Source of the DNA: Bacteroidia bacterium
GTDB lineage: Bacteria; Bacteroidota; Bacteroidia; NS11-12g; UBA9320
Direction of reading: 5' to 3'
Length of the DNA: 57,130 bases
Assembly: GCA_047614125.1 (NCBI GenBank)
Contig: JBLHHI010000003.1
Location: forward strand, 1 to 57,130
The notes under the pieces are model-generated. The model was not told where the DNA came from, did no database searches, and saw nothing but the letters and a program-made list of their open reading frames with translations. Shown one piece after another: positions 1-57,130 of this stretch. The position numbers and the translations under genes are program-made. Positions within the stretch are counted from its first letter, which is position 1. The number at the start of each line of letters is the position of its first letter.

Positions 1-178
1 AACAAAGATGACACTTGATGTCGACTTATTTTCTGGGTAAATCCTACTTCAAGCACGTATTTACTGGGGTGTAGAGACATTTTGGTCATTTATTGAAAAC
101 TTTCGGATGCTAGTGATGCTATTCAAAGATTGTTTAGCTTAACCAGTGAATGAATCGTGCGTTAATAATTAAAAAATG

Positions 179-186
179 TAATTTCG
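179..186 (+). promoter_or_regulatory. Bacteroidota -7 promoter box (TAATTTCG) for metK
   Basis: TAnnTTYG-type octamer 25 bp upstream of the metK ATG; the same TAnnTTCG variant precedes glmS, DUF2851 and the ftsB-like gene. Confidence 0.55.
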
Positions 187-211
187 AAGCCAATTAACGA
201 AAATGTAGAAT

Positions 212-1465
212 ATGTCATATTTCTTTACCTCCGAATCCGTATCCGAAGGACATCCAGACAAGGTAGCAGATCAGATATCTGATGCTCTAATTGACCACTT
301 TTTGGCCTTTGATCCAGATTCGAAAGTTGCCTGTGAAACACTGGTTACCACGGGGCAAGTTGTTTTGGCGGGTGAAGTAAAGTCAACTACCTATCTCGAC
401 GTTCAAAAAATTGCACGAGACGTGATCAACAAGATTGGGTACACCAAGAGCGAATACATGTTTGAAGGCAATTCATGTGGTATTTTTTCGGCCATTCACG
501 AGCAAAGTGCCGATATTAATCGGGGAGTTGATCGAGAAGATAAGATGATGCAAGGTGCTGGAGATCAGGGTATGATGTTTGGCTATGCAACCAACGAAAC
601 CGACAACTACATGCCCTTGGCCTTGGATTTGTCGCACAAAATCTTACAAGAACTTGCCGCATTTAGAAGAGAAGAAAAACAAATTGGTTATTTAAGACCC
701 GATTCTAAATCTCAGGTTACCATTGAATACGACGACAATCACAAACCCGTTCGCATCGAAGCCATCGTAATTTCTACTCAACACGACGATTTTGATGAAG
801 AAACCGCTATGTTGGCCAAGATACGGGAAGATATGATCAACATCGTAATCCCAAAGGTTAAAGCCGGACTTGCGCCAGCCATTCAAGCCTTATTTGGTTC
901 AGACATTAAATACCACATCAATCCAACCGGTAAGTTTGTTATTGGAGGACCACATGGAGACACCGGATTAACGGGTCGTAAAATTATTGTGGATACCTAC
1001 GGCGGTAAAGGCGGTCATGGTGGAGGAGCATTTTCTGGTAAAGATCCAAGTAAGGTAGATCGTTCAGCAGCCTACGCTACGCGTCACATTGCTAAAAACA
1101 TGGTTGCCGCAGGTTTAGCTGATCAGGTTTTGGTTCAGGTTTCTTACGCAATTGGTGTGGTTGAACCTATGGCCATCTTTGTTGATACCTACGGTTCGGC
1201 TAAGATTAACATGAAAGATGGTGCCATTGCCGATAAAATTAAAGGAATTTTTGATATGCGTCCGGCTGCAATTGAACAACGACTTTCATTGCGAACTCCT
1301 ATTTACCTCGAAACAGCAGCTTACGGCCACATGGGACGGGTAAACGAAAAAGTGATGAAACGCTTTGAATCTCCGGACGGAAGTACGGTTGAACTGGAAG
1401 TTGAATTATTTCCATGGGAACGACTCGACTTTGTAGAAGTGTTGAAAGATGCATTTGCGCTTTAA
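212..1465 (+). CDS. metK: S-adenosylmethionine synthetase
   Basis: [38 protein letters not shown] motifs. Confidence 0.99.
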
Positions 1466-1487
1466 GTGGTTACCCTGCTAAAATTTC

Positions 1488-1495
1488 TAACTTCG
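1488..1495 (+). promoter_or_regulatory. -7 promoter box (TAACTTCG) for glmS
   Basis: Octamer in the 50-bp metK-glmS gap, 20 bp before the ATG. Confidence 0.5.
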
Positions 1496-1515
1496 TACTC
1501 TAAATACTCATAACT

Positions 1516-3360
1516 ATGTGTGGAATTGTTGCGTATACCGGTCCAAATCAGGCGTATGACTTTTTAATCAAAGGCCTTCAACGACTGGAGTACAGAGGCT
1601 ATGATAGTGCGGGCATTGCCATCCTAAACAGCGATCTTAAAGTTTTAAAACAAAAGGGTAAAGTATCTGATCTAGAAGAACTTGCACAGAAAAGCGATGT
1701 AGAAGGGACGGTTGGAATTGGTCATACACGTTGGGCAACTCACGGCGAACCAAATCAGATTAACGCCCATCCTCACCTTTCTCAATCGGGAGATATAGCG
1801 GTAATTCACAACGGAATTATTGAAAACTATTCAACCATAAAAGAAGCGCTTACCTTGCGCGGTCATACTTTTAAAAGTGAGACGGATACAGAAGTTTTGA
1901 TCCACCTCATTGAAGACATCCTGCTTCATGAAAAAGTGGAGCTATTTGAAGCCGTACGATTGGCTTTAAACCAAGTAATTGGGGCATACGCCATTGTTAT
2001 TTTAAGCAAAAATCACCCGGGTACGCTTATTGGGGCTCGAAAAGGCAGCCCAATGGTAGTTGGTATTGGTTCCAATAAAGGAGAGTACTACATGGCCAGC
2101 GATGCCACTCCAATTGTAGAATATACCCGAGACGTCATCTACTTAGAAGACAACGAGATTGCTCACATCGAAAACGGGAAACTCAGTGTTAAAACCATCC
2201 AAAACGTAATTAAAACACCATACATCCACAAGTTGGAAATGACCCTGGACGCTATTGAAAAGGGTGGGTATGATCACTTCATGCTCAAAGAAATTTACGA
2301 GCAGCCCAAGTCGATCTACGACAGCATGCGAGGTCGGTTTAATCCGATTGATTTAACCTTTGCCATGCGAAGCTTGTCGGAATACGATTCCAAAATTAAA
2401 AACCTCAGGCGCGTTATTATCATTGGATGTGGAACCAGTTGGCATGCCGGTTTGGTTGGAGAATACCTGATTGAAGAGTTTGCCCGACTTCCGGTAGAAG
2501 TTGAGTACGCATCGGAGTTTCGATATCGAGATCCGGTAATAAATGAAGATGATTTGGTAATTGCCATCAGTCAATCTGGAGAAACGGCCGATACGTTAGC
2601 CGCTCTTGAAATGGCAAAGGAAAAAGGAGCAACCATTTACGGTATTTGTAATGTGGTTGGATCATCCATTCCGCGTATTACCGATGCAGGAGCATACACA
2701 CATGCTGGGCCGGAAATTGGGGTGGCTTCCACCAAAGCATTTACTGCACAAGTTACTGTACTAACATTAATCGCACTCGGAATTGCCGAAATTCGAGGTA
2801 AGATCAGCAGCGCGCGTTTGCGACAAATGTTTGCAGAGTTGGAGCAAATTCCATCAAAAGTTCAACACGTGCTCGACCATTGCGGGGAGAAGGTTCTCGA
2901 AATTTCTGAGAAATTTAAAGATTCCAATAATTTCTTGTACTTAGGAAGAGGCTACAATTTTCCGGTGGCCTTAGAAGGCGCGCTGAAATTGAAAGAGATC
3001 TCGTACATACATGCTGAAGGATATCCTGCGGCTGAAATGAAACACGGCCCTATTGCCTTAATTGATGCCAATATGCCGGTGGTAGTAATTGCACCTAAAA
3101 GGGGATATTACGAAAAGGTATTATCTAATATTCAGGAAGTTAAGGCTCGAAAAGGAATCATCATTGCCATTGTTACCGAAGGAGATACGAAGGTTAAGGA
3201 TTTAGCGGATCACTACATCGAGATTCCGGACACCGAAGATTGCTTGGTTCCGATATTGGCAACCATTCCATTACAACTCTTATCGTATCACATTGCCGTA
3301 ATGCGTGGGTGTAATGTTGATCAACCCAGAAATTTGGCGAAATCAGTTACAGTAGAATAG
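1516..3360 (+). CDS. glmS: Glutamine--fructose-6-phosphate transaminase (isomerizing)
   Basis: N-terminal MCGIV, LEYRGYDSAG, GHTRWATHG, SQSGETADT, C-terminal PRNLAKSVTVE. Confidence 0.99.
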   Translation: MCGIVAYTGPNQAYDFLIKGLQRLEYRGYDSAGIAILNSDLKVLKQKGKVSDLEELAQKSDVEGTVGIGHTRWATHGEPNQINAHPHLSQSGDIAVIHNGIIENYSTIKEALTLRGHTFKSETDTEVLIHLIEDILLHEKVELFEAVRLALNQVIGAYAIVILSKNHPGTLIGARKGSPMVVGIGSNKGEYYMASDATPIVEYTRDVIYLEDNEIAHIENGKLSVKTIQNVIKTPYIHKLEMTLDAIEKGGYDHFMLKEIYEQPKSIYDSMRGRFNPIDLTFAMRSLSEYDSKIKNLRRVIIIGCGTSWHAGLVGEYLIEEFARLPVEVEYASEFRYRDPVINEDDLVIAISQSGETADTLAALEMAKEKGATIYGICNVVGSSIPRITDAGAYTHAGPEIGVASTKAFTAQVTVLTLIALGIAEIRGKISSARLRQMFAELEQIPSKVQHVLDHCGEKVLEISEKFKDSNNFLYLGRGYNFPVALEGALKLKEISYIHAEGYPAAEMKHGPIALIDANMPVVVIAPKRGYYEKVLSNIQEVKARKGIIIAIVTEGDTKVKDLADHYIEIPDTEDCLVPILATIPLQLLSYHIAVMRGCNVDQPRNLAKSVTVE

Positions 3361-3416
3361 CTGTTTTACATCTTGCACATTATCATGTATTTTTGTTTGC
3401 ATTCAAATAAAAGAGC

Positions 3417-3830
3417 ATGAAAGGCATACTTAGCATAATTATTCTTGGGGTTTTCGCACCCTTTGTTCAGGGGCAAGATTTTGCTGCAGAACTTGCTGGC
3501 ACCTATGTTGGAATGTATCAATCCAAACAAGAAGCGATAAAAGGAGCCGAACTGGTTATTACCCGAATCGATTCAACCCATGTTAGCGGAATTGCGGCGA
3601 ATGGAAGTTTGAGCTTTGAAGCGGAGGTTGAAGAATGGGTAACGGGCAGTATTTATCACATTCGAATTAACATACCCGCTGACGATATAAAGTACAACGG
3701 CACCTTTTCGCCAACAACTGGAAAAATCAGTGTAGTTTACAACAATTCTGGGGATGCCAGAAATATTCAATCCTTTGTTGGAGAACGAGTTGTAGAATCT
3801 CCGGCGAAGAACAAGAAAAAGAAGGATTAG
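3417..3830 (+). CDS. Hypothetical secreted protein
   Basis: Signal-peptide-like N-terminus, beta-rich body, Lys-rich tail; no family recognised. Confidence 0.75.
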   Translation: MKGILSIIILGVFAPFVQGQDFAAELAGTYVGMYQSKQEAIKGAELVITRIDSTHVSGIAANGSLSFEAEVEEWVTGSIYHIRINIPADDIKYNGTFSPTTGKISVVYNNSGDARNIQSFVGERVVESPAKNKKKKD

Positions 3831-3836
3831 CCTTAC

Positions 3837-4205
3837 TTAGTTAGTAGTTACTTCAACAACTTCTCCATCTCCCCAAAGATCTTCGATTGCGTAATACGCA
3901 CGGGTTTCTTGTTTGAAAACATGAACAACAACGTTTACATAATCTACCAAAATCCATTCAGCCTCTCTAAACCCCTCCTTACCAAACGGGTTTTCCCCCG
4001 TTTTTTTCTTCACCTCTTCCACCACAGATTCGGCTATGGCATTTACTTGCCGATCACTGTCTCCATGGCAGATGATCATGATTTCGGTAACCGCCGAAGT
4101 GAGTTTGCGCAAATCTATTTTGGTTATGTTGTGAGCTTTCTTCTCCAACATTCCCAATATTACGGATTCTGCTAGCATCTCTGTGCTAACTTGTTTCTTC
4201 GGCAT
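3837..4205 (-). CDS. rsfS: Ribosome silencing factor RsfS (Iojap); start revised to MPKKQ
   Basis: EKKAHNI, SDRQVNAIAESV, WILVDYVNVVVHVF, RAYYAIEDLW. Confidence 0.95.
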   Translation of the reverse strand: MPKKQVSTEMLAESVILGMLEKKAHNITKIDLRKLTSAVTEIMIICHGDSDRQVNAIAESVVEEVKKKTGENPFGKEGFREAEWILVDYVNVVVHVFKQETRAYYAIEDLWGDGEVVEVTTN

Positions 4206-4247
4206 ATGCGAATCTTTGCTAATTTTGGCGGCAAAAGTCGGGATATT

Positions 4248-5012
4248 TTGCAGATATTTAACCCACAAACACTCTTTATTGGTCAGAGTGGTGTTTTTTT
4301 TAAGGAAGTTGATTCCACCAACTCCTATTTAAAAGAAGAAACCACAGAAGCCATTCTACCGGAAGGCTTCTATGTACGCACTGATTTTCAACGAAATGGC
4401 CGTGGTCAAGGCCGCAATGTCTGGAACTCCGAACGGGGGGTTAACCTATTGATGAGCTTTGTTCTTCGTCCCGATTTTTTAGCCCCACAACACAGGCATG
4501 GCATAGCTATGATGGTTGCATTGGCCATTCGAGCACTGATTCAGCAAGCTCTTCCAACCAAAGAAGTGCGAGTTAAATGGCCAAATGATATCTTTGTAGG
4601 AAATAAAAAAATTGCTGGGGTGCTCATCGAAAACATGACTACCCATAAAAAACTTACCAGCATAGTTGGTATTGGCATCAATGTTCTTCAAAAAGAATTC
4701 CCTCAAAACATTCATATCCCTACCTCTTTGTTTTTAGAAAAAGAAAAAATATGGTCGGTACAAACACAAGCTGAAGATTTGTGCTGGTGGTTGGAAAAGT
4801 ACTACCTCTTACTTCGACAAGATGGTGGGATGAAACGAATTCAAAACTTATACGTATCACAGCTGTATCGATATAACGAATGTGTAAAAATTGAAGGCAG
4901 CCATACGGAATACTTGGTTAAAGGCGTGGATGATTTGGGCCGGTTAATTTTGCAAAACCAAGACGCGGTAATACATGTTCTACACAACGAAAAGAAAATA
5001 ATTTGGAGTTAG
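4248..5012 (+). CDS. birA: Biotin--[acetyl-CoA-carboxylase] ligase; probable TTG start
   Basis: VDSTNSYL, QRNGRGQGRNVW, VKWPNDIFV, KKIAGVLIE, GIGINV; no N-terminal HTH. Confidence 0.93.
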   Translation: MQIFNPQTLFIGQSGVFFKEVDSTNSYLKEETTEAILPEGFYVRTDFQRNGRGQGRNVWNSERGVNLLMSFVLRPDFLAPQHRHGIAMMVALAIRALIQQALPTKEVRVKWPNDIFVGNKKIAGVLIENMTTHKKLTSIVGIGINVLQKEFPQNIHIPTSLFLEKEKIWSVQTQAEDLCWWLEKYYLLLRQDGGMKRIQNLYVSQLYRYNECVKIEGSHTEYLVKGVDDLGRLILQNQDAVIHVLHNEKKIIWS

Positions 5013-5719
5013 TCATCGATATAGGTAATACATGGGCAAAGGCAGCGGTGTTTATTAACAACGGCATTCACTTGGTGGTACATCATCAAGATGCCACCAA
5101 AGGACTTCACAGCCAACTCAAAGATTTTTCGTTCGAACGAATAATAATTAGTTCCACTCGAGGAGATACTGGCAATTGTGAGTTGTATTGGTCGAAAGTA
5201 GCTCAAACGCTGATCTTAACCCACAAAACCGCACTTCCTATTAAAAATGAATACGGCACCCCAGAAACCTTGGGCAAAGATCGCCTTGCCGCAGTTATTG
5301 GGGGTAGATTTCTCTATAGTGAAGGAGCGGTCTTGGCCATTGATGCCGGAACCTGTATTACCTACGATCTTCTCACGGCTGATGATCGCTACCTCGGTGG
5401 GAACATTAGTCCGGGTGCAACCATGCGATTTAAGGCCTTAAACAACTTTACTGGGGCGCTTCCGTTGGTAAATGTATACGAAGTTGATGATTTGATTGGA
5501 AGTACTACCAATCAAGCCATTGCAACGGGGGTTATTAACGGACTAAGCCGAGAAATTAACCAGACCATAACAGATTATGAAGACCAATTTAAACCTCTCA
5601 ATGTTATCTTATGCGGTGGCGAAGCAAAGTATTTTGTCAATCGCATCAAAAAGGAGATATTCGCAAACCAAAATTTGGTGCTCATCGGATTGCACAAGAT
5701 TTTATTATTCAATGATTAA
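5003..5719 (+). CDS. coaX: Type III pantothenate kinase
   Basis: IDIGNT, TLGKDR, IDAGTCITYD, GGNISPG; TTG start overlapping the birA end. Confidence 0.95.
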   Translation: MELVIDIGNTWAKAAVFINNGIHLVVHHQDATKGLHSQLKDFSFERIIISSTRGDTGNCELYWSKVAQTLILTHKTALPIKNEYGTPETLGKDRLAAVIGGRFLYSEGAVLAIDAGTCITYDLLTADDRYLGGNISPGATMRFKALNNFTGALPLVNVYEVDDLIGSTTNQAIATGVINGLSREINQTITDYEDQFKPLNVILCGGEAKYFVNRIKKEIFANQNLVLIGLHKILLFND

Positions 5720-7049
5720 AAACAATTTAAGACCTTTCGTGGTAACCATGGTGCTTTGCATCTCGGTATATTCAGCCAACGCTCAACAAGCCATTAATTC
5801 ACCGTACTCCATAGAAGGAATGGGTAATTTGTCTTCCGGTTTATTTACACATCAAGAAATGATGGGTGGATTAAATCGCGCCTTGGCAGAAGAAGGCAGC
5901 TTCAGCTTTAACAATCCAGCTTCACTCAGCCATTTAAAAGTTACTGATCTAGAATTTGGTGCGTACATGTCGGGCATACAGCAATCCACCACCACCCAGA
6001 AAAAAGATTTAAAAACCGGCCAGTTTTCGAGCTTGGCATATGCCTTTCCAATTTCATTAAAAAGAAAGGTGAGTTTTGCCGTTGGCTTGCTCCCATATTC
6101 CAATACAGGTTACCTCTTTAGCAATTCCAGCACCGAGGATAGTAGCAGTGTAATTACCTTTTACGATGGTTCGGGCGGGATTGATCAATTTAAAGGTGCC
6201 GTTGGTTTTGAGCTGAAAAAAGGCATTTCACTTGGATATACTTCAACCTTGCTTTTTGGCAACATCTTTAACACCTTCGATAAACAATACGTTAATAATC
6301 GAGATAAATTTAGCTATCGAGATGTGTCAACCACCTATTATAATGGCTTTAAGCACGATTTCGGTGTTCAGTTTTATGGACGATTAAAGCGAAAATTTGA
6401 TTGGAACTTGGGTCTAACGTATTCACCTTCTACAAATATTACTGCTACCCCAGATCGATTGGTAAGAACCTACAACAGCGCAGGTAATTTCTTCATCGAT
6501 ACCATTTTTGAAAGCGCAGGAATCAAGCAAACGATTGCCATGCCTCAAACCATAGGTGCGGCGTTTACCTTCCAAAAAACGGATCGATGGATGCTCGGAG
6601 CAGAATTTTCTTCTACCCAATGGTCTACCTATAAAGGAGTTAACGATGCAGGCGGATTTGCCAATCAAACCATTATGAGTTTTGGGGGCTTTTATCAAGC
6701 CATGACCTTGTTGGATTACAGCACGCTGCCAGGAAGAAAAGATCGAAGAAACAAGTATTACAAAGCGCTCCGTTATTACTTTGGAATTCGGATGCAAAAC
6801 AATTATATGCAGTTTCATGGAACTCAAATTTCGGAAACTGGCATCAATTTTGGGATAGGTTTCCCGATATTAAGAACCTACGATTTAGGGGAGAGCACAA
6901 AAATTTTAGTTACCTCTCGCGCTACCGTCGGACTCGAATATATCAATAGAGGGACCACAGATAATAATTTAATTCAAGAACAAATATTCAGACTGAAAGT
7001 CGGCGTATCCTTCAACGACAAATGGTTTGTGAAACGAAAATATCAATAG
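5712..7049 (+). CDS. Conserved outer-membrane beta-barrel protein (FadL-like); start revised to MIKNN
   Basis: Signal peptide, NSPYS..G.G and NNPASL motifs, C-terminal NDKWFVKRKY; usual neighbour of coaX in Bacteroidota. Confidence 0.8.
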   Translation: MIKNNLRPFVVTMVLCISVYSANAQQAINSPYSIEGMGNLSSGLFTHQEMMGGLNRALAEEGSFSFNNPASLSHLKVTDLEFGAYMSGIQQSTTTQKKDLKTGQFSSLAYAFPISLKRKVSFAVGLLPYSNTGYLFSNSSTEDSSSVITFYDGSGGIDQFKGAVGFELKKGISLGYTSTLLFGNIFNTFDKQYVNNRDKFSYRDVSTTYYNGFKHDFGVQFYGRLKRKFDWNLGLTYSPSTNITATPDRLVRTYNSAGNFFIDTIFESAGIKQTIAMPQTIGAAFTFQKTDRWMLGAEFSSTQWSTYKGVNDAGGFANQTIMSFGGFYQAMTLLDYSTLPGRKDRRNKYYKALRYYFGIRMQNNYMQFHGTQISETGINFGIGFPILRTYDLGESTKILVTSRATVGLEYINRGTTDNNLIQEQIFRLKVGVSFNDKWFVKRKYQ

Positions 7050-7051
7050 TT

Positions 7052-8431
7052 ATGATTAAGGATAAGAGTAAAATGAAAGACAAGGTGAGGAAGATATTAG
7101 GTACGGCCTTAGTAAGCCTATTCATGGTGTTTGTTTCGGGCAGCGCCATTGCTCAAACCGGAAGCGATTGTGCCGGAAAGTTTGGTACCGATAGTATTAT
7201 GGATCGGAAGAACATTTCAATGTTTAACCAATACATCCAATCAAGAGATTTTGCCGATGCGTACGATTATTGGCAATACCTTTTCAATAACATACCTTGT
7301 TACACCCGTCACATTACGTACAACGGACCAATCATTGTTAAATACAAGATGAAGGATCTGAAAGATCAAAACGATTCCATTTATCAAGTGCGTAAAGAAG
7401 GTCTCATTGATTCTGTTTTATTGTGCTACGATTACCGAATCAGATTTTGGGGACAACGAGGTTATGTGTTGGGCAAATGGGCAAACGATTTAGCTAAACT
7501 TCGTCCAACTGAGCGTCCAGCGGCATTAGAGATGTTTGCAGAAAGTGTTGATTTAGAGGGGAATAAAACTGATGACTTGGTGCCAATGTATTACTTGGAT
7601 GCTGCCATCGATGAACATAAAAGAGATGGATATACCTTAGATTCTTTGTTTCAATTGTATTTCCAAATGCGAAACATCATTGACTACAATCTTACCAATA
7701 ACGTTAAACAAAAAAATGATTGGGTAAGAACCGATACCATTGTTGAAAAAATGATGCGCGCGTATCTTACTCCTGAAGCATTGGAACAATTCTATAAACC
7801 TAAAATTGAAGCATCTCCAAAAGACGCACAATTGTTGATGAAGGTGCAGGAATTATTGATTCGTTCTGGTGGTGAGAAAACAGATTTTGGATTCGACATT
7901 GCTGTTAAAATGTATGCGCTAAACCCTTCTTCTTCGGCAGCGATATCCATTGGCAAAAGCCACTTTGCTCGTGGAGAAACCGACAAGGCTTTCGAATATT
8001 TCAAAAAAGGTGCAGCAGATATTGCCGACCCCATCGAAAAAGGCAAGATTTATACCGCCATGGCAAACATCCGATACAAGGCTGGATCTACTAATGAAGC
8101 CAAAGCTTTAGCGCAACAAGCGGTAGAAGCAGATCCCAACAATGGAAGTGCTCACTACCTTATAGCCATTGCATATGGAAGCTCGGCTTCTGCGTGTACT
8201 GCCGATGGTATTGATGGACGAAGCGTATTTTGGGCGGCCGTTGACAGAGCGGTAAAAGCTAAAACTGTTGACCCGAGTGTAACCGACAAGGCAAACGAAT
8301 TAATTAATCGATTCTCTGCTCAGTTTGTGACGAAGGAAGATGCCTTCTTTAAAAACTTCACTGCCGCCGAAGGCAGCAGCTTTACCGTACCTTGTTTAGG
8401 CGTAACCACAACGGTTCGTTATAAAAAATAA
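7052..8431 (+). CDS. Tetratricopeptide-repeat periplasmic protein
   Basis: Signal peptide, TPR-like helical repeats (AFEYFKKG, AVEADPNNGSAHYLIA), FWAAVD..KAK.VDP. Confidence 0.85.
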   Translation: MIKDKSKMKDKVRKILGTALVSLFMVFVSGSAIAQTGSDCAGKFGTDSIMDRKNISMFNQYIQSRDFADAYDYWQYLFNNIPCYTRHITYNGPIIVKYKMKDLKDQNDSIYQVRKEGLIDSVLLCYDYRIRFWGQRGYVLGKWANDLAKLRPTERPAALEMFAESVDLEGNKTDDLVPMYYLDAAIDEHKRDGYTLDSLFQLYFQMRNIIDYNLTNNVKQKNDWVRTDTIVEKMMRAYLTPEALEQFYKPKIEASPKDAQLLMKVQELLIRSGGEKTDFGFDIAVKMYALNPSSSAAISIGKSHFARGETDKAFEYFKKGAADIADPIEKGKIYTAMANIRYKAGSTNEAKALAQQAVEADPNNGSAHYLIAIAYGSSASACTADGIDGRSVFWAAVDRAVKAKTVDPSVTDKANELINRFSAQFVTKEDAFFKNFTAAEGSSFTVPCLGVTTTVRYKK

Positions 8432-8448
8432 ATTCTTAATCAAGATAA

Positions 8449-9027
8449 ATGAAAATCCGATCGATAACATCCGCACTGCTGATTGTTTCGATCGGATTTT
8501 TTTATGGCTGCAGAGAGGGTAATAAGGCCGAAATAGAAGCCCTCCAAAAACAAACCGAGTCGATGTCGGTGGAGCGTGCTGAGGATGTGAAAATCCGATA
8601 TACAGATTCGGCCCGGCTAAAAGCCATCATTTCAACACCGCTAATGATCCGGTTTCCAGAGCGAAAAAACCCATATTCTGAAATGCCCAAAGGTTTGTCG
8701 GCCCAGTTTTACAACGACCAAGGAGAACCCAACAGCAGATTATCTGCCAATTATGGAATTAATTTTGAACAGCAGAAGCTCATCCAACTTAGAGACAGTG
8801 TTCGAGTGTACAATACCATGGGGGAGGAATTGAAAAGTGAAGAGCTGTACTGGGATCAGGTTCGAAAGAAGATTTACACCAACACCTACGTGGTTATAAA
8901 ACGCGCAGGCGACACCATTCGCGGCGACGGCTTTGAATCGAACGAAAACTTTACAAAATATAGAATTACCAAGCCACACGGCCGAGTTAAACTTAAAGAA
9001 AATATAGAAGGCGATGAAACACCTTAA
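8449..9027 (+). CDS. lptC: LPS export ABC transporter periplasmic protein LptC
   Basis: Lipobox-like FFYGC, YTDSA, LKSEELYWDQ, I.G.GFESNENF; typical context. Confidence 0.88.
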   Translation: MKIRSITSALLIVSIGFFYGCREGNKAEIEALQKQTESMSVERAEDVKIRYTDSARLKAIISTPLMIRFPERKNPYSEMPKGLSAQFYNDQGEPNSRLSANYGINFEQQKLIQLRDSVRVYNTMGEELKSEELYWDQVRKKIYTNTYVVIKRAGDTIRGDGFESNENFTKYRITKPHGRVKLKENIEGDETP

Positions 9028-9205
9028 AAGACTTGTTGAAATAATGTGGTTGGCCATTGCGGCCTTTGCCGCTGTTGAAGGATTTATATCATTTAGGGCG
9101 GAAGGCCTTAGTCAAAACACCATCATCTATGTGGTGGTCTTTGTCCTGGCTATTGCCATGTACACCTTGCGCAAGAGACAGGGTAGGAAATCAAAGATTC
9201 TTTAA
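9014..9205 (+). CDS. Small two-TM membrane protein
   Basis: Two hydrophobic segments and a basic tail; overlaps the lptC stop. Confidence 0.7.
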   Translation: MKHLKRLVEIMWLAIAAFAAVEGFISFRAEGLSQNTIIYVVVFVLAIAMYTLRKRQGRKSKIL

Positions 9206-9333
9206 AACGATCCTGGGCAGTTGCAGTTTTTGCCCTTCTTGCCCGCACTTCCTTTACTAGAGCCGCAAGATGAGATGGCTAGTGATGCTAATACGATCAT
9301 TAAAAGAGCTAGATATTTCCTTTTCATAAACAT
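9202..9333 (-). CDS. Small lipoprotein-like peptide (43 aa), not in the ORF track
   Basis: Translates MFMKRKYLALLMIVLASLAISSCGSSKGSAGKKGKNCNCPGSF*; basic n-region, hydrophobic h-region, lipobox ISSC; alternative ATG at 9327. Confidence 0.75.
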   Translation of the reverse strand: MFMKRKYLALLMIVLASLAISSCGSSKGSAGKKGKNCNCPGSF

Positions 9334-9404
9334 GTTCTCAAAAGTAACGCGGAAATGGTAGTTTTGCTTGTGCGTTCAACAAAATTTAGCCAGGCGATTG
9401 ATTT

Positions 9405-10298
9405 ATGACAAAACACGTGATTATTTTCTTGAAGGGTTTAGCCATGGGCGCAGCAGATGTGGTGCCGGGTGTATCGGGTGGAACCATTGCCTTTATAACG
9501 GGTATTTACAACGATCTGTTGGCAGCTATCAATGCCTTTAATATCAATACCTTTAATGTATTGCGCAAACAAGGCGTACGTGCAGCTTGGAAAGAAGTAA
9601 ATGGATCTTTCTTGCTGGCATTAGGCAGTGGAATTGTCGTTAGCGCTCTTTCGCTTGCAATTGTTTTTAAGAAATTAATGGCCACTTCTCCGCATTTCTT
9701 GTGGGCATTTTTCTTTGGATTAGTTTTGGGCAGCATCGTTTTAGTAGGTAAGATGATTATAAAATTTGATGCCAAAATCATTACGGCTTTGGTGATCGGA
9801 ACAGCTGTTAGTTTTGCGCTCACGGTTCTAGAGCCGGGAAGTGGAACTGCGTCGCCTTTATACATCTTTATTGCCGGAGCTATTGCCATTTGCGCCATGA
9901 TACTTCCAGGTATTTCCGGTGCGTTTATTCTTCTATTGCTGGGTGTTTACCCGCTTTTGTTGGATGCCGTGCACGATCGAGACTTTAAATTTATTGGCAT
10001 TCTGGGCGCGGGCTTTGTCGTTGGACTTTTGAGTTTTAGCCGCTTTTTAAAATGGCTCCTCGATAACTACTTTCAAGTTACGCTGGCAGTTTTACTTGGA
10101 TTTTTGGTGGGCTCACTCAATAAAATTTGGCCATGGAAATCGCCCTTCATTGTTGAAGGTCATGAGATTCAACACAACATACTACCATCAACGCATGAAC
10201 ATCCACAAATTGCAGCAATTCTAGGTTTGGTTGTTCTTGGATTTGTCGTTATAGTACTTTTGAGCAAGTTTGCTCCTAAAATTGATGAAACCAAATAA
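9405..10298 (+). CDS. DUF368 family membrane protein (putative undecaprenyl-phosphate recycling transporter family)
   Basis: KGLAMGAADVVPGVSGGTIAFITGIY and AMILPGISG repeats; TAGTTTTG box at 9359-9366. Confidence 0.93.
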   Translation: MTKHVIIFLKGLAMGAADVVPGVSGGTIAFITGIYNDLLAAINAFNINTFNVLRKQGVRAAWKEVNGSFLLALGSGIVVSALSLAIVFKKLMATSPHFLWAFFFGLVLGSIVLVGKMIIKFDAKIITALVIGTAVSFALTVLEPGSGTASPLYIFIAGAIAICAMILPGISGAFILLLLGVYPLLLDAVHDRDFKFIGILGAGFVVGLLSFSRFLKWLLDNYFQVTLAVLLGFLVGSLNKIWPWKSPFIVEGHEIQHNILPSTHEHPQIAAILGLVVLGFVVIVLLSKFAPKIDETK

Positions 10299-11037
10299 GA
10301 AGTTAAGTCCTAGGCTCTATGGATTAATAGGAAGGCCTGTGGCGCATTCCTTTTCACCCAGCTACTTTGCCACAAAGTTTGCCAAACTGGGGCTTCCGCA
10401 TCAATACGAAGCGTTTCACTTAAATGAAATTAATCAACTCCCATCCTTGCTTAAAGAACATCCAAACTTGGAGGGCCTCAATGTTACCATACCGTACAAA
10501 ACTACCGTCATACCTTTCTTGGATGGTGTTGATGCACATGCCCAGGCCATAGGTGCTGTTAACACTATAGTATTCAAAGAGAACAAGTTGGTAGGTTACA
10601 ATACAGATTATCTTGGCTTTAAAGAAACCCTTCAAGGCCTTAAACTAAAAAAGGGAAGCAGGGCATTAATCTTAGGCACCGGCGGATCTTCAAAAGCGGT
10701 TGCATACGCCTGCAAGCTCTCCGGTATTGAAACAAGCTACATCTCAACCTCTAATCAAGGCATGCTGAACTATGACGATGTTGACGAGCATCAATTGCGC
10801 GAGCATCAACTCATCATTAATACCACGCCGCTGGGAATGTGGCCAAATACGTCATCAAAACCACGCTTGCCATACCAATTCTTGGATTCGGAAAATGTAC
10901 TGATTGATCTTGTTTACAACCCCAGAGTAACTGAATTTCTACACGAAGGACAAAAAAAGGGTTGTGCGGTTCAAAACGGTTTTTTCATGTTGCAAACTCA
11001 AGCGGAGGCTTCTTGGAAGTTGTGGCAAAATGATTAA
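10285..11037 (+). CDS. aroE: Shikimate dehydrogenase
   Basis: HSFSP, GLNVTIPYK, GAVNTI, YNTDYLGF, LGTGGSSKAV, DLVYNP. Confidence 0.96.
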   Translation: MKPNKKLSPRLYGLIGRPVAHSFSPSYFATKFAKLGLPHQYEAFHLNEINQLPSLLKEHPNLEGLNVTIPYKTTVIPFLDGVDAHAQAIGAVNTIVFKENKLVGYNTDYLGFKETLQGLKLKKGSRALILGTGGSSKAVAYACKLSGIETSYISTSNQGMLNYDDVDEHQLREHQLIINTTPLGMWPNTSSKPRLPYQFLDSENVLIDLVYNPRVTEFLHEGQKKGCAVQNGFFMLQTQAEASWKLWQND

Positions 11038-11094
11038 TATTTCTTAGTAAACCTTGTACTTTGGCTAACTTGCAAGTTGTTTAATACCAACGTG

Positions 11095-12636
11095 ATGCTA
11101 GAGATTATTCGCAATATTCCGTGGTGGGGGTGGATTCTAATTGTTTTAGGACTCATCGCAATTCGAGATGCTTTTTTCAACCGGCATCACGCCGTCAGTC
11201 ACAACTTCCCCTTGATTGGGCATTTTCGCTATCTATTGGAAAAAATAGGGCCGGAATTCCGACAATACCTTGTTGCCAACAACCGCGAGGAGCTTCCATT
11301 TAATCGCAGTGAGCGTGCTTGGATTTATGCCAGTTCCAAGCTTCAAAATAATTATCAAGGCTTTGGAACAGATCAAGACATTCACAGCCATCACTATCAT
11401 TTCATCAAGCCGGATTTATTTCCATTTATCATGCCTCCTGGGCACTTAAATTTATTTGAAAAAGACTTTGTTCCTTGTGCAAAGATTATTGGAGAATATA
11501 ACAACCGCAAAAGACCGTTTCGCCCTCAATCGATCATTAACATCTCAGCGATGAGCTTTGGATCGCTTTCTTCAAAGGCCATTGAGTCTTTGAACAAAGG
11601 AGCACAGAAGGCACATTGCTTTCACAACACCGGTGAAGGTGGGCTTTCGCCGTATCACAGCAATGGAGCAGATGTGGTGTTTCAATTTGGAACTGGATAT
11701 TTTGGAATCCGGAATGATGATGGGAGCTTTTCTTTGGACAAGCTGGAAAAACTTGCCGAAAATAACGCGTTCGTACGTGCCATCGAAATTAAGCTTTCTC
11801 AGGGAGCAAAGCCTGGTAAAGGAGGCGTTTTACCAGCAGCAAAGATTACGAAACAAATTGCCGAAATCCGACATGTACCCATGGGACAAGATATTATATC
11901 TCCGTCATTTCATACGGCATTTTCTGGCGTTGATGGCCTGTTAGACCTTATTGAAGAAATTGCGGAACGGACTGGATTGCCTGTTGGAATTAAATCTGCC
12001 GTTGGTCGTACCGAGTTATGGGAACACATGGCCGATGAGATGGTTAAAAGAGGCACTGGGCCAGATTATATTGCCATCGATGGTGGTGAGGGAGGAACGG
12101 GTGCCGCACCCCCGTCTTTTGCCGACCACGTGTCGCTGCCTTTATTTTACGCTTTTAGTACCGTGTATAAAATATTTCAGAAACGCGGACTCACCCAGCG
12201 TGTAGTGTGGTTTGCTGGTGGAAAAATTGGCTTGCCGGCGGATGCCGCCAAAGCCTTTGCCATGGGCGCTGATGTAATTATGGTAGCCCGTGAGGCAATG
12301 ATGAGCATTGGTTGCATTCAAGCTCAAGTTTGCCACACCAACCGATGCCCATCCGGAGTGGCAACCCAAAACAAATGGTTACAGGCGGGTATTAATATTC
12401 CGCTTAAATCGGATCGATTTGCCAACTATGCCAAAACCTTTCGAAAAGAAATATTAGAATTGGCCATGGCTTCGGGATATGAGCATCCATGCCAATGGAA
12501 AATGACGGATATTGAGCTCAGTATTTCAGATAGTAACTTTAACAAAACGCTTCGAGATAGTTTTGGATATGATAAGGAAGAGGTTGCCTTTATTGGAGCC
12601 CACAATATGAAAAACTGTAAACACTTGGGATCATGA
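11095..12636 (+). CDS. FMN-binding glutamate synthase family protein (stand-alone GltB FMN domain, N-terminal TM)
   Basis: SAMSFGSLS, NTGEGG, EIKLSQGAKPGKGG, IDGGEGGTGAAP, GCIQAQVCHTNRCPSGVATQ (3Fe-4S Cys motif). Confidence 0.93.
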   Translation: MLEIIRNIPWWGWILIVLGLIAIRDAFFNRHHAVSHNFPLIGHFRYLLEKIGPEFRQYLVANNREELPFNRSERAWIYASSKLQNNYQGFGTDQDIHSHHYHFIKPDLFPFIMPPGHLNLFEKDFVPCAKIIGEYNNRKRPFRPQSIINISAMSFGSLSSKAIESLNKGAQKAHCFHNTGEGGLSPYHSNGADVVFQFGTGYFGIRNDDGSFSLDKLEKLAENNAFVRAIEIKLSQGAKPGKGGVLPAAKITKQIAEIRHVPMGQDIISPSFHTAFSGVDGLLDLIEEIAERTGLPVGIKSAVGRTELWEHMADEMVKRGTGPDYIAIDGGEGGTGAAPPSFADHVSLPLFYAFSTVYKIFQKRGLTQRVVWFAGGKIGLPADAAKAFAMGADVIMVAREAMMSIGCIQAQVCHTNRCPSGVATQNKWLQAGINIPLKSDRFANYAKTFRKEILELAMASGYEHPCQWKMTDIELSISDSNFNKTLRDSFGYDKEEVAFIGAHNMKNCKHLGS

Positions 12637-13541
12637 ACGAAACAAAAATTAATTTCACCAGCGTAAGCTCTGCTTACAACAAGGGTTTGCGAATGTCTAT
12701 GATTTGGCCAATAGCGCTTTTTGTGCTCAGCTCTACGGGCCTTGGCTACCTATCCTATCTTGGCTACTTCCCCGTTGATATTACCATTTACTTGTGTTTA
12801 GTCTGTGCCTTGATATTTTATGTCTTGTCCGTTTATCAAACAAGAAAATGGCTTACTTGGATGGTGGTGCATGCGGAAAATCCAAAACCTGTTCTTGAGC
12901 TTGCGCGCACTTCGTTTTTAAGTAAGAAGTGGAAAGAGAAGCTTGCTATGACCGGAAAAGCTTTTAAAGCAGATTTTAAAAATAAATTTGACGCCCGAAT
13001 TGAAGAAGTCCGAAAAGCCTATTTGGCCGATGCGGAAAAGCGATATAAGGTGAACGACGAAATTCATGTTCACAAACGGCTTGGTGCGGTTTTGTGGTAC
13101 ATTTCATTTATTGTTTTGGTGGGTGCCGGCGCTGTGCTCTTGTTCTTTTTGCAGGAAGATATCTTATTAAAAACCATTGCAGCTTCCGTTTTGGTTATTG
13201 GTGTAATTGTACTTTTTTATGGATTGAAGCGACTCTGGATTCGCAGTAAAACCGTGCTGACTGTAAGCAAGAACGGCATCGTGTTGGATGGAAAGTTGTA
13301 CGGTTGGCTGGAGCTGGAAGTAGTGGATGTTATTAAGGATAGCACCCTGATACTGAAACCCTTTCATAAAGAACAGATGGAATTTGATGTGTTGGATTTG
13401 TCGCTTCGACCGGCCTATCTCGATGAGTTGGTGTACTTCTATCATCATCAATACAAGAAGGCAAATGCACCGATAGAAGTTGATCCTCCTGTTGATAGGG
13501 GTACTGAAAATAAAGAGGCAACAGATCCGGATTCGGAATAG
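12633..13541 (+). CDS. Hypothetical membrane protein (~4 TM)
   Basis: ATGA overlap with the previous gene; two pairs of hydrophobic helices; no family recognised. Confidence 0.75.
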   Translation: MNETKINFTSVSSAYNKGLRMSMIWPIALFVLSSTGLGYLSYLGYFPVDITIYLCLVCALIFYVLSVYQTRKWLTWMVVHAENPKPVLELARTSFLSKKWKEKLAMTGKAFKADFKNKFDARIEEVRKAYLADAEKRYKVNDEIHVHKRLGAVLWYISFIVLVGAGAVLLFFLQEDILLKTIAASVLVIGVIVLFYGLKRLWIRSKTVLTVSKNGIVLDGKLYGWLELEVVDVIKDSTLILKPFHKEQMEFDVLDLSLRPAYLDELVYFYHHQYKKANAPIEVDPPVDRGTENKEATDPDSE

Positions 13542-13542
13542 T

Positions 13543-13854
13543 TCAGTCTACCACCCAATCATAAATTTCGCAAGCTTCAACATCCAACCATTCATCGCTT
13601 ATCACAGGAAAGAGGTCAACAATTTTATCCTTTTCGATACGAATATTCGTATTTCCTTCATCAACCGTTGTGCAGCCACTTTCACCCGAATCGATGATGA
13701 GCGCCCGTTCATCGTTAATGTAAACGATGATGCCCTTGCTGCGTGTATTTTCAAAACAAAGATCTGCGGTTGTGCAACTCGTATAGGTAAGTCCGTCGCA
13801 AGAGAAGGTGATTGTAGCCAGGACAAGGCAGGTGACGTAGAATAATCTTTTCAT
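13543..13854 (-). CDS. Small Cys-containing lipoprotein
   Basis: Lipobox TFSC; paralogous to the adjacent interrupted copy. Confidence 0.75.
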   Translation of the reverse strand: MKRLFYVTCLVLATITFSCDGLTYTSCTTADLCFENTRSKGIIVYINDERALIIDSGESGCTTVDEGNTNIRIEKDKIVDLFPVISDEWLDVEACEIYDWVVD

Positions 13855-14008
13855 TCGTAAATCAATTTTAATGTTTGGTTATTGTGCCAAGGCATCAACA
13901 TTATATGCAAGATATAAATAAAAATGTGGAGTGAAAAATTGTAATTCTTAAAAAGATGATTCAGATATTTGGATTGAGAAAGAACTGAGCAAAAAGGAGT
14001 TGAGGTAT

Positions 14009-14317
14009 TTACTCAATAATCCAGTGCAAGGTTTCGCAAGCTTTTACATCAACCCATTCATTACATATAACGGGGAATGGGTGCCCCGTTTTATTAATCT
14101 CAATTCGTACTTTGATGTTTCTGGCTATAACGTCTGTTGAACTTTCCAATTTATGTGTATCCACATCGAGAATGTACAGACCATTCACGAAAACGATCAT
14201 TGCCGAATCACGCGTATTCTCAAAGCAGAGTTCGGTCGTTGAACAGCTTTTAGTATCCTTGCAAGATTAGATAGACTTGGCCAAAAGAAAGCCGATTATG
14301 TATAACAGTCCTTTCAT
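14009..14317 (-). pseudogene. Tandem paralog of 13543-13854 with an in-frame TAA in the signal peptide
   Basis: MKGLLYIIGFLLAKSI*SCKDTKSCSTTELCFENTR...FPVICNEWVDVKACETLHWIIE aligns with MKRLFYV...SC...SCTTADLCFENTR...FPVISDEWLDVEACEIYDWVVD; stop at 14269-14267. Confidence 0.8.
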
Positions 14318-14369
14318 GATTCTGTGCCTTGTTTTATACTGAGGAGATGTTAGACCCTCTAAAACCATC

Positions 14370-15932
14370 TCAATCTTTCTTGCGTTTCAAATCCAAATCC
14401 TGAAAGTCGAAGCTAAAGTCGATGTTGGGAGAAATTCCCTTCATTTCAATGCGTTGAGCCTTTCCATGTTCATCCAACGAAAAAATAGCAAAGGCATCGC
14501 AATCCATGTCGCGATACGTCCATTTAATGGCAAAGGTATTTGCCGTGTAGAAGCTCATTTTGCCGTTAAGCTTTGGACTTCTGATGGACCGAAACCACAA
14601 CTCTTCTTTAACCAAAGAGACTTCTACATCGCCAAACCATTCATCGTTATAGGTACCCACAAAATCTTGTTTAACCAAGTTCCCAGTTTTAGCCTTGGCA
14701 ACCGTTTCCCAAACTTTGTTAACCACCGAGTCGGCGTAACCAGAGCTTTGCTCTATGTAGTTTTTCATCGTCATTACCCAATCTCGGCCATCTACACCAA
14801 TGAGTGCATCCTCAATTTCTCGAGTAATGGATATAAAGCTATAACCTCCTGGATCTGAATTAGTTAGTACTACAACTCCGGCGTTTAATTCCGGAATCAA
14901 TAAAACATGCGATAACATTCCGGGCATTCCGCCGGTGTGCGAAACCGTGGTATATCCATTCTTATCCGTTAACTTCCAACCAAGGCCATACGCGGCATAA
15001 TGCGATCGATATGGATTTGGAGGAGTTGCATCAAAGCTAATGTTGGTATGCGCGGTCCACATTTCATGGTGGTTATTAGAAGAAATGAAAGCGGTACTAT
15101 CCGATAAGAGCCCACCCCGGAGGTGCATCAACATCCAAGAACTTAAATCAGCCACACTCGAATAAATACCACCCGCTGCGCCAATGGCTCTATTCTCATC
15201 GTACGCCGTTATTTGTTTTAGCTTGCCATCTTCCACCTTATGTGCTTCCGCAATGTTTTCTTTGGATTTTAGATCTTGATAAAACGCAGCAGAACGATCC
15301 ATTTTGAGCGGATTCATTATGTGATTTTGAACGTAATCTGCCCAAGACTCACCACTAATTCGATGAATGACTTCACCCGCAACCATGTACAATAAATTAT
15401 CGTAGTCGTACTTGGTTCTAAATGCCGAAGTTGGCGTTTGATATTGAAAACTCTTCACAATATCATCGATGGTATAATCTCCCCCGGATGGGATGAACAT
15501 CAAATCTCCAGCGCCCAAGCCCAAACCACTTCGATGTGTTAAGAGATCTTGAATGTTAAAGTTCTCGGTTACATATGGATCGTACATCTTAAATTCTGGG
15601 ATGTAGTCAATAACCTTGTCCGTCCATTTCAGCTTGCCCTGATCCACCAACAAACCCAAGGACATGGAGGTAAAAGCTTTGGTATTGGAAGCAATGGAAA
15701 ACAAGGTGTTTTCATCCACTTTTTTATTGGTTTCAACCGAAGCCAGTCCGTACCCTTTAGCGTGAATTATTTTTCCATCTTGTATTACTGCGACCGCAAC
15801 GCCGGCCTGCGGCATGAGCGTCATCGATCGTTGCACGATGGAGTCTATGAATGCGCTGTTAACATCCTGACTTTGTGCGCTTTGTACCCTAAATATGAGC
15901 AATGCAGCAAGAATTATTTTGTAAACTTTCAT
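14370..15932 (-). CDS. Serine hydrolase, beta-lactamase/AmpC-like family with C-terminal DUF3471-like domain
   Basis: Signal peptide, SxxK (ASNTK), LLTHRSG, YxN (YDN), HTGG. Confidence 0.9.
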   Translation of the reverse strand: MKVYKIILAALLIFRVQSAQSQDVNSAFIDSIVQRSMTLMPQAGVAVAVIQDGKIIHAKGYGLASVETNKKVDENTLFSIASNTKAFTSMSLGLLVDQGKLKWTDKVIDYIPEFKMYDPYVTENFNIQDLLTHRSGLGLGAGDLMFIPSGGDYTIDDIVKSFQYQTPTSAFRTKYDYDNLLYMVAGEVIHRISGESWADYVQNHIMNPLKMDRSAAFYQDLKSKENIAEAHKVEDGKLKQITAYDENRAIGAAGGIYSSVADLSSWMLMHLRGGLLSDSTAFISSNNHHEMWTAHTNISFDATPPNPYRSHYAAYGLGWKLTDKNGYTTVSHTGGMPGMLSHVLLIPELNAGVVVLTNSDPGGYSFISITREIEDALIGVDGRDWVMTMKNYIEQSSGYADSVVNKVWETVAKAKTGNLVKQDFVGTYNDEWFGDVEVSLVKEELWFRSIRSPKLNGKMSFYTANTFAIKWTYRDMDCDAFAIFSLDEHGKAQRIEMKGISPNIDFSFDFQDLDLKRKKD

Positions 15933-16096
15933 TTAAACAGATGTGAAAGCGAATGTAAGCTTTCTGATCAAATTGAATCCTTGCGTTCAACCAAATGACT
16001 CCAAACTCGTACGGTTCTAAAAGATTAATCGAACTCAGGTTAATAAGGCGGTAATACAACGAGTTTTTAAAAACCCATTCGAAATTTTAAAGAACG

Positions 16097-17962
16097 TTAA
16101 GCGATTCTTTGTGTGCCGTTGAATCCATCCTGTACATTTTCTTTTACCCATAGTAAACACGTTGTAAAATCATCAAAAATGTGTTCGTGGGGAACTAAAT
16201 CCGGAATAAGATCAATGCGTTCGAGCAACAATTGCGGTTGTATTAAGAGATCAACGAACAGAACATTTTTGCCTTTTTTAATCAAATCCGTACAAACATC
16301 TTCAAGGGCATATAAACCTGATTGGTCTATGTAGCGCACCTTGTCCATTCGTATAATAATGGTGGATGCAGTATCTGGAATTTGCTGCATCAACGATTTG
16401 AAATCGCTCGTCGACCCAAAAAACAGTGGGCCATCAATGTGTTTGATAAAAACTTCTTCAATTAGATTGATAGGAAAGTCTGATTCATCCAACCAGGACT
16501 CATCTTTTAGCTCTTTTAATTCGGAGCGTTCAGAAGTTAAATCACCTATTCTTTTCATAAACATCAAAGAGGCTAGAATCAATCCGATACCAACGGCGTA
16601 TACCAAATTCCAAACGGAAGCTAGAACCATTACCACCAACATAATGAGCACTTCCGATCGAGGCATAAATGGGATGGCCTTTAGGCCCTTGTAATCCATC
16701 ACACCAATGCCAACCGTTATCAAGATACCTGCCAAAACAGCGATTGGAATTTTAGAAGCAATCGATCCAAATGCCAGAAGAATAACCAGGAGCAATAGTC
16801 CGGAAAAAATACCTGAAAGGCGGGTCTTTCCTCCAGCATCAATGTTTACAACCGTTCGGATGGTTGCTCCTGCACCGGGCAAACCACCAAAAAGTGCACC
16901 AATGCTGTTTCCAATTCCCTGACCAATGAGTTCTTTGTTCGGTTCGTGCTCCGTTTTGGTCATGTTATCTGCCACTACCGAGGTGAGCAAAGAATCGATG
17001 GCTCCTAAGAGTGCCAGGGTAAGCGCTGTGAAAACATACGGCAAAATATCACCCAAACTAAAGTTTGTAAAAATTCCGAGATGAAGCGTAGGGAAACCAC
17101 TTGGTATTGCTTCAATTGGCCGATAATTTAAGCCAAAGCCCATAGCTATTCCCGACATAACAAAGAGCGCAACTAAGGTGCTGGGTATCCTCGTGGTAAT
17201 TTTCTTAAAGCCATATATAATCACAATGGTTCCTAAGGCCAACATTAGTTCCAACCAGTTAACGTTTTGAAAGGCACGAGGCAGAACTTTGATGGTTCCG
17301 ATTACCCCCGAGGCATCATTGCCCGCCAATGTTTTGGCTTCGTTGTCAACTTGATCGGGAGTTATGTTTTCAGCGCGCTTTATTGTTTCTTTAAAATCTT
17401 CTAGGACTAATATTTCCTCGGCCATTTCCTCCTGAAGAATATCCTCTAAGATAATTTCTTGGGCCTGAGGTTTAAATTTATTGGTGTATTCAGCATCTTC
17501 TTTTGGGTAATATCCAACCGATGTAAGAATTTGAGTTAGTAAAATTATTATGCCGATGGCGGTCATAAAACCCGATACAACCGGATAGGGAATGTATTTG
17601 ATGTACTTTCCAAGGCCTATCAAACCAAGTATGATCTGAAACAAACCAGCTAATAAAAAAATGGTCAGAATTGCTGGTAAGGCCCGCGCAATATCACCGT
17701 TAGAAAGGGCAACTATTTCGGCTATAACCACCATGCTTACTGCGGTCATTGGAGCCGTTGGCCCAGAAATCTGTGTATTGGTTCCTCCAAATATTGCAGC
17801 AAAAAAGCTCACAAAAATTGCTCCATATAAACCGGCACCCGGCCCAAGTCCGGAGCTTACTCCAAAGGCCAAAGCCAACGGTAGCGCAACTATTCCGGCC
17901 GTTATTCCACCAAATAAGTCGCCTTTAAGATTCGAGAAGTCAAAGTTGAATATCTTCTTCAT
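16097..17962 (-). CDS. SulP/SLC26 inorganic anion transporter with STAS domain
   Basis: GDLFGGITAGIVALPLALAFG, QISGPT, GAIDSLLT, NKELIGQGIGN, GPLFFG, IDQSG. Confidence 0.95.
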   Translation of the reverse strand: MKKIFNFDFSNLKGDLFGGITAGIVALPLALAFGVSSGLGPGAGLYGAIFVSFFAAIFGGTNTQISGPTAPMTAVSMVVIAEIVALSNGDIARALPAILTIFLLAGLFQIILGLIGLGKYIKYIPYPVVSGFMTAIGIIILLTQILTSVGYYPKEDAEYTNKFKPQAQEIILEDILQEEMAEEILVLEDFKETIKRAENITPDQVDNEAKTLAGNDASGVIGTIKVLPRAFQNVNWLELMLALGTIVIIYGFKKITTRIPSTLVALFVMSGIAMGFGLNYRPIEAIPSGFPTLHLGIFTNFSLGDILPYVFTALTLALLGAIDSLLTSVVADNMTKTEHEPNKELIGQGIGNSIGALFGGLPGAGATIRTVVNIDAGGKTRLSGIFSGLLLLVILLAFGSIASKIPIAVLAGILITVGIGVMDYKGLKAIPFMPRSEVLIMLVVMVLASVWNLVYAVGIGLILASLMFMKRIGDLTSERSELKELKDESWLDESDFPINLIEEVFIKHIDGPLFFGSTSDFKSLMQQIPDTASTIIIRMDKVRYIDQSGLYALEDVCTDLIKKGKNVLFVDLLIQPQLLLERIDLIPDLVPHEHIFDDFTTCLLWVKENVQDGFNGTQRIA

Positions 17963-18184
17963 TTTTAACAGATTATTGTTATCGACCATACCTTTTACAT
18001 AAAGGTAGAATTGCAGATGAAAAAGAATTGACGTTTTAAATCAAAAACTTAAAACGTTAAGATGATACGTGAAGCCAATCCTTAGTTCAAAAAACATCGA
18101 ATGGGCAATTTACCTAAAAAGATGAGAGTGTTGGGATGTGCACCGGAATAAACGCAACAATCAAAGAGATGGGAACTACCTTTT

Positions 18185-18598
18185 TTAAAGAGCTCTCATC
18201 CGATTGCCTCGCTTGTTGTGTTCAACTTCGGCCAAACCCAAGTGTTCCATCAAAGGGGGTATGTACATTCCAAACCGACCTTTAAAACCATTCTTTAAAC
18301 CGTACCAACCTCCAATGGGATTATCTGCAGATCTACCCCAGTGCTCAACCGTATCGGGCTTGGTTTCTACCTTTTGATCCTTACTTCCCAATTCCATCCA
18401 ATCGCCATGGCTTTTAAGCATGGCATGAAGGTCGTTTAGGCAGCGAATGTCGTAGTGTAATACGGTTGTTTTAACCGTACAAACCAAGATGTCTTTTTTA
18501 TCCTTTTCATCTACGTGCATGGTGTACTCCGAACTTAGAGGCGGAGTTTTTAACGATAGTGGATGCTCTTTTGAACCTATTTTTTCTCTGTAATTCAT
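18185..18598 (-). CDS. Conserved hypothetical protein (DUF6855-like)
   Basis: LKTPP.SSEYTM, WGRS.DNP.GGWYGL, GRFGMYIPPLME.LGLAEVEHN motif set recalled from this family. Confidence 0.75.
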   Translation of the reverse strand: MNYREKIGSKEHPLSLKTPPLSSEYTMHVDEKDKKDILVCTVKTTVLHYDIRCLNDLHAMLKSHGDWMELGSKDQKVETKPDTVEHWGRSADNPIGGWYGLKNGFKGRFGMYIPPLMEHLGLAEVEHNKRGNRMRAL

Positions 18599-18604
18599 AT
18601 TGTT

Positions 18605-19096
18605 TTATTTGGATTCCGCTTCTTTTTTCAAGTCGGCAGTAAACTGTTCAAAGCTTTCATCGAACGATGGAATTTTATTTGCGAAAAGCGGAAACATAAA
18701 GCTTCCAATCTTTTCAGTCATGGTAAACAGAGTTGCGTCTCCTTTTTTCTCCAAGGTATATGTTCTCTTTCCCATGGCATCGCCCCAAACCAGTTTTTCG
18801 TTGTCAACCATCTCTTTCACCTTCAATTTAAAGGTACGCTCAGGATCTAAGGTACTTACAAGTTCTACTTTTTCGCCTACTTCGATGTTTCCTGAAAAAG
18901 AAACGATGGTCGAATTCCATCGTGCAATATCAGTTCCGTTGGTTAGCAAGCCCCATATAACCGAGGCGTCCGCATTAATGGTTTGAGTAATGGTAGTGGT
19001 GCGATTGAAGGTTTTCTTAACTGTTGTTGCAGTTCCGTTTTGAGCCATAACTGTGATGCTTGAAAGGAGGATACAAAGTGTGATGAAGTTTTTCAT
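18605..19096 (-). CDS. SRPBCC (START-like) domain protein with signal peptide
   Basis: INADASVIWGLLT...WNS, C-terminal FEQFTADLKKEAE helix. Confidence 0.85.
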   Translation of the reverse strand: MKNFITLCILLSSITVMAQNGTATTVKKTFNRTTTITQTINADASVIWGLLTNGTDIARWNSTIVSFSGNIEVGEKVELVSTLDPERTFKLKVKEMVDNEKLVWGDAMGKRTYTLEKKGDATLFTMTEKIGSFMFPLFANKIPSFDESFEQFTADLKKEAESK

Positions 19097-19157
19097 TATT
19101 ATAGAATTATAAAGTTTCAAAAAAACGAGTTATGCGCTACAACCCGCTTTACATATG

Positions 19158-19751
19158 TTAATTAATTAAAGTTTTAACCTGTTTGCCGGCTCGTATTCGA
19201 GAAAGACTAACGGGCGATATTTGCAACATAGAGGCAATGTCTTTTAGTGGAGCAACTTGAATAAATCGAGGAAATTGGTATTCAATGTATTTGTAATTTC
19301 GCGTGGCATCGTTGGCCAAGAGGTTGGTAAATACATCTATTAATGTGATGTGTTGGTGTTCGGTTAAATTGTTCCCAAACAAGGCCCAATTTTTTGAGGT
19401 ACCATAAAGATGGAGGAGATTTTGTCTTGAAATCATCATCACCTTTGTTTTTTCGTAAAACTGCAGCGAAAAAATGGATTTTTCTTGATGAACAAAACTC
19501 TTGTATTCGGTAATAAAAATATGTTCTGGCTTCATCCACAAAGTCTGTTCTTCGCCAAGATCATCGACGTAAAAACAACGAGTTATTGAACGTTCTGAAA
19601 AAAACAAGTAGTTGCAAACTCTCCCAGCTTCAGAGATGAGCGCCCCTGCTTCAAAATCTTGAAGTTCGAAAAGCGAAAGTCCAAGTTCAAGCTCTTCTAA
19701 GGTTAAATATGGATTGTGCTTTTGTAATTCGTTGGTTACCAGCGCATTCAT
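19158..19751 (-). CDS. Crp/Fnr family transcriptional regulator; start revised to MNALV
   Basis: cNMP-binding-like core (G.VCNYLFF...RCFY), C-terminal HTH PLKDIASMLQISPVSLSRIR. Confidence 0.9.
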   Translation of the reverse strand: MNALVTNELQKHNPYLTLEELELGLSLFELQDFEAGALISEAGRVCNYLFFSERSITRCFYVDDLGEEQTLWMKPEHIFITEYKSFVHQEKSIFSLQFYEKTKVMMISRQNLLHLYGTSKNWALFGNNLTEHQHITLIDVFTNLLANDATRNYKYIEYQFPRFIQVAPLKDIASMLQISPVSLSRIRAGKQVKTLIN

Positions 19752-19999
19752 TTGGAGACTTTTAAGCTCATGGTTGCAAATATTTTTTTTGCAAGTTAAT
19801 ATAATTGATTTGCCATTCGGTGATTCATATTTACTGGAATTCGACGATTGGCTGCATATTTCAATCGGGTTTTCAAAAATAATAAAATGAATGTGTTTGA
19901 GATTTTTGTTGGATGAAAGGGCTAACATGGCCTAAATTTCTTCAACTTAGGTTATTGGAGCGGATGGGAAATGCAAAGTTTAAATATCTCTGCTCTTCA

Positions 20000-20015
20000 A
20001 CTGACATCAATCATA
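20000..20015 (+). promoter_or_regulatory. Possible Crp/Fnr-type site (TGA-N6-TCA) upstream of the norC-like gene
   Basis: acTGAcatcaaTCAta at 20000-20015, followed by a near -7 box CATATTTG at 20037-20044. Confidence 0.4.
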
Positions 20016-20065
20016 AAAAACAATCCGACTTTCTTTCATATTTGCTCTCGAATTGATCCATACCT

Positions 20066-20515
20066 ATGGCAAAATCATTTTCATTTCTATATGAAAAACG
20101 AGTACTTCTCTTAACCATCGCTGCGGTTTTCACTTGCTTTTACAATGCATCCATTTATACCTCAAAGCCCGCCGTAAAAGCAAGCGTTTTGAGCACAGAA
20201 GCGCTTGCTGGTCAACTAATTTGGCAAGAAAGCAACTGCACGGCTTGTCATCAGTTTTATGGCTTGGGTGGATACCTGGGGCCCGACCTAACCAATGTTG
20301 CTTCTGCCCAGGGCAAAGGAGTACCCTACCTAAAAGCCTTCCTGAACAGCGGAATCAAAAGCATGCCAAAGTATAACTTCAATGAAAATGAAAAGGATCA
20401 ACTTGCAGAATTTTTGAAACATGTAGACCGTACAGGATTCTATCCCAACCCAGCATCAGAAACTATCTGGTTTGGATGGGTGAACCAAATTTATAAAGAA
20501 CCATCTGATGAATAA
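20066..20515 (+). CDS. Membrane-anchored monoheme cytochrome c, NorC-like
   Basis: N-terminal TM, GQLIWQESNCTACH (CxxCH), GYLGPDLTNV, distal Met in SMPKY; resembles cNOR small subunit. Confidence 0.9.
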   Translation: MAKSFSFLYEKRVLLLTIAAVFTCFYNASIYTSKPAVKASVLSTEALAGQLIWQESNCTACHQFYGLGGYLGPDLTNVASAQGKGVPYLKAFLNSGIKSMPKYNFNENEKDQLAEFLKHVDRTGFYPNPASETIWFGWVNQIYKEPSDE

Positions 20516-21845
20516 AACCCGAGTTCCTGCTCTTTTCTTTCTTTTGGCACTAACGGCCTTGTTTATTGGTTTGTTTTTCGGCTTGATTATCGGCCACGAA
20601 TACGCTTCACCGGGCTTTCTTAAGGAGCTTCTTCCGTTTAATAGAATGCGCGAACTGCACGTTGCCTCCGTGGTTTCGTGGATTGTGTTGGCCGCCACGG
20701 GTGGTGTTTATTACTACATCCAAGAAGATGGTTGGCAAGCCTTGCACAATCCACGTTTAAGCAAGGTGCATTTTTGGCTGTTTCTGTTTACGGGCATCGC
20801 AATATTAGTTTCCATTGCTGTTGGCCCTATGGGCGGACGAGAATACCTCACCTTTTATCCGGCCTTGATGATTCCCATTATTTTTGGATGGATTCTTTTT
20901 GCATATAACTACTTTAAAACAGCGAAAACTGGGCAAAAGTGGCCGGTGTACAAATGGATGTGGGCAACCGGAAGCATATTTATGATCTATCATTTAACGG
21001 AATCTAATTTATGGGTGATACCCTATTTTAGAGAGCGCTTTATTTTGGATTTGACGGTGCAATGGAAGAGCTATGGGTCGTTCGTAGGATCTTGGAATAT
21101 GTTGATTTATGGCACGGCCATTTATTTGATGTCGCAAATTAAAAAAGACAGCAACATCGCTCGGAGCAAAACCGCATTTTTCTTCTATTTTCTGGGCTTT
21201 ACAAACTTGATTTTGGGCTGGGCACATCACCTTTACCCAGTTCCAGGAGCACCTTGGATTCGCGGTGTTGGGTATGCAATTAGCATGACCGAGTGGCTCG
21301 TTTTAGCTCAAATGATTTACGCTTGGGCCAAGGCGGTTAAGGAGGATGAAAAGAGAACACATGCCTTTTCATATAAGATGTTGATTGTTACCGATTTTTG
21401 GATCATCGGGAATGTCTTCATCGCCTTGCTCATTTCCATCCCCGCTATTAATCAATTTACCCATGGAACCCACATTACGGTAGCGCATTCTATGGGAACC
21501 ACCATTGGTATTAATTCCAGCATATTAATTGCTTCGATTTACTACGCAATAGGCCGTTGGACAACCATTGATTGGGGCAAGTACAACACGATTTTGATGT
21601 TTGGCAAAGGACTCTTTCACTTAGCCTTGCTTGGCTTTTTATCCTGCTTACTAATTTCAGGATATCACCGTGGACAATGGATGATGTCTGGAAGTACAAT
21701 TCCATTTTCGGATCATTTCGATTCACTGGCCTTGGTATACGACTTGTTCTATGTAGCTGGTTCTTTGCTCGTTGTGGCCATTGTGATGCTGGTTTGGCCG
21801 GCATATCGCATGCTTTGGAAGTTTGTTCGAAATAGTGAGGCGTAA
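20508..21845 (+). CDS. Heme-copper oxidase superfamily subunit I, NorB-related with a non-canonical active site
   Basis: ~12 TM; LPFNRMRELH, GGREYL, GWAHH, NQFTHGTHITVAHSM; overlaps the cytochrome c gene. Confidence 0.88.
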   Translation: MNKTRVPALFFLLALTALFIGLFFGLIIGHEYASPGFLKELLPFNRMRELHVASVVSWIVLAATGGVYYYIQEDGWQALHNPRLSKVHFWLFLFTGIAILVSIAVGPMGGREYLTFYPALMIPIIFGWILFAYNYFKTAKTGQKWPVYKWMWATGSIFMIYHLTESNLWVIPYFRERFILDLTVQWKSYGSFVGSWNMLIYGTAIYLMSQIKKDSNIARSKTAFFFYFLGFTNLILGWAHHLYPVPGAPWIRGVGYAISMTEWLVLAQMIYAWAKAVKEDEKRTHAFSYKMLIVTDFWIIGNVFIALLISIPAINQFTHGTHITVAHSMGTTIGINSSILIASIYYAIGRWTTIDWGKYNTILMFGKGLFHLALLGFLSCLLISGYHRGQWMMSGSTIPFSDHFDSLALVYDLFYVAGSLLVVAIVMLVWPAYRMLWKFVRNSEA

Positions 21846-22318
21846 TCGGGTACTCTTAATCCTGGCTTTTTACTAAACCTCTTTACACGTCTCACATCCC
21901 TTTTTAAGTTTGAAGGCAATCGTTTATTTATGCTTTCTGAATTTTCGTCATCCACATCTAGAACTCTGCTTCTAGAACATCGACTGAGAATTTTAATGCC
22001 ATTTTCCTCCCACAGAAAGAAAAGCCATATTTGACCTTTTTGAATGGGCAAACCACACGAAGCGCTGTACGCACTAGTTTGAACAATGAGTTTGCCGGAA
22101 GTTTGGTCTCCTAACAAGGTTTCTTGAATGTCAATTGTGAACGTTGTTGGATGGATTGAATCCAGTTCAGATATTATTCCAAAACCGATGTAACTGTAGG
22201 CGTTAAGCTCTTCTGCAGATATTTTCTTCGTAAACCGACAAGAGCATGCTTTTACGTCATTGAATGAAAGACCGAAAGCAATAGTTAATAGGAGTGAATG
22301 TATGGTTAAATAATTCAT
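21749..22318 (-). CDS. Secreted TIMP/NTR-like Cys protein (hypothetical)
   Basis: Signal peptide ending VKA then CSC; internal SASCGL and SRCSRS; 3' end overlaps the norB-like gene by 97 bp. Confidence 0.65.
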   Translation of the reverse strand: MNYLTIHSLLLTIAFGLSFNDVKACSCRFTKKISAEELNAYSYIGFGIISELDSIHPTTFTIDIQETLLGDQTSGKLIVQTSAYSASCGLPIQKGQIWLFFLWEENGIKILSRCSRSRVLDVDDENSESINKRLPSNLKRDVRRVKRFSKKPGLRVPDYASLFRTNFQSMRYAGQTSITMATTSKEPAT

Positions 22319-22569
22319 CACACCTTTATTCCAAATGGTTGGTAAAGCGACTTTCAATACTGCGTACTTTTTTGGTTGGACTTTCTCAAATATACAACCG
22401 CACTAACTTTTTTAAATGGATGGATGTAGCTTCTGGCTATAGGTAATGGATTGCGAGCGCGAATTGATCAACACTGTGTACAGCTTTAACTACGCATCAC
22501 AAAACCCTTATGGTTGTTAACGTGCACATCATCTGCTTATTACAAATATTATGCACATTGGCACTATTA

Positions 22570-22700
22570 ATGAATATAAAGATATGAAAGCCAAAGGTTG
22601 CTGTCTTTAGGTAGTAGTTTTATCCAGCAACCAGCAAGTAATTCATATTCATTCAATTAGGGTCCGAAGGGGCGACTGCGAAGTCGCCCTTTCTCGTTTT
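22570..22700 (+). ncRNA. Candidate orphan small RNA (boundaries approximate)
   Basis: GGTTGCTG(22596)/CAGCAACC(22632) stem, then a strong terminator with no + strand gene upstream; contains micro-ORF MKAKGCCL. Confidence 0.3.
22666..22700 (+). terminator. Rho-independent terminator-like hairpin
   Basis: 12-bp stem GAAGGGGCGACT / AGTCGCCCTTTC (one G-U), GCGA tetraloop, followed by TCGTTTT. Confidence 0.75.
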
Positions 22701-22707
22701 AAGTTGA

Positions 22708-23083
22708 CAATTCGCTCAGCTTCGCTGAAAGAATTGATCCAGACAAGTTTTACTTCGTCTGGGAAGCTGAAGTTGAAGTTGAAGATGAAAGAATTTTGCG
22801 TGCAGCGAAGAGCTCAGGGTGACCCTTCGTGGTGATTAAATGAATGCTATGAATAACCCCGTGCTTCAGCTCGTGGGAAAGTGGATTTATAGCGCCACCC
22901 GCGCAGTCACGCTGAATTCAATTCAGCATCTTGTATATTTTAAAAGCAATTTGTAAGATCTTGGTTATCAATCGTAAAGACCCTGTCCCGAACCGAGTCC
23001 AGGATGACTTCAAGTTCAGGGTGACCTTTCATGATGATTAAATGAAAGCTATAAATTTCCCCGTGCTTCAGCTCGGGGAGTGG
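22708..23083. repeat. Cluster of REP/MITE-like hairpins with a ~72-bp direct repeat
   Basis: Hairpins at 22708-22736, 22739-22762 and 22906-22931; imperfect direct repeat 22811-22884 vs 23013-23083 ending in CCCCGTGCTTCAGCTCG(T)GGG. Confidence 0.75.
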
Positions 23084-23086
23084 GTA

Positions 23087-23320
23087 CTACATATCCCAAA
23101 CAGAAGGCTTATTCCGGCCCAAGCGATTGCGAACCTCCATCCAAAAAGCTAAGAACAAATAAATGAGAATGGATGAACCAAAGGTGATGAACGAAAGATA
23201 GATGAAGTATAAACGAATTCTCGAATCCGTCATACCTAGTTTTTCTCCTACATAGGCACTTACCCCAAAAAATCGCTGCTCAATAATGTACTTCCAAGTT
23301 TCTAATACTCGCTTTTTCAT
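23087..23320 (-). CDS. PspC domain-containing protein
   Basis: FGVSAYVGEKLG...IRLYFIYLSFITFGS.ILIYL, Bacteroidota PspC-like; overlaps the DUF2851 stop. Confidence 0.85.
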   Translation of the reverse strand: MKKRVLETWKYIIEQRFFGVSAYVGEKLGMTDSRIRLYFIYLSFITFGSSILIYLFLAFWMEVRNRLGRNKPSVWDM

Positions 23321-24603
23321 ACCTCTTCCTGTTTGCGTAATAACCTATGTCCCAACGAACATTGCAAACATTTTTTCAAATTACAATAATTATTCTTTAA
23401 CTGCAAAATTCCTTGACTGTCAATAGCCGAAGATTGCGAAAATCCAACACCGTTCATCACCTTGGTAATAGCATTGATCTCTGGCGGCAGTGCCGACATG
23501 GCATCGAGCAAAGATTCAAGCTTCTCTCCATCGTCGTGTTGCTGGAAGTAGGCGTACTTTACTGGAACCACTGCGTTAATGATCAAAGAGAGCACTGTGG
23601 TTTCTCCTAGATGTTTGGCACTCGGTTTTTTAGCAGCTAATCCAAAGTTGAAATGACTGTTCCAATACTCCGAAACATCGGTGCTTAAAATGGCCTTGTA
23701 TTCTAAAAAGGACTCCGCTTCCAACACGCGTCGGAATAAATGATCGCTTTTGTGAATCATCATGGCCAGCTGAGCCAATCGAATGGTTGCAAAGTTTGCG
23801 GGCCGCAGTCGCAAGAACTTCCAGATGTGCGGTTGAAGAACCTCCAACTGATATTTGTTTTGTAAGAACGTGAACTCCTTTTTTAGTTTTTTCGAGTAGG
23901 CATCTTTTGGTTTTTGAATTAAGAAGCCCGATGCTCCAAATATCAACGCCTCCAGCTGATCGAGATTGTTACGATGTTTGAGTAATAAGTTGATAGGCAG
24001 CGCTTTAGAGAGCATTTCGAAAGGTAGCTTGTTAACCCGTAAGCCAAAGGTTGTGCAGAGTTCTTGGTAAAAGACTTCTGCCCAATCGCCGTTCGAGTCT
24101 TTTAAACTTTGAAGCACTCGAAGTGCCTTTCCTTCTAATCGTTCTACCGCCATTCGATGAACTACCATGGCTTTGAGCTCGGGATCTAATTTTGACACTA
24201 AACGCTCGCACGGTATGATGTGAGAATTGCTGATGAGCGACTCGTACCGATTTATAAGATTGGGTGAAATTCGATGGTGCAATTCAACGCACGGCAATAA
24301 GGATCCATCGCTTAAAAACACATCGCGATCGCACTCATAACACACATGTAAGATGGTTGAATTGTACGTTTCATCCAGATGGTGTTTGTGGGCATACCAA
24401 TCGCTGCTTTTGATGTGTATTTCAACATCGCCCACCCATGTTGTGTTCTCTATATGGATGTGTGCATGACTAAAATCTGGGCCTCCATCTTGGTGAAGTC
24501 TGCCGGTTTTAATAAGCTGAATGGATTGGTTTTTTGTGGTTTGTAAGTCGGAAATATTAAAAGACGTAGTAAGCCACACGTAGTGTAGAAAGGATTCGTT
24601 CAT
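23317..24603 (-). CDS. DUF2851 family protein
   Basis: MNESFLHYVW, GPDF, WVGDVEIH..SSDW..H.H..D..YN, RLRPANF.TIRLAQ, C-terminal CxxxxCLxC. Confidence 0.92.
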   Translation of the reverse strand: MNESFLHYVWLTTSFNISDLQTTKNQSIQLIKTGRLHQDGGPDFSHAHIHIENTTWVGDVEIHIKSSDWYAHKHHLDETYNSTILHVCYECDRDVFLSDGSLLPCVELHHRISPNLINRYESLISNSHIIPCERLVSKLDPELKAMVVHRMAVERLEGKALRVLQSLKDSNGDWAEVFYQELCTTFGLRVNKLPFEMLSKALPINLLLKHRNNLDQLEALIFGASGFLIQKPKDAYSKKLKKEFTFLQNKYQLEVLQPHIWKFLRLRPANFATIRLAQLAMMIHKSDHLFRRVLEAESFLEYKAILSTDVSEYWNSHFNFGLAAKKPSAKHLGETTVLSLIINAVVPVKYAYFQQHDDGEKLESLLDAMSALPPEINAITKVMNGVGFSQSSAIDSQGILQLKNNYCNLKKCLQCSLGHRLLRKQEEV

Positions 24604-24656
24604 GGTAATTTTAAGTTGGTTTGGAAAACGAATATACGAAAATGGTTTTTTGTATC

Positions 24657-25454
24657 CTACAAATACACCGCCATTTGCTCTTGCAACTTTTTCGCTTCTT
24701 GTTTTGCTTTTTCGGCAAAATCAAGTCCATTTCCAGCGTAAATAATTCCACGCGAAGAATTGACAAGTAAGCCACAATTAGCGTTGCTTCCATTTTCGGC
24801 AACTTCGGTTAAACTTCCACCCTGACTTCCAACACCAGGAACCAATAAAAAGTGGTTTGGTAAAATTCGACGAATGTTTTGCAATGATTCGGCTTTCGTA
24901 GCACCCACTACAAACATCATATTATCTGGACTTCCCCAAGTGGCAGCTTTTTTAAGAACGGTTTCGTATAAAAAACCTTCTTCTGTTTTAACTTGCTGAA
25001 AATCAGAACTCCCAGAGTTTGAGGTGAGTCCCAATACAATAACAACCTTTCCGCTCTCCATGAACGGCTCCACCGAATCTCGGCCCATGTATGGACTAAC
25101 TGTAATGCTGTCGAAGTTCATGTTTTCTAAAAAAGCCTTGGCATACATTTTTCCGGTATTTCCAATATCACCACGCTTTGCATCAGCTATGGTAAAACAA
25201 TCGTCTGGAATCAATGCTAAGGTTTGCTCCATGGCCTTCCAACCATCGGCACCGTATTGCTCATAAAAGGCCGTGTTGATTTTATAACTTATGGCATACG
25301 CTGAAGTAGCTTCGATTATGGCGCGGTTAAACGCCACCAATCCTTTCATCGATTGATCGAAGTGGGCAGGAATCTTGCTCAAATCTGTATCCAAACCAAC
25401 GCATAGAAAGCTTTTTTTCGTTTGGATTTGGGCGATTAAATCTTGGACGTTCAT
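24657..25454 (-). CDS. pyrF: Orotidine-5'-phosphate decarboxylase
   Basis: LCVGLD, IADAKRGDIGNT, VVGAT, LVPGVGSQGG, NSSRGIIYA. Confidence 0.97.
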   Translation of the reverse strand: MNVQDLIAQIQTKKSFLCVGLDTDLSKIPAHFDQSMKGLVAFNRAIIEATSAYAISYKINTAFYEQYGADGWKAMEQTLALIPDDCFTIADAKRGDIGNTGKMYAKAFLENMNFDSITVSPYMGRDSVEPFMESGKVVIVLGLTSNSGSSDFQQVKTEEGFLYETVLKKAATWGSPDNMMFVVGATKAESLQNIRRILPNHFLLVPGVGSQGGSLTEVAENGSNANCGLLVNSSRGIIYAGNGLDFAEKAKQEAKKLQEQMAVYL

Positions 25455-25477
25455 TTATTTGGGTTAATGAGTTAACG

Positions 25478-25520
25478 GTCCTGAACCAAGTTCAGGATGA
25501 CGGGTTTATGGTTTATGGTT
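25478..25520. repeat. Single REP-like palindrome plus a short tandem repeat
   Basis: TCCTGAAC-CAA-GTTCAGGA-TGAC, related to AGTTCAGGGTGAC / GTCCAGGATGAC at ~22997-23025; followed by (GGTTTAT)2GGTTT. Confidence 0.6.
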
Positions 25521-25594
25521 TCGGGTTGAATGAATATTTTACGTATGCAAAAATACCATTATTCTTTTTGTTGGGAATACAAGCAGGAGCCAAC

Positions 25595-26653
25595 CTACGT
25601 CTTTTCTAGGAAGCGTATAACGGCATTGTGCCCACTTTTTAAAAGGGTGTCTTTTTCTTCGGCTGAGAGCTTTCTGACCTTGCTGTTAAAGTTCTTGGTA
25701 TCGATCGAAATCGTTCGTTCCCAATCCGCTGCATTCAGTGAAATCCGATTGATTTTTTCGAACGACATGTTGTAAAAAGCACTCATGTACTCACCCAAAC
25801 CGGCCACATTTACTGGGGCAATACCAAAGCCTGCCTCATCAAAAACTACTTGTTCAGATCGATCTAATCGCAATCCCAACGTATTTTTGTTTGGGAGGAA
25901 GTACGAACACGTTCCGTCGTCGATAAAGGTATCAAACACGTGGATTGGATAGTTCATTGCCAGCCCGCCATCCACCATCAATAGGGTAGAATCGGTTCGG
26001 TCTTTATGGCTCACAATGGTACCATCGGGATTTAAAAAAATGGTTTCGAAATAGAACGGGATGGTCATGCTTATTCGAACGGCGTCTACAATGCGCATGG
26101 TTGGAAACGTAAGATGCGAGAAAAGAATGGTTTTTTGTTGATCTATGCTCGTTCCTGTGATGTAAAGTTCTTTAAATGAGGGGTTTGCTTGTGCAGAATC
26201 GAAAAGCATAGCAAAGGTGAAATCTTTGTTTCCCACCTTTCGTCCAACCACCTCTTCCAACATGGTCGTAAACCGTTCGGAGCTGTACCATCCATATTTT
26301 GTTCTCATCCGAACCGCTGGCCCGATAAACGGAAAACCCTTTTGATTGAATTTGTGATACGGTGTTTGATAACTTATGGCCGCCAATTCTTTGGGTGTGT
26401 AGCCCAGGGCCAAAACTGTTGCATTAATAGCACCGCTGCTGGTTCCTGCAATTTTACGTACTGAATCGAGCATGTGGCGTTTTTCTAATTCCAATAAGGC
26501 ACCGGGATATGCCATACCCTTCATTCCTCCACCTTCTAAAATCAAGTTGTAAATGGGCTCTTGAGCGCTGCTAGGAGCCGATCCAAAAAGAAAGAATAGC
26601 GTGCACCCTATACCTAATGCCATTACATGTATTTTGTTCATAGTGCTTTCCAT
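25595..26653 (-). CDS. Patatin-like phospholipase, secreted; start revised to MESTM
   Basis: EGGGMKG, GTSSG (GxSxG), VDGG. Confidence 0.92.
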   Translation of the reverse strand: MESTMNKIHVMALGIGCTLFFLFGSAPSSAQEPIYNLILEGGGMKGMAYPGALLELEKRHMLDSVRKIAGTSSGAINATVLALGYTPKELAAISYQTPYHKFNQKGFPFIGPAVRMRTKYGWYSSERFTTMLEEVVGRKVGNKDFTFAMLFDSAQANPSFKELYITGTSIDQQKTILFSHLTFPTMRIVDAVRISMTIPFYFETIFLNPDGTIVSHKDRTDSTLLMVDGGLAMNYPIHVFDTFIDDGTCSYFLPNKNTLGLRLDRSEQVVFDEAGFGIAPVNVAGLGEYMSAFYNMSFEKINRISLNAADWERTISIDTKNFNSKVRKLSAEEKDTLLKSGHNAVIRFLEKT

Positions 26654-26663
26654 TGAAATTAAT

Positions 26664-27368
26664 TCACAGCCCCAACACAAAAACTGCGGGACGCTTGTGT
26701 AAGAAATCTTCTTGTACTCCCCAATCAGCCAATTTTTTTCGAATGATTTGTTCTGTATCCAAGCTAATATCAACCACCACGCAGAGCTCAATGTTTGATG
26801 CCAAAGCGCCTTTTAAATCAGCAATTACAGAAGCATTTCGATATGGGGTTTCGATGAATATTTGCGTTTGTCCCTTGTTGATATTAGATACCAAGGTTCG
26901 AATCATTTTCGACTTACGTTCTTTATTATGCGGTAGGTATCCATGAAATTGAAAATTCTGTCCGGTAAAGCCCGAAGCCATCAAGGCTTGCATAATGGAT
27001 GACTGACCCGATAATGGAACGACATCAATTCCCTTTTGTAAGGCAATTTTAACTACTTGATAACCGGGGTCGGCTACACAGGGCAAACCGGCATCGCTTA
27101 AAAGACCGATGTTCTCTCCACGCATGCATGCTCTTAAAAAGCCTGGAACCTCCATGGGGTCCGTGTGTTTATTCAAAAAGTGGAAGATAAAATCATCCTG
27201 CGAAATGGGCGTTTGTATGGCCTTTAAGAAGGCCCGAGCGGGTTTTTCGTTTTCTATTACAAACTCCCTGAGCCCATGTATGCATTGGATGTTGAACCTA
27301 GGTAATAGGTCTACATTGCTGTTGCCCAGAAAATTTGGGATTAAATAAAGCTTCCCAGGAGCGCTCAT
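26664..27368 (-). CDS. RsmI-like SAM-dependent (tetrapyrrole methylase family) methyltransferase
   Basis: GKLYLIPNFLG, LSDAGLPCVADPG, ALMASGF.GQNF.FHGYLP, FIETPYRN. Confidence 0.9.
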   Translation of the reverse strand: MSAPGKLYLIPNFLGNSNVDLLPRFNIQCIHGLREFVIENEKPARAFLKAIQTPISQDDFIFHFLNKHTDPMEVPGFLRACMRGENIGLLSDAGLPCVADPGYQVVKIALQKGIDVVPLSGQSSIMQALMASGFTGQNFQFHGYLPHNKERKSKMIRTLVSNINKGQTQIFIETPYRNASVIADLKGALASNIELCVVVDISLDTEQIIRKKLADWGVQEDFLHKRPAVFVLGL

Positions 27369-27370
27369 CT

Positions 27371-29560
27371 TTACTTAGAAGTCTTTAACATATCTTCGGC
27401 AATCTGTAAGGTTTCATACAGATAAACATCCTTCATCAAACCTTTGTGCCAGTCGGCGGCTCTTTTAAGTTTTACCGTGTCAGAACCTATTTCTTTAGCG
27501 TCTTGAAGTAAGGTAGTAACCTGCACATCGTCGTGCGATTTAAACATCTTTGAGAATTGATCGCTCACTTTTTTGCGTTCTTTCAATTCGTTTCGGTACT
27601 TAACAAGATTCAAGGTTTGAACCTTAGTCTCGCTCTGAGTTTTCCATCGTTTCGCATTTACTTCCAACTCGGTAAAAATCGGATTTGCCTTGGTGCGTTT
27701 ATCGCTTTCTTTTTTCAAATCCTTCATAGTACTCACATCATGCAAAACCTTATACGATGTACCAGAAATCTTATCCCATTTCATGGCATTGTCTTGTTCT
27801 TGCTCTCCTGTTGGAATGTAGGTGTAGTTATCTGGCCAGATGATATCTGGCGTAACTCCCTTTAATTGAGTGGATTCGCCATTAATTCGGTAGAATTTCT
27901 GGGTCGTTAATTTCAATGAACCAAGATCTCCATAGTCGTTGCTCCGAAGAGTTTGGTTTAAGTCGATGAACCGCTGAACTGTTCCTTTTCCGTGCGTAGA
28001 ATTCGAACCAACGATTATTGCTCGTCCGTAGTCTTGCATTGCGGCAGCCATAATTTCGGATGCGGAAGCACTAAACTCATTCACCATAATTATTACGGGC
28101 TTATTCCATTCAATGCTGCCGTCGTTATCTCGCATAATATACGGATCGTGTTGTTTGTCTTTCACTTGAACAATCGGACCCTTTTCGATAAACAACCCCG
28201 TCATATCAACTACGTCGTTTAAAGAACCGCCGCCATTATTTCTTAAGTCGAAAATCAGAGCCTCAGCATTATTGGCATTTAGTTTCTTCAACTCATCGCG
28301 AACATCTTTCCACGATGTTCTTCCACCACCACCAGTAAAATCTGTATAAAAGCTGGGCAGATTGATGTAGCCAATCTTACGATTATCTGCATCGTTGATC
28401 AAAACAGATTTTGCGTAGGTTTCTTCCAACAAAACCACATCCCGAACGATGGGTATTACCTTAATTGCTCCGTCCGGCTTTTGAACCGTAAGCTTAACAG
28501 TAGAACCTTTCTTACCTCGAATTAATTTAACGGCATCATCAATATGAGCGTTTACAATATCTACGGCTTCTTCATTTCCTTGACCCACTTTTAAGATCAA
28601 ATCGTTGGCTTGTAATTCACCTTGCATAGCAGAAGGTGAACCGGCAACAATGGATGTAACTCGAATGTAGCCTTCTTTTTCTTGCAGCTGCGCTCCAATA
28701 CCTTCCAACCTGCCACTCATTCGAATGTCGAAATTGTCTTTATCGGCCGGAGGGAAGTAGCCGGTATGCGGATCAAATAACGTTGTGATCGCATTGGTAT
28801 AAACGGCCAAGCGGTCTTTACGTTCCAGCCGATTCATACGTTCAAACCAATCGTTGTGGGTTTTTAATACTCCTTCGCGTGCTTTTTGCTCCAGTTCTTC
28901 AAATGATTTTGTAGCGCCATCTTCGGCAGCTACAGAAAGGTCAACTTCACTTTGCTCATCATCGTCCATCGAACTAATAGAGGGCTCAATGTCGAATTCT
29001 TCTTCTTCGTTTTTACTTTTACTCGCTGCTTTTTCCTGCACATCCATTGAGGTGGCTAAACGAGTCATAACGTTGTATTTCAAATACTTGCGCCATCGTT
29101 CTTTAAGTTCAACTTCTGTTTTAGCATACGGCAGATCTTCGCTAAAATCTACGTTTTCATCCACTGTAAAATCAAAGGGCTTGGCTAAAATCTCCTTAAA
29201 ATAGGTTTCGCAAACCTTGTTGCGCTGGTTGATGATTAAAACACTTTTATCAAAAAATTCTAACGACCCAGCCAACGACTGATCATCGATGAGCTTTTTA
29301 TATTTGGCCAATTCATCTACATCTTTTTGCAAGAGAAAGCGTTTGCTTCCGTCGATGTAGTCCATGTAGTGATCAAAAGCACGAGCCGAAAAGTCATCGT
29401 TGATGGTAATCGGGCTGTAATGCATGTTTTTGAGATTTTCCAACACCACCGGAATGAGGATGTCATCGCTCTTATCATTTGTTTTGAGGAAGAACCCCCA
29501 GCTAATTAGGGTTATCGGTACCACAATCATGGCGGCCTTCATCATTTTTGGAATTCCCAT
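27371..29560 (-). CDS. Carboxy-terminal processing peptidase (S41, Prc/Tsp-like) with PDZ domain
   Basis: DPHTGY, LEGIGAQL, DLRNNGGGSL, SASASEI, GKGTVQ, KFYRINGESTQ. Confidence 0.95.
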   Translation of the reverse strand: MGIPKMMKAAMIVVPITLISWGFFLKTNDKSDDILIPVVLENLKNMHYSPITINDDFSARAFDHYMDYIDGSKRFLLQKDVDELAKYKKLIDDQSLAGSLEFFDKSVLIINQRNKVCETYFKEILAKPFDFTVDENVDFSEDLPYAKTEVELKERWRKYLKYNVMTRLATSMDVQEKAASKSKNEEEEFDIEPSISSMDDDEQSEVDLSVAAEDGATKSFEELEQKAREGVLKTHNDWFERMNRLERKDRLAVYTNAITTLFDPHTGYFPPADKDNFDIRMSGRLEGIGAQLQEKEGYIRVTSIVAGSPSAMQGELQANDLILKVGQGNEEAVDIVNAHIDDAVKLIRGKKGSTVKLTVQKPDGAIKVIPIVRDVVLLEETYAKSVLINDADNRKIGYINLPSFYTDFTGGGGRTSWKDVRDELKKLNANNAEALIFDLRNNGGGSLNDVVDMTGLFIEKGPIVQVKDKQHDPYIMRDNDGSIEWNKPVIIMVNEFSASASEIMAAAMQDYGRAIIVGSNSTHGKGTVQRFIDLNQTLRSNDYGDLGSLKLTTQKFYRINGESTQLKGVTPDIIWPDNYTYIPTGEQEQDNAMKWDKISGTSYKVLHDVSTMKDLKKESDKRTKANPIFTELEVNAKRWKTQSETKVQTLNLVKYRNELKERKKVSDQFSKMFKSHDDVQVTTLLQDAKEIGSDTVKLKRAADWHKGLMKDVYLYETLQIAEDMLKTSK

Positions 29561-29864
29561 ATCTTGTACTTTCTTTTTATTACTTGCCTTTCTTACTGCA
29601 GTCTCAACCCTTCAATACCTTTACAACTTTAGAAGTAAATGCGATTGGCTTTGCTTTACAAAAATAAGTCACGACGGTCGTTTATAACGCTTCGTGTTTA
29701 ATGATAACGTCAATTATTGAGCTTGAAGACTCGATTTGTAATATTAATCGATGGATGACATAATCGTACCGATGTAATAAAGCCATTTTGTAAAAAGGCA
29801 TACATCCATGCCTAAAATCGAGTGGCAAATTGCCTTATTTTGCAGGAATCAAAAATTCAGTTTA

Positions 29865-31913
29865 ATGCGTTACACATTTTTATTCATAACCAGCTGTTCC
29901 ATAGCGTTGGCCACAATTGTTGGTTGCAATTCAGTGAATACTTCCAACAACGATTCGGAAACTACAAAGGCCTTCGACGTCCATGATATGGACTCCACAG
30001 CGCATGCCTGCGATGATTTTTACCAATACGCCATTGGTTCTTGGAGGAGTAACAACCCCGTACCTGAAACAGAAAGTAGATGGATGAGTTTTAATATTCT
30101 AGAAGAAGCAAACCGACAAAAGGTTCAATTAATTTTGGATGAAAATGCCAAAAATACTTCGGCCAAAGCAGGCACGGATGCACAACTTATTCGCGACTTT
30201 TATTTGTCGGCATTAGACAGCCTTGGTCGCCAAGAAAAAGGCCTTCCAATAGTTAAAACACTTTTGGTCGAAGCAGAAAAAGTTAAAACGATCAACGACT
30301 TAAATGCGGTATTTGCAAGCCTACGTCCTATGGGTGTAAGTGGCCCATTTGGTTTCTATGTTGGAAGAGATGATCAAAAAAGCGATCAGTACATTGCTCA
30401 TCTTTCTCAGGGTGGCCTGAGCTTGCCCGATCGAGACTATTACCTTAATACGGATAAAGATTTTGTAGATAAACGCGCTAAATACGTTGCTCATGTAAAC
30501 ACGGTATTTGCCTTGGTTGGCATGCCAAACCCAGAAGCTGGAAATATCGTTTTGGGCTTAGAGACCAAAATGGCCGAAGCTTCTTGGGATCGAGTTAAGC
30601 TGCGCGATCCAAACCTTACCTACAACAAAAAGGAGACTTCGAAATATGATGCCGAACTGGTAAACATTGATCTAAAATCCATGTTGAGCCAATTGGGTTT
30701 AAGTAAGGCCAACGAGCTTATTGTTGGTCAACCCAGCTACATTAAAGCGGTGGATGCTTTGCTAAAATTAGAAAGCATTGAAACTTGGAAAACCTATTTG
30801 AAATGGAAGATAGCAACCAGTTTTGCTGGCTCAACTACGGCTGCTTTAGAAAAAGTTGATTTCGATTTTTACAGCACGGTATTAAGCGGGGTGGATAAAA
30901 TGAAACCGCGCAGTGAAATGGTGCTGCGAACCATCAATGGTCAATTAGGTGAGCCGTTGGGTAAGCTCTTTGTTGAGAAACACTTTCCTGCTGAGTCAAA
31001 AGAATATATGTCGCGCATGATTGAAAACTTGCGCTCGGCGTACCGCGACCGAATAACTGCGTTAACTTGGATGGGAGATGATACGAAGGTTAAAGCGCTG
31101 AAAAAACTTGAGTCCTTTACCTATAAAATTGGCTACCCAGATAAATGGAAAGATTATTCTGGACTAAGTATTACGCCAAATGAATACTTGAATAATTTGA
31201 TAAATACAGCGGTGTATCGATTTAAAATGATGACGGATAAACTTGGACAGCCCATCGATAAGGATGAGTGGTTTATGACGCCCCAAATGGTAAATGCATA
31301 TTACGACAAGAGCGGAAATGAAATTGTATTCCCTGCTGGAATCTTGCAACCCCCATTCTTTCACCCCGATTTTGATGACGCCATTAACTATGGAGGTATT
31401 GGAGCGGTAATTGGGCATGAGTTTACCCATGGTTTTGATGACAAAGGCAGTCAGTATGATTGGGATGGAAATAAGAACAATTGGTGGACGAAAGCCGATC
31501 GAACGGCATTTGATGCGCTTACCAAAGCACTAAGCGCACAATACAGTTCGTACGAGCCCATGCCGGGCATGCACATAAACGGCGATATGACCTTGGGTGA
31601 AAACATTGCCGATTTAGGTGGATTAACCTTGGCCTATGCTGCCTTGCACAAAGAGATGGCCGGTAAAGCTCCAGAACCCATTGATGGATTTACCTGGCAG
31701 CAACGATTTTACCTTGGATGGGCAAATGTTTGGAAAGGAAACATAAAGGACGATGAAATGAAAAAGCGGCTGTTAACCGATAATCATTCGCCGGGACAGT
31801 ATCGTGTAAACGGAACGTTGGAAAATATTCCGGAGTTTAGAGAAGCTTTTAAATGTAAACAAGGCAATGGCTCGATGATTAAGCGAGACGAAGATGTTAT
31901 TCGGATTTGGTAG
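29865..31913 (+). CDS. M13 family (neprilysin/PepO-like) metallopeptidase, lipoprotein
   Basis: Lipobox IVGC, CDDFYQYA, VNAYY, HEFTH, GENIADLGG. Confidence 0.96.
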   Translation: MRYTFLFITSCSIALATIVGCNSVNTSNNDSETTKAFDVHDMDSTAHACDDFYQYAIGSWRSNNPVPETESRWMSFNILEEANRQKVQLILDENAKNTSAKAGTDAQLIRDFYLSALDSLGRQEKGLPIVKTLLVEAEKVKTINDLNAVFASLRPMGVSGPFGFYVGRDDQKSDQYIAHLSQGGLSLPDRDYYLNTDKDFVDKRAKYVAHVNTVFALVGMPNPEAGNIVLGLETKMAEASWDRVKLRDPNLTYNKKETSKYDAELVNIDLKSMLSQLGLSKANELIVGQPSYIKAVDALLKLESIETWKTYLKWKIATSFAGSTTAALEKVDFDFYSTVLSGVDKMKPRSEMVLRTINGQLGEPLGKLFVEKHFPAESKEYMSRMIENLRSAYRDRITALTWMGDDTKVKALKKLESFTYKIGYPDKWKDYSGLSITPNEYLNNLINTAVYRFKMMTDKLGQPIDKDEWFMTPQMVNAYYDKSGNEIVFPAGILQPPFFHPDFDDAINYGGIGAVIGHEFTHGFDDKGSQYDWDGNKNNWWTKADRTAFDALTKALSAQYSSYEPMPGMHINGDMTLGENIADLGGLTLAYAALHKEMAGKAPEPIDGFTWQQRFYLGWANVWKGNIKDDEMKKRLLTDNHSPGQYRVNGTLENIPEFREAFKCKQGNGSMIKRDEDVIRIW

Positions 31914-32015
31914 GAATTGCTGACTTTGGTCTATTGTTATTATTCAGATTTGTAGTTAAATAAATAGAACGGCCGAGCGCAACAACCTAGCTTTGCGCCC
32001 GATATTAATAAGTGT

Positions 32016-32336
32016 ATGATAAAATTTTTTAATTCCAACATCGGCCGACTGCGACTGATGGCTTTTTTAGAGGGAATGAGTTTTTTAGTGTTGTTGTTTG
32101 TTGGTGTTCCACTAAAACATATGTACGGCAACCCCGCAATAAATGAAGTACTTGGACCCATTCACGGCGCTTTTTTTGTTATCTATGTTATAAACACTTT
32201 TTCGGTGGCATCGGATGCAAATTGGTCCTTTTCCAAAACCACGCTTAAAGTATTGGCTGCCAGCATTATCCCTTTTGGAACCTTTTACGTCGATCATAAG
32301 ATTTTAGCTCCAACACACAAAGAATACTTGGCGTAA
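32016..32336 (+). CDS. DUF3817 membrane protein
   Basis: AFLEGMSFLVLLF...PLK, GPIHG, ASIIPFGTF; TAGCTTTG box at 31988. Confidence 0.88.
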   Translation: MIKFFNSNIGRLRLMAFLEGMSFLVLLFVGVPLKHMYGNPAINEVLGPIHGAFFVIYVINTFSVASDANWSFSKTTLKVLAASIIPFGTFYVDHKILAPTHKEYLA

Positions 32337-32352
32337 AGTTTTCGAGTAAAAA

Positions 32353-33738
32353 TTACGCACCGCCGGGCAGCTGTAACATTTCGTCGCGGCTTCTAAAATT
32401 TTGCCGAGGTTGATCGTGGGCCTTTACATAAACCCATTCCAAAAAATTAAATTGATCCATCGTATTCTCTGCGTTTTTCCAATCCAGCGCATCTTTTTTG
32501 TCGATTAAGGCAACAATGGGATGTTTCCCAGACATCTCGCTCGTGCCCCACATCTTGGGTTTAATTAAATACGTTTCATACCCTGACCTTTCGTCCGATT
32601 CGTACAATCGGATTTCGTAATACACTTCATCAAACATTAAAAAGGCTAGGTCGGACACGTAGGCAAGGGTAGAACCAGCTAAGCCAGAAGAGCGAGATGA
32701 GACTGGGTGAATGGTAATAAACTCATCCCAAAACTTATTCATTACCGCTTCTTCGTGGCCGCTGCCTTTTACTTGAATACGGAAGGTTGATGCGCCGGTT
32801 AAAAAATTAAATGCACCCAACGTAAAAGGCAATTCAACCCGAAACTTAAACCACCTACCCAGTATGAGTTTAAATCGCGCCAGTCGAACACAAATGATAA
32901 TAAAGATCATTCCAAAGCTGAGCAGGTTGGCAAAAATCATGGCAATTGCTTTTACAGGGCCATCCACCTGCCATTGCACAATTAATTGCAATCCAACCAC
33001 AATTAAGTAATATGCAAGGAGCCGAAAGGCCAGCGGTGGTGGGTCAATGCTTTGTTTATAGCTGAAGTACGACGAATTGTTCAACGCGTTGTTCATGATG
33101 GCGGCAAACCACGAAACCGTTATGAAGAAGTAAAAAAGGGTAAGCATAAAGCCGCCTTCAATCCACAACCAATAGTCGTATATGCCATGTGAAATTACGG
33201 CCAGCGCAAAGAATCCAACATAAATTAGCGGTGAATATTTTTTAGGATGGAATCGATGTAAAACGAAGGCATAGGCTATTAAACAAGAATCGAACATATG
33301 GCTCACCGAAGTGAGGACCGCACGCCCGGTAATTATTCCGGGACCTCGAGACAAGAAATACATCACGTTTTCGGTTGCTGAAAAACCCAGCGCTATGACG
33401 GCCATAAAGGCAATGTAGTCGATGGGTTCTCGAAATTGATTTCGGAAAGCGCCTAGGATCAATAAAAAAGCAGAGAACTTAAGCAACTCCTCCCATACAG
33501 AAACTTGATAAAAATAGAACAAGATGTTATTCGACCAATCCGTGTTTTCAACAAAGGGGAAGAAGGTGGGAACTGTTTTATGCAAGAGAAGAAGCACAAA
33601 CGGCGCACATGCTCCCAAGGCAAAGCTGGGTATAAGATAAATGAGCTTGGTTTTATCATAAATGTCAATTAATCGGAAGTAATCCAGCCAAATCCAAGCA
33701 ATGAATAAGGCAATAAACACATAGGCAGCTTCGATCAT
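32353..33738 (-). CDS. PrsW family intramembrane glutamic metalloprotease with C-terminal extension
   Basis: WEELLK, LGFSATEN, R.....SH, HGIYD motifs. Confidence 0.9.
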   Translation of the reverse strand: MIEAAYVFIALFIAWIWLDYFRLIDIYDKTKLIYLIPSFALGACAPFVLLLLHKTVPTFFPFVENTDWSNNILFYFYQVSVWEELLKFSAFLLILGAFRNQFREPIDYIAFMAVIALGFSATENVMYFLSRGPGIITGRAVLTSVSHMFDSCLIAYAFVLHRFHPKKYSPLIYVGFFALAVISHGIYDYWLWIEGGFMLTLFYFFITVSWFAAIMNNALNNSSYFSYKQSIDPPPLAFRLLAYYLIVVGLQLIVQWQVDGPVKAIAMIFANLLSFGMIFIIICVRLARFKLILGRWFKFRVELPFTLGAFNFLTGASTFRIQVKGSGHEEAVMNKFWDEFITIHPVSSRSSGLAGSTLAYVSDLAFLMFDEVYYEIRLYESDERSGYETYLIKPKMWGTSEMSGKHPIVALIDKKDALDWKNAENTMDQFNFLEWVYVKAHDQPRQNFRSRDEMLQLPGGA

Positions 33739-34790
33739 TGCCGAAATATACAAACTTGTTTTAAAGTTGAAGGCAGCATGGATTAATCTTTTGAAATTCC
33801 TATGCTAAACTATCCGTAGTCTGAGGGGCTGGATTGTGTGCTGAGACTACGGATGTTAAATATTAATCCGTAGTCCCCATCGCTTATGCCTGGCTTCAGA
33901 CTACGGATAGAGTTTTGTGCGGCAATGACTACGGATCTTGTTTTAATTAATCCGTAGTCCCCATCGCGATAGCCTAGCTACAGACTACGGATAGTCATGA
34001 AAGGAACGATCATTACGGAAAGATACAAACTTGTGTTAAAGTTGAAGGCAATGTTGCTTAATTTTTTGAATTTCTTATGCTAAACTATCCGTAGTCTGAG
34101 GGGCTGGATTGCGTGCTGCGACTGCGGATCTTGTTAAATTTCATCCGTAGTCCCCGTCGCTTAAGCCTAGCTTCAGACTACGGATAGAGTTTTGTGCGGC
34201 AATGACTACGGATCTTGTTTTAATTAATCCGTAGTCTCCATCGCGATAGCCTAGCTACAGACTACGGATAGTCATGAAAGGAACGATCATTACGGGAATA
34301 TACAAACATGATTTAAAGTTGAAGGCAGCGCGGATTAAACTTTTGAAATTCCTATGCTAAACTATCCGTAGTCTGAGGGGCTGGGTTGCGGGCTGCGACT
34401 ACGGATCTTGTTAATAACTACAGATCTTGTTTTAATTAATCCGTAGTCCCCATCGCTTATGCCAAGCTTCAGACTACGGATAGAGTTTTGTGCGGCAATG
34501 ACTACAGATCTTGTTTTAATTCATCCGTAGTCCCCGTCGCTTAAGCCTAGCTACAGACTACGGATAGTCATGAAAGGAACGATCATTACGGAAAGATACA
34601 AACTTGTGTTAAAGTTGAAGGCAATGTTGCTTAATTTTTTGAATTTCTTATGCTAAACTATCCGTAGTCTGAGGGGCTGGATTGTGTGCTGAGACTGCGG
34701 ATGTTAAATATTCATCCGTAGTCCCCATCGCGATAGCCTAGCTACAGACTACGGATAGTCATTGCGGGAAAGACAAACTTGTTTTAAACT
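33732..34790. repeat. Complex tandem array of palindromic 43-bp modules
   Basis: Units start at 33732, 34007, 34284 and 34580 (periods 275/277/296; unit 4 truncated; remnant at 34759); 11 ATCCGTAGTC and 15 GACTACGGAT-like copies. Confidence 0.97.
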
Positions 34791-34849
34791 TGCTCAAAAA
34801 GAATGACCGAAGTCGGATATCTTGGTTCAAAAAAATTAATAAAGCTAAT

Positions 34850-34857
34850 TAACTTTG
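34850..34857 (+). promoter_or_regulatory. -7 promoter box TAACTTTG, 4 nt before the ATG
   Basis: Exact TAnnTTTG consensus. Confidence 0.65.
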
Positions 34858-34861
34858 CACC

Positions 34862-36166
34862 ATGCTTAGAACAGTATTAACCCTTTCTCTTTTTCTTTCA
34901 GTTTCATGGCGCATTTTTTGTTTTGCGAGCCCCGACACTATTCGAGTAATGCATTATAACTTGTTGAATTATCGAAATACAACGGGTCAATGCACAAACT
35001 CCACCAACAACCCTGATGATAAAGATGGATACCTCAGCACCATCGTTCATTCCGTTATGCCGGACGTGATTACCGTAAATGAAATGGGTGCCCATTGGCT
35101 CAATCCAAACAAAATATTAACCAATGCTTTGAATGTGGATGGAGTTACGCATTTTGACCAAATGGAGTTTACCAACAACAGCTTTTCGAGCTTAACCAAC
35201 ATGCTTTTCTTTAACACCGAAAAGCTGGTTAAACACAAACAAGAAGTAATTGGGAAATCGATTGGAGGGCAAGAGCTGGTTCGGGTTACTGACGTTTATA
35301 CGCTGTATTACAAAGATGAAATTGCCTTACTACGAGGCGATACAACCTTTCTTACCTTTATGGTAGTTCATTTAAAGGCTGGAAGCGGTTCGGACGACAA
35401 GGTGGAACGTGCGCTTCAAACCGAAGCCATCATGGACTTTGTTGAAAAAAACAAAACGATTGAGAACTATTTCATCTGTGGCGATTTTAACATCCAAACT
35501 CACAGCGAGGCTTGTTACAAAAACATGGTTTCACATTCGGATGTGAACATAAAGTTCATTGATCCGATTGATGCGGCGGGTAGCTGGAACAACAATTCGA
35601 ATTATGCCAATGTTCATACGCAATCCACCCATGTAACCGACACCAGAGGAGGCTGCTTTAGCAGTGGAGGAATGGACGACCGCTTTGATTTTGTGCTGTG
35701 CGGGAAAGAAGTGATGGACAACAAATACGGGGTTCAATTGGTACTAGGAAGTTACAAAGCCTTGGGTCAAGACAGCCGCCGATTTAATGGTGATATGAGT
35801 TCTCCAGATAACAGCCTTGTGTCAAAAACGGTTTCCAACGCCCTTTATAATATGTCGGATCACTTACCCGTGTTGGTGGATGTGGCTATTGATCAAAAAG
35901 GCTTGGGTGTTGATGGACTCAGTGCACAGAGGGTATTGTTTACCATTCAGAAGGCGGATGAAATCAAGGTTTTTTGGAAGAATGTGAAAATAAGCAAGTT
36001 GGAGGTGGTAGACATGACACTTAAAAGTGTATATGTAAACGAACAAATCGGGGAACATACAGAACAAGTTATTTCGAAAAACACACTTTCTCCCGGCACC
36101 TATATTATCTTTGCCACCGATCAAAACAACGCAGTTTACCAAAGAAAAATAATACTTACACGGTAA
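34862..36166 (+). CDS. Secreted endonuclease/exonuclease/phosphatase (EEP) family protein with probable T9SS C-terminal domain
   Basis: MHYNLL, PDVITVNE, VHLKAG, CGDFN, RFDF, SDHLPV; tail LSPGTYII...RKIILTR. Confidence 0.88.
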   Translation: MLRTVLTLSLFLSVSWRIFCFASPDTIRVMHYNLLNYRNTTGQCTNSTNNPDDKDGYLSTIVHSVMPDVITVNEMGAHWLNPNKILTNALNVDGVTHFDQMEFTNNSFSSLTNMLFFNTEKLVKHKQEVIGKSIGGQELVRVTDVYTLYYKDEIALLRGDTTFLTFMVVHLKAGSGSDDKVERALQTEAIMDFVEKNKTIENYFICGDFNIQTHSEACYKNMVSHSDVNIKFIDPIDAAGSWNNNSNYANVHTQSTHVTDTRGGCFSSGGMDDRFDFVLCGKEVMDNKYGVQLVLGSYKALGQDSRRFNGDMSSPDNSLVSKTVSNALYNMSDHLPVLVDVAIDQKGLGVDGLSAQRVLFTIQKADEIKVFWKNVKISKLEVVDMTLKSVYVNEQIGEHTEQVISKNTLSPGTYIIFATDQNNAVYQRKIILTR

Positions 36167-36175
36167 ATTAATAGC

Positions 36176-37111
36176 TTGAACGGCGCGCCAATTTTTTATG
36201 CAAGAACGGCTCTTACCTTGAGCCTAACAATTTGTTTTGCCATTGCGCAATCGGTGTTTGCGCAGCATAAAAGCTATCAAAAACCAAAGTATGAGTATGT
36301 ATATTCGGCCGGTCTATCAATCTATTTTGGAGATTTGGCCGGTGCATCGATAGGCGCTACAACCATTCCGTTATATCCCGACAGCGATCTATCACATGCA
36401 CGATCGATGGTTCTGTTTGGCATCCGGAAAAATATTTCACATCGGTTGGCACTGCGAGGCAGCTTAAGTGCAACCACTTTGTTTGCAGATGAAAGAAACT
36501 CTGCGTCCTCTATAAGGGCCGAACGAAACCTTCATTTTAGAACTTCGATTCAAGAATTGAGCGGTTTAGTGGAATACAATCTTATAAACTTTGCGAAGAA
36601 CAAAAACAACTTCATATTGGAGTATTATGTTTTTGGAGGATTGGGCCTCTTCCATTTTAACCCAAAAGCAAAGTATAAAGATGAATGGGTACGCCTCCAG
36701 CCTCTGGGTACGGAGGGACAGGGCGTTAAGCCAGGACTTAAAAAGTACCGAACGGTGGCCTTTTCCTTTCCAATTGGAGCGGGTTTGCGTGCAAACCTAA
36801 ACCAAGAGTGGACTATTTTTGGTGAGCTGAGCTTTAGGGCAACCGCCACAGATTATTTGGATGATGTGAGCACCGTTTATTATGAGTACAACAAGATTTA
36901 TCAGGCACATGGTAGAACCGCTGCTGATTTAAGTTATCGTGGAAATGAAGTATCGTATCCAACCAATGTTCCAAGAGGTAATCCAGAAAGCAAAGACAGC
37001 TATGCCAGCCTTACCTTAGGGGTGTCGAAAATGTTTGGGTCTAAACGAGTTAAGAGTACTTGGCAAACAAAAGCCACACAGTCTCAAACCGATAATTGTC
37101 CGAGATTTTAG
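36176..37111 (+). CDS. Outer-membrane beta-barrel protein (DUF6089/PorG-like)
   Basis: YFGDL, RNLHFRTSI.E, FNPKA..LQPLGTEGQG, TDYLDDVS, RGNP..KD.Y, C-terminal CPRF. Confidence 0.82.
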   Translation: MNGAPIFYARTALTLSLTICFAIAQSVFAQHKSYQKPKYEYVYSAGLSIYFGDLAGASIGATTIPLYPDSDLSHARSMVLFGIRKNISHRLALRGSLSATTLFADERNSASSIRAERNLHFRTSIQELSGLVEYNLINFAKNKNNFILEYYVFGGLGLFHFNPKAKYKDEWVRLQPLGTEGQGVKPGLKKYRTVAFSFPIGAGLRANLNQEWTIFGELSFRATATDYLDDVSTVYYEYNKIYQAHGRTAADLSYRGNEVSYPTNVPRGNPESKDSYASLTLGVSKMFGSKRVKSTWQTKATQSQTDNCPRF

Positions 37112-37252
37112 GCCCATCGAGCGTTGATATTTTTAGGAATTGCGAAAAATACCCCAAGTCCAGCGAAAAATAAAATACCATCTACTCATTCTACCTAGTC
37201 CAAATTAAAACAAGGGCATAGCCATAAACTTGAATCAAATAATAATTTTATT

Positions 37253-40200
37253 ATGATTCAACGAACACCTCTCTTATCGACCCTGTTTCTTTTGGTTTTT
37301 GCAACAGCATTAACCTCTTGTCACAAACGAAACACCAGTATTCCGGTGTATGACCCAGAATTTGTTCATCACATCTCGGCATTTACTTCGGGTGTTGTGT
37401 CTAAAAATCAGGTTATTACAATTGTTTTAAAGGATGCTATTGACCCCACAAAGGTTAAGCCGTCTGATTTGCAAAACGTGTTTGAGTTCTCGCCTCCAAT
37501 AAAAGGGTTAGCACGGTGGAATGATGAACGAACCATTTCATTCACGCCGTCGGAGCCGTTGAGCCGAGGAACGATTTATATGACCGTGTTTAATTTAGGT
37601 AAACTAAAAAAAGTACAGGCCAACCTTAAAAAATTTCCGTTTCGATTTGAAACCAAGAAACCGGGAATCTGGCTTGGAAGCTTGAATGCTCAAACCTACC
37701 CGGATCAAAATTACCGACTCAAGTTTGTTGAATGCAACGTTTCTGTTAATGATGTGGAAGATTTAGAATTGGTAAAGAGCTGCATTACCGCTAATTACCA
37801 AGGAAAACCCTTTCCATTTTCACTCAAAAGCTCGGGTGCGCTTCAGTATGTGCTTCGTATGGACAGCTTGCCTAGAGGAGAAGAAAACAGGAAGGCAGAA
37901 CTCGCAGTAAGTGCTAAACCAATGGGCGGTAACCATACTTTTTCGAAGGCAGTAATTGTACATGGTTTGGGCAACTTTAGAGTAACCACCATACAAGTTG
38001 AAAACGAACCTGACCAAAAAGTACATGTATATTTTTCGGATAATATTGCAGAAACACAGAACCTACAAGGCTTGCTAAAAATTGATGATAAACCCATTAC
38101 GCAATTTTCGTTGAATGGAAACAAGCTAACCTTTTTCCCAGAAAACCGACTGGTGGGTCAACACAACATCCAATGTGCCGCTTCCATTCGCAACTACGCA
38201 GGTTTTAATATTAAAAAAGATCATGTTCAAAGCGTAAACTTTCAACGTCCAAAGCCTAAATTAAGATTGGTTGGAAATGGCACCATTGTGCCAGGTGCTA
38301 AAGGGGTGGTTTTTCCGTTTGAAGCCATGGGCCTAAAAGCCGTAGATGTTTGGATTTATCAAATTCACGAAAAAAATATTCCGCAGTTTCTTCAAATCAG
38401 TGATTTGGAGGGCAGTAGAGAATTGTCGAGAGTTGGTTCCTTGGTGTACAACGGCAAGGTTGATTTGGCACAAAACAAAAAGCCCATTGAAACGGATTGG
38501 AATCGATACACCTTGAATCTAAACACGTGGTTAAAAAAAGAACCCGGTGCAATATATCGAGTGCTTTTGGGTTTTCGGCAAAGCTATACGTATTGGGAAT
38601 GTGAAGATGAAGATGAAGATGAAGTTGAAGGTGAAGGTGACGATGAAGAGGAGGGATCAAATGACATGGGAACTTCGGATCGTGGATTGTTTTACGATTA
38701 TTACAACAACAGCCTCGACAACTTAAACTCATCTCCGTGCAATTCGAGCTTTTATTATCGCAGTTCCATTTGCCGAAATATTTTGGCTTCCGATGTTGGC
38801 ATCATTGCAAAGCAGGGCAAAGACGGAATTACGCATTTGATAGCCAGTAACTTACTAAGTTCAGAACCACTTGCAAATGCTAAGGTAACTTACTACAGCT
38901 ACAACAATCAGGTTATTACAACTACCTATGCCGATGAAAAGGGTATGATCTCTTCAAAGCTGAAGGTGCAGCCTTATCTGGTGGTGGTTACTTCTGGAAA
39001 TCAACGCGGCTACCTCAAATTGGGAGATGGAAGAGCCAATTCCACATCCACCTTTGATGTGGAAGGTTTAAACATGGAGTCGGGGATAGATGGAAAGATT
39101 TATACCGAACGCGGCGTATGGAGACCCGGCGATAGCATGTACATCTGTTTTACGCTTTTTGACCGAGAACGAGTTCTGCCATCAAATGTTCCAGTTCGAT
39201 TTACCTTAGAAAATCCGCAAGGCCAAAAGGTTTCAACCATGGTTAAAACAAGCTCGGTTGGTGATGTATACGACTTTAGAGCGGCAACCGATCACGATGC
39301 GGTAACCGGAAATTACCGAGCCATAGTTCAAGTTGGCGATAATGCCTATTACAAAACAATTGCCGTGGAAACCGTACAACCCAATCGATTAAAAATCAGG
39401 TTGGAATCGAGCGATAGCCTTTTGAGTCTGCATCATCCCAACAAGCTAACATTAAGCGCGGCATGGTTGCATGGAGCTCCGGCAAACGGTTTAGATTATA
39501 ACATTCAAGCTCGTTTGCGCAGCACAAAAACTCAATTTAAGGGCTATGAAGCATATACCTTCGAAGACCATTTAAAGGAGTCTACTTTTCATGAAATGAT
39601 CGTTGCAACTGGAAAGCTGGATGATGCCAGCACCGCCGAAATAGAACCCACTTTTGAGTTGAACCAGAAAATATCGGGGATGTTAAAGGTTGACTTCATT
39701 ACTAAAGTTTTTGAAAAAAGCGGAAATTTTAGCACAGATCAAGGCAGCTATCAGCTCAGTCCGTATACTTCGTATATTGGGATTAAAAGTCCCAAAACAA
39801 CGGCGCAAGACAACAGCTTGGAGACGGATAAGGCGCACCGGTTCGAAATCGTTAATCTCTCGGATAAGGGAAAAGTCGTGCCCAAGGGTAAGGTTGGCAT
39901 TCGCGTATATAGAATGTCGTGGAGGTGGTGGTGGGATAATCACAACGATGTTGCCAGCTACATGCAATCCAATACCTTACTTCCGTTGCTCGACAGCAGC
40001 ATTTCGGTACACCAAGGCAAAGGCCACATTGATTTTAAAATGCCATATCCAAACTGGGGCCGCTTTTTAATGGTGGTTACCGATCCCATTTCAGGTCATA
40101 CTTCCACCAAGCTTTTTTATGTGGATTGGCCATATTGGAGACGCTCAAATAGAGGTGCTCAAGAGCAAGCGAACACCATTGCCCTCACCTCCAATAAATC

Positions 40201-42787
40201 GAAATACAACCCCGGCGATTTGGCACAGGTAACACTGCCAACTGCCGAAAAAGGGAAGGCCTTAGTGTGCGTTGAAAATGGATCGAAGGTGCTCAAAAAG
40301 TTTTGGGTAAATGCCCAGAAAGGAGAAACGAAATTTACCTTCAAGGTAGATAAAACGATGACTCCCAATGTTTACGTTCATGTAAGCTATATGCAACCCT
40401 ACAGCCAGGTAGAGAATGATTTACCCGCCCGAATGTATGGCATCCTTCCAATTTTTGTGGAGGATAAAGCAACGAGACTTGAACCGGTAATTTTGGTTAA
40501 GGATGAAATACGGCCCGATCGGAATGAAGTAATTACGGTGAAGGAATCTACTGGACAAAAAATGACCTATACCCTTGCGGTGGTAGATGAAGGTTTGTTG
40601 GATTTAACCCACTTTAAAACGCCAAAGTTGTGGAATCACTTTTACCAAAAACAAGGTTTGGGTGTTAAAACCTGGGATTTGTATGACCAAGTTATGTCGG
40701 GGTATGAAGGGAAATGGGGCAATGTATTGAGTGTTGGCGGAGATGAGGAAGGCAGCAGAGGCGACGCCACACATAAGGCATCTCGATTTAAACCAGCCGT
40801 GCGTTTTTTCGGGCCCTTTACCTTAGATGCCAATGGAACTAGCCGTCACTTGGTTTCGCTGGGATCATACATTGGTGCGGTGCGCGTAATGTTGGTTGCT
40901 CGAAATAATGGTGCTTTTGGAAGTGCAGAAAAATCTGTAAAAGTTAAAAAGCCCATCATGCTCGTTACCACAGTTCCTCGTGTATTAAGTGCCGGCGAAC
41001 GGATTGCCATTCCAGTGAACGTATTTTCGGTAACCGATGAAGCCAAAAAAGTGGAGGTTACCATTAAAGTTAGTGGCAACATCAGCACAGAAGGAGAGAC
41101 TTCTAAAACCATACGCTTCACCGGAGCTGGAGATGAAGTGGTGGATTTCTATGCATCCATTCCAGAAATGATTGGAAAGGCAAAGATTGTTGTAACCGCA
41201 GTGAGTGGGAATGAAAAAGCTGTGAGCACCACCGAAGTTGAAGTTCGAGCGCCTAATCCGTTGGTTAGTACGGTGGATGAATATGCCATTAAATCGGGAG
41301 GTAAGCTTGATTTAAAGGCAGTTATGGATGGACTTTCGGGTACAAATACTGCCATTGTTGAATACTCCAGTCTTCCTCCAATAAACCTGCAACAGCGCAT
41401 TAATCAACTCATTCAATATCCGCACGGGTGTGTAGAACAAACCACAAGTTCTGTTTTTGCACAAATGTTTATCGAAGAATTTGTTGAACCAACGGTGGAT
41501 CAAAAGAAGTCAATTCACCAAAATGTTCAAGCCGCAATTCATCGGTTGAGAGGTTTCCAAACTTCAGATGGAGGGCTGGGTTATTGGCTTGGAGCGCGAC
41601 AAACAAATGCATGGGGAACCAACTACGCCGGTCACTTCATTACGTGCGCTAAGCAGCGAGGTTATTCCGTAGCTCCCGATTTCTATGACAATTGGTTAAC
41701 CTTTCAACAAAATTCTGCTCGTAACTACTCAAAAGGAAATGGAGAAGAAGAGATGATTCAAGCGTATCGCCTGTATACTATGGCGTTGGCTGGTAAACCC
41801 GATTTAACTTCCATGAATCGAATGCGAGAAGGTGGAGTTTCATCCAATCCGGCAAAGTGGAAACTTGCTGCGGCCTACATATTGGCTGGTATGCCGGAAG
41901 TAGCTGAAAACTTGTCAAAACAAGCTACTACAGATTCGGAGAGCTATTTAAATCATGGTCGCACTTATGGATCTCAACTGCGCGACGATGCTATGATTTT
42001 AGAAACCATCATCCTACTTAAAAAACCGGAACAAGGGGTAATGCTTCTTCGAAGAATCAGCGAGGCTCTTGCCAGTAACCGATGGATGAGCACCCAAGAA
42101 ACGGCGTATGCGCTCATTAGTTTGGCGGGCTACCATGCCAATGGAAAGTCAGGAGAAAAAATGTCGTTCACCTATACCAACCGTGGATCCGCTCAGCGCA
42201 TTGTTTCATCGAAACCCATTGCACAAATGACGGTGTTGGATCAGGCCAAGCCGCAAACCTATGCCACTCAATTGCACAATACATCTACGCAAATGCTCTT
42301 TGTACGGGTAATTAAACAAATGGTTCCGTTAAAAACAGACACAACCATTGTACGCAACAACTTGCAAATGTCGGTGCATTACGTTGATTTTGAAGGTTTT
42401 GCAGTAAATCCTGCCGTTTTGGTGCAGGGACAAGAATTTAAGGCAATTGTAAAAATCAAGAATCCAGGAACCCGAGGGAACCTCCAAGACATGGCCTTAA
42501 ACCATTTGATTGCAGGTGGTTGGGAAATACAGAACGCTCGTTTAACCGGTCAAGACGAAGCGCAGAACTATACGTATCGGGATATAAGAGATGATCGAGT
42601 TTACACCTACTTTGATTTAAATAGAAACAACGAGGTAGCTTATACACTTAATCTAACGGCAACCTATGCAGGTAAGTTCTACTTACCGGCCGTTGTTGCT
42701 GAAAGCATGTACGACCACAGCGTTATGGCCAAGGTGCCGGGACAGTGGGTGGAAGTGCATAAAAAAGAAAAGGAGCTCGGCAAGTAA
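37253..42787 (+). CDS. Bacterial alpha-2-macroglobulin (YfhM-like) lipoprotein
   Basis: Lipobox LTSC, YTERGVWRPGD, AVVDEG, thioester YPHGCVEQTTS, DIRDDRV, AESMYD. Confidence 0.96.
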   Translation: MIQRTPLLSTLFLLVFATALTSCHKRNTSIPVYDPEFVHHISAFTSGVVSKNQVITIVLKDAIDPTKVKPSDLQNVFEFSPPIKGLARWNDERTISFTPSEPLSRGTIYMTVFNLGKLKKVQANLKKFPFRFETKKPGIWLGSLNAQTYPDQNYRLKFVECNVSVNDVEDLELVKSCITANYQGKPFPFSLKSSGALQYVLRMDSLPRGEENRKAELAVSAKPMGGNHTFSKAVIVHGLGNFRVTTIQVENEPDQKVHVYFSDNIAETQNLQGLLKIDDKPITQFSLNGNKLTFFPENRLVGQHNIQCAASIRNYAGFNIKKDHVQSVNFQRPKPKLRLVGNGTIVPGAKGVVFPFEAMGLKAVDVWIYQIHEKNIPQFLQISDLEGSRELSRVGSLVYNGKVDLAQNKKPIETDWNRYTLNLNTWLKKEPGAIYRVLLGFRQSYTYWECEDEDEDEVEGEGDDEEEGSNDMGTSDRGLFYDYYNNSLDNLNSSPCNSSFYYRSSICRNILASDVGIIAKQGKDGITHLIASNLLSSEPLANAKVTYYSYNNQVITTTYADEKGMISSKLKVQPYLVVVTSGNQRGYLKLGDGRANSTSTFDVEGLNMESGIDGKIYTERGVWRPGDSMYICFTLFDRERVLPSNVPVRFTLENPQGQKVSTMVKTSSVGDVYDFRAATDHDAVTGNYRAIVQVGDNAYYKTIAVETVQPNRLKIRLESSDSLLSLHHPNKLTLSAAWLHGAPANGLDYNIQARLRSTKTQFKGYEAYTFEDHLKESTFHEMIVATGKLDDASTAEIEPTFELNQKISGMLKVDFITKVFEKSGNFSTDQGSYQLSPYTSYIGIKSPKTTAQDNSLETDKAHRFEIVNLSDKGKVVPKGKVGIRVYRMSWRWWWDNHNDVASYMQSNTLLPLLDSSISVHQGKGHIDFKMPYPNWGRFLMVVTDPISGHTSTKLFYVDWPYWRRSNRGAQEQANTIALTSNKSKYNPGDLAQVTLPTAEKGKALVCVENGSKVLKKFWVNAQKGETKFTFKVDKTMTPNVYVHVSYMQPYSQVENDLPARMYGILPIFVEDKATRLEPVILVKDEIRPDRNEVITVKESTGQKMTYTLAVVDEGLLDLTHFKTPKLWNHFYQKQGLGVKTWDLYDQVMSGYEGKWGNVLSVGGDEEGSRGDATHKASRFKPAVRFFGPFTLDANGTSRHLVSLGSYIGAVRVMLVARNNGAFGSAEKSVKVKKPIMLVTTVPRVLSAGERIAIPVNVFSVTDEAKKVEVTIKVSGNISTEGETSKTIRFTGAGDEVVDFYASIPEMIGKAKIVVTAVSGNEKAVSTTEVEVRAPNPLVSTVDEYAIKSGGKLDLKAVMDGLSGTNTAIVEYSSLPPINLQQRINQLIQYPHGCVEQTTSSVFAQMFIEEFVEPTVDQKKSIHQNVQAAIHRLRGFQTSDGGLGYWLGARQTNAWGTNYAGHFITCAKQRGYSVAPDFYDNWLTFQQNSARNYSKGNGEEEMIQAYRLYTMALAGKPDLTSMNRMREGGVSSNPAKWKLAAAYILAGMPEVAENLSKQATTDSESYLNHGRTYGSQLRDDAMILETIILLKKPEQGVMLLRRISEALASNRWMSTQETAYALISLAGYHANGKSGEKMSFTYTNRGSAQRIVSSKPIAQMTVLDQAKPQTYATQLHNTSTQMLFVRVIKQMVPLKTDTTIVRNNLQMSVHYVDFEGFAVNPAVLVQGQEFKAIVKIKNPGTRGNLQDMALNHLIAGGWEIQNARLTGQDEAQNYTYRDIRDDRVYTYFDLNRNNEVAYTLNLTATYAGKFYLPAVVAESMYDHSVMAKVPGQWVEVHKKEKELGK

Positions 42788-42839
42788 ACCAACAAATTTT
42801 TTGTACATAAAATCCTGATTACAATTGGGTTAAACTATC

Positions 42840-42870
42840 GGCAGACGAGGGATCGTCTGCCTTTTTTTTT
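42840..42870 (+). terminator. Rho-independent terminator
   Basis: GGCAGACGA-GGGA-TCGTCTGCC followed by T9. Confidence 0.9.
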
Positions 42871-42986
42871 GTGGCTTTAATTAAATCGTTTGAGCATTAT
42901 TTTGGTTATATCAAGTTGCACCGTGTACTTTTGCTTCCACTCTAAACCGGCAAATTTCTAGGTTATTTGTGGAGTTGATTCAAGGT

Positions 42987-44144
42987 ATGGCAGGTATTTA
43001 CATTCATATTCCCTTTTGCAGACAGGCATGTCATTATTGTGATTTCCACTTTGCAACCTCGTTAAAAGATGCCGAGCGCATGATCGAATGCATGGTTTTG
43101 GAAATGAAACAACGATCTGATGAAATTGGATCGGCAGAAATTGAAACCATTTATCTGGGAGGTGGAACACCAAGCATTCTAGAACCAAAGCACTATGACC
43201 AATTGTTTCAAACCATTCATCAATGTTTTTCCCTATCGAACGATCTGGAAATAACCCTTGAAGCAAATCCAGAAGATTTAAATGCTGAACGATTGAGTCA
43301 CTTTAAATCATTGGGTATTAATCGATTAAGCATCGGAGTGCAATCGTTTCGAGATGAAGACCTGAAATGGATGAACCGAGCCCATAGTGCTGAAGAAGCT
43401 CGAGCTGCCATTGAACTTGCCTTGCAATTTGGGTTCAAAGATCTGAATTTGGATTTAATATATGGCATTCCAAACATGACCCAAAGGGCGTGGCAGAAGA
43501 ATGTAGATGAGGCGCTTCTAATCGGTGTGAATCACATTTCCGCGTATAATTTAACGGTAGAATCCGGAACAGCATTGGCGCATTTTGTAAAAAAAGGAAC
43601 GAGTAAAGACGTTGATGAAGAACAATCCATTGCGGAGCTCAACTACCTAAAACAAGCTTGCGCTCAACACGGATGGGAGCGCTACGAAATTTCGAATTAT
43701 TGTAAAGCGGGCAATTATGCCAAACACAACACGAATTATTGGCGAAGTATCTCCTATTTTGGCTTTGGCCCATCGGCTCATTCGTTCAATGCCACCGAGC
43801 AAACTAGACGATGGAACGTTCGGAACAATGCCAAGTATATGAAAAATGTGGAGAATGGCAGCTTGTACTTTGAAATGGAAAAACTGAGCATTCGTAATCA
43901 ATTCAATGAGCTTTTAATGTTGGGCCTGCGAACGAAATGGGGTGTTGACATCCGTGAAGTTCAGGAACGCATTTCCGAATTTTCGGATGCTGAAGCTGTT
44001 GCTGCGAGCTTTCATCAATCCATTCAAGATCTCGAAGTTAAAGGCTGGATGCAACGCCATGGAGCATCCCATTTTTTAACTGAAGTTGGTAAAAACTATG
44101 CAGATGCCGCCTTAGCCGAACTCTTTCTTGAAGAGACTTCGTAA
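42987..44144 (+). CDS. hemW: Radical SAM heme chaperone HemW
   Basis: GIYIHIPFCRQACHYCDF, YLGGGTPS, ITLEANP, YEISNY, HNTNYW. Confidence 0.94.
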   Translation: MAGIYIHIPFCRQACHYCDFHFATSLKDAERMIECMVLEMKQRSDEIGSAEIETIYLGGGTPSILEPKHYDQLFQTIHQCFSLSNDLEITLEANPEDLNAERLSHFKSLGINRLSIGVQSFRDEDLKWMNRAHSAEEARAAIELALQFGFKDLNLDLIYGIPNMTQRAWQKNVDEALLIGVNHISAYNLTVESGTALAHFVKKGTSKDVDEEQSIAELNYLKQACAQHGWERYEISNYCKAGNYAKHNTNYWRSISYFGFGPSAHSFNATEQTRRWNVRNNAKYMKNVENGSLYFEMEKLSIRNQFNELLMLGLRTKWGVDIREVQERISEFSDAEAVAASFHQSIQDLEVKGWMQRHGASHFLTEVGKNYADAALAELFLEETS

Positions 44145-44282
44145 AAAAATCCCAAAGTCTAATATCCAAAACGTTGTATTTCACGCATACTAAGTTAGTT
44201 GGGGTATTCCTCCATGTGGAATGAAATTCAGTTTGCAAGGTGTTAATTATACATTCACCACAAAAAGTGCATTGGTATTTGC

Positions 44283-44332
44283 TATACAAAACGTACTTTT
44301 GTTTAACATTAAATAACGAAGATTAAACAAAA
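44283..44332 (+). promoter_or_regulatory. crtI promoter with overlapping candidate operator
   Basis: TACTTTTG -7 box 44294-44301; perfect inverted repeat TTTTGTTTAA(44297)-N16-TTAAACAAAA(44332); TnnACA hexamers at 44283, 44303 and 44324. Confidence 0.6.
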
Positions 44333-45802
44333 TTGAAATCAGTTGCAATCATAGGAAGCGGATTTTCTTCGCTTAGTGCTGCGTCGTATTTGGCGGCGGC
44401 TGGTTATTCCGTACATATTTTTGAGAAGAATGATTCATTGGGCGGTCGTGCTCGGAAGTTTGAAGACCAAGGTTTTCATTTCGACATGGGCCCGAGTTGG
44501 TATTGGATGCCCGAGGTGTTCGAGTCTTTTTTTGCTGATTTCGATCATACCACTTCCGATTTTTATGAATTGATTCGATTGGATCCATCCTATCAAGTAA
44601 TTTTTGAGGATCAAACGTTGCCGGTTCCTGCCACAAAGGAACGATTCTTGGATATGGCGGAAGAACTGGAACGGGGCTCTCATGAGAAAATATCCAACTA
44701 CCTTAACGAAGCTGAATATAAGTACAATACGGCAATGAAGGGCTTTGTTCAAAAACCTTCTTTATCGTTTACAGAATATTTGCATCCGGGATACTTGTTC
44801 AAGGCCTTAAAGTTGAACATGTTTAACTCGGTAAGTGCGCATGTAGAAAAGGTTACTAAGAATAAAAAGCTTCGCGAAATCTTGGAGTTTCCTGTGCTTT
44901 TTTTGGGAGAAACTCCCAAAAGAATTCCCGCGATGTATTCGATGATGAATCATGCAGACATTGCCTTGGGTACCTGGTATCCGATGGGAGGGATGCATAA
45001 AATTATTGAAGGCTTTGAAAGCGTTGCAAGAGAATTGGGGGTAAAAATACACCTCAACTCACCGGTGGAACGCATTGATATAAACGCTCTAAATCAAGCC
45101 GGCATTGTAGTAAACGGAAATTCTAGGGGCTTTGATGTTGTTGTTTCTGGCGCCGATTACCATCATACCGAACAATTTTTGCTACCGGCTCAGCATAGAA
45201 CCTATTCTCCCAACTATTGGAAATCCAAAACCTTTGCACCGAGTTGTTTGATTTACTATATTGGAATCAATCGAACGCTACCAAAGCTTGAGCATCACAA
45301 CTTGTTTTTTGATGCCAACTTCTCGCAACATGGCAAAGAAATATATGAAACGCATAAATGGCCGGAAGATCCGCTATTCTATGTTTGTTGCCCATCCAAA
45401 ACAGATCCATCTGTGGTGCCAGAAGGATGTGAAAACCTCTTCATCTTAATCCCCGTTTCCACCGAAATTGAAGATAGTCAAGAAATCCGAGATGAGTATT
45501 TCGAGAAGACGAAGCTGCGCATTAAAAATCAAACGGGCGTTGATATTTCTGACCACATATTGGTTCAAAGAAGCTACGCACGTTCCAACTTTATTTCGGA
45601 TTATAACGCGTATAAAGGCAATGCATATGGATTGGCCAATACGTTGAATCAGACGGCATTTTTAAAACCGAAAATGAGACACAAAAAGATACAAAACCTA
45701 TATTTCACCGGACAGCTCACCGTTCCAGGGCCCGGCGTTCCACCTTCAATTATTTCCGGACAAATAGTAGCCAACTTAGTTTCAAAGAATCACCCAATAT
45801 GA
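44333..45802 (+). CDS. crtI: Phytoene desaturase
   Basis: IIGSGFSSL, EKND.LGGR, FDMGPSWYWMP, WYPMGGM, YFTGQLTVPGPGVPP; TTG start. Confidence 0.95.
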   Translation: MKSVAIIGSGFSSLSAASYLAAAGYSVHIFEKNDSLGGRARKFEDQGFHFDMGPSWYWMPEVFESFFADFDHTTSDFYELIRLDPSYQVIFEDQTLPVPATKERFLDMAEELERGSHEKISNYLNEAEYKYNTAMKGFVQKPSLSFTEYLHPGYLFKALKLNMFNSVSAHVEKVTKNKKLREILEFPVLFLGETPKRIPAMYSMMNHADIALGTWYPMGGMHKIIEGFESVARELGVKIHLNSPVERIDINALNQAGIVVNGNSRGFDVVVSGADYHHTEQFLLPAQHRTYSPNYWKSKTFAPSCLIYYIGINRTLPKLEHHNLFFDANFSQHGKEIYETHKWPEDPLFYVCCPSKTDPSVVPEGCENLFILIPVSTEIEDSQEIRDEYFEKTKLRIKNQTGVDISDHILVQRSYARSNFISDYNAYKGNAYGLANTLNQTAFLKPKMRHKKIQNLYFTGQLTVPGPGVPPSIISGQIVANLVSKNHPI

Positions 45803-46635
45803 ATCCAATTTACAAAAAAATTTCGCTTAAAAGCAGTGCTTTTATCACCCAATCGTACAGCACGAGTTTCTCGCATGGAGTGCGACTCTTGCATCGAAAT
45901 ATTCAACTTCCAATCCACGCCATTTATGGCTTTGTGCGTTTGGCAGACGAAATCGTGGATACCTTTCACGATCAAGACCAAGCCCAATTGTTGGATGAAT
46001 ACAGAACTGCAACTTACAAGGCTATGGAACGTGGGCACAGTATAAATCCGGTGCTGAACAGCTTTCAATGGGTGGTTAACAAATATGGCATTGATCGGGA
46101 GTTTATAGATTCATTCTTAAACAGTATGGAGATGGATTTAGAGCAGAAATCGCACGATCAGCTTTCGTACGCTTCATACATTTTGGGATCGGCAGAGGTG
46201 GTTGGGCTCATGTGTCTTCGCGTATTTTGCAACAATGATTCTAAGCAATTTGACGAGCTTAAACCCCATGCAATGAGCTTGGGTTCGGCCTTTCAGAAGG
46301 TAAACTTTTTACGCGATATTAAAGAAGACGTGGAAGAATTGGGTCGGGTTTATTTTCCAGGAATCTCCTTCGATGATTTTAATGCCAATGTGAAAAGTCA
46401 AATAGAAGAGGAGATTCTAAGAGAATTTGATCATGCTTTTATTGGCATACAAAAACTGCCAGCATCCAGTAAACTGGGTGTTTATACCGCCTATATGTAT
46501 TACAAAACCCTTTTAAAGAAGATCATGAGGTCGAATGCTCATGAACTTTTTTCGAGAAGAATTCGAGTTTCGAATGCCCAGAAATTGGCGCTGATGTTGC
46601 AATCACGAACCCGATTTGAACTGGGTATGTTATAA
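45799..46635 (+). CDS. crtB: Phytoene synthase
   Basis: YSTSFS, YGFVRLADEIVD, SMEMDL, GSAEVVGLM, FQKVNFLRDIKED, GRVYFP. Confidence 0.96.
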   Translation: MNPIYKKISLKSSAFITQSYSTSFSHGVRLLHRNIQLPIHAIYGFVRLADEIVDTFHDQDQAQLLDEYRTATYKAMERGHSINPVLNSFQWVVNKYGIDREFIDSFLNSMEMDLEQKSHDQLSYASYILGSAEVVGLMCLRVFCNNDSKQFDELKPHAMSLGSAFQKVNFLRDIKEDVEELGRVYFPGISFDDFNANVKSQIEEEILREFDHAFIGIQKLPASSKLGVYTAYMYYKTLLKKIMRSNAHELFSRRIRVSNAQKLALMLQSRTRFELGML

Positions 46636-46646
46636 GTTTGCACTTT

Positions 46647-47102
46647 ATGAAACTCACAACCTCAAGTATTTTAGCTTTGGTGCTCTTTACCGCTGGATCC
46701 AACCAAGATCTTTTGCTCAATATTCGAACCGCATATCCGTATTGTTCCGATCGATTGGTCATTTGTGAAGGGTATTTGGAGCAATTGGAAAAAGCGCCTC
46801 AAAGCGCTGTATATCAAGGATATAGGGCGGCTTTAACGATGATTATGGCAAATCATGTTTCAAATCCCATAACAAAACTCGAGTATTTCAAACGTGGAAA
46901 GGCAAACTTAGAATCGGTCATTGCTCAGCACCCTTTCGAGATTGAACTTCGATATTTGCGGTATTCCATTCAACGAGAATGTCCTTCATTTCTTAGATAT
47001 AACAATGCGTTGGAAAACGATTTGAAGTTTTTACAAGCTGAAGTTACAACGTTAACCGATGCTACCTTACAAGCCATGATTGTTGAAATAATTAAAAAAT
47101 AA
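46647..47102 (+). CDS. Hypothetical helical exported protein of Bacteroidota crt clusters
   Basis: NPITKLEYFKRGK..LE, EIELRYLRYSIQ..P.FL.Y; sits between crtB and crtZ. Confidence 0.75.
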   Translation: MKLTTSSILALVLFTAGSNQDLLLNIRTAYPYCSDRLVICEGYLEQLEKAPQSAVYQGYRAALTMIMANHVSNPITKLEYFKRGKANLESVIAQHPFEIELRYLRYSIQRECPSFLRYNNALENDLKFLQAEVTTLTDATLQAMIVEIIKK

Positions 47103-47105
47103 ACG

Positions 47106-47546
47106 ATGTATGCTCTATTAACAATTGGTGTTTTTTTCTTTATGGAGTTTGTGGCCTGGTTTACCCACAAGTACGTAATGCATGGGTTCTTATGGTCTTG
47201 GCACAAAGATCATCACGTTAAGGAGTCGAAGATTTTGGAGAAAAACGATCGATTCTTTTTGGTTTTTGCCATTCCAAGCGCAACTTCCTTTGTTGTTGGA
47301 TCTGTAACTCAACACACCTTTATGTTATTTATTGGGCTGGGAATATTGCTCTACGGGTTAGCCTATTTTTTCGTTCACGAAATCTTTATCCATCAACGTC
47401 TCCGGTTCTTTAGAAGAAGTAATAATAAATACTTAAAAGCCATCCGAAAAGCACATAAAGTGCATCACAAGCATTTAACAAAGGAACACGGCGAGTGCTT
47501 TGGAATGTTAATGGTTCCATGGAGGTATTTTAAAGAAGCGAGATGA
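47106..47546 (+). CDS. crtZ: Beta-carotene hydroxylase (sterol desaturase family)
   Basis: HKYVMHG, WHKDHH, EKND, VHEIFIHQR, AHKVHH His boxes. Confidence 0.92.
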   Translation: MYALLTIGVFFFMEFVAWFTHKYVMHGFLWSWHKDHHVKESKILEKNDRFFLVFAIPSATSFVVGSVTQHTFMLFIGLGILLYGLAYFFVHEIFIHQRLRFFRRSNNKYLKAIRKAHKVHHKHLTKEHGECFGMLMVPWRYFKEAR

Positions 47547-47553
47547 ACGCTTT

Positions 47554-48300
47554 CTATTTATCAAACGGCCGATAGCTAAATCCAACCATTCCCATCAAAG
47601 ATTTATGCCGGAAACGATCGTTGGCAAAGTTGTACGGCAAGGTGTTTATTGTGGTGTATTCGGTAAATAGGAAGCTGAATCCAAGCCGTATACTCATCTG
47701 ATTATTAAATCGGTACATTCCAGAAAGTTCGCTGTTGAGCATGCCCACATCGTTATCGCTTATCAATAAAAGGTTGCCAACTGTTGGCCTAGCAACTTCA
47801 ATTTTGTTCGCTTCCGGCGGAGCTGAGCTGGAAATAACGTGGGCATCTATATCACCACCAAATGAAAGTCCGGCAGCATCAATATTAAAACCTACCGCCC
47901 ATTTTTCATTAAAATCATATTGCATGTAAATCGCGGCATTAATGGAGCCCATCCCAAATTTCCCAACTGGGGTAATCGTATCGATGTTTTCGTTGAATAT
48001 TGGGCTGAAAAATATCTGTGGACCGGTTTTTTTTGAGGTAAGCTTTGCAGGAGCTGTGGTAAATAATTGTTGATTGCCGGCGTAGTAATTAAGACGCACA
48101 CCATAACCCAGTTTAAACTTGTCGTTTTTAGTTACACCGTGTACTTGGCTCCAGCTTAATGCACCCATAAATTCAGATAATCCGGCGCTTAGGGCTATAT
48201 CAAAGGTGTTATTTTGTTTGAAGGGCGTTTGTGCAAATGCGATATGACCACTGCAAACTATGATGATGATTAAGAATATTTTTTTCACTTTGTCTTCCAC
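47554..48300 (-). CDS. Hypothetical outer-membrane beta-barrel-like protein
   Basis: Signal peptide, alternating beta-strand pattern, aromatic C-terminal strand VGFSYRPF. Confidence 0.7.
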   Translation of the reverse strand: MEDKVKKIFLIIIIVCSGHIAFAQTPFKQNNTFDIALSAGLSEFMGALSWSQVHGVTKNDKFKLGYGVRLNYYAGNQQLFTTAPAKLTSKKTGPQIFFSPIFNENIDTITPVGKFGMGSINAAIYMQYDFNEKWAVGFNIDAAGLSFGGDIDAHVISSSAPPEANKIEVARPTVGNLLLISDNDVGMLNSELSGMYRFNNQMSIRLGFSFLFTEYTTINTLPYNFANDRFRHKSLMGMVGFSYRPFDK

Positions 48301-48306
48301 TTGTTG

Positions 48307-49377
48307 TTAAAAGGCTTCAGCAAATACGATGTATAAGCCATGACTGTCGTACGAACGACCATAATCGATTCGAATATTAGCGTTCGATTTTAAGTCGTGT
48401 TTTATTCTTAGTCCAACGCCGTAAGTGCAATTCCAACCACTGTTGTTGAAGGTTGATACAGATTGATACACCTTGCCAACATCGCCAAAGGCAGCCACGC
48501 CTATTCTGCTGAATATCATTTTGCGAAGCTCTGCTCGAATGATACTTGCGTTGTTATCTCGGAAACGCCCCATGTAATAACCCCGCAGAAATCTCGGTCC
48601 ACCCAGCTTAGGCATCATTCTAAAGGGAACCACTCCAACGTTGTTGAACAGACATACATTGGCATTTAGCACAAGATCATTAGCAAAGGTTTTGTACAAA
48701 CGAGCATCAAGCCAAGTATTTGTAAATGAGCCCGTTTGATTGCGATGATCGCCGTATCGCACAATTCCACCTTGAATAAAGTAGCCCTTGCATGGGTTAA
48801 AAATATTATCTCGCTCGTCTTTTAAGAAACTGAATCCAAGGCCAGAGCTGGCATATCCCTTGTTGGTAAAAGTGAAAGAAGGAGTTTTTATAAACTTGTT
48901 TAAATCTGTGAGGGCTTGGTGATGAACCACCAAACCAATATAACTTTTAGGTTGTACCTCAACATAGGCAAAATTTTTGAAGTTTACCAAGTTGAAATCA
49001 ATGAGGCAAGCATCGTTTACTTGTGTTTCGTTGCCAATTCCAAAGTAAAACTCTGGGAAACGGGATAAATCATTAGAGCCCATCAAATAGATGTTTTGTT
49101 TTAAAAACTTACCATAGATGTTGTGATCGTTTTGAAGCTGGATTTGCTTTCGAAAGGTTACATCCAGGTAGAATTGCGCATTCGAATTGCTAAGGTCACT
49201 GTGTTTGCTTTCGCGTTCCACCAAAAGCAAAACACCCACACCTATTGTCGTTTCTGGCGTGTAGAAAGCGGAAGGCAGTGCTTTCCAAACCGCATGTTTT
49301 GACGTAGTCTCCTGATGCAGTTGTGAATAAGCGGTTAAACTCCATCCAAGAAAAGCTATTAATAGTGATAATCTCAA
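48307..49377 (-). CDS. BamA/TamA (Omp85) family barrel-only outer-membrane protein
   Basis: YTPET, DERDNIFNP.KG, LGG...LRGYY.GRFRD, RIDYG, C-terminal EAF. Confidence 0.85.
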   Translation of the reverse strand: MRLSLLIAFLGWSLTAYSQLHQETTSKHAVWKALPSAFYTPETTIGVGVLLLVERESKHSDLSNSNAQFYLDVTFRKQIQLQNDHNIYGKFLKQNIYLMGSNDLSRFPEFYFGIGNETQVNDACLIDFNLVNFKNFAYVEVQPKSYIGLVVHHQALTDLNKFIKTPSFTFTNKGYASSGLGFSFLKDERDNIFNPCKGYFIQGGIVRYGDHRNQTGSFTNTWLDARLYKTFANDLVLNANVCLFNNVGVVPFRMMPKLGGPRFLRGYYMGRFRDNNASIIRAELRKMIFSRIGVAAFGDVGKVYQSVSTFNNSGWNCTYGVGLRIKHDLKSNANIRIDYGRSYDSHGLYIVFAEAF

Positions 49378-49440
49378 CGTTATTTAATTGTGGTAAGCAC
49401 TCTGTGTTGGTACCAAATTTAAAGGTATCCTGACCACTTT

Positions 49441-50568
49441 TCAACCCAAACCAAAAGTTTTACCCTGCATTGAATGAATAACTTGGTTTCTCAACCATTT
49501 TTGGCTCGATAATATCTTTAAGGTAAAATGGTTTAAACTTGGGTTTAACATCAATAAATTCAGGTATTTAGCCTTATTTACTCGTCCACCAAGATGTTTG
49601 TTCCAAAAACGATCGTAGTCCGGATGAATGTCTTCTGCATTTAATCCATGATGTGAAATTATTTTGGCGAGCTCGTTGGCAGATCGGGCTGCCATGCTCA
49701 TCCCGTTGCCCGAAAGTGGACTGATGCTTCCCGCAGCATCGCCCAGGTACACCATGCCTTTTTTTCTTGAATAGGTGGCTTGCTTATTAAACTTAATATT
49801 GCTGATAACCAGTGGGTTATCGTACATATGATGTATGTTGTCGAAGATGTTGGCCAGCTCTGGGTTGCTATGTAAAATAGCTCGTTCCATCGTCTCGATG
49901 TTGTTGCCGTGTTTTACCAATTGCTTGGCATCTACCAAATAACAGAGGCAATATTTATCATCTTCAATCTTGCTGATGCCGCAATAGCCTTGTTTAAAGC
50001 TGTGTAATGAAATCTCATCAGTGGGTAAATGAAAATCGGCGGACGGCTTGATGTGATATTTTACTCCAATGAAGTTTTTTAAGGCGCGTCGCTCCGGTTT
50101 TACTGCAAAACTTGGGCGATATTTACCAAAGGCTCCAACTATTAATTTGCAATCGAACCGATTAGATGCGGTTTGGATGGTATTCTCTGTTACACGATGC
50201 ACCTTCATTTGTTGATGCACCTCAACCTTGAGCTCGAGCATTCGTTCTATTAGAAGCTGGTCGAGTAAATACCGGCTTATGCCGAGGCCACCCATTTTTA
50301 ATGGGGTGCGCAAGGTTCTACCGTTTTGAGAAGTTAATTTTACGTGTTCAATTTCCGGCAGCTTGTGATCGCTCATCTTAATCCCAACGTCTTCAAAAAA
50401 TTGTATGGATTCATTAGACACAAATTCGCCGCAAACTTTATGTCGAGGAAATGAATCTTGATCGATTACCACCACCTTAAAGCCTTTTAAGGCCAAACAG
50501 ATTGCCAAAGAGGAGCCTGCAATTCCAGCACCAATAATGCCAACATCGTATTCGATTTCCCTATCCAT
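49441..50568 (-). CDS. NAD(P)/FAD-dependent oxidoreductase (geranylgeranyl-reductase/monooxygenase-like)
   Basis: IIGAGIAG, FPRHKVCGEF.S, GISRY.LD, LGDAAG.I.PL.GNGM. Confidence 0.9.
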   Translation of the reverse strand: MDREIEYDVGIIGAGIAGSSLAICLALKGFKVVVIDQDSFPRHKVCGEFVSNESIQFFEDVGIKMSDHKLPEIEHVKLTSQNGRTLRTPLKMGGLGISRYLLDQLLIERMLELKVEVHQQMKVHRVTENTIQTASNRFDCKLIVGAFGKYRPSFAVKPERRALKNFIGVKYHIKPSADFHLPTDEISLHSFKQGYCGISKIEDDKYCLCYLVDAKQLVKHGNNIETMERAILHSNPELANIFDNIHHMYDNPLVISNIKFNKQATYSRKKGMVYLGDAAGSISPLSGNGMSMAARSANELAKIISHHGLNAEDIHPDYDRFWNKHLGGRVNKAKYLNLLMLNPSLNHFTLKILSSQKWLRNQVIHSMQGKTFGLG

Positions 50569-51247
50569 AAACCACAATTTTATGTCGGAAAGCCCAACGG
50601 TTTTGCAATGTATAGTTTTTAGCCCCGGCCAGCATTAAAATTCTCTTCCATTCTCTTTTTTTAAATCCACGGCGAACAGATAGTGGAGCATCGTTTTTCA
50701 CTAAGCGCGAACGGGAAAACAGCTTTGTCAAAACTTTGATGCTTAAATAGGCAAAATAATTACGCTCTAAATCATTAATTATTAGCACCTTGCCGTTTGA
50801 TATGGTGGATTTTATAAACTGAATTATTTCTTCTTCGCCCAGATGATGCATAAACAAACACGCATGAATAATGTCAGCATCCGCGCTTTCCTTAAATATG
50901 TTTTTGTAATCATCCGTTATCCATTCCATTTCATTTTCAATGTCTTTTTTCTTCGCGTAGGCAATGCACGTAGAATTATAGTCGCATCCAACAAAATGAA
51001 GTCCATCGATCATGATAAGTTCTTTTTTTAAATAACGAAGCGTATCGCCTCCACCGCAACCAATATCAACAATTTTTCTTAAACCGGGTTGTCGCTCAAT
51101 AACTTCTTTCACAGCTTTTACCGAAATGGCGTATCCACCAAGCAAGGTGTTAATTCGATCCAGTTCATCCAGGGTTTTGAAGAGATCCACCTCTGGTATG
51201 TTTTCGGCATCGATTAATTCCTTTTGATGAGATCTATTTGCCAACAT
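50561..51247 (-). CDS. SAM-dependent methyltransferase
   Basis: RS..KELID, VDIGCGGGD, LFMHH, INDLER, DAPLSV.RGF. Confidence 0.9.
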   Translation of the reverse strand: MLANRSHQKELIDAENIPEVDLFKTLDELDRINTLLGGYAISVKAVKEVIERQPGLRKIVDIGCGGGDTLRYLKKELIMIDGLHFVGCDYNSTCIAYAKKKDIENEMEWITDDYKNIFKESADADIIHACLFMHHLGEEEIIQFIKSTISNGKVLIINDLERNYFAYLSIKVLTKLFSRSRLVKNDAPLSVRRGFKKREWKRILMLAGAKNYTLQNRWAFRHKIVVYG

Positions 51248-52256
51248 AATTTGCATATAAGGTTTCAAAAGTTAGGCCGGGTCCAAAGGCGCATGCAAAT
51301 ACGGGATTTTGATTTTCAGTATCATCCAAAAGTTGTTTTAATATAAAAAGTATGGTGGCTGAGCTCATATTACCATGCTTGCGCAGAGTATCTCTTGAGG
51401 CAAGTAATGCCGTCTTTTTTAGCTTAAATTTCTGCTCAATCACATCAAGAATTTGAACTCCACCAGGGTGAACAGCCCACCGCAGTTGATCCAAATCAGC
51501 AATGTTATAGGATGGGGGAAGGTGAATGTGTTCATGAATTATTTTTGGAACCGTGCTTTTTAATTCCATTAAAAAACCGTGTTCGGATATGTTCCAAGCC
51601 ATGGCATTTTTGCTTTCTGGAAGCACATCACTGGTAAATCCGTCCAATCGAAGTCCGGTTTGATCTTCCTCCGAGGAAACGATTGCAGCCGCCGAACCGT
51701 CGCCAAAAATTAAATTCGACAAGAGATAATCATCGGCAAAAGACTTTTGAAAGTGAAGGGTACACAATTCTACGCTCACGATTAACACCTTGCGATTGGG
51801 TTGTTGGCAAATGGTTTTGGCTAATCTCAGTGCAATGATTCCGGCATAACATCCCATGAAGTTTATGTTATACCGATGAATGTTGGTTGGAAGGCTGAAA
51901 GTGCGAATTAAATCGTACTCCAAGCCGGGAGCTCTCATACCTGTGCACGAAACCACAATGAGATCGGTAAAGGTTGAATGATTGATTCCCACGCCAAGAT
52001 TCACCACGGCTTTAAACGCCAACTTTTGAGCTTCGAGATGAAAAAGTTCCATCTTTTCCGTCAAATTGTGATTAAATGGCCAAGTAAGGACTGGCAAGAC
52101 ACTGAAGCGAGTATCGATTCCTGATTTTTTACTCAAGAAGTTAATTTTTCGGGCCGTATCGGAATCTTCAGCAAGACTCCCATAGAATTCGGCAAAAGTG
52201 CTTTGTTCTACACGCTTTGATGGGTTGGCGGTTGCTATGTTTGTTAATGTAGCCAA
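51234..52256 (-). CDS. Type III polyketide synthase; probable TTG start
   Basis: Catalytic triad FMGC / VHPGG / GNMSS; VELCTLH, FGDG, AFGPGL. Confidence 0.96.
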   Translation of the reverse strand: MATLTNIATANPSKRVEQSTFAEFYGSLAEDSDTARKINFLSKKSGIDTRFSVLPVLTWPFNHNLTEKMELFHLEAQKLAFKAVVNLGVGINHSTFTDLIVVSCTGMRAPGLEYDLIRTFSLPTNIHRYNINFMGCYAGIIALRLAKTICQQPNRKVLIVSVELCTLHFQKSFADDYLLSNLIFGDGSAAAIVSSEEDQTGLRLDGFTSDVLPESKNAMAWNISEHGFLMELKSTVPKIIHEHIHLPPSYNIADLDQLRWAVHPGGVQILDVIEQKFKLKKTALLASRDTLRKHGNMSSATILFILKQLLDDTENQNPVFACAFGPGLTFETLYANYVGK

Positions 52257-53116
52257 GTGGATTGAATTAATAAATAGCCAAAAAATGAATTCATACAAAC
52301 TGCTGTAATGATATTAATTTTCATTGTGTTGGAGTAGTTCGCTTCCGATTCATCTCTGCGAACTTTTAACATCCAACGTATAAAATACAACACGATGGGT
52401 AACTGAAAAATCATCAGGAGATAAAACAACCACAAATCACCCATTGATCTGAAATATAAGAAATAACACAGCGTTGCTAGAATAAAGAAGACGCCTGAAA
52501 AAATGAAGGTTCGCATATAGCCAAGCCGTGCGCTCAATGTTTTAACTCCATCCATTTCATCCGAGTTGTGTTGGTAGATTTGGGTTAGAGGGTACATCGC
52601 ACCAATTTGAAAAGATGCAGCTGAAACCGCCCACCAAATTCCACTGTCTTGAAGTGAAAGATCTGCCTGAAGTTCAAATAAAATGAAGAAAAAGGTAAGT
52701 CCACCTTGAAAGAGAAAAATAATGAGAAAAGATGGAAGTGCAAATCGCTTTAAACGGATGGGACGATAGCTATAAATCCTTGAAAATAAGATATATATGC
52801 AAATAAACCCAAAGAAGGTTAGACCCATCAGAAAAAAGGAAGCAGTTAAGGCAAGCACATCAAAAACATTGGCTAGAAGTAGGACATAGCCATTGGTAGG
52901 TGGGGGATTTTTAAGTCCGCCAATGCTGCCTTTATCGTCGTCGTAATATGAATTAAAGGCGTTGCTTGCTGGATATAACAGTACATGCAAAATCACAAAG
53001 ACCAACCAAAATTTTGTCGGCGAAATAACGGGGGCTTGCGAAGCTGAAAACAAAAAAACAGGCAACAGCAAAAGAGAAAAGTGAAACCGCAAGTGTATGA
53101 AAGCTTGTTTGAGCAA
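52244..53116 (-). CDS. UbiA family prenyltransferase; probable TTG start
   Basis: Multi-TM; YPASNAFNSYYDDDKGSIGGL and TQIYQH.SD..DG..T motifs. Confidence 0.88.
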   Translation of the reverse strand: MLKQAFIHLRFHFSLLLLPVFLFSASQAPVISPTKFWLVFVILHVLLYPASNAFNSYYDDDKGSIGGLKNPPPTNGYVLLLANVFDVLALTASFFLMGLTFFGFICIYILFSRIYSYRPIRLKRFALPSFLIIFLFQGGLTFFFILFELQADLSLQDSGIWWAVSAASFQIGAMYPLTQIYQHNSDEMDGVKTLSARLGYMRTFIFSGVFFILATLCYFLYFRSMGDLWLFYLLMIFQLPIVLYFIRWMLKVRRDESEANYSNTMKINIITAVCMNSFFGYLLIQSTWLH

Positions 53117-53127
53117 GGTGATAATTC

Positions 53128-53751
53128 TTAAAAATCGGGAGTAATTGTAACTGTGCTTTGTCGAAAGTATCTGCCAATCCTGACTTGCCAAAGTGTAATC
53201 CACCCTTGCCCAACAGGATCGCCTTTTTCAACCACATTAAACTCCATGCCGTTTACGAAGGCGGTGTTGAGCTGCCAATTTTTGCCCAAGGGAAAGGCAT
53301 AGCCAATCTCAAATGTTGGTTGAAGCACTACAATTTGTGTTGAACCTTTGTTAATGGTTTGAGAAGAATCAATCCAATCTACCTTCATATTCCACCAATC
53401 CAGTCGGCTACCTAAATAAAAACCAGAACATTCTTGTTTAAAATAATAGCGATATCCAAGAGATATGCCTATCCCTCCACCCTTTTCATCGTCATTGTAA
53501 CCAGAAAAATCTTTTCGTTTGGTTTGATTATAACCTATGCGCTGATTAAATGCATGATGAAGAAATGAAATTTCATATTCAGCGGCTAAAATATTACCAG
53601 CCGGATAAAAATTGTATTCCAAACCCATTTGTATTTTAGTCCATCTTTTGAATACTTGACCTGAAACGGTATTGAACATGAAAAGAAATATAAATAAAAC
53701 GATAAGTTGATAGGTAAAAGGGTAAATCTTTTTGGGTGCGAATGGAGCCAT
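53128..53751 (-). CDS. Hypothetical outer-membrane beta-barrel-like protein; start revised to MAPFA
   Basis: Hydrophobic leader, [20 protein letters not shown] strands; TACTTTTG box on the minus strand at 53764-53757. Confidence 0.7.
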
Positions 53752-53862
53752 CACTTCAAAAGTAAGCCAATTGTATGTTTGGCTTGGGTAAAAAAGATTA
53801 ATGCTGTTGGAGTGAGCGAACAACATGCCAAGATAAAAGGGGTAATGTCTATTTTTGCGACG

Positions 53863-55320
53863 ATGCAAACTCAGCTCCAAGTATATAACACATTATCGGC
53901 TTCATTAGAGCCTTTTGAACCCATCAACCCACCCTTTGTTGGCATGTATGTTTGCGGTCCAACGGTTTACAGCGAGGTGCACATTGGAAATGTACGGACT
54001 TTTACCTCGTTCGACATGATATATCGGTATCTAAAGTTTTTGGGATACAAGGTTCGTTACGTTCGAAATATTACGGATGTGGGTCACTTATTGGATAACG
54101 AAGAGGACCGGATTTCTAAAAAAGCTCGTTTGGAGAACATTGAGCCCATGGAAGTTGTGCAGCGATATACGGTTGATTTTCATACGGTTATGTCGAAGTT
54201 TAATGCCTTGCCTCCCGATATTGAACCCACTGCCACCGGCCACATCATAGAACAAATTGAATTGGTTCAGAAAATTTTGGATACGGGCTTGGCCTACGAA
54301 GCAAACGGCTCTGTGTACTTTGATGTTGAAGCCTACAGCAAAACGGAAAACTACGGGGCCTTGTCTGGAAGAAACTTAGATGACTTGCAGAGCAATACAC
54401 GAGATTTGGAAGGGCAATCCGATAAAAAAAGTCCGTTCGACTTTGCCATTTGGAAGAATGCGGATGAAAGCCACATCATGAAATGGTCATCCCCTTGGGG
54501 CATTGGTTTTCCTGGATGGCATTTAGAATGTTCCGTAATGAGCACCAAATATTTGGGTCAAACTTTTGACATCCATGGAGGTGGAATGGATTTAAAATTT
54601 CCACACCACGAATGTGAAATAGCCCAAAACAAAGCGGGCTATGGACATGAGCCGGTAAAATATTGGTTGCATACAAACATGCTCACCTTCAACGGAAGAA
54701 AGATGGCAAAGAGCGAAGGTACTGGAGTAACGCCCAACGAAATGCTCACCGGGAATCATCCGTTGCTTACTCAGGCCTACAATGCGAGCACCATCCGTTT
54801 TTTTATGTTGCAAGCTCATTATCGCAGCACCTTGGATTTTGGAAACGAAGCCTTGCAAGCAGCCGAAAAAGGATTGAAAAGATTGATGGAGGCTGTTAAA
54901 AATTGTGAAACCCTGCCTGTTGGACTTTTGTCTTCTGTGTCTGTTAGTGATTTAAAATCAAAGCTTTATGAAGCAATGAATGATGATTTCAATACGCCAA
55001 TAGCGGTGGCCCATTTATTTGAATTTGTAAAATGGGTAAACTTGATTAAAGAGGGTACTGAAACCATTACTGAAACGGATTTGGTTGAATTACGAGAACT
55101 GGTTCAAGGGTTCATTTTCGATGTAATGGGCTTGAAAATGGAGGAAGAGGTAGGAGGAAATGAACAGGTTGATGGGCTTATGTCGTTTATACTTTCGTTG
55201 CGCAATGATGCGAAGGCGCGTAAAGATTACGCAACTTCCGATCAAATTCGGGATGAATTAAAGGCCCTGGGCTTTGAGATTAAAGATGGGAAAGACGGCA
55301 CAACGTACGCCAAGAGTTGA
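53863..55320 (+). CDS. cysS: Cysteine--tRNA ligase; start revised to MQTQL
   Basis: [40 protein letters not shown]. Confidence 0.98.
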
Positions 55321-55331
55321 AGGAAGTAACT

Positions 55332-56339
55332 ATGAATTTGAAAATGAAATATTTGACAATACTTGGGTCCATCATTATTTGCGCTTCATTGGTTGCAATG
55401 AGCGGTTGTAAGCCAGATCCATCGGGTAAAGGTGGTGGCAAAAAAGATGTGCCTAAAGTAGATCCCAAAAATACGGTTCAAGTAGAATTTAATGCAGACT
55501 CTGCGTATCGATACGTAGCCGAGCAAGTGGCCTTTGGCCCAAGGGTTCCAGGAACGGCGGCTCACGGACGAACATTGTTTTATTTATTAAAGCAGCTTCA
55601 ACGTTTTACCGATACGGCCTTTATTCAGGCTGGAGATTTAAAGATTAGCACGGGAGCCATCTTACCGGTGAGCAATGTATTTGGACGAATTAATCCCGAA
55701 AATCCGAATCGTTTTGTTTTGGCAGCACATTGGGATACGCGTCCACAATCGGACGAAGATCCATTCATTAATGATAAACCAGCCGATGGTGCCAACGATG
55801 GAGCAAGTGGAGTGGGAGTATTAATAGAGATTGCTCGACAATTGCAGAAGTTAAACCCAACGCTGGGCATAGACATTCTATTTTTTGACCAAGAAGATGG
55901 GGGTTTACGCAGAGGTGCTCCAGACACTTGGTGTGTTGGTTCGCAGTTTTGGGGTGATTGGGCCATTAAGAATCGATATACCAGCATGGGCGGAATTTTG
56001 TTGGACATGGTGGGCGCCAAAGGAGCAACTTTTGGACATGAAGCGCATTCCATCCAATTTAATCAAAGTTTGATGCTCGAAACATGGAGAATTGGCCAAC
56101 AATTGGGGTACGGCGCTTACTTTGTAAATGTAGCAGGGGGTTTGATAACCGATGATCATTACTACATGAATACCTTGGCGGGAGTTAAAATGATCGACAT
56201 TATTCATTACGATTTAAATACGCCAAATAACTTTCCAAGCCACTGGCATAAACAAACCGACAACATGGATGCCATTGATAAGGCCACTCTAAAAGCAGTA
56301 GGTCATACGGTATTGCAGTTGGTTATGAATAAAAATTAA
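55332..56339 (+). CDS. M28 family peptidase / glutaminyl cyclase-like lipoprotein
   Basis: Lipobox MSGC, FGPRVPG, AHWDTRP, GANDGASGVG, FFDQED, LLDMVG, DDH, HWH..D. Confidence 0.9.
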   Translation: MNLKMKYLTILGSIIICASLVAMSGCKPDPSGKGGGKKDVPKVDPKNTVQVEFNADSAYRYVAEQVAFGPRVPGTAAHGRTLFYLLKQLQRFTDTAFIQAGDLKISTGAILPVSNVFGRINPENPNRFVLAAHWDTRPQSDEDPFINDKPADGANDGASGVGVLIEIARQLQKLNPTLGIDILFFDQEDGGLRRGAPDTWCVGSQFWGDWAIKNRYTSMGGILLDMVGAKGATFGHEAHSIQFNQSLMLETWRIGQQLGYGAYFVNVAGGLITDDHYYMNTLAGVKMIDIIHYDLNTPNNFPSHWHKQTDNMDAIDKATLKAVGHTVLQLVMNKN

Positions 56340-56346
56340 GCAGGAA

Positions 56347-56631
56347 TTAATTGCGCTCATCCAAGAGGTACAGGGTTTCGTTTTCTTTTTTCATCAAAAA
56401 TTCTTCCCGCGCATATTTTTCAAGGCTGTTAACATCACTGTTTAAAGATTCGCGCTGATGTTTAAGTTTTTCAATTTCTTCGAGATAAAAGTCCTTTTCG
56501 TTGGATAGGTCTCTAATTTCTTGTCCTAGCCGATATTGATAAATCAGATTATTGCTGTCGAAAAAAACCACCCAAACCAAGGCCGCAACAAAAATGAGTA
56601 AGTACTTATTCTTATAAATAGGTTTTTTCAC
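56347..56631 (-). CDS. Septum formation initiator (FtsB/DivIC family); probable GTG start
   Basis: NKY, TM ending W..FFD.N, coiled coil, LEKYAREEF.MKK.NE. Confidence 0.88.
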   Translation of the reverse strand: MKKPIYKNKYLLIFVAALVWVVFFDSNNLIYQYRLGQEIRDLSNEKDFYLEEIEKLKHQRESLNSDVNSLEKYAREEFLMKKENETLYLLDERN

Positions 56632-56837
56632 AAATACGAAAGTACAAATTGCCATAGCGAGAACATTTACTTTACCCAAGATATTTATTCGGCATGTTGG
56701 ATGATGTGTCTACATCAATCGCCATCGAACCTGTTTCGAGTTTTGTACTCTTAAATATCAATTAACTTTGTGTGCGAACCCAACCATCTGTTTAAAACGG
56801 TCGTATATACCGATACTTAACGGAAAACACATCATTT

Positions 56838-57130
56838 ATGAAACGATCTTACTCACTTTGCTTGGCGGCTTTCTTACTTCTTTTAAATCTGCAATTACAA
56901 GCGCAAACCAACATTCCGGCTCTGATTACGTCCGATCAAACTTGGGATATTTCTGGTAGTCCGTACCGACTTACTCAAAACGCATACATCGATACGGGTG
57001 TAACCGTTCGAGTAATGCCCGGTGTTCGAATCACTTCAATTAAATGGAACATACGATTGCTAATTGATGGCAATTTTGAAGCCGTTGGCACCAAGGATTC
57101 AATTATTGAATTCGATACCATGCAAATTGC
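56838..57130 (+). CDS. Secreted protein, probable parallel beta-helix (pectin-lyase-like) N-terminus; runs off the window
   Basis: MKRSYSLCLAAFLLLLNLQLQAQTNIPALITSDQTWDISGSPY...VMPGV...IDGNFEAVGTKDSIIEF; open to the window end; TAACTTTG at 56763. Confidence 0.8.
   Translation, partial: MKRSYSLCLAAFLLLLNLQLQAQTNIPALITSDQTWDISGSPYRLTQNAYIDTGVTVRVMPGVRITSIKWNIRLLIDGNFEAVGTKDSIIEFDTMQI

What the first reader, a model, noticed from the sequence alone, without database searches (positions are those of the whole stretch)
20066..21845. NorC/NorB-like heme-copper oxidase with a rewired active site: best candidate for novel chemistry
Seen: a two-gene operon whose products align by eye with cNOR (LPFN..R..H, GRE, HH, N..THGT..T.AH; NorC-type W..NCxxCH...P.L.NV). 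Established: in P. aeruginosa NorB, FeB is bound by H207/H258/H259/E211, heme b3 by H347 and heme b by H60/H349, with E135/E138/E215/E280 conserved. Here helix VI WVVHLWVEGVWE reads WKSYGSFVGSWN (H207 to Y, E211 to V, E215 to N; no His in the helix). AHGH reads AHSM (H349 to Met, implying a His/Met low-spin heme), and E138 appears to be T. Equivalents of H60, H258/H259, H347, E135 and E280 are kept. Extra His residues (YHLTE, THGTH) might be replacement ligands. The ORFs are full length and uninterrupted, which argues against decay. Inference: neither a canonical NO reductase nor an O2 reductase. I recall superfamily surveys mentioning an uncharacterised cNOR-related Bacteroidota clade speculated to reduce N2O, but I cannot confirm membership.
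Basis: partly seen in the sequence, partly recalled or inferred. Interest (0 to 1): 0.85.

Follow-up and report, generated by a model that had tools for sequence, protein, structure and literature searches.

The report
Rewired NorCB-like haem enzyme, function unknown
This two-gene operon encodes a membrane haem enzyme related to bacterial nitric oxide reductase, with a conserved but differently built active site; the family is widespread, already noted in the literature, and has never been tested biochemically.

Summary
Window 20066-20515 encodes a NorC-like cytochrome c and 20508-21845 a NorB-like haem-copper-oxidase subunit I. Helix VI has no His, and Met329 sits where the second low-spin-haem His should be.

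The canonical His aligns with Gly190, not Tyr189. cNOR's Glu211 is a one-residue insertion that is absent here, as in cbb3.

The changes are family-wide, not decay. K187, G190, N197, E262, M329 and E165 are invariant or nearly so in 194 aligned relatives.

A sister subclade has H187/D190/A262 instead. The family forms its own clade beside cNOR/qNOR and cbb3.

It fits the uncharacterised cNOR-related "putative N2O reductase" family of Murali et al. 2024, but I could not check membership because the supplements are closed.

In relatives the operon lies in denitrification and NO-stress gene islands, sometimes beside a canonical norCBQD. In a 401-genome class sample, 54 of 69 carriers have nosZ. 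This genome has no nosZ, nirK, NorQ or Hmp-type globin.

Best reading: a cytochrome c-dependent NO reductase-like enzyme that works without NorQ/NorD, used here for NO detoxification (confidence about 0.45). N2O reduction or other chemistry is not excluded.

The parts
19158..19751 (-). Divergently transcribed Crp/Fnr-family regulator. The mechanical ORF runs to 19928; the 197-aa form from the internal Met is the likelier protein.
   Evidence: The 197-aa form matches PDB 3dn7_A, 'cyclic nucleotide binding regulatory protein', at E 9.9e-10 over residues 7-188. Pfam cNMP_binding scores only E 0.028, below its cut-off. It is weakly similar to a Crp/Fnr neighbour of the family in L041 (E 0.006).
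20002..20015 (+). Candidate Crp/Fnr-type palindromic box, TGACATCAATCATA. It has one mismatch to TGAT-N4-ATCATA and lies 51-64 nt upstream of the norC-like ATG.
   Evidence: An exact TGAT-N4-ATCA stands upstream of the family's norC-like gene in 23 of 64 related loci, against 47 of 711 control upstream regions. Most sit at -55 to -70. In the window, one-mismatch sites are not rare: 8 found against 5.85 expected. Only the position is suggestive.
20066..20515 (+). NorC-like membrane-anchored mono-haem cytochrome c. Haem motif is C58-T-A-C61-H62 (nt 20237-20251); the likely Met ligand is M100 in KSMPKY.
   Evidence: A NorC-like gene directly precedes the family gene in 76 of 81 loci.
20508..21845 (+). 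NorB-like haem-copper-oxidase subunit I, K-type member of the cNOR-sister family. Key residues: H51 (nt 20658-20660), E112, E165 (21000-21002), D181, H240/H241 (21225-21230), E262 (21291-21293), H327 (21486-21488), M329 (21492-21494).
   Evidence: AlphaFold2 model: pLDDT 93.9, pTM 0.94. Foldseek: 3o0r_B TM 0.88, 4xyd_A 0.87, cbb3 0.84-0.86.
21063..21098 (+). Helix VI active-site stretch, W186-K187-S-Y-G190-S-F-V-G194-S-W-N197. K187 sits three residues before the canonical His position, which here is Gly190. There is no Glu211 equivalent. N197 takes the place of Glu215.
   Evidence: Alignments. K187 is found in 120 of 120 close and 57 of 74 distant relatives (His in 13). G190 is 120 of 120 and 59 of 74 (Asp in 14). 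N197 is 120 of 120 and 69 of 74.

Best explanation
Shown: the operon encodes a two-subunit membrane enzyme, a NorC-like cytochrome c plus a NorB-like subunit I. It belongs to a large, conserved sister family of cNOR/qNOR and cbb3 within the C-branch of the haem-copper oxidoreductases.

Inferred wiring: electrons pass from periplasmic cytochrome c to haem c (His62/Met100). They then go to a low-spin haem b ligated by His51/Met329, and on to a high-spin haem b3 (His327) that faces a remodelled non-haem metal site.

That site keeps His240/His241 and Glu262, the cNOR Glu280 equivalent. It has lost the helix VI His and Glu211. It has gained Lys187 one turn above Gly190. I read this as a 2-His/1-carboxylate iron-type site with a nearby lysine. 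The sister subclade rebuilds a 3-His/1-carboxylate set from H187/D190.

Protons probably come from the periplasm, as in cNOR, because the Glu135 and Asp198 equivalents (E112, D181) are kept.

Inferred function: reduction of NO to N2O without the NorQ/NorD maturation system, under a Crp/Fnr-type regulator. In this genome, which has no nirK, nosZ, cNOR/qNOR or Hmp-type globin, it would serve NO detoxification. In most relatives it would be the NO-reducing partner of clade II NosZ.
For: Family placement:
- The closest solved proteins are NorB and NorC, and the fold matches at TM 0.88 to 3o0r_B.
- In a FastTree of 101 rows, the family forms a clade of 84 rows (SH-like support 95), separate from cNOR+qNOR-like (99) and cbb3 (99).

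Conservation:
- H51, E112, E165, K187, G190, N197, H240, H241, E262, H327 and M329 are invariant or nearly so in 194 relatives.
- D181 is found in 183 of 194.
- K187/G190/E262 co-vary with H187/D190/A262. The H-type clade of 14 rows has D190 and A262 throughout.
- There is no Tyr at the cbb3 cross-link position; N233 stands there in 174 of 194.

Context in 81 loci:
- RIC Fe-S repair protein in 38, Rrf2 regulator in 30, hemerythrin proteins in 23, NrdD in 23, any nos gene in 27, nirK in 14.
- 60 of 81 loci have at least one such neighbour.

Co-occurrence:
- Order: 15 of 18 carriers have nosZ, against 20 of 173 non-carriers.
- Class sample: 54 of 69 carriers against 76 of 332 non-carriers.
- 6 of 25 nirK genomes have the family but no cNOR-level hit.

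Own genome: no NorQ, nosZ (22), nirK above cut-off (23), ScdA (57) or globin (71), and only three PF00115 genes (21).

Regulation: the TGAT-N4-ATCA box is enriched upstream, in 23 of 64 loci against 47 of 711 controls.

Literature: per Murali et al. 2024 (passages), the Tyr-less HCO families tested so far reduce NO.
Against: - No assay exists for any member in the papers I found.
- The only published guess is N2O reduction.
- The family lacks Glu211 and the third His, which define cNOR's FeB site.
- It lies next to a complete canonical norCBQD in 18-23 of 81 loci. It co-occurs with a cNOR-level hit in 6 of 69 carrier genomes. This argues for a role that does not simply duplicate cNOR.
- Its strongest partner is nosZ, not nirK: only 10 of 69 carriers have nirK.
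- Metal identity and ligand geometry are inferred from alignment only. No model coordinates were available.
- The Rrf2 neighbour matches only the superfamily model, so it is not shown to be NsrR.
- The co-occurrence counts are not corrected for shared ancestry.
Confidence: 0.45

Rival explanations
1. It is a copper-independent, membrane-bound N2O reductase that turns N2O into N2 at the haem b3/non-haem site. This is the guess published for the cNOR-related family.
For: Murali et al. 2024 propose this for a family 'closely related to cNOR'. They cite the membrane-bound, sulfide- and acetylene-insensitive N2O reductase activity of Flexibacter canadensis (passages and reference list). The family gene is physically linked to nos clusters: 27 of 81 loci have a nos gene, and in 6 of the 15 order-level nosZ carriers the two genes lie 5-14 kb apart on one contig. 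A raised-potential His/Met haem would suit a high-potential acceptor.
Against: 54 of 69 carriers already encode NosZ, so a second N2O reductase would usually be redundant. I know of no precedent for haem/non-haem N2O reduction (from my own knowledge). 13 of 69 carriers, this genome among them, have neither nosZ nor nirK. The neighbouring genes are NO-damage genes (RIC, hemerythrin) rather than N2O-specific ones. I could not show that F. canadensis (Solitalea) carries a member.
Confidence: 0.13
2. It carries out another N-oxide or oxygen chemistry, such as NO dismutation, high-affinity O2 scavenging that protects NosZ, NrdD or NadA, or peroxide or hydroxylamine turnover. The lysine-containing site would make this possible.
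For: The active site differs from every characterised HCO. The family persists alongside canonical cNOR in the same island. Its neighbours include O2- or NO-sensitive enzymes: NrdD/NrdG, and NadA in 50 of 81 loci. NOD-like qNOR homologues occur in some of the same genomes, so unusual NO chemistry exists in these lineages.
Against: There is no Tyr at or near the cross-link position and no third His, so four-electron O2 reduction by the standard mechanism is unlikely. This genome and many carriers already have cbb3 and A-type oxidases. No positive evidence points to any specific alternative substrate.
Confidence: 0.27
3. It is an ordinary cbb3-type oxidase subunit (the name NCBI's annotation gives to relatives) or an ordinary cNOR that was mis-aligned by eye.
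For: Sources name relatives 'cbb3-type cytochrome c oxidase subunit I' or 'nitric oxide reductase subunit B'. Some roughly 800-aa relatives are fused to FixO/CcoP-like cytochrome c domains.
Against: The NCBIfam ccoN model scores 31.9 bits against a cut-off of 583. Three alignment routes agree that the helix VI His, the cbb3 Tyr and His349 are absent. The family is a separate clade. Canonical cNORs in the same loci keep WWVVHLWVEGVWE, HH and MHGH.
Confidence: 0.03
4. It is a decaying or non-catalytic remnant, such as a haem-binding sensor or scaffold.
For: In this genome the operon stands alone, without nir, nos, NorQD, RIC or nadA.
Against: Both ORFs are intact. The query keeps all 24 invariant columns of alignment A1. 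Its terminal branch, 0.36, is no longer than its sister's 0.42. The family is found in at least 592 species genomes and in 69 of 401 sampled genomes of the class.
Confidence: 0.05

Closest known systems
cNOR (NorCB; Pseudomonas aeruginosa 3O0R, Roseobacter denitrificans 4XYD)
   Same: Both are two-subunit enzymes with a membrane-anchored mono-haem NorC partner. Both have a 12-helix subunit I fold (TM 0.87-0.88). Shared residues are the haem b His on helix II, the haem b3 His, the HH pair on helix VII, and the Glu280, Asp198 and Glu135 equivalents. Neither has the cross-link Tyr.
   Different: This protein has no helix VI His and no Glu211. Asn stands for Glu215 and Met for His349. It has an invariant Lys187 and Glu165. 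No NorQ is detected in this genome. It forms a separate clade.
The uncharacterised cNOR-related 'putative N2O reductase' HCO family of Murali, Hemp et al. 2024 (PNAS, PMC11214002)
   Same: That family is described as closely related to cNOR within the C-family branch, lacking the active-site Tyr and uncharacterised. It was motivated by a Bacteroidota organism and reported in hundreds of genomes (25 NCBI, 597 IMG, 293 GTDB). This family has the same position and the same order of abundance: at least 592 species genomes.
   Different: Identity is not proven. The main text gives no residues or member list, and the supplements are closed. The N2O-reductase function is their speculation. My context data favour NO.
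cbb3-type cytochrome c oxidase subunit CcoN
   Same: The helix VI spacing is the same, without cNOR's Glu211 insertion. The fold matches at TM 0.84-0.86. Some family members are fused to FixO/CcoP-like domains.
   Different: This protein lacks the CuB His on helix VI and the helix VII Tyr (N233 stands there). Its low-spin haem is His/Met. The ccoN model scores far below its cut-off.
NOD (putative NO dismutase, derived from qNOR) and gNOR, nNOR and eNOR
   Same: The theme is the same: an HCO scaffold whose non-haem-metal ligands or low-spin-haem ligand have been replaced. Per Murali et al., gNOR has His to Asp, nNOR has a His/Met haem, and eNOR has a His/Lys haem. The H-type subclade's D190 parallels gNOR's Asp.
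   Different: NOD is a roughly 760-aa qNOR-type fusion and groups with cNOR in my tree. gNOR, nNOR and eNOR descend from the B-family and have cupredoxin-type partners. This family belongs to the C-branch and has a cytochrome c partner.

Membership tests
Haem-copper oxidoreductase superfamily (PF00115) | Subunit I fold, with a helix II His and helix X His for the two haems and the helix VII HH pair | tested here: met
   COX1 scores 104.1 bits against a cut-off of 34.8. H51, H240/H241 and H327 are invariant. The model has pLDDT 93.9 and matches NorB and CcoN.
cNOR NorB | FeB ligand set of three His plus Glu211 (His207 and Glu211 on helix VI) | tested here: not met
   Gly190 stands at the His207 position and there is a gap at Glu211. 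Canonical cNORs from the same loci keep both.
cNOR NorB | Bis-His low-spin haem b (His60/His349) | tested here: not met
   Met329 stands at the His349 position, in 120 of 120 close and 69 of 74 distant relatives.
cNOR NorB | NorC mono-haem c partner encoded immediately upstream | tested here: met
   3o0r_C matches at E 4.1e-13. The pairing is present in 76 of 81 loci.
cNOR NorB | NorQ/NorD maturation genes (their role in FeB insertion is from my own recall) | tested here: not met
   No CbbQ_C hit in the genome, which is 93.8% complete. In relatives, NorQ and NorD follow the canonical norCB, not the family pair.
cNOR NorB | Falls inside the cNOR clade | tested here: not met
   FastTree: the family clade has SH-like support 95 and cNOR+qNOR-like has 99, and the two are separate. 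The base of the tree is unresolved and long-branch warnings apply.
cbb3 oxidase CcoN | Three-His CuB site and the helix VII Tyr cross-linked to the helix VI His | tested here: not met
   G190 and N233 stand at those columns. TIGR00780 scores 31.9 bits against a cut-off of 583.
'Putative N2O reductase' HCO family (Murali et al. 2024) | Close relative of cNOR in the C-branch without the active-site Tyr | tested here: met
   The description of the family comes from passages seen.
'Putative N2O reductase' HCO family (Murali et al. 2024) | Listed among that paper's family members or matching its curated HMM (Datasets S1-S7) | not testable with these tools
   Supplements are closed, the listing of cluster members was off, and the companion BBA paper is not held.
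'Putative N2O reductase' HCO family (Murali et al. 2024) | N2O-reducing activity | not testable with these tools
   This needs a biochemical assay. I found none in print in searches.
NOD (qNOR-derived NO dismutase) | qNOR-type fused N-terminal domain and an HN in place of HH (signature from my own recall) | tested here: not met
   The protein is 445 aa with a separate NorC-like gene, and HH is kept. NOD-like proteins in related genomes fall in the cNOR/qNOR clade.

The most novel reading that the evidence does not exclude
The family is a new catalytic class of haem-copper-oxidase relative. Its lysine-bearing, two-His non-haem site would perform a reaction that no known HCO performs. The boldest version is copper-independent reduction of N2O to N2, a second biological N2O sink beside NosZ. 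Another version is a distinct NO-transforming reaction that explains why denitrifying Flavobacteriia keep it next to a canonical cNOR.
Probability: 0.2. Interest if true: 0.9.

Novelty: new member of a known kind. Interest (0 to 1): 0.6.

Why it matters
NosZ is regarded as the only biological N2O sink, and NO reductases as the main biological N2O source. This family is common in Bacteroidia: 69 of 401 sampled genomes carry it, about four times the number with cNOR-level hits. It sits mainly in nosZ-bearing organisms that surveys call 'non-denitrifying N2O reducers'.

If it reduces NO, many of these organisms are really nor+nos partial denitrifiers that both make and consume N2O, and marker-gene surveys that use canonical norB miss them. 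If it reduces N2O, or does something else, it is a new enzyme class in the nitrogen cycle.

The natural pair of active-site variants (K187/G190/E262 against H187/D190/A262) and the His/Met haem also offer a test of how HCO active sites are rebuilt.

Tried and rejected
Rejected. HMMER against two solved NorBs and L-INS-i with cNOR and cbb3 put His207 on Gly190 and make Glu211 a cNOR-only insertion.
- His162 and His322 as replacement ligands. Rejected, because they are not conserved.
- E165 as a metal ligand. Doubted. It ends helix V (residues 147-165), while G190 lies 12 residues into helix VI (178-212). This is only a secondary-structure argument.
- Decay or pseudogene, and an ordinary cbb3 or cNOR. 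Rejected; see the rival explanations.
- 'The family is the only NOR in nirK genomes', used as a gap-filling proof. Dropped. G116-G118 hold two further PF00115 genes of 223 and 176 bits that I did not classify. Nine of 25 nirK genomes in the class sample have neither the family nor a cNOR-level hit.
- nirS. PF02239 found nothing in the genome or in the 191 genomes of the order. In one search the control rang nowhere, so that blank shows nothing.
- NsrR identity of the Rrf2 neighbour. Not shown. Only the superfamily model passes its cut-off.
- A classical FNR box, TTGAT-N4-ATCAA, in the window. With up to 2 mismatches only one site was found, at -14. The one-mismatch TGAT-N4-ATCATA site at 20002-20015 is not significant by count.
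- Expression. No RNA holder listed.
- Atlas search of the 601-aa conserved neighbour. It gave only 'hypothetical protein' clusters from Bacteroidota.
- Whether Solitalea (Flexibacter) canadensis carries a member. I could not find out. Names are shown only for the best hits.
- Supplements of PMC11214002 were not seen. They may already list the family's active-site residues, members and co-occurrence. My statements about what is new are limited accordingly.
Full report
**What is there**

Window 20066..20515 (+, 149 aa) and 20508..21845 (+, 445 aa) are two intact ORFs that overlap by 8 nt.

The first is a membrane-anchored mono-haem cytochrome c with the motif C58-x-x-C61-H62. It hits Pfam Cytochrome_CBB3 and Cytochrom_C. 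Its best solved relative is NorC of Pseudomonas aeruginosa (3o0r_C, E 4.1e-13).

The second is a haem-copper-oxidase subunit I (PF00115, 104.1 bits). Its best solved relatives are the NorB of Roseobacter (4xyd_A, E 3.8e-15) and of P. aeruginosa (3o0r_B, E 3.2e-11). cbb3 CcoN is much weaker at 8.1e-4. No NCBIfam model claims it: ccoN scores 31.9 bits against a cut-off of 583.

An AlphaFold2 model built on a 59-sequence alignment is confident, with pLDDT 93.9 and pTM 0.94. It superposes best on NorB (TM 0.88 and 0.87), then on cbb3 CcoN (0.84-0.86), then on qNOR (about 0.78-0.82).

**Checking the active-site claims**

HMMER alignments to both solved NorBs and a MAFFT L-INS-i alignment agree. The MAFFT alignment held 16 canonical cNORs from related genomes, 2 cbb3 CcoNs and 44 family members.

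- cNOR reads R-W-W-V-V-H207-L-W-V-E211-G-V-W-E215.
- The window protein reads Q-W186-K187-S-Y-G190-S-F-V-(gap)-G194-S-W-N197.
- cbb3 reads Q-G-Y-Y-M-H-Q-G-V-(gap)-G-M-W-F.

Glu211 is a cNOR-specific one-residue insertion that both this family and cbb3 lack. Glu215 is Asn197.

On helix X, A-H327-S-M329 replaces (A/M)-H-G-H. The haem b3 His is therefore kept, and the second low-spin-haem His is Met. H51, H240/H241, E112 (Glu135), D181 (Asp198) and E262 (Glu280) are kept. The column of the cbb3 cross-link Tyr holds N233.

**Is it a family trait?**

Yes. A word-indexed search found 1940 relatives with E of 1e-5 or better among the 8000 candidates scored. The best 120 are at 49-62% identity, and where named they are mostly Flavobacteriaceae and other Bacteroidota. 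An exhaustive search of 50%-identity representatives found 449 clusters at E of 0.001 or better and 103 at 1e-30 or better.

I aligned 194 full-length relatives: 120 close ones and 74 distant representatives.

| Residue | Close (of 120) | Distant (of 74) | Note |
|---|---|---|---|
| H51 | 120 | 73 | |
| E165 | 120 | 73 | |
| K187 | 120 | 57 | His in 13 |
| G190 | 120 | 59 | Asp in 14 |
| N197 | 120 | 69 | |
| H240 | 120 | 73 | |
| H241 | 120 | 71 | |
| E262 | 120 | 56 | Ala in 14 |
| H327 | 120 | 73 | |
| M329 | 120 | 69 | |

By contrast, Tyr189 (111 and 29), His162 (114, and not among the six commonest in the distant set) and His322 (116 and 36) are only locally conserved.

I built a FastTree of 101 rows. 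It gives SH-like supports only, the program warned of long branches, and the base of the tree is unresolved. The family forms one clade of 84 rows (support 95). It splits into two parts:

- A K-type clade of 70 rows (support 98) with K187/G190/E262. The window protein belongs here.
- An H-type clade of 14 rows (support 99) with H or Q at 187, D190 and A262.

cNOR plus qNOR-like proteins (99) and cbb3 (99) are separate clades.

The window protein keeps every invariant column of alignment A1, and its branch is not elongated (0.36 against 0.42 for its sister). Decay is excluded.

Named H-type members come from Saprospirales, Opitutales, Phycisphaerales and Parvularculaceae MAGs, so the wider family is not confined to Bacteroidota.

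**What is in print**

Murali, Hemp and co-workers (PNAS 2024, PMC11214002) describe several Tyr-less HCO families. I saw passages by term search, not the whole text. [quoted passage not shown] For this they cite 1990 and 1992 work on Flexibacter canadensis. Their table lists this family in 25 NCBI genomes, 597 IMG metagenome hits and 293 GTDB genomes. The 2021 preprint says the same.

The main text gives no residues for this family, and the supplements are closed. The window protein fits the description in position, in the absence of Tyr and in scale: at least 592 species genomes. Formal membership could not be tested.

I found no paper that characterises the family. A 2026 paper on N2O-consuming Flavobacteria screens norB but does not discuss this family (passages).

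**Gene neighbourhood**

I took 80 related loci of up to 21 kb plus the window. I called ORFs, clustered them by BLAST and named the clusters with Pfam and NCBIfam. Counts out of 81 loci:

| Neighbour | Loci (of 81) |
|---|---|
| NorC-like gene directly upstream | 76 |
| nadA | 50 |
| nadB | 49 |
| RIC iron-sulfur repair protein (TIGR03652, above cut-off) | 38 |
| Rrf2-family regulator | 30 |
| Any nos gene (NosZ, NosD, NosF, NosY, NosL) | 27 |
| Hemerythrin-domain proteins | 23 |
| NrdD | 23 |
| NorQ | 23 |
| NorD | 23 |
| NrdG | 20 |
| Canonical cNOR NorB (WWVVHLWVEGVWE, HH, MHGH) | 18 |
| Truncated globin | 15 |
| NirK-cytochrome c (TIGR02376, above cut-off) | 14 |
| Crp/Fnr regulators | 11 |

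NadA and NadB usually lie immediately downstream. In all, 60 of 81 loci have at least one N-oxide or anaerobic-response neighbour.

In Flavobacterium and Aequorivita the order is typically canonical norCB, (nirK), norQ, norD, norE-like, COX4-like, then the family pair, then nadAB or NO-stress genes. NorQ and NorD therefore go with the canonical enzyme, not with the family pair.

A TGAT-N4-ATCA palindrome stands upstream of the family's norC-like gene in 23 of 64 loci. It stands in 47 of 711 control upstream regions. Most copies are at -55 to -70. This is a Crp/Fnr-type box.

**The window itself**

None of these neighbours is present here. The operon faces a divergent Crp-family regulator (3dn7_A, E 9.9e-10). 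A one-mismatch box lies at 20002-20015, the usual distance from the start codon, but it is not significant by count.

The genome is 3.24 Mb and 93.8% complete. It has three PF00115 genes: an A-type oxidase, a cbb3-type oxidase and this one. I found:

- no nosZ;
- only a sub-threshold multicopper hit for nirK (53.6 bits against a cut-off of 296.3);
- no nirS;
- no NorQ;
- no ScdA/RIC;
- no globin;
- no NadA.

**Co-occurrence**

In all 191 genomes of the window's order, the family (scores above 430 bits) is in 18. Of these, 15 have nosZ above its cut-off, against 20 of 173 non-carriers. In six of the 15, the two genes lie 5-14 kb apart on one contig.

nirK is in 7 of the 191 genomes. Three have a cNOR-level hit and no family gene; four have the family.

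An evenly drawn sample of 401 genomes of the class gave these counts:

| Group | Genomes |
|---|---|
| Family carriers | 69 of 401 |
| cNOR-level hits (110-139 bits, full length) | 17 of 401 |
| Carriers with nosZ | 54 of 69 |
| Non-carriers with nosZ | 76 of 332 |
| Carriers with nirK | 10 of 69 |
| Non-carriers with nirK | 15 of 332 |
| Carriers with neither nosZ nor nirK | 13 of 69 |

I verified three of the cNOR-level hits as canonical. For nosZ, the raw odds ratio is 12 and Fisher p is 5e-18, not corrected for relatedness.

Of the 25 nirK genomes, 6 have the family only, 6 have cNOR only, 4 have both and 9 have neither.

The typical carrier is thus a clade II nosZ organism without nirK. 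This genome belongs to the minority that has the operon alone.

**Mechanism**

This section is inference unless marked otherwise.

Electron path: cytochrome c, then haem c (His62/Met100), then haem b (His51/Met329), then haem b3 (His327). Murali et al. estimate that a His/Met low-spin haem in nNOR raises the potential by about 150 mV. The same should hold here.

At the catalytic site, two of the three His remain (H240, H241). K187 sits three residues before the vacated His position, on the same face of the helix, and G190 leaves room for it. The co-variation of K187/G190/E262 with H187/D190/A262 (shown) suggests that K187 and E262 interact in the pocket.

I read the K-type site as a 2-His/1-carboxylate iron site with a nearby lysine acting as proton donor or charge partner. 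I read the H-type site as a relocated 3-His/1-carboxylate set. Both are compatible with a non-haem iron, as in NORs.

The conserved E112 and D181 suggest that protons are taken up from the periplasm, as in cNOR. That would make the enzyme non-electrogenic.

The absence of NorQ/NorD implies a different route of metal insertion (their role is from my own recall).

**Function**

I favour NO reduction to N2O, at about 0.45, for four reasons.

- The nearest characterised relatives are NORs.
- Every Tyr-less HCO family tested so far reduces NO (per Murali et al.).
- The neighbours are NO-damage and denitrification genes.
- A nor+nos genotype is a sensible module for the carriers.

Against this, the enzyme coexists with canonical cNOR in one island, it lacks Glu211, and nothing has been measured.

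N2O reduction, the published guess, gets about 0.13, because most carriers already have NosZ. Other chemistry gets about 0.27. An ordinary enzyme or a remnant together get under 0.1.

**Novelty**

The window protein is a new member (62% identity to its nearest relative) of a family that a superfamily survey has already flagged as uncharacterised. The following may add to what is in print, but the closed supplements may already cover them:

- the corrected ligand register;
- the K-type and H-type co-variation;
- the independence from NorQD;
- the Crp/Fnr-type box;
- the coexistence with canonical cNOR;
- the nosZ association.

The finding is real and worth an experiment, but it is not a discovery of a new kind.

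Noticed in passing
L088 (G111:C90), L089 (G105:C18), L090 (G112:C202): Three genomes of the window's order that carry the family also encode qNOR-like proteins of about 760 aa. In these the helix VII HH reads HN, and the Glu280 column is Gln. I recall this as the signature proposed for NO dismutase (NOD). In G112 this gene lies about 2.3 kb from the family gene.
   Followed up: partly
for example L075:11343-13145 (+), and 26 of 81 loci: A soluble protein of about 600 aa with no Pfam or NCBIfam hit often lies directly beside the family pair. The ESM Atlas shows only 'hypothetical protein' clusters from Bacteroidota. It could be an accessory or maturation factor.
   Followed up: partly
for example L021:18592-19803 (+), and 23 of 81 loci: A His-rich polytopic membrane protein of about 404 aa with no Pfam or NCBIfam hit usually lies next to the RIC and hemerythrin genes in the same islands. 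It is reminiscent of NnrS-type proteins (from my own recall, not tested).
   Followed up: no
50 of 81 related loci; the window's genome as a whole: nadA-nadB (quinolinate synthase and L-aspartate oxidase) lie immediately downstream of, or divergent from, the family pair across several Flavobacteriales families. The link is unexplained. The window's own genome shows no NadA hit at all, at 93.8% completeness.
   Followed up: partly
P0140, P0153, P0157, P0190: Relatives of about 800 aa carry the K-type subunit I fused to a FixO/CcoO-like domain and further cytochrome c domains. This is a cbb3-like CcoNOP architecture on a non-oxidase active site.
   Followed up: partly
window 21749-22357 (-): A convergent 202-aa ORF with no Pfam hit overlaps the last 97 nt of the NorB-like gene. 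Its N-terminus, from an internal Met, looks like a lipoprotein signal. Whether it is a real gene was not tested.
   Followed up: no
canonical cNORs in L006-L080 (for example L008:4665-6008): Flavobacterial canonical NorBs read W-E-G-R-K-F-L-E where P. aeruginosa has G-R-E135-F-L-E138. The Ca-site Glu135 column is therefore Lys in these otherwise canonical enzymes, while the rewired family keeps Glu there.
   Followed up: no
G116, G117, G118 (order relatives): Besides A-type, cbb3 and the family gene, these genomes hold two further PF00115 genes of 223 and 176 bits (open frames of about 560 and 485 aa). They were not classified and could be B-family oxidases or other NOR types.
   Followed up: no
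window 19900-21900: The stretch is held almost whole by four DNA runs labelled 'ice metagenome', from four studies. Two of them may be the source of this DNA.
   Followed up: no
window 18185-18598 (-) and 18605-19120 (-): Upstream of the regulator lie a DUF6855 protein (223 bits) and a secreted SRPBCC/AHSA1-like protein. Neither is found near the family in other loci.
   Followed up: no
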